From Erysipelotrichaceae bacterium (GTDB lineage Bacteria > Bacillota_I > Bacilli_A > Erysipelotrichales > Coprobacillaceae): a stretch of DNA of 32,000 nt. Location: contig JAQVDW010000008.1 of NCBI GenBank assembly GCA_028698185.1, forward strand, positions 30,001 through 62,000, written 5' to 3'. Numbering within the stretch: position 1 is the stretch's first letter; each line of letters opens with the position of its first letter. The notes below the pieces were generated by a model. The model was not told where the DNA came from, ran no database searches, and worked only from the letters and a program-made list of their open reading frames with translations. Below are positions 1 to 32,000 of this stretch, piece after piece. The translations under genes were made by a program, and so were the position numbers.

Positions 1-2
1 CA

Positions 3-1361
3 TATGCGTTTTTAATAGGACCGGGCAACAACGGTGCCGACGGTCTAAGCTTGGGGCTGAAGTTGGCCTTGAACAAGAAGGAAGTCCAGTTCTACTGTTT
101 TTCCACTCATCATTCCCCTGCCAATTCGCATTACCTTGAACAGGTAGACCAGCTATCCATTCCCGTAGCAAAGATGGATCAGGAAAATCTTGAATCTTTC
201 CAGGAAGAGCTAAACTTGTATGATGTCGTTGTCGACTGCCTTTTTGGTTTTGGTTTGAACAAACCGATGGCGGGGATCTATAAAGATGTGGCTGAGCTAG
301 TAAACAATGAATGCAACAGCGATGTCGTGGCAATCGACATTCCAAGCGGAATGTATTGCGACACTTTCAATGGCGGCGATACCATTATCAAGGCCGATCT
401 GACCGTCACTCTGACCGCTTTGAAGCAGTCTTTCTTGAATCCGGCCAGTCAGGAATACACCGGAAAAATCCAACTTGAATACCTGGACGCTCAAAGTTTC
501 CATAAGCAGCTGGGATTTGCGAGAATTCTTGAGCGTAATGACATGGTCAGGATCATGAAAAAGAGGAATTACGACGACTACAAGCATAGAAACGGAATGG
601 CGATCCATTTTACCGGATCTTCGAGATACCGGGGCGCCAGTGTCTTGGCAGCCAAAGCGGCGGTTTACAGCGGCTGCGGAATTGTGGCTTTGAGCAGCGT
701 CGCTCTGGTGGAACAGGCGGTATGCAACAATGTTCCCGAAGTTGTGTTTGATTTCCTTGAGGGAACGACAATGGAACAAGGTCTGGCCAAATACGATTCG
801 ATCCTTGTGGGCAGTGGCCTGGGGATATCGCTTGAATCCATCAAGACTGTTTTTGGCGTGCTTGAATACGCCCGCGGGCCACTTGTTATCGACGGCGATG
901 CCCTGACGATTTTAGCCAAACGGCAGGAGATATTGAAAGAGATTTCAACGAAGCTGGTGCTCACGCCTCATATCGGCGAATTCAAAAGGTTTTGCCATCT
1001 TGAAGATGGTGACGACGTTATGGCCAAAGCGGTAAGTTTCGCCAGGGAAAACCGAATCATCCTTGTTTTGAAAGGGCCCAACACCATCATCACCGACGGC
1101 AACACAACCTACCGCAATTCGACCGGTTCGATGGCTATGGCCACCGCCGGAAGTGGCGATGTTCTTGCGGGAATGATCTCCTCGTTTCTAGCCCAGGGCT
1201 ACGAACCTCTTAATGCGGCATGCCTCGGGGTCTATTGCCATGGCCAGGCGGGGGAAGAGGTCGCGTTGACCAGCTATATGGCCGTAGCCAGCCAGGTCAT
1301 CGAAAAAATACCGGCAGTTTTGAAAGAATTCGAGGACTGCAATCTTAAATACAGCCGATAA
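3..1361 (+). CDS. nnr: Bifunctional NAD(P)H-hydrate repair enzyme (NnrE epimerase + NnrD dehydratase); the 5' end lies outside the window
   Basis: The listed ORF starts at a TTG at 51, but the frame stays open back to nt 3. The upstream residues read YAFLIGPGNNGADGLS, which is the GPGNNGxDG motif of the YjeF_N epimerase domain. The C-terminal half carries the carbohydrate-kinase-like GSGDVLAGMI motif. Confidence 0.85.
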   Translation, partial: YAFLIGPGNNGADGLSLGLKLALNKKEVQFYCFSTHHSPANSHYLEQVDQLSIPVAKMDQENLESFQEELNLYDVVVDCLFGFGLNKPMAGIYKDVAELVNNECNSDVVAIDIPSGMYCDTFNGGDTIIKADLTVTLTALKQSFLNPASQEYTGKIQLEYLDAQSFHKQLGFARILERNDMVRIMKKRNYDDYKHRNGMAIHFTGSSRYRGASVLAAKAAVYSGCGIVALSSVALVEQAVCNNVPEVVFDFLEGTTMEQGLAKYDSILVGSGLGISLESIKTVFGVLEYARGPLVIDGDALTILAKRQEILKEISTKLVLTPHIGEFKRFCHLEDGDDVMAKAVSFARENRIILVLKGPNTIITDGNTTYRNSTGSMAMATAGSGDVLAGMISSFLAQGYEPLNAACLGVYCHGQAGEEVALTSYMAVASQVIEKIPAVLKEFEDCNLKYSR

Positions 1362-1406
1362 AAAAGCCAGGCGGGAATCAAAATATGATCCCATCTGGCT
1401 TTTTCT
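1362..1406. terminator. Bidirectional intrinsic terminator between convergent nnr and pgeF
   Basis: AAAAAGCCAG...CTGGCTTTTT. The AGCCAG (1365-1370) and CTGGCT (1395-1400) arms enclose an inner GGGA/TCCC pair, with an A-run on one side and a T-run on the other. Confidence 0.6.
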
Positions 1407-2137
1407 TATTTGAATTTTATGAACGTGACATTTCGGCTGCCGTCGCGATTGCGGCGGTGCGAACTGAAAATGTCATTGTGATCGAATGTGTCGAAATCCG
1501 ATACCTTGATGTTTCCGGATGGAACCCCAAATCTTTGCAACTGCGCCTTGTTGAGGCCCTTGTTGTCAAGGAGATAGTGGAGTTCGTCTTTGGCACGGTA
1601 ATAATCGCCTGTGTCAAAACTCATCTTCCTGACCAGATCAATCACATCGTCTTGGACCTCGAGATGCCCTTTGCCAAGAGATGGTCCGATGTATGCATAA
1701 ACGTTCAGGGGATCGACCTGGAATTTTTCAATCAGATAGGCTGTGACCTTTGATGTGATTTCGCTCACCGTACCCTTCCAGCCGGAGTGGATCGAGGCGA
1801 TGATTTTCTTGTCGGCGCAATAGATCATCACCGGAGTGCAGTCAGCATGGAAGCTAAGCAGGACAAGATCATCCTGGCTGATCAGTGCGTCGACCCCATC
1901 GAGATGGCCGAAGTTTCCGGTCACATTGGTCCCCCGGTCGCTGGAGTCGACAACCGCAAAGATGCTGGTGTGTTTCTGGATTGGAGCCACCAGGTCATCG
2001 AAAGCCACGTGCAATGTCAAGGCAAGGTTCTCATGGTTGGCCAGCCGGTTGTTTTCTAGATGGCACGAACCCAACGCCTTGGTCGACGTTCCGACTATAA
2101 CATCGGGATGCAAATCAAAGTATTCAATCTTTTCCAT
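1406..2137 (-). CDS. pgeF: YfiH/PgeF-family (DUF152) purine nucleoside phosphorylase / peptidoglycan editing factor
   Basis: SFHADCTPV and IHSGWKGT match the DUF152 family motifs (ADCxPV, HxGWxG). I start the gene at MEKIEYFD (ATG at 2137, minus strand), which has AAGGAG 7 nt upstream. The start overlaps the rqcH stop by 14 nt. Confidence 0.8.
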   Translation of the reverse strand: MEKIEYFDLHPDVIVGTSTKALGSCHLENNRLANHENLALTLHVAFDDLVAPIQKHTSIFAVVDSSDRGTNVTGNFGHLDGVDALISQDDLVLLSFHADCTPVMIYCADKKIIASIHSGWKGTVSEITSKVTAYLIEKFQVDPLNVYAYIGPSLGKGHLEVQDDVIDLVRKMSFDTGDYYRAKDELHYLLDNKGLNKAQLQRFGVPSGNIKVSDFDTFDHNDIFSSHRRNRDGSRNVTFIKFK

Positions 2138-3770
2138 TTTCAAACTCCTTGACCTGCTTTTCATCGGGATCGATGTAGATCGTCTTGTAGGTGGAAAGGA
2201 TTACCTGACCTGGTTTCGATCCGCCAGGTTTTTTCAGGTTCTTGACCAAGGTGTAGTTGACCGGAACCGATGACGAATTGCGGGCCTTCGAGTAGTATGC
2301 GGCCAAATTGGCCGCGAGACGGATTGTGTATTCATCCGGATTATCGCTGTGGACGATGATATGGGACCCGGGAATGTCCTTGACATGGAACCAGTGGTCG
2401 AACCGCGACGCGTATTTGAAAGTTACATAATCGTTCTGGAGGTTGTTCTTGCCGATGTTTATCTCGATGCCATCCTTTGTGAAGTGGGTCGTAAACTGCG
2501 GCTTCTTGGATTTTTTGGACTTCTGTTTGTTGCGGGCTTTGAGATAGCCCAAGGATTCCAACTCCTCCTTGATTTCCAGGGCATCGACATAGTTCGCGTT
2601 CGAAAGCAGGGTTTTGACACTGTCGAAGTAATCGATCTCGTTTTTGGTCAGTTCGATCTGTTCAAGCAGATGGTCTTTGGCGTTTTTGGCTTTCTGGTAT
2701 CGGTTGTAATACTTCTGACCATTGCCTTTGCCATCGAGTCTTTCGTCGAGAGTGACCGTGATCTTGGTGTCGTCGTAATAGTTGTCCAAGACGACCTGGG
2801 TCATCCCTTTTTTGATCAGGTGGAGATTGCTGTAGATCAGATCGCCGATAATCCGGAATTCATCGGAGTTGTAGCTGCTTTCAAGTTCCTGTTCGAGCTT
2901 GGCGAGTTTTGTCTCGTTTTTCTGGTACTCGTTGGACACGAATTTTTCGAGATTGGCCGTCTGTTGCTTGATCCGTTCTTTCTGGTCAATGAAGCCGAAG
3001 TACTCGTCGAGTCCGCCACTTAGCGAATAGGGCGCGCATTTAGAATCGACCGTGGTCAGGGGCAGGACATGGAAGTATTCCTTGCCGTTTTCATCCTTGC
3101 ACAGGTAGATGTTGTCCGATTCGCTGATGTTATCCATGATCGCCCTGAAGTTTTCGCCGTGGTCGATCCGATAAAGGATTTCCCGGGAAAGTTCCGGTGA
3201 GAATCCTGAGTATGTTTTTGTCAGGTTGTTGCCCGGAACAAGATCCGCCTTAAAAGGGTCCATCTTGTCTTGCAGGGGAGGGAGCTGATAGTTGGCTCCT
3301 GGCTGCAGGATGCGGGTTGTGTTCATCGAAGGCGAGATCCGCTTGAGACAATCGACAATCTTGTTGCTTTCGTCGGTCAGCGTTATGTTCGAATGACGGC
3401 CCATTATTTCAACATACATGAAAAAATTGACCTTGTCGCCTAGTTCGTTGAAGGCCGAAAAATCAAGCCGGGCAATCCGGTCGAGCCCGACCTGTTCGAT
3501 TTTTGTGAGATATCCGCCCTCGAGATGCTTGCGAAAAAGCATCGTCATATGACTCGGGCTTTGGGGAGATACGAAATCCAGGTCGCTAAGTTGCAATCGC
3601 GCATACATCGGATGGCAGGAAAGCAGGAGTTTGTAATTCTGGCGGTTGGCCCGGATTGTCATAAGCAATTCATAAGCGGAAATCTGGTAGATCCGGTTGA
3701 CCCGGCCACCAATTAGCGTGTTGTTTATTTGATTGATGACACGACTCATCAATATTCCATCATATACCAT
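2124..3770 (-). CDS. rqcH: RqcH / FbpA (NFACT-family ribosome quality control factor, Rqc2 homolog)
   Basis: The N-terminus MVYDGILM...LIGGRVNRIYQ is NFACT-N-like. A long charged coiled-coil occupies the middle. The C-terminal NFACT-R motif is WFHVKDIPGSHIIV. At 548 aa the length is typical. Confidence 0.85.
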   Translation of the reverse strand: MVYDGILMSRVINQINNTLIGGRVNRIYQISAYELLMTIRANRQNYKLLLSCHPMYARLQLSDLDFVSPQSPSHMTMLFRKHLEGGYLTKIEQVGLDRIARLDFSAFNELGDKVNFFMYVEIMGRHSNITLTDESNKIVDCLKRISPSMNTTRILQPGANYQLPPLQDKMDPFKADLVPGNNLTKTYSGFSPELSREILYRIDHGENFRAIMDNISESDNIYLCKDENGKEYFHVLPLTTVDSKCAPYSLSGGLDEYFGFIDQKERIKQQTANLEKFVSNEYQKNETKLAKLEQELESSYNSDEFRIIGDLIYSNLHLIKKGMTQVVLDNYYDDTKITVTLDERLDGKGNGQKYYNRYQKAKNAKDHLLEQIELTKNEIDYFDSVKTLLSNANYVDALEIKEELESLGYLKARNKQKSKKSKKPQFTTHFTKDGIEINIGKNNLQNDYVTFKYASRFDHWFHVKDIPGSHIIVHSDNPDEYTIRLAANLAAYYSKARNSSSVPVNYTLVKNLKKPGGSKPGQVILSTYKTIYIDPDEKQVKEFENGKD

Positions 3771-3787
3771 ATTTTATCACCATCAAC

Positions 3788-3796
3788 AGTATAGCA
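3788..3796 (-). promoter_or_regulatory. Candidate extended -10 (TGcTATACT) for rqcH
   Basis: The reverse complement of 3788-3796 reads TGCTATACT, about 20 nt upstream of the rqcH start. No convincing -35 is present. Confidence 0.35.
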
Positions 3797-3878
3797 CAGC
3801 TCTACCTCAAAAGAAACAAGCGATAATTTTAATTAGGACAGTCCATTTTAACGCTATCTTAGGATTCTGTAAAAATAT

Positions 3879-3907
3879 TTGACATTAACTTATATTTTAG
3901 ATAAAAT
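3879..3907 (+). promoter_or_regulatory. Sigma-A type promoter for gmk
   Basis: TTGACA (3879-3884), a 17-nt spacer, then TAAAAT (3902-3907), about 25 nt upstream of the gmk start. Confidence 0.55.
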
Positions 3908-3932
3908 TATGGCGATAAAGGAGTGTAAGTGC

Positions 3933-4490
3933 ATGAGTGGAAAATTGATTATTTTAAGTGGCCCTAGCGGGGTAGGTAAAGGTACTGTTCGCGCCAAATT
4001 GTTCGAAAACAAGTCGTTGAACCTTGGTTATTCGATTTCGATGACAACGCGTCAGCCGCGCCCAAACGAAAAGGACGGGGTCGATTATTTTTTTGTTTCC
4101 AATGACGAATTCGACAAAAAGATTGCCCAAGACGAACTGTTGGAATGGGCGGAGTTTGTCGGAAACAAGTATGGCACACCAAAAGCTTATGTAGATTCAC
4201 TTCTAGAAAAAGGTATCAACGTCCTGTTGGAAATCGAAGTCCAAGGGGCTTTGCAAGTTATGGCGAAATGTCCCGAGGCCCTGACAATTTTCCTGGTTCC
4301 ACCTAGTCTTGAAGAGCTCGAACGGCGCATTCGCGGACGTAGAACGGAAAAAGAGGAAGTTGTTCAAGCCCGGCTGTCAAAGGCGGCCAAAGAAATGGCG
4401 ACTAAAGACGAGTACAAGTTTGTTGTCGTAAATAATACTGTTGAACAAGCAGCTCAAGAAATAGAAGATATTTTAAAAGCACAGGGGTAA
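3933..4490 (+). CDS. gmk: Guanylate kinase
   Basis: P-loop GPSGVGKGT. I prefer the start at MSGKLIILSGP (ATG 3933), which has AAGGAG at 3918-3923. The longer 3879 ORF would begin inside the promoter. Confidence 0.9.
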   Translation: MSGKLIILSGPSGVGKGTVRAKLFENKSLNLGYSISMTTRQPRPNEKDGVDYFFVSNDEFDKKIAQDELLEWAEFVGNKYGTPKAYVDSLLEKGINVLLEIEVQGALQVMAKCPEALTIFLVPPSLEELERRIRGRRTEKEEVVQARLSKAAKEMATKDEYKFVVVNNTVEQAAQEIEDILKAQG

Positions 4491-4511
4491 TTATTTTCAA
4501 TTACCTTTTTT
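4486..4511 (+). terminator. Weak AT-rich hairpin plus T6 between gmk and priA (possible partial terminator)
   Basis: GGTAATT (4486-4492), loop ATTTTC, AATTACC (4499-4505), then TTTTTT. The gmk stop codon lies inside the stem. Confidence 0.4.
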
Positions 4512-4529
4512 GATTATTCGGAGGGATTT

Positions 4530-6722
4530 ATGCATTTAGTGAAAGTTCTAGTCGAGATGCCCGCCCTGGCTTTGGATCAGGAATTCGATTATCTAAGCGT
4601 CAAGGAGATACCGCCCCGGGTGCGGGTAAATATCCTTTTCAACCGTCGCAATGTCATCGGATATGTCACGAAGGTCGAAAAAACTGACCTTACCAAGGGG
4701 GAACTTGAAGCCCGGCTTGGTTACCGGCTGAGCTATATCAAGAATGTCATTGACGAATCGCCGCTGCTAAACGAGGAGCTTGAAACAATCGCCTTCAACC
4801 TGGCCCGCCAGAGCTTTTCAAGCAAGATCGCCTGCATCCAGACGATGCTGCCAAAACAGCTCAAACCGGCGACGGTTCAGGCGGTGGGAAAAAAATACCA
4901 GCTTTATCTAAGCGTGAGTGCAAAGCTGCCCGAAAGGCTGACAAAAAGACAGCAGGAAGGCTACGAATTTGTCAGGGACAAGGGCAAGGTGAAACTGACT
5001 GACTTTCCCTATTCAAAAGCTATTGTCGACAAGCTGATTGCCCTCGAGCTGCTCGTAAAAACGCGAGAGGAAATCTACCGCGAGGCGATGGCAGTGAAAC
5101 TAGAAGGAATACCAGCACCCGAATTGAACCCAGACCAGGCCAAAATCGTCAAGGCGATCATGCTTAAAAAGGACACCAGTTTTACGGCGCTGATCCATGG
5201 TGTCACCGGTTCGGGGAAAACGGAAGTTTATCTAAGTCTGGCTGCGGCTACGATAAAGTCCGGCCGCCAGGTCATCATGCTTGTCCCGGAGATCGCCCTG
5301 ACCCCGATGATGGTCAAAGCTTTCAAGAACCGGTTTGGCGACACTGTGGCTGTCATCCATTCCCGGCTGTCGAGCGGCCAGAGATATGACGAGTACCGCC
5401 GGATCTCCAACCAGGAAGTGGATATCGTGGTGGGGGCGCGTTCGGCGATTTTCGCCCCGCTGGCCAATGTCGGACTGATCGTAATGGACGAGGAACATGA
5501 TTCCAGCTACAAGCAGGACGCCAAAAGTCCGCGTTATGGCACCTTGAATGTCGCCAAAATGCGCTCACGGTTTCACGGCTGTCCCCTGGTTCTCGGTTCT
5601 GCGACCCCTTCTTTGGAAAGCTATGCCCGGGCGAAAAACGGCGTCTATGACCTCTATGAGCTGACCAACCGGATAAACGGACGGGACCTGCCCCATATCA
5701 CCATGGTGGACATGAAAAAGGAGCTCAAAAATCAAAATTACAGCATATTTTCGCAGTTGCTAAAAGACAAGATCCAGGCTACAATTGCCAAGGGTCAACA
5801 GGTCATCCTCCTTTTGAACAAGCGGGGCTATGCCACCGCAATCCAGTGTCTTGAATGCGGTCACGTCATCAAATGCCCACACTGCGATGTGTCCCTTACA
5901 TATCATAAGGACCAGAACAAGTTGAAGTGTCATTACTGCGATTATCAGGTTGATTTTACGGGCCGCTGTCCCGATTGCCATAGCCCGGCGCTCAAACTAA
6001 CCGGCGAGGGCACCCAGAAGGTGGCGGAGCTGATCGAAGCCGAATTCGAAGGGGCCAAGGTGCTACGCTTCGATGTCGACAGCACCCGCAACAAGGACGG
6101 CCATCAAAAAATTCTGGAACAGTTTGAGAACAAGGAAGCCAATATTCTGCTTGGGACCCAGATGATCGCCAAGGGGCTTGATTTCAAGGATGTGACACTG
6201 GTCGGAGTGCTGAACGGGGACGCCGCTTTGAATCTCCCGGATTTCCGGGCCAACGAGCGCTGCTTTGTCCTGCTTGAACAGGTATCCGGGCGGGCGGGGC
6301 GCGACAGCTTGGAAGGGGAGGTCATAATCCAGTCATATGACATCGACCACCCGGTTTACAAGGCCCTTTTGAACCACGATTACCATCAGTTTTTTGTCCA
6401 GGAGATGCGGATCCGGAAAATGGCCAATTATCCGCCGTTTGTCCATCTTGCCAGTGTCCTTGTCACAAGCAAGAGCGAAAAGAATGCAGCAACCCAGAGC
6501 CAGTTGATTGCGAACTACCTGAAAAAGACGTCCGGCCTGGAGGTCCTCGGTCCGGCTCCCTCGCTTATCCACCGTATCGAAGACCATTACCGCTACTGGA
6601 TAATGGTCAAATTCAAAGATTCCAAGGTGATCTACCCCTGCTTACAAAACGTTGTCGCCAAATACCTTAATGACCGCTTTGTCCAGGTGGTTGTCGACTT
6701 CAATCCATACAATCAAATTTAG
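4530..6722 (+). CDS. priA: Primosomal replication restart helicase PriA
   Basis: Walker A GVTGSGKTEVY, a DEEH box (MDEEHD), and a Cys-rich zinc-binding insert (CLECGH..CPHCD..CHYCDY..CPDCHS). GGAGGG lies upstream of the ATG. Confidence 0.9.
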   Translation: MHLVKVLVEMPALALDQEFDYLSVKEIPPRVRVNILFNRRNVIGYVTKVEKTDLTKGELEARLGYRLSYIKNVIDESPLLNEELETIAFNLARQSFSSKIACIQTMLPKQLKPATVQAVGKKYQLYLSVSAKLPERLTKRQQEGYEFVRDKGKVKLTDFPYSKAIVDKLIALELLVKTREEIYREAMAVKLEGIPAPELNPDQAKIVKAIMLKKDTSFTALIHGVTGSGKTEVYLSLAAATIKSGRQVIMLVPEIALTPMMVKAFKNRFGDTVAVIHSRLSSGQRYDEYRRISNQEVDIVVGARSAIFAPLANVGLIVMDEEHDSSYKQDAKSPRYGTLNVAKMRSRFHGCPLVLGSATPSLESYARAKNGVYDLYELTNRINGRDLPHITMVDMKKELKNQNYSIFSQLLKDKIQATIAKGQQVILLLNKRGYATAIQCLECGHVIKCPHCDVSLTYHKDQNKLKCHYCDYQVDFTGRCPDCHSPALKLTGEGTQKVAELIEAEFEGAKVLRFDVDSTRNKDGHQKILEQFENKEANILLGTQMIAKGLDFKDVTLVGVLNGDAALNLPDFRANERCFVLLEQVSGRAGRDSLEGEVIIQSYDIDHPVYKALLNHDYHQFFVQEMRIRKMANYPPFVHLASVLVTSKSEKNAATQSQLIANYLKKTSGLEVLGPAPSLIHRIEDHYRYWIMVKFKDSKVIYPCLQNVVAKYLNDRFVQVVVDFNPYNQI

Positions 6723-6730
6723 GAGAAATT

Positions 6731-7984
6731 ATGGCACGAATTATAATGTTGAAGATTTTAACCAGATATTTTTTGGAAGGCAGCTATTTGAATCTGTCTT
6801 TGAACCAGGAACTAAAAAACGAGAAGCTATCCCGCCAGGACAAGGTTCTGATCACCAAGGTCGTTTATGGTGTGGTCCAGTACCAGCTTTATCTCGAATA
6901 TCTTCTCGCCCCCTTGATCGAGGGCAAGAAAGTCAAGATGCGCGACAAGGTTATTTTGCTTATGGCCCTTTACCAGTTGGAATTTCTTGATTCAATCCCT
7001 GATTACGCGGTTGTATCAAGTAGTGTTAACCTAGCCAAGGCCAAGTCGATCAATGCCGGTAAGTTCGTCAACGCGATCCTGAACTCGTATCTCGCCGGAA
7101 AAAAGCCCGATGTGAACAATGAAGACGAGGATACCCGTATTTCCATCACCACTTCCCATCCTTTGTGGATTGTCAAGCTGTTCAAGGCCCAATATGGCCT
7201 GGACACCACCAAAGCGATCCTGGAATCAAACAACCAGACGCCGCCCCGGACTGCCAGGGTAAATACCTTGAAAACCACCCGTGAGGATATCTGCGCGTCC
7301 AATCCGGACTTTACCATGGGCCTTTTGGCGCCCGATGCGCTGTATTTCAAGGCGGGGAATATCGCCAACACGAAGGAATACCAGGAAGGCCTGGTAACCA
7401 TCCAGGATGAATCTTCGCAGCTGGTTGCCCGAGTGCTTGATCCCAAGAAAACCGATCTGGTCCTGGACATGTGCGCGGCTCCGGGATCCAAGACGACCCA
7501 TCTGGCGATGCTTATGGAAAATCAAGGTGAGATCCACGCCTACGACATCTATGAGCACAAGCTCGAACTGATCAGGGAAGCTTTGAACCGGCTTGATATC
7601 GCAAATGTCAAACTTTTCTGCCAGGATGCCACGACACTCAAGGACACCCTGGAACGTGAGTCATACGACAAGATTCTTATAGATGGACCATGCAGCGGTT
7701 TGGGCGTTATGCGTCGCAAACCGGAAATCCGCTACAATGACAGTTCCGTGCTTGACGAGGTGGCAAAGATCCAGGAGAAATTGTTAGAAAATGGATACTA
7801 TTTATTGAAAAAAGGTGGTAAAATGGTATACAGCACCTGCACCTTAAACAAGAAGGAAAACGAGAAGATGGTGGCATCTTTCATCGCCCGCCATCCCGAT
7901 TGCCAGATCGAATATCAACGGACAATCCTTCCTTTTGAATACCAGAGTGACGGGTTTTATATATGCAAGATAACTAAGGAGTAA
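6731..7984 (+). CDS. rsmB: 16S rRNA (cytosine967-C5)-methyltransferase RsmB/Sun
   Basis: NusB-like N-terminal domain. SAM-methyltransferase motifs DMCAAPGSKTTH, DGPCSGLGVMRRKPE and YSTCT. Confidence 0.85.
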   Translation: MARIIMLKILTRYFLEGSYLNLSLNQELKNEKLSRQDKVLITKVVYGVVQYQLYLEYLLAPLIEGKKVKMRDKVILLMALYQLEFLDSIPDYAVVSSSVNLAKAKSINAGKFVNAILNSYLAGKKPDVNNEDEDTRISITTSHPLWIVKLFKAQYGLDTTKAILESNNQTPPRTARVNTLKTTREDICASNPDFTMGLLAPDALYFKAGNIANTKEYQEGLVTIQDESSQLVARVLDPKKTDLVLDMCAAPGSKTTHLAMLMENQGEIHAYDIYEHKLELIREALNRLDIANVKLFCQDATTLKDTLERESYDKILIDGPCSGLGVMRRKPEIRYNDSSVLDEVAKIQEKLLENGYYLLKKGGKMVYSTCTLNKKENEKMVASFIARHPDCQIEYQRTILPFEYQSDGFYICKITKE

Positions 7985-7987
7985 ACA

Positions 7988-9016
7988 ATGAAACTGATAT
8001 ATGATTTAACTCTTGCCAAGATGCAAGAATATTTTTTGGAAATAAACCAGAAACCTTTTAGAGCCAAGCAGCTATTTGGCTGGCTCTACACCAAAAAGCC
8101 CAACAGCTTCGAGGACATCACAGTCCTTTCCAAAGATCTGCGCGACAGCCTGAGCCGGGAGTTTGTCATCGACGGGCTGAAGATCGCCGACAAACAGATG
8201 TCGAAAGACGGTACGGTCAAGTACCTGTTCGAGCTTCTTGATGGCAACCTGATTGAAACCGTGCTCATGGTCCATGACTACGGATTGAGCCTTTGCGTGA
8301 CCAGCCAGGTCGGCTGCAACATGGGGTGCAAATTCTGTGCCAGCGGCTTGCTCAAAAAGGTCCGCAACCTGACTCCCGGGGAGATGGTCGGACAGGTCAT
8401 GAAAGTTTCCCATGATCTTGACGTCCGAATTTCCCATGTGGTCGTTATGGGAACGGGCGAACCATTCGACAACTACGACAATGTGATGGATTTCGTGAGA
8501 ATCATCAACGATCCGGCCGGATTGGCGATCGGAGCGCGCCACATCACCATTTCAACTTGCGGTATCGTACCGGGGATTGAAAGATATGCCAATGAGGGAA
8601 TCCAGACAAATCTGGCAATCTCGCTCCATGGCTCTAATGACGAAATCCGTGATGTCCTGATGCCGATAAACAAGACATACAACATGGACAAGCTCCGCGA
8701 GGCAGTGGCCAACTATATCGCCATGACCAACCGGCGCGTGACATTCGAATATATCCTGATTGACGGGGTGAACGACGAACTGATCCATGCCCGGCAATTG
8801 GCCCACTATTTGCGGGGGTTAAACGCCTATGTCAATCTGATTCCTTACAACGCCGTGGCCGACAACGATTATAAGCCTTCGTCACCGGAAAAAACCGCGG
8901 CATTCAAGGCGGAATTACTGCGTCTCCATATCAACACCACCCAGCGCAAGGAGCACGGCGGTGACATTGACGGGGCTTGCGGACAGCTGCGGGCGAAAAA
9001 AAGCGGGGTATTGTAA
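7988..9016 (+). CDS. rlmN: Radical SAM 23S rRNA/tRNA adenine-C2 methyltransferase RlmN
   Basis: CNMGCKFC radical-SAM cluster motif, FRAKQLFGW N-terminal motif, and C-terminal GGDIDGACGQL. Confidence 0.9.
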   Translation: MKLIYDLTLAKMQEYFLEINQKPFRAKQLFGWLYTKKPNSFEDITVLSKDLRDSLSREFVIDGLKIADKQMSKDGTVKYLFELLDGNLIETVLMVHDYGLSLCVTSQVGCNMGCKFCASGLLKKVRNLTPGEMVGQVMKVSHDLDVRISHVVVMGTGEPFDNYDNVMDFVRIINDPAGLAIGARHITISTCGIVPGIERYANEGIQTNLAISLHGSNDEIRDVLMPINKTYNMDKLREAVANYIAMTNRRVTFEYILIDGVNDELIHARQLAHYLRGLNAYVNLIPYNAVADNDYKPSSPEKTAAFKAELLRLHINTTQRKEHGGDIDGACGQLRAKKSGVL

Positions 9017-9019
9017 TCG

Positions 9020-9763
9020 ATGAATTATTATGGAAAGACCGATCGCGGCCTGGTCAGGGAACAGAACCAGGATTGCGTATTCTATGATGCCAACCTCAAA
9101 GATCAGGTGATCGCGGTTGTCGCCGACGGCATGGGCGGCCACAAGGCAGGAGAAATTGCTTCCAAAGCGGTTACCAACTATATTGCCAACTACTTCAATG
9201 CCACTCCTCCGTTTCAAAACGGGCAGGAAGCGCTGGCTTTTATCGAGGATGCGATCACCAAAAGCGACGAGGTCGTCAAGAAAATGGCCCAGACCAACAG
9301 CGAGCACCGGGGCATGGGGACCACAATCGCCATGGCTGTTGCCATCAAAAACCAAATCCATATCGCCCATGTGGGTGATTCGCGAGCCTACTTGTTCGAT
9401 GGTACCAGCCTCGAACAAGTAACATCGGACCACACCCTGGTCAACGAGCTGGTCCGCACTGGGGCAATCAGCGTCGAAGAAGCCAAGAACCATTCGAAAA
9501 AACATGTCCTGTACCAGGCAATCGGGGCCAGTGAGAAAATCGAAGCGGCCATCGCCACTCATGATTTCACAAACCGGATGTGCCTGCTTTGTTCGGACGG
9601 CCTTTACAATTGCGTTGAGGACCGGGATATAATCAAGATACTCAAATCCAAAAACAAATTGCCGGCCAAGGTCGAGCAACTGATAAAAAAAGCGAACCTT
9701 AATGGCGGCTACGACAACATTTCGGTTTGCTTGATTGATAATTTGGAGGTTGTCCATGACTAG
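9020..9763 (+). CDS. prpC: PP2C-family Ser/Thr protein phosphatase (PrpC/Stp)
   Basis: ADGMGGH and SDGL PP2C metal-binding motifs. The gene sits immediately upstream of the PASTA kinase and overlaps it by 8 nt. Confidence 0.85.
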   Translation: MNYYGKTDRGLVREQNQDCVFYDANLKDQVIAVVADGMGGHKAGEIASKAVTNYIANYFNATPPFQNGQEALAFIEDAITKSDEVVKKMAQTNSEHRGMGTTIAMAVAIKNQIHIAHVGDSRAYLFDGTSLEQVTSDHTLVNELVRTGAISVEEAKNHSKKHVLYQAIGASEKIEAAIATHDFTNRMCLLCSDGLYNCVEDRDIIKILKSKNKLPAKVEQLIKKANLNGGYDNISVCLIDNLEVVHD

Positions 9764-11714
9764 AAAAATTGCGGGCCGTTATGAGCTTCTAGAACTGATC
9801 GGCCAAGGCGGGATGGCGGATGTTTACCTTGCCAAGGATACGATTTTGAACCGGGCTCTGGCAGTCAAAATCCTGCGGACTTCCCTGGCCAAGGATCCAT
9901 TGTACGTAGCCCGCTTCAAACGGGAAGCGAGCGCTGCCGCGAGTCTTTCGCACAAGAATGTGGTCGAGATTTATGACGTGGGTGAGGACAACAACGAGTA
10001 TTTCATTGCCATGGAGTATGTCACCGGCGTGACGCTCAAGGAGCTCATCCACAAAAGAGGTGCCTTGCACTTTATAGAAGCCATAAATATTTTCAAACAG
10101 GCAGTGGCCGGAGTCAAGGCGGCGCACCGTCTCGATATCATCCACCGCGACCTCAAACCGCAAAATATCCTGGTCACCGACAGCGGCATCGCAAAAATCG
10201 CCGATTTCGGGATCGCTTCGATGGAATCGCTAGCGCAGGTAACGAAGACCGATGTCATAATGGGTTCGTTGCATTATCTTGCACCTGAGTTGTGCCGCGG
10301 GGAAAAAGCGACGGTCCAGTCGGATATCTATGCCCTGGGAATCGTCCTTTATGAATTGCTGCGGGGCGACGTGCCTTTTAGCTCGGATACTCCAGTCAAT
10401 ATCGCACTCAAACACATGCAAGAGGAAATCCCTGCAATCAGGGAATTCAATCCGACCATCCCGCAATCGATTGAAAACATCATCACCAAAGCGACAGCAA
10501 AAAACCTGGCTGACCGTTATCATTCAACCGATGAGCTGCTGGTGGATCTTGAAGGTTGCATCGCCAACCCCGACCAGCCCAAAATAACTTTTGCCATGGC
10601 TGATCATGACGATCAGGCCACAATAATCGCCCCGGCCCATCATGCACCAAGCGAAAAAACGCCTAGGGTGCATATGGCCCAAGACCACAAGCCTGAAGGC
10701 GGGCTGAAGTCTTTCCTGCATGCCCCTTGGAGCAGGAAGAAAAAAATCATAGTCGGCGCCGTAGTGGGGGCGCTGGTACTCATCGTGGTGGCTATTTTGA
10801 TGCTGCTAAACCAGGGGCCAACGACGTATCTCATGCCTGACCTGTCGGGCAAGACGGTCGAAGAGGCCCGGGAAATTATTGAATCATACGGTGGCAGTGT
10901 GGCTGTCGATTATGAATATCAGCTCACCGACGACATCGACGAGGGACTGATTGTGGCCACCGATCCACTGGCCAACCAGACTGTATCGGCAAGTGATGAG
11001 GTTGTCTTCACCCTTTCTTCGGGCAAATACATCATTGTGGGGGATTACGTGGGCATGGATATCGATGACGTCACGGCAATCCTGGCTGAAAACGAACTTC
11101 CTTACCTGATTGAGGAAGTCATAGACACCGAAGATGCGGGTCAGGTCGTTGATCAAAGCCTTGAACAGGGAACCAAAGTCGATCCAAACGGTACTGATGT
11201 TTTGACCCTGAGTGTTTCCAAAGGATGGTCGCAGAAAGTTCCAAACATGATCTCGATCAATGTCGAAGAGGCCAAAACGGAACTGCAAAATCTAGGATTC
11301 ACTGTAGTCTTGAAGACGCTTAGTGGAGATGATATGACCAATGCGCAAATCGATGCCATTGTCGTTGACGAGGTTGTCAGCCAGTCGATCGAACCCAATA
11401 CGATAGTTAGTGAACAGGGAACTTCAATCACCCTGGAATACTATGACGTCAAGCCAAACAAGAAGGATGAGTATGAAGTTACTGTTTCCAATTATTTGGG
11501 CGGCGATGTTTTTGAAGCACGCAACGATCTGCTCGACTTAGGTTTTGTCGTGAATCTCGTGGCGCTTGACCCTTCTAGTCTCACCGAGACCGAAGCCAAT
11601 TCGATTGAAATAAATACGGTGATCTCCCAGTCGTTGCCTCAAAACACGGTAGTCACGACAAGAGGGACGAAAATCACTCTTACTTATTATGATCACCTGC
11701 CTCAATATGAATAA
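9756..11714 (+). CDS. prkC: Ser/Thr protein kinase PrkC with a transmembrane segment and four PASTA repeats
   Basis: Hanks kinase motifs GQGGMADVY, HRDLKPQN and DFG. The TM segment is IIVGAVVGALVLIVVAILMLL. Four PASTA-like repeats follow. I start the gene at MTRKIAGRY (ATG 9756) with GGAGG at 9745-9749. Confidence 0.85.
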   Translation: MTRKIAGRYELLELIGQGGMADVYLAKDTILNRALAVKILRTSLAKDPLYVARFKREASAAASLSHKNVVEIYDVGEDNNEYFIAMEYVTGVTLKELIHKRGALHFIEAINIFKQAVAGVKAAHRLDIIHRDLKPQNILVTDSGIAKIADFGIASMESLAQVTKTDVIMGSLHYLAPELCRGEKATVQSDIYALGIVLYELLRGDVPFSSDTPVNIALKHMQEEIPAIREFNPTIPQSIENIITKATAKNLADRYHSTDELLVDLEGCIANPDQPKITFAMADHDDQATIIAPAHHAPSEKTPRVHMAQDHKPEGGLKSFLHAPWSRKKKIIVGAVVGALVLIVVAILMLLNQGPTTYLMPDLSGKTVEEAREIIESYGGSVAVDYEYQLTDDIDEGLIVATDPLANQTVSASDEVVFTLSSGKYIIVGDYVGMDIDDVTAILAENELPYLIEEVIDTEDAGQVVDQSLEQGTKVDPNGTDVLTLSVSKGWSQKVPNMISINVEEAKTELQNLGFTVVLKTLSGDDMTNAQIDAIVVDEVVSQSIEPNTIVSEQGTSITLEYYDVKPNKKDEYEVTVSNYLGGDVFEARNDLLDLGFVVNLVALDPSSLTETEANSIEINTVISQSLPQNTVVTTRGTKITLTYYDHLPQYE

Positions 11715-11725
11715 AGGAGATTGCA

Positions 11726-12607
11726 ATGGATAGCGGAAGAATAATCAAAGCATTGTCGGGATTCTATTACGTCAAAAGCGACAGCGCCGGGGAAATCATT
11801 TCCTGCCGGGCACGGGGCAAGTTCCGCAAGGACGACATCAAGCCTCTTGTCGGTGATTTTGTCGAATTCGAGCACCGTGACCACAGTGAGGGATATATCA
11901 ACCGGATTAAAGACCGGGAGAACTTTCTTTTGCGTCCGCCAATCGCCAATGTCGACCAGGCCCTGCTGGTAAGCTCAATCAAGGAACCGGATTTTTCCAG
12001 CCTCCTGCTTGACAAGTTCATTATCCTGATGGAGCACAACCTGATCAAGCCGGTAATTTGCCTGTCGAAGGCTGATTTGGGAATCGACCAAGATATCCAG
12101 GAAATCATTTCCAGCTATCAAAAAGCCGGATACGAAGTCATTCCTTTTTCTTCAAAAGACAACATGGGTATTGACAAAATCGCCGCAATTCTGGAAAATA
12201 AAGTGAGTGTCATTACCGGTCAGTCGGGAGTCGGCAAGTCGAGCCTGCTCAACAAGCTCGATCCCCAACTGGCGCTACAGACAAACGAGATTTCCAAGGC
12301 CCTGGGCCGCGGAAAGCATACGACGCGTCACGTTGAGCTGATGGAAGTCGCCAACGGCCTGGTCGGGGATACGCCGGGATTCTCCTCTTTGGAGCTTGCC
12401 TTGACCCCGCAGGAAATGGCAATCGCCTGTCATGATTTCCATACGCTGGCATCGAAATGCAAATTCAGGGGTTGCCTGCATGACCAGGAACCGGGTTGTG
12501 CCATCAAACAGGCTGTGGAACAGGGCGAAATCGCCAGGTTCCGTTACGAAAATTATTTAACACTTTTACAAGAAGCAAGAGAAAGGGACGAAAAGAAATA
12601 TGGTTAG
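11726..12607 (+). CDS. rsgA: Ribosome small-subunit biogenesis GTPase RsgA (CpgA/YloQ)
   Basis: Circularly permuted GTPase: NVDQALLV, GQSGVGKSSLLN, DTPGF, and a C-terminal zinc knuckle CKFRGCLHDQEPGC. Confidence 0.9.
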   Translation: MDSGRIIKALSGFYYVKSDSAGEIISCRARGKFRKDDIKPLVGDFVEFEHRDHSEGYINRIKDRENFLLRPPIANVDQALLVSSIKEPDFSSLLLDKFIILMEHNLIKPVICLSKADLGIDQDIQEIISSYQKAGYEVIPFSSKDNMGIDKIAAILENKVSVITGQSGVGKSSLLNKLDPQLALQTNEISKALGRGKHTTRHVELMEVANGLVGDTPGFSSLELALTPQEMAIACHDFHTLASKCKFRGCLHDQEPGCAIKQAVEQGEIARFRYENYLTLLQEARERDEKKYG

Positions 12608-13250
12608 AGTAGCACCATCGCTTTTAGCGGCGAATTTTAGCAACTTGGCTTGGGAAATTGCCAAGGTTGAAAACGGAGGAGCAAGCTGGCTTCATTATGA
12701 CGTAATGGATGGCCATTTTGTCCCAAACATTTCATTTGGATATTCAATCCTCAATGACGTGCGGAAAGTAACTTCATTGACTCTCGATGTCCACCTGATG
12801 GTCGAAAACCCGAACGAGTTCGTGGAAAAATTCATTGCCAATGGAGCTGATTACATCACTTTCCACATCGAATCGATGACTAACGAGAGACAAATCGCCC
12901 GACTGATCGATTATCTCCATATCAAAGGTGTCAAAGCCGGTCTTTCAATCAAGCCTTCGACTCCGGTCGATGCCATCAAACCTTATTTGAACAAGCTTGA
13001 TCTTGTTTTGGTAATGTCGGTTGAACCAGGATTTGGCGGTCAGGCTTTCAATCCGGTGGCTCTTGAAAAAATCGAGCTGCTGGCCAAGCTAAAAAAAGAA
13101 AAAGGTTACAAGTATATTATCGAAGTCGATGGCGGAATCAACGGCCAGACCATCGATAGCGTAAAAAAAGCCGGAGTGGAGATGGTTGTTGCCGGATCAT
13201 ATATCTTTGGCAGCGACAATTACCAACAGGCAATCGAGTCGTTGAAATAA
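12600..13250 (+). CDS. rpe: Ribulose-phosphate 3-epimerase
   Basis: PSLLAANF, HYDVMDGHFVPN, MSVEPGFGGQ and VDGGIN motifs. Confidence 0.9.
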   Translation: MVRVAPSLLAANFSNLAWEIAKVENGGASWLHYDVMDGHFVPNISFGYSILNDVRKVTSLTLDVHLMVENPNEFVEKFIANGADYITFHIESMTNERQIARLIDYLHIKGVKAGLSIKPSTPVDAIKPYLNKLDLVLVMSVEPGFGGQAFNPVALEKIELLAKLKKEKGYKYIIEVDGGINGQTIDSVKKAGVEMVVAGSYIFGSDNYQQAIESLK

Positions 13251-13864
13251 TGAAAATCGGTATTGTCGGGGCGGGCGATTGTTCTGTGCTCGACCGCTCT
13301 TTGGAATACATTGCCGTGGACAATGGCCTTTGCTGTCTTCTGTCGCAACACATCGAGCCCAAGTTCATCGTCGGCGATTTCGACTCCCTGGAAGACAGGA
13401 GTCTGATAGACAAATATCAGGCAATCGCGCTCCCGCAGGTCAAAAACGATACGGACTTGCATGTGGCTTTACAGGAGGCCATCGCCCGGGGCTATTCGAC
13501 AATCTACCTTTACGGAGTCACCGGAGGCCGGCTGGACCATTTTCTTTCAGTCTTGAACCTGCTTTACAGATACAGCAACTACAATATCATCATCAAGGAC
13601 GATCAGAATCTGATCTACTATGGCAATGATTGTTTCAACACCCTGGAAAACACCGGTTACAAGTATTTTTCGCTGTTTAGCTTCGAGGACAACCTGGTCA
13701 CGGTCAACAATGCGAAATACCCTCTGGTCGATTATCTCCTGACAATCGGCGACACTCTTTGTGTTTCCAATGAACCGCTCGATGGGGTGGTGGAGATTGT
13801 TTCCAGCAAGGGGCTGTACATAATTCTATCGAACGACAAAAAAGGTCTACTAGCATCATGCTAG
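13250..13864 (+). CDS. thiN: Thiamine pyrophosphokinase
   Basis: GDFDS, KNDTDL and GVTGGRLDH motifs. The gene follows rpe, as in the B. subtilis ylo cluster. The start overlaps the rpe stop (TAATG). Confidence 0.8.
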   Translation: MKIGIVGAGDCSVLDRSLEYIAVDNGLCCLLSQHIEPKFIVGDFDSLEDRSLIDKYQAIALPQVKNDTDLHVALQEAIARGYSTIYLYGVTGGRLDHFLSVLNLLYRYSNYNIIIKDDQNLIYYGNDCFNTLENTGYKYFSLFSFEDNLVTVNNAKYPLVDYLLTIGDTLCVSNEPLDGVVEIVSSKGLYIILSNDKKGLLASC

Positions 13865-13876
13865 AGACCTTTTTTG
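13838..13876. terminator. Bidirectional intrinsic terminator between convergent thiN and the RNR gene
   Basis: A6-GGTCTACTAGCA (13844-13855), loop TCA, TGCTAGAGACC (13859-13869), then T6. This gives 11 bp with one bulge. Confidence 0.7.
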
Positions 13877-16231
13877 CTATCTTACTGGACAAACTCCAGA
13901 TTCGCAGCCATCGTTGCCCACATCGAGTTCCTGTTCCTGCCGTTCGTATTTCTTGAGCAGGCTGGGAACAAATGGGCGCATTTTCCCTTCGCGCCGTTTG
14001 TATTCGGCTTCGTCAATCGCTTCATAAGGCAGCAGTTGATAGAAACTGTCATCCAATGAAAGGAAAGAAAGGGCAACGGTTTCGTCCCAGTGGTCATAGA
14101 CCCACTGTTCCACGCCGTCCCATTCTTGTTCACGCACATGGACAGTGATCGAGCAGTTGTGGTCGACATAGTTGTCCATGAACAGCTTGTAGTTTTCAAG
14201 CTGTTCCAAGGCGGTAACGTCATACTTGGTCTTGCCTTCGGGGGCCTTCACCGGGAATTCGATGACCTTGGTCGAGCATTCTTCCATTGTTTGACCGACT
14301 TCCGGGAAGATAGGATAATTCAATTCCTCGCAGACTTTCACCAATGGATCGGTGGCATTGATTCGGATGCGGCGGATATAGTAAGGCGAGTGGGAATAGT
14401 GAACCCCGCTGGAAACTGTCGGCAATTGCGACAGGGTTCCTTCCGGCTTGACGGTAGTCACCAGTAGTGGCGCGTTTTGACCGATCTGCGAAGAGTATTC
14501 AGCTACGGCCTCATGGGCCACGGACCGCAGTTTTTTCAGGATCTCGGCCTGTTTTTCCATTGATAGATTGGCCTTGTTTGCGAAATCCTGCCATCCGGTC
14601 AGCGAGCATCCGACAAGCTTGTCGCGTTGCTGAACGGTATTCCATGCCGGCAGCTCCAGTTCGGTGCAGGTCATCCGGTATCCGGCTCGGGCCGAGTAGC
14701 GTTGGGCCTGATAGAGACCCTCGTAATCGATCTCTCCGTTCTCATTGACAAATGCATAGACATTGATGGTGGTCAGGTTGCACAATCCCTTTGAATCGAG
14801 CAGGATTTCCCCGCATGGATTGACCCCGTTCATGTTCGGACGGCGCTTGAGCCCGGCCACTTCATTGACCCAGCCCGGTTCGCCCGAAAAGCGCATCTGT
14901 TCGATTTGCCAGTGGAGCTGCTCGCGGGTCGGTTTCTCGCGGTAGTAGATTGAGTTGTTCGACATCTGCCGATGGATGATGTCCTTGTCGACAAGCCATT
15001 GGCCGTCGATCTGTTTGTAGAGATTGCTTTTGGCTTCGATGCATTCCTTGTCGTCGGCATCAACCAGGACGATTTCGGCGGTCCGGCGAACTCCTCCGAC
15101 CACGACATTCTCGCCGATGATGTTGGCAATATCAAGACAGTCAATGGGCATCAGTTTAACCAATGAGTAATGGTCGAGAACTCCACGTTTCTTGATGACG
15201 GTCACAATCTTCTCGAACATCCTTTTGATCGATTCGTGACCCGATGCGGTTCCGCCGAAAGTGGATAGCCTTTCTCCACGCGGTCGCACATTGGAATAGT
15301 TGATGATAATTGTCTTGATTTCCCGGTATTCCCTGGAGTAGATGATTTTGAAGAAGAAGTCCAGGGCTTGGGTCCAGCCTTCCTTGGAATCGCCGATGAT
15401 GATGCGGGCGATGTTTTTCTGAATGAAATTCAACGAAGTCGAATTCTCACGCTGCTTGCGTTTGATCTGGCTGTAGTCTTCGTGGATTACCTCGAAGTCG
15501 ACCCTTACCTTAGGCAACTTGGCGACGTCATCCTTGAGGATGCGGACCCCGACCCCCGAACCGATCATCAGCAAGTAGAAAAGATCCTTGAAGGCTTCGA
15601 AATTGTCAATCACCTCGAAGGCGCAGTTGAAGTTGGCCATCGGATAGTATTTGGAAACATCGGTGCCTCCGACCCAGAACGTCCGGCCACTTAGAAATTG
15701 CTTGAGGTTGAAGATATTGTCGAAAAGCTCCTGGGCCTCTTTACGGGTGGTCGGAACGAGCGAACAGTTGTATTCGACGGCCCGGGCCACGGTTTCCCAC
15801 CAGTATTCGCGGCGGCTTTCCTCATCGAGCCAGCGGGAATAGGTGCGGTAGTAGACAAAGTTACCCAGCTGTTTTAGCGGCGAAGGGACGTGCTTGTAGT
15901 TGGATAGAAATTCGTCGCTCAAAAGCAGCTTGTCACCCTCGCGTGCCCTTTTTTCGCGGGATTTGTCCCTTTCGTAGCGGTAGATCATGTAAACTTTGGC
16001 GACATCCTTGCGCGAGGAAGCCATAAGTTGGCCTTCGACGACATCCTGGATGATGTCGACACTAAAAGGCGAATAGTAGCTTGTCAGGATCTCCTCAACT
16101 TCATTGGCGATGTCGGCGGCTAAGATCTCGTCGACCCCCTTGACAGTTTCGTTCATGGCGTTGATGATCGCATTGTAAATTTTTTCCTTGTGGAAAGGTG
16201 TTACGGTATTGTTCCTTTTGATTACGTCCAT
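13877..16231 (-). CDS. nrdJ: Adenosylcobalamin-dependent ribonucleoside-triphosphate reductase (monomeric RTPR-type class II RNR) with an N-terminal ATP-cone
   Basis: The protein matches my recollection of Lactobacillus leichmannii RTPR motif by motif: YRTYSRW, GRTFWVGGTD, FGGTASG, GGVRRTAEI, GEPGWVN, NPCGEILL, VKPEGT, and the C-terminal redox pair CESGVCPVR (compare CEGGACPIK). The first ~95 aa (VIKRNNTVTPF..KI..AI....IQD.VE..L....VAKVYMIYR) look like an ATP-cone. Confidence 0.85.
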   Translation of the reverse strand: MDVIKRNNTVTPFHKEKIYNAIINAMNETVKGVDEILAADIANEVEEILTSYYSPFSVDIIQDVVEGQLMASSRKDVAKVYMIYRYERDKSREKRAREGDKLLLSDEFLSNYKHVPSPLKQLGNFVYYRTYSRWLDEESRREYWWETVARAVEYNCSLVPTTRKEAQELFDNIFNLKQFLSGRTFWVGGTDVSKYYPMANFNCAFEVIDNFEAFKDLFYLLMIGSGVGVRILKDDVAKLPKVRVDFEVIHEDYSQIKRKQRENSTSLNFIQKNIARIIIGDSKEGWTQALDFFFKIIYSREYREIKTIIINYSNVRPRGERLSTFGGTASGHESIKRMFEKIVTVIKKRGVLDHYSLVKLMPIDCLDIANIIGENVVVGGVRRTAEIVLVDADDKECIEAKSNLYKQIDGQWLVDKDIIHRQMSNNSIYYREKPTREQLHWQIEQMRFSGEPGWVNEVAGLKRRPNMNGVNPCGEILLDSKGLCNLTTINVYAFVNENGEIDYEGLYQAQRYSARAGYRMTCTELELPAWNTVQQRDKLVGCSLTGWQDFANKANLSMEKQAEILKKLRSVAHEAVAEYSSQIGQNAPLLVTTVKPEGTLSQLPTVSSGVHYSHSPYYIRRIRINATDPLVKVCEELNYPIFPEVGQTMEECSTKVIEFPVKAPEGKTKYDVTALEQLENYKLFMDNYVDHNCSITVHVREQEWDGVEQWVYDHWDETVALSFLSLDDSFYQLLPYEAIDEAEYKRREGKMRPFVPSLLKKYERQEQELDVGNDGCESGVCPVR

Positions 16232-16258
16232 ATATTACCTCCAAAATCTTATAACACA

Positions 16259-16287
16259 ATTGTAATCAATTTCATTTTCAAAATCAA
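16259..16287 (-). promoter_or_regulatory. Sigma-A type promoter for the RNR gene
   Basis: On the minus strand: TTGATT (16287-16282), a 17-nt spacer, TACAAT (16264-16259). GGAGG follows at 16242-16238 and the ATG at 16231. Confidence 0.5.
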
Positions 16288-16471
16288 TCGAAGTGGTTTA
16301 TTGCAAGGAGGTATTTTTGGACTGCCCATCACTCCACGGAATCCGTCTCATCCAACCCTGATTGGCTGGCAAGTGGCGCTTGGCGACGCCCCGTGGCCGT
16401 TCTTTGACAGGCTGGTATGGTTGAAAAAATACCCTGAAACCGATATTTTTTCATTTTTTGGCACTTGGATA

Positions 16472-16499
16472 TTGACAGTGCTAACATGAGTGCTATAAT
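16472..16499 (+). promoter_or_regulatory. Sigma-A type promoter for clpB
   Basis: TTGACA (16472-16477), a 16-nt spacer, TATAAT (16494-16499). Confidence 0.65.
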
Positions 16500-16503
16500 A
16501 TGC

Positions 16504-16530
16504 TTAGCACATGTGGAATGTGAGTGCTAA
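16504..16530 (+). promoter_or_regulatory. CIRCE-like HrcA operator
   Basis: TTAGCACat-N9-GAGTGCTAA against the consensus TTAGCACTC-N9-GAGTGCTAA. Spacing is canonical and the 7-nt arms are perfect. It lies between the -10 box and the clpB RBS. Confidence 0.7.
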
Positions 16531-16546
16531 TGAAAGGGGTGGCCTT

Positions 16547-19108
16547 ATGAACAATGAGATGATGACTGAAAAAATGCAGCAGGCGCTGTACAACGCCAGT
16601 CAGTTAGCCTTGAACAACAACAACCAGATTGTGGATATCGCCCATGTGGTTTTGAGCCTGTTGGAAGACGGACAGGGAACCTTGAAAAGAGTTCTCCAGA
16701 AAGCCGATGTCGACATCACCAATTTTGAGAATGATTTTGAAAACAATTTGAAAACCAAAGTTAAAATCGACAATGCCGATGCAAATTCGATGCGGATGTC
16801 CTACGATCTCAACCAGCTGATCCAGGATGCCAACAGATACATGAAGTCCCTGAAGGACCAGTATCTGAGTGTCGAACATTTTGTTATGGCCTTGTTCGAT
16901 TGCAAGAACACAGAAATAAAAAATATCCTGGCTGGAAACGGCCTGAACAAAAACGAGGTGGAGAAACTAATTATGGATATGCGTGGAGGCAAATCAGTTG
17001 ACAATCCCAATCCGGAAAACACTTATGAGGTGCTTGAAAAATACGGGCGGGACCTGATCAAGGATGTCAAAGACGGCAAGATCGATCCAATCATCGGCCG
17101 TGATGATGAAATCAGGCGGGTGATCCAGATCCTGTCTAGGAAAACGAAAAACAACCCAATTCTTATCGGGGAACCGGGGGTCGGGAAAACAGCGATTGTC
17201 GAAGGTCTGGCATGGCGGATTTTCAAGAATGACGTACCGGCCACACTGAAAAACAAAATGATATATGAACTCGATCTAGGATCGCTTGTGGCGGGAGCCA
17301 AATATCGCGGCGAGTTCGAGGAAAGACTCAAGGCAGTGCTTCAGGAAATCAAAAAGGCTGAAGGTCAGGTCATCATGTTCATCGATGAAATCCATCAGCT
17401 GGTTGGAGCAGGGAAATCCGATGGAGCCATGGATGCCGCCAATCTGCTCAAACCGATGCTTGCCCGGGGCGAACTGCACTGCATCGGGGCGACGACGCTT
17501 GACGAATACCGCAAATATATCGAAAAGGATGCGGCATTGGAGCGGCGGTTCCAGAAAGTTCAAGTGGATGAGCCGACTCTCGACGATACGATAGCCATCA
17601 TCCGGGGGCTTAAGGATTCCTTCGAATCCCATCATGGGGTGAAGATATCCGACAATGCGATCATCGGGGCGGTAAACATGTCAGTGCGCTACATCACCGA
17701 CCGGTTCCTGCCCGACAAGGCAATCGACCTGATTGACGAATCTTGCTCCCTTATCAGGATGGAAATCGATTCGATGCCGATCGAACTTGATGCGATTACC
17801 AGGGAAATCAACCGGCTGAAGATGGAAGAAATCTCGATTGGCAAGGATAATGATGAAGCATCGATGACCCGCAAGAACCAGATCCAGGCTAAAATCGCAT
17901 CATTGCAGGAACAACAACGCGTCCTTGAAGACCGCTGGAAAAACGAAAAGGCCAGCATCGATCGTCTCAAGGAACTAAAGGAACAGCGGGTCCGCCTGGA
18001 AGCCTTGCAGGAAAAATACCAAAGCGATGGCGACCTCACCCAGGCTGCAAAAATAAAATATGAGACCCTTCCGGCAATCTCGAATGAGATCAAGGATCTT
18101 GAGGCGCGGGAACAGGAAGACAATCTTCTCCAGGAAATGGTCGATGTCGACACCGTGTCGCAGGTCATTTCAAGATGGACCGGTATCCCGGTAACCAAAC
18201 TGATGGAATCGGAACGGGAAAAACTGCTCGCCCTTGATGAGGCCCTGAAGCAAAGGGTCATCGGTCAGGATCAGGCGATTGAAAAAGTTACTGATGCGAT
18301 TTTGCGGTCGCGGGCGGGCATCAACGATGAAAACCGGCCGATTGGATCATTCCTTTTCCTCGGTCCTACCGGGGTCGGGAAAACCGAGGTGGCCAAGGCA
18401 CTAGCGCAACAGCTGTTCGACAGCGAACGCAATATCGTGCGGATCGACATGTCCGAATATATGGAAAAATTCGCAGTCAGCCGTCTGGTCGGGGCACCTC
18501 CAGGCTATGTCGGTTATGAAGAAGGGGGGCAGCTCACCGAAGCGGTGCGGCGCCATCCGTATTCGATTGTCCTGCTCGACGAAATCGAGAAGGCTCATTC
18601 CGACGTGTTCAACATCCTGCTGCAAGTCCTTGATGATGGCCGGATTACCGATTCCAAAGGGGTTACTGTGAGCTTCAAGAACACAATCATCATCATGACC
18701 TCGAATATCGGAAGTCAATACTTGCTTCAAGGAAATGATGAAAACACCCGGGCGATGGTAAGCGCCGAGTTGAAGAATTACTTCAAACCGGAACTGCTCA
18801 ACCGGATCGACGATGTGGTGATGTTCAACTCACTTGACCAAAGCGTGATCGATGCCATCATCGACAAGTTCATCAGCCAGCTCCAACAAAGACTTCAGGA
18901 AAAAAACATCGCGGTGGCCCTTAGCGCCGCTGCCAAGGAAGAAATCCGCAACGAGGGTTATGATGTGACCTACGGGGCACGGCCGATCAAGCGTTTCATC
19001 CAAAGCAATATCGAAACCCTGATTGCCCGGGCAATCATCGCTGGAACAATCAAGCCAAACAGTGAAGTGACCGTTGATTATGCAAATGGCGAATTTGTCA
19101 TTTTTTAA
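16547..19108 (+). CDS. clpB: ATP-dependent chaperone / disaggregase ClpB
   Basis: Two AAA+ modules (GEPGVGKT and GPTGVGKTE Walker A motifs) are separated by a long coiled-coil middle domain. I start the gene at MNNEMMTEK (ATG 16547) after AAAGGGGTGG. The 16511 start would lie inside CIRCE. Confidence 0.9.
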
Positions 19109-19123
19109 AAACCAATAGTTATT

Positions 19124-19162
19124 AAGGCCTTGCGCAGCCGCATTTGCTGCGGGGGCCTTTTC
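19124..19162 (+). terminator. Intrinsic terminator after clpB
   Basis: AAGGCC..GCGCAGC..loop..GCTGCG..GGCCTTTT composite stem. Confidence 0.6.
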
Positions 19163-19238
19163 ATCTTCAATATGGCTCAAGCTTAGGATAAGTCCGTTTG
19201 ACCCGGCTTGATTTCACCTGGACGAAGGCACATAATTA

Positions 19239-19266
19239 TTGACTATTCAAGGAGCGATATTATAAT
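19239..19266 (+). promoter_or_regulatory. Sigma-A type promoter upstream of rsmE
   Basis: TTGACT (19239-19244), a 16-nt spacer, TATAAT (19261-19266). Confidence 0.5.
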
Positions 19267-19276
19267 ATAGTAGTCA

Positions 19277-19307
19277 GGTTCATCCCGAGGTGGATTGAGC
19301 CTTTTTT
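19277..19307 (+). terminator. Terminator-like hairpin plus T6 inside the rsmE leader
   Basis: GGTTCATCC (19277-19285), loop CGAGGT, GGATTGAGCC (19292-19301) with one bulge and one G-U pair, then TTTTTT (19302-19307). Confidence 0.35.
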
Positions 19308-19350
19308 AAAGCATCCAAAAGTGATATTATATATGGTAGAGGTGACAGAT

Positions 19351-20091
19351 ATGCAAAGGTATTTTGTAAGGGAAGATTTGCAACAGGGGCAACGGCTCTG
19401 TTTAGATAAGGACGATTATTTTCATCTAAAAAAAGTGATGCGTCATAAAAACAATGACCAGGTTGTCGTGATCGACAGCAAGGGCAGCAATTTTTTGACG
19501 GTGATTGAAGATATCGACAACAATGTTTTGAAAACGATGGAAGAAATTGAAAATGACAGCGAGCTAGATGTCAAGGTCACCCTGATCTATGCCCTGGCCA
19601 AGGGCGAGAAGTTCGATCTTGTCTTGCAAAAGGCGACAGAACTTGGCGTTAGCCGGATCGTGCCCTTGATTACTTCAAGGTGCGTGGTGCGCCTGGACAA
19701 GGACAAGTTCAACAAAAAACGGGAACGTTATGAAAAGATCCTCAAAGAAGCCAGCGAACAGTCGCACCGGAATCTAATCCCGGTCCTCGACGATCTGATC
19801 ACAGTCGAGCAGGTCAAACAATACCAGGGTGATTACAATGTGGTTGCCTATGAACAGACGGCCAAAGACAAGGTCCATGGCGGTTTCAAGGAAGTGTTGG
19901 AAAATGTGGAACCAGGACAGACAATCAATGTGATCGTCGGGTCCGAGGGAGGATTTTCCCAGGCTGAGGTCGACTATTTCAACCACAACAGCTACAACAA
20001 TATCTCGCTTGGCAAGCGTATCCTAAGATCCGAGACAGCGCCCCTTTATATCCTTAGCGCCATCGGCCTGTTTCGCGAGGTGGTAAGATGA
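19351..20091 (+). CDS. rsmE: 16S rRNA (uracil1498-N3)-methyltransferase RsmE
   Basis: MQRYFV N-terminus and the SPOUT-class motif VGSEGGFSQAE..LGKRILRSETA. GAGGTG lies 5 nt upstream of ATG 19351. Confidence 0.85.
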   Translation: MQRYFVREDLQQGQRLCLDKDDYFHLKKVMRHKNNDQVVVIDSKGSNFLTVIEDIDNNVLKTMEEIENDSELDVKVTLIYALAKGEKFDLVLQKATELGVSRIVPLITSRCVVRLDKDKFNKKRERYEKILKEASEQSHRNLIPVLDDLITVEQVKQYQGDYNVVAYEQTAKDKVHGGFKEVLENVEPGQTINVIVGSEGGFSQAEVDYFNHNSYNNISLGKRILRSETAPLYILSAIGLFREVVR

Positions 20092-20849
20092 TCATTGAGC
20101 TTCTAAACCACTATGCCCGCAGCCATGATTTTACCAAGTCCCAGCTGCACGGAGCGTATCGAAAGAAGCGACAGCTGCTCAAGGATTATGGTTTTGACTT
20201 CAAAATCAAAAACAGCTTTGATCTCTATACCTTTGAGATAATATCTCGCGGTTTTGAAAACGAACAAGCGATAAATGACGCCATCAACCTGCTCAAAAAC
20301 CAGAATGAGGACGTCCTGCGCCATTTGAATTATCAAGAACGCCAGCGTTTTTTTCATCAGGAAATCGGCCGTATTGTCGAAAACCTCCCTTGTTTTAGCT
20401 ATGGGTGCGACATCTACATTCCTTATTACAACCGCAAAGTCAACGAGTACATTGTGAGTGACTACGAAGCCCTGGGCTTGAAAAAATATCAGCTGATCCT
20501 AAAAAACCCGGACCGCAACCAACTGGATATTTTCAAACATTACGGGTTGGCGCCATATGCCGGTGATTTTTGCGACCTGGAGCGATTAGGTGAAAATGAT
20601 GGTAGGGTTGCCTTCTATTCCCGGGAGTTCAATTTGATCTATTTCATCTCGAAAGAAGACCTTCAAATCCAGGAACTCGTCCTCAAGGACAAGTGGTTTA
20701 AAGGCGATTATACAAGAGAACAGATCGAAACATTGGCAGGAATGATCATTAGTGATGAGGATGATATCCTTATCTACGATTATCTAGCTCAGGAAAATCT
20801 TTTGAGCGACAAATTTATCAAGAAAACGGAGAAAAAATGGAGAAAGTAA
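20088..20849 (+). CDS. Hypothetical protein (253 aa), no domain recognised
   Basis: A long ORF with host-like composition. Its start overlaps the rsmE stop (ATGA) and its end overlaps the mtaB start by 13 nt. I saw no recognisable motif. Confidence 0.6.
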   Translation: MIIELLNHYARSHDFTKSQLHGAYRKKRQLLKDYGFDFKIKNSFDLYTFEIISRGFENEQAINDAINLLKNQNEDVLRHLNYQERQRFFHQEIGRIVENLPCFSYGCDIYIPYYNRKVNEYIVSDYEALGLKKYQLILKNPDRNQLDIFKHYGLAPYAGDFCDLERLGENDGRVAFYSREFNLIYFISKEDLQIQELVLKDKWFKGDYTREQIETLAGMIISDEDDILIYDYLAQENLLSDKFIKKTEKKWRK

Positions 20850-22135
20850 AAAAAGTAGCCTTCCATACCCTAGGCTGCAAAGTCAACAGTTATGAATCAG
20901 AGGCGATGCTCGAGCTGTTCAAAGAAGCAGGCTACCAGGAAGCCGAATTCAAAGATGAAAGCGACGTCTATATAATAAATACCTGCACCGTGACCAACAC
21001 CGGTGACCGGAAATCCCGACAGATAATCCGCCAGGCAATCAAGCGCAACCCGGATGCTGTAGTCTGTGTTGTGGGCTGCTATGCCCAGGTGTCCAAGGAC
21101 GAGGTCCTGGCAATCGAAGGTGTCGGGGTTATCATCGGAACCCGCTACAAGGACGGGATTGTCGATTTGGTCAATGAGCATCTAAGAACCGGGGAAGTGG
21201 TTGTCAAGATAGATGATGTGCTGCGTCTAAGTGAGTTCGAGGAATTGGAGATCCACAATTTCAAAAACACCCGGGCCTTTTTGAAAATCCAGGATGGCTG
21301 CAACAATTTCTGTACTTACTGCATCATCCCATACAGCCGTGGGAAGCTGCGTTCCCGCGACCGGGAAAGCGTCCTGGCCCAGGCCAAGGAGCTAGTTTCC
21401 AAGGGGTTTGTGGAAATCGTCCTTACCGGAATCCATACCGCCGGCTATGGCGAGGATTTTGGCGACTACGATTTTGGCGATCTGCTTGAAGAACTTTCCG
21501 GAGTTCCCGGGTTGAAAAGACTGCGGATTTCCTCGATCGAGACGAGCCAGATTACTGACAAGATTGTCGGGCTTATCAGCGAAAACAAAGTGATTGTCGA
21601 CCACCTCCATGTGCCAATCCAGGCCGGAAGCGACGAGATTCTCAAGAAGATGCGCCGCAAATACACCCTTGAGCAGTTCGAGGAGCGTATCGCCGCCCTG
21701 CGCGAGAAGGTGCCCAACATGGCCCTGTCGACCGACATCATTGTCGGGTTCCCCGGGGAAACCGACGAGTTGTTTGAAAAGACTGTGGCAACATTGAAGC
21801 GGATCAATTTCATGCAGCTTCATGTCTTCCCTTATTCGAGAAGAAAAAACACCCCTGCCGCGAATATGGCAAACCAGGTAGAAGAACAAGTCAAGAAGCG
21901 GCGGGTCAGCGAACTTGTCGCCCTTTCAAAAGAGCTGACCGCCAAGTATGCCCGGGCGAATCTTGATGTTATCCAGGATGTCCTGTTCGAGTCGCGCGAA
22001 GGCGATTACCTTGTCGGCCACAGTTCGAATTATCTGAAAATCAAGGTGGCGACCGATGCCTATCTGATCGGCCAAATCGTGCCGGTCCGCCTGGTCAATA
22101 TCGAGGATGAGCTGATTGGAGAGATAGTGAAATGA
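20837..22135 (+). CDS. mtaB: Radical SAM tRNA threonylcarbamoyladenosine methylthiotransferase MtaB
   Basis: N-terminal MTTase domain (FHTLGCKVNSYESE), radical SAM cluster GCNNFCTYCIIP, and a C-terminal TRAM-like region. Confidence 0.85.
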   Translation: MEKVKKVAFHTLGCKVNSYESEAMLELFKEAGYQEAEFKDESDVYIINTCTVTNTGDRKSRQIIRQAIKRNPDAVVCVVGCYAQVSKDEVLAIEGVGVIIGTRYKDGIVDLVNEHLRTGEVVVKIDDVLRLSEFEELEIHNFKNTRAFLKIQDGCNNFCTYCIIPYSRGKLRSRDRESVLAQAKELVSKGFVEIVLTGIHTAGYGEDFGDYDFGDLLEELSGVPGLKRLRISSIETSQITDKIVGLISENKVIVDHLHVPIQAGSDEILKKMRRKYTLEQFEERIAALREKVPNMALSTDIIVGFPGETDELFEKTVATLKRINFMQLHVFPYSRRKNTPAANMANQVEEQVKKRRVSELVALSKELTAKYARANLDVIQDVLFESREGDYLVGHSSNYLKIKVATDAYLIGQIVPVRLVNIEDELIGEIVK

Positions 22136-23616
22136 AAAAACTAAATGAGCTGTTCGATTGTGAGTACGATGCGAAGATCTATTCGATCCATTCGGATTCT
22201 CGCTATGTCAAGAGAAACTCGCTGTTTTTTTGCATCGAGGGATTGACCGTCGATGGCCATCAGTATATCGATGACGCCATTTTCCAGGGTGCAATCGCAA
22301 TAGTTCATTCCAAAAAGCTTCCTTATTATCGCTCTGACATCATCTATCTCAAGGTCGATGACGTCAAAGCCCAACTCAACCGGGTAGCCAACATCTTCTT
22401 TGACTATCCTTCGACCAAAATGAAGACAATCGGGGTGACCGGTTCCGGGGGCAAGACGACCCTGGCGACATTGATCGACCAGGCCCTGGCCCACAAGTTC
22501 AAGACCGGTTACTTCGGCTCGGACCGTCTTAGCTATGACGGGATGGATCTGCGCCAGCCCCTGGCCACCCCCGAGGTCATCTATCTCCACCAGCATCTTT
22601 CGCGGATGGTGTCGCGTGATGTCGAGTTGGTGGCAATCGAGGTTTCAAGCATCGGGTTGGTTCTTGAGAGGTATACGGATATCCAGTTTGACATCGCGGT
22701 GATGACCTCGATCGAACCCCGCCATTTGGAGTTCCATGGCACCTTCGAGGAATATCTGGAGGCCAAATTGTCATTGTTCAGCCAGCTTGAGGAAGACTGC
22801 CAAGCGATACTCAACGAGGATGACAAGTATTTCGACAAGTTCAAAAGGGCAACAAGGGCCAATATAATAACCTATTCCCTGACGGACAAAAGCGATGTGT
22901 ACGCGAAAAATCTTGACCTGTCATTGAAACAAAGCAAATTCATCCTATGTCTTGATGGTCAGGAGATCCCAGTGGTGACCAAACTGGTGGGAAGGTACAA
23001 TCTTTATCATCTGTTGGCATTGGGGGCGATAATGAAGGCCTGCCAGGTCGATACCCTCAAGATCGGCGAGATAATCAATTCGCTCGACGTCGTCGGGGGC
23101 CGATATGAGGTTCTTGATCTCGACGAGAGCTTCGATGTGGCTGTCGACCACTGTCAGGAACTGTCAGATTACGAGCGGATATTCGATTTCGCTAGGAAAT
23201 ATGTGAAGGAAAAAGGGCGGATTATCGGGGTTTTTGGACCGTCGAGCTATCGGGGCAAACGCTACCGCGAACAGCTCGGTCGGATTGCCGACCGCTATCT
23301 CGACCACGCGATTTTGACCAATCAGGATGAACGGCTTGAAAATAGCGGAATCGAGAAAATATGTCTTGATGTCCAGAACAACCTTAAAAAGGCGACATCG
23401 ATCATCATATCCCAGCGTCAGTTCGCCATTGAGCAGGCGATCGAAATCGCCAGTCCTGATGATATCATCCTGGTCCTGGGCAAAGGCGAGGAACGGTTCA
23501 TGGCTCTTGAGGTAGGGACAAGCTATTATGCAGGCGACAGGGAAGTGGTCCTGGAGTCAATCAGGCATGTCTATCATGACAATTACGAACCAAGCAACGA
23601 TGAATTCATGTACTAA
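22132..23616 (+). CDS. murE: UDP-N-acetylmuramoyl-L-alanyl-D-glutamate--diamino acid ligase MurE (amino-acid specificity unclear)
   Basis: Typical MurE N-terminus (SDSRYVKRNSLFFCIEGLTVDGHQYIDDA) and Mur ligase P-loop GVTGSGGKTT. The usual DNPR/DDPxN specificity motif reads TNQDER here. Confidence 0.8.
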   Translation: MKKLNELFDCEYDAKIYSIHSDSRYVKRNSLFFCIEGLTVDGHQYIDDAIFQGAIAIVHSKKLPYYRSDIIYLKVDDVKAQLNRVANIFFDYPSTKMKTIGVTGSGGKTTLATLIDQALAHKFKTGYFGSDRLSYDGMDLRQPLATPEVIYLHQHLSRMVSRDVELVAIEVSSIGLVLERYTDIQFDIAVMTSIEPRHLEFHGTFEEYLEAKLSLFSQLEEDCQAILNEDDKYFDKFKRATRANIITYSLTDKSDVYAKNLDLSLKQSKFILCLDGQEIPVVTKLVGRYNLYHLLALGAIMKACQVDTLKIGEIINSLDVVGGRYEVLDLDESFDVAVDHCQELSDYERIFDFARKYVKEKGRIIGVFGPSSYRGKRYREQLGRIADRYLDHAILTNQDERLENSGIEKICLDVQNNLKKATSIIISQRQFAIEQAIEIASPDDIILVLGKGEERFMALEVGTSYYAGDREVVLESIRHVYHDNYEPSNDEFMY

Positions 23617-23647
23617 AAAACCGCACCCGTAAAAGGCGCGGTTTTTT
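23615..23647. terminator. Bidirectional intrinsic terminator between murE and the PRD gene
   Basis: A6-CCGCACC, loop CGTAAAA, GGCGCGG-T6. The stem has one mismatch. Confidence 0.65.
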
Positions 23648-24320
23648 ACTTCTGTTTGGTCACGACGACAAAGTGCAGTGCCAAAAAGGCAACTTCATCA
23701 TCATTGAATTCCATATCGATATCGTCCTTGATAACATCGCGCAGTTCTGCGGCCAGGTTGAACTCTCTCATATGCCGTTGTTTGATCTGGGCAGTCAGAG
23801 GGTTGGTCAATTGGCGGTTCTCTTGCAGACGCTCAAGGGCGGGTTCCAAGTGCAATCCGATTGAGACGATGAATTTCTGTTTGTTGCTGAAATCCACGTC
23901 GTATTTTTCTTTGATTCTAGTTAAAGCTGTTTTTATGTAAGTGTATGTTTGATCATCAAGCAAGTCAATTCCGGTTGTTATTTCCAAATCCAAAGCGTTG
24001 GTTTTTCTCAAATACATGGTCACCAATGATATCTCGTTTTCCGGGAACTCGATTGCATACTGGCTGGCGATTGAATCGCAGATATCCTTGGCTACCGGAT
24101 ACAGTTCATCTTCTTGATATTCGAGAACTTTCGCTTTTGACAAAGGGATATAGTTCCTGTTTTGAATGCGGATCGTGGTGATGCTTAAATGAGTGGCTAA
24201 ATTTTTCTTGGAATGGCTTGATAAAAAAATGTTGTTTTTTTCGACATTACTTGAAAGAATTTCTTGAACGTTGCTCTTAACTTCATTAAAGGACTCACTT
24301 GTCATAATCTTGGTTGACAT
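23646..24320 (-). CDS. Stand-alone PRD-PRD protein (BglG/LicT-like regulation domains with no CAT or HTH output domain)
   Basis: There are two PRD-like halves. Half 1 contains NLATHLSITTIRIQN and ENEISLVTMYL. Half 2 contains FIVSIGLHLEPALERL and DEVAFLALHFVV. GGAGG lies upstream of the ATG. At 224 aa it is roughly LicT without its ~55-aa RNA-binding domain. Confidence 0.7.
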   Translation of the reverse strand: MSTKIMTSESFNEVKSNVQEILSSNVEKNNIFLSSHSKKNLATHLSITTIRIQNRNYIPLSKAKVLEYQEDELYPVAKDICDSIASQYAIEFPENEISLVTMYLRKTNALDLEITTGIDLLDDQTYTYIKTALTRIKEKYDVDFSNKQKFIVSIGLHLEPALERLQENRQLTNPLTAQIKQRHMREFNLAAELRDVIKDDIDMEFNDDEVAFLALHFVVVTKQK

Positions 24321-24394
24321 TTAATACCTCCAAATTTTTATATAAATCCACTATAATATATTAGTTCATAAAAATAAAGGAAAATTTCAAAATA

Positions 24395-24408
24395 TTTAAG
24401 CGATATCA
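24395..24408 (+). promoter_or_regulatory. cre-like (CcpA) site in the pflB upstream region
   Basis: TTTAAGCGATATCA matches TGWAANCGNTNWCA at 13 of 14 positions; only G2 is replaced by T. Confidence 0.4.
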
Positions 24409-24442
24409 CTGGAAATTATTTAGAAAAAGGTATATAGTGTAT

Positions 24443-24507
24443 GTGCTAGTGGGAAAACAAGTTTCAAAATTTTTTCACAAGGTGGAAAATTCGTGTTAAG
24501 TGCTAGT
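24443..24507 (+). repeat. Direct repeat GTGCTAGT(R3)AAAA, two copies 57 nt apart, in the pflB leader
   Basis: Copy 1 is gtgtatGTGCTAGTgggaaaa (GTGCTAGT at 24443-24450). Copy 2 is gtgttaaGTGCTAGTaaaaa (24500-24507). Confidence 0.5.
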
Positions 24508-24536
24508 AAAAATTAATATGGGGGTATTAAAATTAG

Positions 24537-26600
24537 ATGAATTTCAAAAATGAATGGTCTGGATTTACTGCTGGTAAATGGATTAAAGAAATCGATTTAA
24601 GAGACTTTATCCAAAAGAACTACACTCCTTATGATGGAGATGACAGCTTTTTAGCAGGTCCAACTGAATCAACAACAACATTATGGGATCAAGTAATGGA
24701 GTTGACTAAACAAGAAAGAGCCGCTGGTGGCGTTCTTGATATGGATACTAAAATCGTATCTACTTTGACTAGCCATGGAGCTGGTTACCTTAACAAAGAT
24801 TTAGAAACAATTGTCGGATTCCAAACAGACAAACCTTTCAAACGTTCTTTACAGCCAAACGGTGGTATCCGTATGGCGGTTCAAGCTTGTAGAGACAATG
24901 GTTATGAAGTTGATCCACAAGTTGTGGAAATATTCACTAAATACCGCAAAACACATAATGCTGGGGTATTTGACGTTTATACTGAAGACATGAGAGCTTG
25001 CCGTTCTTCACACATCATCACTGGATTGCCAGATGCTTATGGTCGTGGAAGAATCATCGGTGACTACCGTCGTGTCGCATTATATGGTACCGATCGCCTG
25101 ATCGAAGACAAAAACTGGCAAAAAGATACTACAAGAGTCCGTATGGACCCTGAAAACATCCAATTGCGTGAAGAATTGTCTGAACAAATGCGTGCATTGA
25201 AAGAATTGAAAGAAATGGCTGCTTCTTACGGTTTTGACATTTCAAAACCCGCAAAAGACGTTAAGGAAGCAATCCAATGGTTATACTTCGGATATTTGGC
25301 TGCCGTTAAGGAACAAAACGGTGCTGCAATGTCTTTGGGTAGAACTTCCACTTTCATCGACATCTATGCTCAACGTGACTTGGATAACGGTACTTACACT
25401 GAGGAACAAATCCAAGAATTCATCGACCATTTCATCATGAAATTGCGTCTTGTAAAATTCGCCCGTACTCCTGATTACAACGCAATCTTCGCCGGAGACC
25501 CAACTTGGGTAACTGAATCAATCGGAGGTGTCGGTGTTGATGGACGTCACTTGGTAACAAAATCATCTTTCCGTTACCTGCACACATTGATTAACTTGGG
25601 AACTTCTCCTGAACCAAACTTGACAGTATTATGGTCAACTCGTTTGCCACAAGAATTCAAAAAATTCTGTGCTAAAATCTCAATCGAAACCTCATCTATC
25701 CAATATGAAAATGATGATTTGATGCGCGTTTCTCATGGTGATGACTACGCTATCGCATGTTGCGTATCTTCAATGAGATTAGGAAAAGAAATGCAATTCT
25801 TCGGAGCCCGTGCCAACCTGGCTAAATGTTTGTTATACGCAATCAACGGTGGTGTCGATGAAAAATCCAAAAAACAAGTCGGACCTAAATTCCGTCCTGT
25901 AACTTCAGAATATCTTGACTATGATGATGTAATTGAAAAATATGAGGACATGATGAAATGGTTGGCTGATGTTTATGTCAACTCATTAAACATCATCCAC
26001 TACATGCATGACAAATATGCATACGAAAGAATCCAAATGGCGTTGCATGACCGTGAAGTAAAACGTTACTTCGCAACTGGTATCGCTGGTCTTTCAGTAG
26101 TAGCAGACTCACTTTCAGCAATCAAGTACGCTAAAGTAAAAGTAATCCGCGACGAATCAGGATTAGCTGTTGACTATCAAGTTGAAGGTGACTTCCCAAC
26201 TTACGGAAACGATGATGACCGTGTTGACGAAATCGCCAACTGGTTAGTTCATACTTTCATGGGATATGTAAAAACTCACTTCACATACAGAAATTCAGTA
26301 CCAACTACTTCAATCTTGACAATCACTTCTAATGTCGTATATGGTAACGCAACAGGAAACACTCCTGATGGCCGTAAAGCCGGTGAACCATTCGCGCCAG
26401 GTGCCAACCCAATGCACGGTCGTGACAAATCAGGAGCGGTATCTTCATTGGCTTCAGTTGCCAAATTACCATTCGCTGATGCTCAAGATGGTATTTCAAA
26501 CACTTTCTCAATCATTCCTGGAGCTTTAGGTAAAGATGATCAAGTATTCATGGGTGACCTTGAAGTTGATCTTAATCTTGAAGATTTAGATAACAAATAA
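24537..26600 (+). CDS. pflB: Pyruvate formate-lyase catalytic core (PflB), ending before the glycyl-radical domain
   Basis: The protein is collinear with E. coli PflB from the N-terminus ([29 protein letters not shown]; [22 protein letters not shown]) through the Cys-Cys active site ([11 protein letters not shown]) to [13 protein letters not shown]. It then has a 17-aa unrelated acidic tail ([17 protein letters not shown]) and a stop. No RVSGY motif is present. Confidence 0.85.
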
Positions 26601-26616
26601 GAAAGAAGGTATTAAG

Positions 26617-26832
26617 ATGTCTAAGGAACAAAATATTGACGATTTGGTTAATATGTTGGATTCGATTGCCTCAAAAGGCGCTGGACATATTAATGTGATC
26701 GTTGAAAATCCTGAAGAGGTGGATTTGCAGGATGCCAGCATAACCGAAGGCTGCAACTGCGAAATCGGCGATACTGCCTGCAAAATCCCGAACATGCCGC
26801 TATATGGCGAAGATGGATCGGACAAATATTAG
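26617..26832 (+). CDS. 71-aa paralog of the N-terminal half of the PFL glycyl-radical domain, with a three-Cys acidic tail and no radical glycine
   Basis: GAAGG lies 7 nt upstream of the ATG. By my ungapped hand alignment, 17 of residues 1-35 are identical to the next ORF ([35 protein letters not shown] against [35 protein letters not shown]). The sequence then diverges into [36 protein letters not shown]. Confidence 0.6.
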
Positions 26833-26845
26833 AAGGAGACAAACA

Positions 26846-27085
26846 ATGGCTAACGAACAACAAGTAGACAACCTAGTAAATATGTTGGATGGTTACGTTG
26901 AACAAGGTGGACATCACTTGAACGTCAACGTATTCAACCGTGAAACATTATTGGATGCCCAAGCTCATCCGGAAAAATACCCACAATTAACTGTGCGTGT
27001 CAGTGGATATGCGGTTAACTTTGTCAAACTGACAAAAGAACAACAAAACGACGTAATCTCACGTACTTTCCACGAAGGTATGTAA
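26846..27085 (+). CDS. Free-standing glycyl-radical domain (GrcA/YfiD-like; equivalent to the PflB C-terminus)
   Basis: GAAGGAG lies 7 nt upstream of ATG 26846 and overlaps the previous stop codon. [59 protein letters not shown] is near-identical in pattern to the E. coli PflB C-terminus, including the RVSGYAV radical-glycine loop. Confidence 0.85.
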
Positions 27086-27090
27086 TAGTG

Positions 27091-27122
27091 AAACCTGGAT
27101 CAATGTCCAGGTTTTTCTTTTT
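27091..27122 (+). terminator. Intrinsic terminator of the pfl unit
   Basis: AAACCTGGA, loop TCAATG, TCCAGGTTTTTCTTTTT. Confidence 0.75.
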
Positions 27123-27343
27123 CCTAAATTCCGGGGATTGAGTTTGGGGTCCCAGCGACTTTAAAGCGATATGAAAATAATATTTTAAAAAATATTTTTT
27201 TAAGATATGAAACTCCAGATTCAAGTTGCCCGAGTCCGCTTAATTATATTTCATTTCTCGAATTTGTTATTGATTTTTAAGGGAAAATATATAATAATAT
27301 TCACGTAAAATTATTGATGAGATGAAAAGGAAAGTAAAGTAAA

Positions 27344-27604
27344 ATGAGTTTTTACAACACTAGAAATCGGCTTGGCGAAATAAAGTTCGATTATGAAGAT
27401 GGTTTTGAAAATGAAGATGTTTTAGCTTATGAATTTGGTCTCGAATTGGATGAAAGTGATGAGGAAGAAATATACGATTTTACTAAAATCGTCAAAAGGA
27501 TGTCAGGCGTGGAGTTGTTGGATATTTATCAATACAAGCACGAACTTTCATCTACAGCCAATAATATAATTGTGAATGAAATGGCTCGAAGAAAACTGAT
27601 ATGA
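27344..27604 (+). CDS. Hypothetical acidic 86-aa protein, monocistronic
   Basis: The ORF is bracketed by two intrinsic terminators. It has an acidic N-terminal half (DYEDGFENED..ELDESDEEE) and a basic helical C-terminus. The RBS is weak and distant (AAGG about 13 nt upstream). No family recognised. Confidence 0.5.
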   Translation: MSFYNTRNRLGEIKFDYEDGFENEDVLAYEFGLELDESDEEEIYDFTKIVKRMSGVELLDIYQYKHELSSTANNIIVNEMARRKLI

Positions 27605-27606
27605 TT

Positions 27607-27635
27607 GATGCCGCCTATGGCTGCATCTTTTTTTT
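27607..27635 (+). terminator. Intrinsic terminator after the 86-aa ORF
   Basis: GATGCCGCC, loop TAT, GGCTGCATC (one mismatch), followed by T8. Confidence 0.6.
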
Positions 27636-27676
27636 GAATTTATGATAACGTTTTCAAGGTTTTTATGTTAAAATCT

Positions 27677-27688
27677 AACCTATAGGTT
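27677..27688. promoter_or_regulatory. Perfect 12-bp palindrome AACCTATAGGTT in the regulator leader (candidate operator)
   Basis: Self-complementary 12-mer located between a TTAAAAT -10-like element (27668-27674) and the AGAGGTGAG RBS of the PRD regulator gene. Confidence 0.3.
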
Positions 27689-27706
27689 TTTTAAAGAGGT
27701 GAGACA

Positions 27707-29731
27707 ATGATAATTCAAGACCTTGACAAAAGATGCATCAAAATACTAGAAGTGTTGCTCAATCGCGACAGCAACGTGACATTGCAGGAGATAGCCCTGT
27801 TCAACAACGTCTCCCGCCGGACGATCTATTACGATCTTGAGCGAATCAATGATTTCTTGATTGAAAACAAGTGGGAGAAAATAATCGTCGAGCGGGGCAA
27901 AGGAATCTATCTCCATGCGAACACGCGTCAGGCTTTAAGCCAGGACATGCTTGAGGGATCTAAGAACCCGGCATTCAATCCAAGCGACAGGGTCCGTATA
28001 ATCACTTGTACGATACTCAGACGGGATTCAATCATTCTAATCGAGGATCTGATGGATATCTGCAAAGTCAGCCGGAATACGATCCAATCCGACCTCAAGT
28101 CGGCCCAGGAAAGCCTTGCCAACTACAATCTCGAATTGGAGTTCACCTTGAAAAAGGGATACTACATCAAGGGTAATGTGATTACGAAGCGGGCGGTTTT
28201 TTTCCTGTGCTTTGACCATATCCGCAAGCTTTATCTTTCCGGTGATATCGAACTAAGCCAGCAGGATGTCGTCGATGAATACCAGAAACGGCTCCATTCG
28301 GTCGAAAAGGAACTCAACTACCGTTTTGTTTATGGGGTGTGCTACTCCTTGTCGGTTTTTTTCGCCACTGTCAGCCATCGCAAGGATCCGCTGATATTCG
28401 ACCAGGTTCTGGTGATGAAGATTGTCGAAACGCCAGAATATGGGCTGATTGACAAATATTTCGAGGATTTCTCCTCGTTTGAGAAGGTCTACCTGACCCT
28501 GCATATTCTAGGAAGCCGCCTCCAAAGCCTCAACCTGGATTTCAATGACCAGCTAAATGGCGACATCTACAATCTGGCCTGCGATCTGGTAGAGGAATTC
28601 GAACGGATTGCCAATGTGGATTTCCAAAAACAAAAGGAACTTGAACAGGCCTTGTATTATCATCTTAAAAACAGTATCTACCGCTACCGTTATGGCATAA
28701 TCATCGGCAATCCCTTGCTTGACGATGTCAAAAGGGAGTATGGCTACCTTTTCGATGTGACCAAAAAAGCCACCCAGTTCATGCAAAAGGAACTTTCGCT
28801 GCCCATCCATGATGCGGAAATAGCCTATCTGACCCTTCACTTCGGAGGTGCCTTGAACAGCCAACGCAAGCTTACCAAAAAGAAGAAGCGGATTCTGGTC
28901 ATCTGCCCCAATGGCTTGTCGACAGCAAACATGCTAAAAGCCGAAATATCCTACCTGATCCAGGATGACGCAATAATCGAAATCACAAACAGCGACAACC
29001 TAACGGCCCATCAGAATTCCTATGATGTCGTAATTTCGACCATCGCCCAGGTGGCCGAGAGATTCACGGATTTCATCCTGGTCAATCCGGTCCTGAGCGA
29101 CCTTGACCGGATGGCCATCATGAAAAAAGTTTACGAGATTGACAATCCCCAAAGCGAACTAAATGATCTTGTCAATATAATCAAGCCGTATCTCAAGGAT
29201 GATAGTCTAGGAGCGGTCCGTGATGAGCTGTACCGTTTTTTAAATTACCGCCAGCTCCACCGGTTCAACCTGGAGGAAGATTCCACCACAGCAAGCAGCT
29301 TTCTAGGCCAGCCGGATTTTGTCGCGATCGACAACCGGAACATATCCTGGCAGCAAGCAATCGAGGATACGACTCGAATCTTGGAGAGGAAGAACCATGT
29401 GACCAACCTTTACGCCAAGAACATAGTCCGGCAGTTGTTAAAGTACGGGCCCTACATGTTCATCGCCAATGGGGTGTGCCTGGCCCACTCGAAAATATCC
29501 CATGGTTCATTGAAACTGGGCCTGTCTTTATGCGTCTATCCCCGGGGAGTCGAGTTTGAAAGGGTCAAGACCGCCTATCTGGTGTTCGTCATGAGCGCCC
29601 AGGACCAGACCAGCCATCTAAAAATGCTTTCGGATCTGATTAAACTGTTTGCCCAGGAACAAAACATGGAACAGGTCAGGGATCTCAAAAGTGTCGCTGA
29701 TATCAATGTTTTTTTCGAGAATGCAATCTGA
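27707..29731 (+). CDS. PRD-containing PTS-controlled transcriptional regulator (LicR/MtlR architecture: HTH - PRD - PRD - EIIB-like - EIIA-like)
   Basis: N-terminal winged-helix/HTH (IKILEVLLNRDSNVTLQEIALFNNVSRRTIYYDLERIN). Two PRD regions (one contains AEIAYLTLHFGGAL). An EIIB(Bgl/Gat)-like segment KKRILVICPNGLSTANMLK. A C-terminal EIIA(Mtl/Fru)-like segment GVCLAHSKISHGS. Confidence 0.8.
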   Translation: MIIQDLDKRCIKILEVLLNRDSNVTLQEIALFNNVSRRTIYYDLERINDFLIENKWEKIIVERGKGIYLHANTRQALSQDMLEGSKNPAFNPSDRVRIITCTILRRDSIILIEDLMDICKVSRNTIQSDLKSAQESLANYNLELEFTLKKGYYIKGNVITKRAVFFLCFDHIRKLYLSGDIELSQQDVVDEYQKRLHSVEKELNYRFVYGVCYSLSVFFATVSHRKDPLIFDQVLVMKIVETPEYGLIDKYFEDFSSFEKVYLTLHILGSRLQSLNLDFNDQLNGDIYNLACDLVEEFERIANVDFQKQKELEQALYYHLKNSIYRYRYGIIIGNPLLDDVKREYGYLFDVTKKATQFMQKELSLPIHDAEIAYLTLHFGGALNSQRKLTKKKKRILVICPNGLSTANMLKAEISYLIQDDAIIEITNSDNLTAHQNSYDVVISTIAQVAERFTDFILVNPVLSDLDRMAIMKKVYEIDNPQSELNDLVNIIKPYLKDDSLGAVRDELYRFLNYRQLHRFNLEEDSTTASSFLGQPDFVAIDNRNISWQQAIEDTTRILERKNHVTNLYAKNIVRQLLKYGPYMFIANGVCLAHSKISHGSLKLGLSLCVYPRGVEFERVKTAYLVFVMSAQDQTSHLKMLSDLIKLFAQEQNMEQVRDLKSVADINVFFENAI

Positions 29732-29743
29732 AAATCTTCTCGC

Positions 29744-29788
29744 GCCCAAGCTTTGCACAAACCATGTGCAATGATTTGGGCTTTTTTT
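29744..29788 (+). terminator. Composite intrinsic terminator after the regulator gene
   Basis: The GCCCAA (29744-29749) and TTGGGC (29776-29781) arms enclose an inner TTGCACA/TGTGCAA hairpin. T7 follows. Confidence 0.6.
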
Positions 29789-29839
29789 GTAGCGCTTTCA
29801 AAGATATACTGAAAATGTAATCAAGAGGAGATCAATCAT

Positions 29840-30289
29840 ATGGAAAAACTTTTCAAGAAGAAAAACATTTATTTTGTCGAACGAGTCACCGACTGGGAGG
29901 AAGCGATCAGGACAGCGATCGAGCCTTTGGTCAGACAGGGATATTGCGAATCCCGCTATATCGATGGGGTGTTTGAAAACACCAAGAAATACGGTCCCTA
30001 TTACGTCTTGTGCGAAAATCTGGCCTTGATTCATGCGGCTACAAACCAGGGGGCGCTCGAGACGCAGATGGCAGTGACCGTCCTCAAGGAACCGGTCAGA
30101 TTCAAACCCGACGGATTTGATGTGCGGATATTGATCGGCCTGGTCGCAAGCGACGCCAAGAGCCATGTGGATATCATGAGGGCGATCGGGGAAATATTTT
30201 CCAACAGCGAGACGGTTGAAAAACTGCTGGCCACAACATCGCAAGATGTCGTCTATGACATCTTTGCCAATTCAAATGATGTAGCATAA
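29840..30289 (+). CDS. PTS EIIA component, ascorbate/mannitol (EIIA_2) family
   Basis: 149 aa, a size typical of UlaC/SgaA-like EIIA. AGAGGAG RBS. The gene precedes a UlaA-type IIC. Confidence 0.75.
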   Translation: MEKLFKKKNIYFVERVTDWEEAIRTAIEPLVRQGYCESRYIDGVFENTKKYGPYYVLCENLALIHAATNQGALETQMAVTVLKEPVRFKPDGFDVRILIGLVASDAKSHVDIMRAIGEIFSNSETVEKLLATTSQDVVYDIFANSNDVA

Positions 30290-30317
30290 AGAAAAAAATT
30301 TAGGAGGAAAGAAAGTT

Positions 30318-31736
30318 ATGTTTATTATCGACATCATTGTCAACATCTTGTCAACACCTGCGATTCTGGTCGGTCTATTGGCCATGCTGGGTCTGGTCCT
30401 GCAAGGAAAGCCGACATCGGCGATCATCAAGGGAACAATCAAGACAATCGCTGGATTTGTAGTACTTGGGGCGGGGGCGTCTTACCTGCTTTCGGGTTCA
30501 TTGAATGATTTTGGAACACTGTTCAATTTCGCATTCAAAATGCAAGGGGTCGTTCCAAACAACGAAGCGATCGTATCTCAAGCGCTCACCCAATACGGTC
30601 AGGCTACTGCTTTGATCATGTGTTTCGGGATGGTCGCAAATATCGTCCTGGCCCGGTTCTCAAGGATGAAATACATCTTCCTGACCGGTCACCACACTCT
30701 GTACATGGCCTGCATGATCGCGGTCATCCTGTCGGTTGGAGGGTTGTCAGGAATTCCATTAATCATCGGCGGTTCGGCATTGTTGGGTCTGGTTATGGTC
30801 ATTTCGCCAGCGTTGCTCCAGCCTTCAATGGAAAAGATCACCGGTTCAAAAGATCTTGCCTTCGGACATTTCGGGGGATTCGGGTATTTTGTATCCGCTC
30901 AAGTGGGAAAACTTTTCAAAGGTTCAAAATCGTCTGAGGATATCAACTTCCCTAAGGGGTTGTCATTCCTGCGTGACACTACAGTATCGATTTCCATCAC
31001 AATGATTGTCTTTTTCATGATCGTAACAGGAGTTGCGGTAATGAACGGTGGCTTGAGCGATCCGACCATCTCGGCTCTGTTCGCAGGTGGTGACACGAAA
31101 ACCCACTGGCTTGTATGGGCTCTTATGCATGGTATCAATTTCGCCGCTGGGGTCTACATCATCCTTTCAGGTGTTCGTCTTATCATCGGTGAAATCGTTC
31201 CGGCCTTCAAAGGAATCGCCGAAAAACTGGTTCCTAATTCAAAACCTGCCTTGGACTGTCCGGTTGTCTTCCCTTACGCTCCAAATGCGGTATTGATTGG
31301 ATTCTTGGTATCGTTTGCCGGTGGTATCGTTGGTCTTCTAGTGCTGGGAATGATCAACACCAACCTGATTCCGGTTGCCTTGATTTTGCCTGGGGTCATC
31401 CCTCATTTCTTCTGTGGGGCTTCGGCCGGTGTATTTGGCAACGCCCAAGGCGGTCTTAAAGGATGTATTGCCGGTTCGTTCGCTCATGGTCTTTTGATCA
31501 CTTTCCTTCCGGCAATCTGTATGCCGGTCATGGGAGCGCTCCAATTCGCGAATACGACATTCTCGGATGCCGACTTCTCGGTAGTGGGAATCCTGATCGG
31601 GAATGTGGCCCAATATGTCCAAGGCTATGGCTTGCTGGCAATATGTCTGGTCTTATTCGCCTTGCCGATTGTCTATAATCTGGTGGCCCCAAAAAAGGTA
31701 AACAAGGAAGCTGACGAAAAAGCTTATTCAAAATAA
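30318..31736 (+). CDS. ulaA: PTS ascorbate-family transporter EIIC (UlaA/SgaT family)
   Basis: 472-aa polytopic membrane protein with the UlaA-like N-terminus (ILSTPAILVGLLAMLGLVLQGK) and length. AGGAGG RBS. Confidence 0.8.
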   Translation: MFIIDIIVNILSTPAILVGLLAMLGLVLQGKPTSAIIKGTIKTIAGFVVLGAGASYLLSGSLNDFGTLFNFAFKMQGVVPNNEAIVSQALTQYGQATALIMCFGMVANIVLARFSRMKYIFLTGHHTLYMACMIAVILSVGGLSGIPLIIGGSALLGLVMVISPALLQPSMEKITGSKDLAFGHFGGFGYFVSAQVGKLFKGSKSSEDINFPKGLSFLRDTTVSISITMIVFFMIVTGVAVMNGGLSDPTISALFAGGDTKTHWLVWALMHGINFAAGVYIILSGVRLIIGEIVPAFKGIAEKLVPNSKPALDCPVVFPYAPNAVLIGFLVSFAGGIVGLLVLGMINTNLIPVALILPGVIPHFFCGASAGVFGNAQGGLKGCIAGSFAHGLLITFLPAICMPVMGALQFANTTFSDADFSVVGILIGNVAQYVQGYGLLAICLVLFALPIVYNLVAPKKVNKEADEKAYSK

Positions 31737-31742
31737 TTGCAT

Positions 31743-31779
31743 GGAAACCAAGATGCAAATTCTTGGTTTTCCGATTTTT
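31743..31779 (+). other. Intercistronic hairpin between the IIC and IIB genes
   Basis: GGAAACCAAG (31743-31752), 9-nt loop, CTTGGTTTTCC (31762-31772, one bulge), then GATTTTT. Confidence 0.3.
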
Positions 31780-31799
31780 ATATCGAAGGAGAAAATATC

Positions 31800-32000
31800 A
31801 TGGAAATCAAAAAAATAATGTGCTGCTGCGGTTCCGGCCTTGGATCAAGCATGCTTGTAAGAATGAATGTGGAAAAGGTCCTGAAAAATCATGGGATGAA
31901 CGATATCGAGGTTATGCACTCATCAGTTTCCGATGCGGTTGAAAATGCGGCCGATCTGTTCGTGGTTGGAGGCGACCTGGAGGAGTTTGTCGATTCCCTG
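31800..32000 (+). CDS. ulaB: PTS EIIB component, ascorbate family (UlaB/SgaB-like); the 3' end lies outside the window
   Basis: My own translation reads MEIKKIMCCCGSGLGSSMLVRMNVEKVLKNHG..., which contains the C-G-x-G-x-G-S-S-M phospho-cysteine loop of UlaB-type IIB. GAAGGAG RBS at 31786-31792. Confidence 0.75.
   Translation, partial: MEIKKIMCCCGSGLGSSMLVRMNVEKVLKNHGMNDIEVMHSSVSDAVENAADLFVVGGDLEEFVDSL

Follow-up and report, generated by a model that had tools for sequence, protein, structure and literature searches.

A small protein family with a cysteine loop encoded between the core and the detachable radical subunit of a naturally split PFL

Three genes on the same strand, each in a different reading frame, form one unit in the window, the 32-kb stretch of DNA that was analyzed: a truncated core of pyruvate formate-lyase (PFL), the short ORF2 and ORF3 (Table 1). 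The sequence around them is that of an ordinary chromosome, with priA, rsmB, rlmN, a PASTA kinase gene, rsgA, a class II RNR, clpB and PTS genes. No PFL activase gene was found in the 32-kb window. The core carries the catalytic ACCVS Cys pair and ends after ALGKDDQV and an acidic tail, which has the form VF.G[DE][LI][DE].DL.. in all split cores examined. Against the Pfam model Gly_radical, the core matched model positions 1-51 of 106 only and ORF3 positions 50-106, while ORF3 scored 168.3 bits (cutoff 158) against NF038360, "autonomous glycyl radical cofactor GrcA3". Because the two proteins cover complementary parts of the radical domain and ORF3 passes the GrcA3 cutoff, we conclude that the enzyme is a naturally split one, with a core and a radical subunit that can detach. 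That the split goes back to an intron or a mobile element was considered and rejected, as an Rfam scan of positions 24000-28000 at E<=1 returned only a chance snoRNA match.

Table 1. Features of the core-ORF2-GrcA3 unit, in positions of the window
Feature	Position	Strand	Description
Truncated PFL core	24537-26600	+	687 aa; Pfam PFL-like, 736 bits, full length
Acidic C-terminal tail of the core	26544-26597	+	At the point where full-length PFL runs into the radical domain
Shine-Dalgarno-like GAAGG	26605-26609	+	7 nt 5' of the ORF2 ATG; direct reading
ORF2	26617-26832	+	71 aa; ATG start, TAG stop
N-module of ORF2 (residues 1-33)	26617-26715	+	Helix IDDLVNMLD and strand GHINVIV
Linker of ORF2 (residues 34-45)	26716-26751	+	Polar, variable; gapped alignment region; AF2 pLDDT <50
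Cys loop of ORF2 (residues 46-60)	26752-26796	+	C46-N-C48-EIGDTA-C55-KIPNM
Acidic C-terminal end of ORF2 and stop codon	26797-26832	+	G-x-D/acidic end kept in the family consensus
Shine-Dalgarno AAGGAG of ORF3	26833-26838	+	Strong; direct reading
ORF3 (GrcA3)	26846-27085	+	79 aa; RVSGYAV; detachable glycyl-radical domain; NCBIfam NF038360
Intrinsic terminator	about 27090-27125	+	11-bp stem, then T run; ends the core-ORF2-GrcA3 operon

ORF2 is very acidic (pI 4.05) and shares homology with the N-terminus of GrcA3 over its first 33 residues. A sequence-only reading of this DNA had derived ORF2 from the glycyl-radical domain, counting by hand 17 of 35 residues identical to the start of that domain. 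BLASTP against ORF3 gave 17/33 identities and 22/33 positives without gaps (E 3e-10), covering both DLVNMLD and G-x-H-[IL]-N-V-x-V, and the derivation is borne out as well by the profile comparisons. By hhalign, the ORF2 family aligned with the GrcA3 family (23 sequences) over 35 columns with 97.4% probability (E 1.1e-11), and ORF2 matched NF038360 at model positions 2-33 only, with 24.3 bits against the cutoff of 158 (E 2.5e-5). The homology in hhalign covers residues 1-33 of ORF2 and residues 1-33 of GrcA3 only; the tail cannot be aligned with the Gly loop. By residue count, we take the N-module to correspond to the helix and beta10 strand of PFL at about residues 680-712 in E. coli numbering.

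The two small proteins of the operon are thus alike in size, in their N-terminal start, in the helix and beta10-type strand and in D15, G22, H24 and N26, and they differ in everything that follows. ORF2 lacks the post-strand helix, the RVSGYAV loop and the C-terminal LTKEQQ..RTF helix of GrcA3, in whose stead it has a variable linker, the Cys loop and an acidic end. Direct reading of its 71 residues revealed no RVxG[FWY] radical glycine loop, in agreement with the loss of the radical glycine recorded earlier from the letters, and the helix motif LT.EQQ.DVI.RTF is absent too. With no Gly loop and with scores under the cutoffs, ORF2 falls outside the Gly_radical/GrcA families. In both proteins, the helix is preceded by a few residues only, and their genes are adjacent, which fits an origin by tandem duplication; most likely, grcA3 was duplicated and the C-terminal half of one copy was then replaced.

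A gapless alignment of the two window proteins places Ala54 of ORF2 opposite Gly54 of ORF3, a match seen in the window only, and some radical enzymes do have Ala, Ser or Thr instead of Gly as the radical residue (PMC13450708). ORF2 might then be a second radical carrier, in which Ala54-Cys55 would form a divergent loop receiving an alanyl radical from the activase. We judge this very improbable, as the profile alignment ends at residue 33, the linker varies in length so that the Ala54/Gly54 match is not conserved, some family members have Pro at position 54, and aminoacyl radical enzymes stay highly similar to glycyl radical enzymes around the loop.

The relatives of the window show that ORF2 is a real gene under selection. 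The identical protein is encoded on at least 24 contigs from Erysipelotrichaceae/Coprobacillaceae MAGs, and in 3-4 sister species the 71-codon frame is intact and the core-ORF2-GrcA3 synteny is kept. Orthologues of 87%, 83% and 82% identity, each of 71 codons, gave dN/dS values of 0.25, 0.07 and 0.07 (Nei-Gojobori, three pairs), compared with 0.035-0.043 for the core and 0.011-0.078 for GrcA3, and the excess of synonymous changes was significant for the whole ORF (p 1e-12, Fisher) and for the tail alone (p 5e-9). Of the two halves, the tail was the more constrained, with dN/dS of 0.04-0.14 versus 0.10-0.40 for the N-terminal half.

Codon usage changes within the gene, as the sequence-only reading had noticed: GC3 rises from 0.37 in codons 1-35 to 0.58 in codons 36-71, and the comparison values in the window are 0.33 for the PFL core, 0.38 for ORF3 and 0.50-0.65 for the flanking genes. 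The shift recurs in the closest relative (L011, 0.29/0.58), but the tail GC3 is only 0.31-0.33 in the sister species L015 and L012, so that the change is lineage-specific drift, besides resting on 36 codons only. A foreign origin of the tail was rejected, since the shift is missing from these two sister species. Both the codon shift in the window and the partial similarity to the neighboring gene could also be explained if ORF2 were a partial copy of grcA3 in decay or a spurious, functionless ORF. This explanation, the first part of which had been left standing as an option from the letters alone, is refuted to the point of a practically negligible probability by the frame kept intact across relatives at dN/dS 0.07-0.25, by the hundreds of clusters, spread over several bacterial families, in which the motif residues are invariant, and by the sister species that lack the codon shift. 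We consider ORF2 very probably a functional protein tied to the split PFL.

To delimit the family, 1.84 billion representatives were searched by HMMER with a profile of three orthologues, yielding 57 clusters at 50% identity, nearly all of 60-77 aa and matched over positions 1-60/66. A second profile, built from 53 of these 57 clusters, returned 476 clusters when grouped at 90% identity, of which the 120 listed were all 65-93 aa long and all annotated as "hypothetical protein", and none (0/120) had a Pfam domain. Named sources comprise Lachnospiraceae, Clostridium sp., Lacrimispora, Hungatella, Eisenbergiella, Eubacterium and Massilimicrobiota, and the spread includes Ruminococcus and Coprobacillaceae. 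ORF2 itself has no match in Pfam, NCBIfam holds no model of its own for the family, with just weak matches to positions 2-33 of the GrcA3 model, and a sequence search of the PDB with the family profile gave only chance helical matches.

Alignments of 53 and 95 family sequences were made with the window ORF2 as the first row. D15, G23, H24, C48, A54, C55 and P58 are invariant in the 95-sequence alignment and D9, M13, G22, N26 and G51 nearly so; Pro occurs at position 54 in some family members. The N-module reads IDDIVAMLD..(F/M)..GGH(M/I)N(V/I).V and is followed by a polar linker of very variable length, the Cys loop [DE]-C-x(4-6, usually containing G-[DN])-[ASP]-C-x-[IV]-P-[TN]-[LM] and an acidic end. 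The ORF2 of the window shows these family features, with D15, G23-H24-x-N26, the Cys loop and its place between a truncated pflB core and grcA3. As a regular expression, the Cys loop was found in all fetched loci only in ORFs of the ORF2 family and in two Helcococcus cores. The tail had been described from the sequence as an acidic stretch put in place of a radical-domain segment; it is no local replacement but the most specific signature of the family. The C-x-C-x6-C pattern described along with it is present in the window as Cys46, Cys48 and Cys55 but is specific to the window clade, and family-wide only the two-Cys loop C-x(4-6)-[AS]C-x-[IV]-P-[TN] remains. When conservation of the three cysteines was followed through the family, Cys48 and Cys55 proved conserved and Cys46 occurred in a subset only (GC..C). 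Across taxa, ORF2 homologues share 28-45% identity, compared with 75-87% for GrcA3 and 74-82% for the core, the latter being also the identity of the window core to the cores of other split loci; outside its motifs, the family evolves fast, and much faster than GrcA3.

The gene order of the window recurs in three distant genomes or metagenomes, where a truncated core (680-690 aa), a member of the ORF2 family (66-89 aa), GrcA3 (78-81 aa) and then the activase are encoded in succession; a ferredoxin gene sometimes follows the activase in these loci. A metagenome scan with a subset alignment of the ORF2 family recovered ~37 loci with 21 distinct ORF2 sequences in the order core-ORF2-GrcA3, and the activase gene came next in most of the 21 distinct loci. 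In the scan of genomes, locus L016 was a false positive, where a 930-aa membrane protein happens to contain MSKEQNID. GrcA3 was preceded by a strong AGGAGG-like Shine-Dalgarno sequence in 21/21 loci, and the ORF2 homologue by weaker Shine-Dalgarno-like sites in most of them, which suggests that ORF2 may be made in sub-stoichiometric amounts. We regard the existence of a new, widespread small-protein family in the PFL spare-part system as a genuine finding, and we see about an even chance that ORF2, a selected and presumably translated local member of this undescribed family, serves as an accessory, third component of the naturally split PFL.

Loci were also collected in the reverse direction, starting from GrcA3. 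In a Ruminococcus locus, core and GrcA3 flank an ORF2 homologue (HMM E 3.8e-14), and a locus from a Clostridia MAG (L104) consisted of core, activase and GrcA3, with ORF2 absent within 5 kb. A separate ORF2 is missing from Helcococcus ovis and H. kunzii, where GrcA3 is the gene that follows cores of 713-714 aa. In these cores, the acidic tail runs in frame into ...ERVTD(T/D)CVGNAC(S/E)IPTL..., that is, into the Cys loop without the helix-strand. The natural fusion ties the Cys loop physically to the core, and it suggests that the N-module of the free-standing ORF2 is mainly an attachment device. Since Helcococcus does without the helix-strand and L104 without ORF2, filling of the slot is not essential to a split PFL.

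AlphaFold2 (AF2), run on ORF2 alone with 95 homologues, predicted one helix (residues 3-19) and low-confidence coil for the remainder (pLDDT 55), which makes it probable that ORF2 needs a partner to fold on, as a fragment of a barrel would. A model of core, ORF2 and GrcA3 concatenated as a single sequence was unusable (pLDDT 32).

The split PFL can be compared with oxygen-cleaved PFL of E. coli and its spare part YfiD. Judged by a residue count on the E. coli sequence, the core of the window presumably ends close to the cut of tPFL (E. coli PFL 1-695). tPFL showed no detectable YfiD binding and less radical installation (PMC8683613). The oxygen-cleaved enzyme keeps residues 696-733, including the beta10 strand that is duplicated by YfiD, and the authors named these residues a recognition element (PMC8683613). 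Radical installation further depends on the disordered N-terminus of YfiD (PMC8683613). Like ORF2, residues 696-733 are a radical-less beta10 copy that coexists with the strand of the spare part (PMC8683613), but unlike ORF2 they are located inside the core polypeptide and are without a Cys loop. We infer that ORF2 may resemble this element in role. GrcA/YfiD (TIGR04365) and the phage T4 protein Y06I are likewise small, possess a radical-domain beta strand and act on PFL without a functional radical domain (PMC8683613, PMC13450708), but YfiD bears the radical glycine and restores catalysis, whereas ORF2 cannot carry a glycyl radical and is not similar to YfiD outside the strand.

The N-module retains the key residues of GrcA3 (D15, G22/G23, H24, N26), and docking at the radical-domain slot of the core is the simplest reading of this. 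On sequence grounds, such docking has roughly equal chances of being right and wrong. As a copy of the helix and beta10 strand of GrcA3, the N-module would place ORF2 at or next to the slot, and the C-terminal Cys loop, the presumed functionally essential part, would come to lie near the active-site entrance. There ORF2 might hold or protect the vacant slot and promote the ordered loading of GrcA3 and its activation by the activase, doing for GrcA3 what residues 696-733 of cleaved E. coli PFL do for YfiD. The tethered Cys loop would then be the effector, whose two invariant cysteines probably sense or control the redox or radical state, possibly by thiol/disulfide chemistry, metal binding or H-atom donation. 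We put forward this role as a helper or placeholder tentatively, as possible rather than probable.

If the N-module occupies the slot of GrcA3, competition between the two proteins is expected, and this fits a decoy or inhibitor equally well with a helper. ORF2 might accordingly be a radical-less competitive decoy in the beta10/radical-domain slot that holds core protomers inactive, as a negative regulator, or fills a half-site in a core2:GrcA3:ORF2 enzyme; the docking residues of GrcA3 conserved in its N-module and the missing glycine loop are what a decoy would show. We consider this unlikely, given that the Cys loop and not the slot-filling module is most conserved, that the Helcococcus fusion retains the loop alone on a core that still needs GrcA3, and that the duplicate strand of E. 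coli aids rather than hinders binding of the spare part (PMC8683613). It is the coexistence of the core-fused Cys loop with GrcA3 in Helcococcus and the promotion of spare-part binding by the duplicate beta10 strand in E. coli (PMC8683613) that lead us to favor a helper over a pure decoy.

The position of the activase gene after GrcA3 in most loci would also suit an activase adaptor, in which the Cys loop binds the activase and ORF2 recruits this PFL-activating enzyme to core-GrcA3 or positions it there. The 79-aa GrcA3 is devoid of the 60-residue N-terminal region that YfiD requires for radical installation (PMC8683613), and ORF2 would supply in trans what this region and PFL residues 696-733 provide in E. 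coli. The ORF2 family has no detectable similarity to the YfiD N-terminus, however, and an activase is not nearby in the window or in the orphan loci described below, which leaves the adaptor a rather small likelihood. A comparison by hhalign of the YfiD N-terminal region (DDLLNSFWLLD) as a candidate degenerate ORF2-like module matched only the canonical strand, with 9% probability, and the candidate was dropped.

Small Cys-containing subunits encoded beside the catalytic subunit are known from other glycyl radical enzymes, namely HPAD (gamma), BSS (beta/gamma) and MASS (beta/gamma/delta); some of them touch the glycyl-radical domain, whose movement they are believed to control or whose radical they are believed to protect (PMC13450708). 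These subunits are unrelated to the radical domain and adopt folds of the HiPIP or rubredoxin type, in which Fe or Fe-S is bound by four ligands. ORF2 has only two conserved cysteines, and its low-confidence AF2 model (pLDDT 55) shows one helix in an otherwise unstructured chain. A four-ligand metal-cluster motif of Cys, or of 3 Cys and His, does not occur in the ORF2 family, in which just two Cys are conserved. The protective radical reduction proposed for the Cys-rich subunits (PMC13450708), together with a pair of invariant cysteines in a short loop that contains Gly and would be tethered near the active site, might nevertheless point to a redox or metal sensor or a radical quencher, with the C-x(4-6)-C loop as a disulfide, metal site or H-atom donor that switches or protects the enzyme on oxygen. 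Such a function appears doubtful to us, being purely motif-based, with too few conserved cysteines for a one-chain Fe-S cluster and no knuckle or metal-site fold in the low-confidence AF2 model (pLDDT 55).

Elements of these proposals could be joined if the ORF2 family were an obligatory third subunit that gates the exchange of the radical subunit, its module holding the beta10 slot and its Cys loop acting as a thiol switch. ORF2 on one protomer would then give a core2:GrcA3:ORF2 half-site enzyme, in which the Cys loop would quench or shield the radical site on oxygen and free the slot for fresh, activated GrcA3. If true, the radical enzyme would have a dedicated device for safety and repair, but we hold such gating to be improbable.

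PFL is, to our knowledge, the most widespread glycyl radical enzyme, and it catalyzes a central step in the fermentation of gut anaerobes. Studies of how a separate radical-bearing spare part finds a damaged or truncated core, enters it and becomes activated there have been limited to engineered fragments of the E. coli enzyme (PMC8683613). Many Firmicutes encode natural counterparts in the form of a truncated core, the minimal spare part GrcA3 and a third small protein that combines an invariant Cys loop with a second copy of the beta10 strand. Should the family govern loading, activation or protection against oxygen, these bacteria would offer a tractable natural system for the recognition-element model and a new way to engineer radical enzymes that tolerate oxygen or can be switched. 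In a 2026 review, small subunits are listed for HPAD, BSS and MASS but not for PFL, and the only enzymes listed with spare parts are formate lyases (PMC13450708). Literature searches returned no paper with the name GrcA3, none on the ORF2 family and none linking E. ventriosum with PFL. A paper on Mycoplasma girerdii names the cofactor only.

Orphan copies of the ORF2 family were present on ~40 contigs from Eubacterium ventriosum and two related species, beside yitT-like, proB and proA genes and with no PFL gene within 4 kb. Lying far from PFL genes, they indicate that the function of the family may not be PFL-specific, or that the protein acts in trans. Members of the family abound in human gut metagenomes, where the E. 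ventriosum copy alone was found on >1000 contigs.

The pyruvate formate-lyase (PFL) of the window is naturally split (24537-27085), with a 687-aa core and a detachable 79-aa glycyl-radical subunit, GrcA3 (NF038360), and comparable split PFL loci are present in Lachnospiraceae, Ruminococcus, Oscillospiraceae, Helcococcus and Coprobacillaceae. The name GrcA3 is assigned by PGAP, and we found no mention of it in the literature searched. Every split core examined closes with an acidic stretch that fits the pattern VF.G[DE][LI][DE].DL.. (26544-26597 in the window), whereas full-length PFL has nothing like it at the equivalent position.

In the cores of Helcococcus ovis and H. kunzii, a Cys loop of the type found in ORF2, the 71-aa small protein encoded between core and GrcA3, continues in frame from the acidic tail (..ERVTD.CVGNAC.IPTL..), and neither the helix-strand module nor a separate ORF2 was found at these two loci. 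At least three species of the Eubacterium ventriosum group keep an orphan ORF2-family gene that neighbors proB, proA and a gene for a yitT-like membrane protein, with no PFL, GrcA3 or PFL-activating enzyme (activase) gene within 4 kb. One split PFL, from a Clostridia MAG, differs from the other split loci in its gene order and has neither an ORF2-family gene nor a Cys loop within 5 kb.

Features of the window and of loci from other genomes
Feature	Position	Strand	Remarks
253-aa ORF	window 20088-20849	+	no Pfam match
224-aa protein	window 23646-24320	-	PRD domain only; upstream of pfl operon, divergent
86-aa ORF, very acidic	window 27344-27604	+	shortly past operon terminator
PFL cores, Helcococcus ovis and H. 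kunzii	L102:2819-4963 and L105:1759-3900		713-714 aa
Orphan ORF2-family gene, Eubacterium ventriosum group	L058-L100, e.g. L083:3995-4204		
Split PFL, Clostridia MAG	L104:2191-5243		order core, activase, GrcA3

An activase gene directly follows GrcA3 in most split-PFL loci of other genomes. None was found across the whole window (1-32000), and the activase of this organism must be encoded outside it, elsewhere in the genome.

Five cores (L026, L028, L029, L043 and L047) read TPCGRK where the others read TPDGRK, a change that places one additional Cys within a conserved core loop. These cores are confined to a clade with three-Cys, GC.DC-type ORF2 homologues, a co-occurrence that may be merely phylogenetic.

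The third-position GC content is 0.33 for the PFL core and 0.38 for GrcA3, compared with 0.50-0.65 for the neighboring genes, and ORF2 is intermediate (0.49); the low values of core and GrcA3 could reflect either a strong codon bias linked to high expression or a different origin. The acidic ORF past the terminator has no Pfam match and is conserved, and in the sister species L011 and L015 it occupies the same place.
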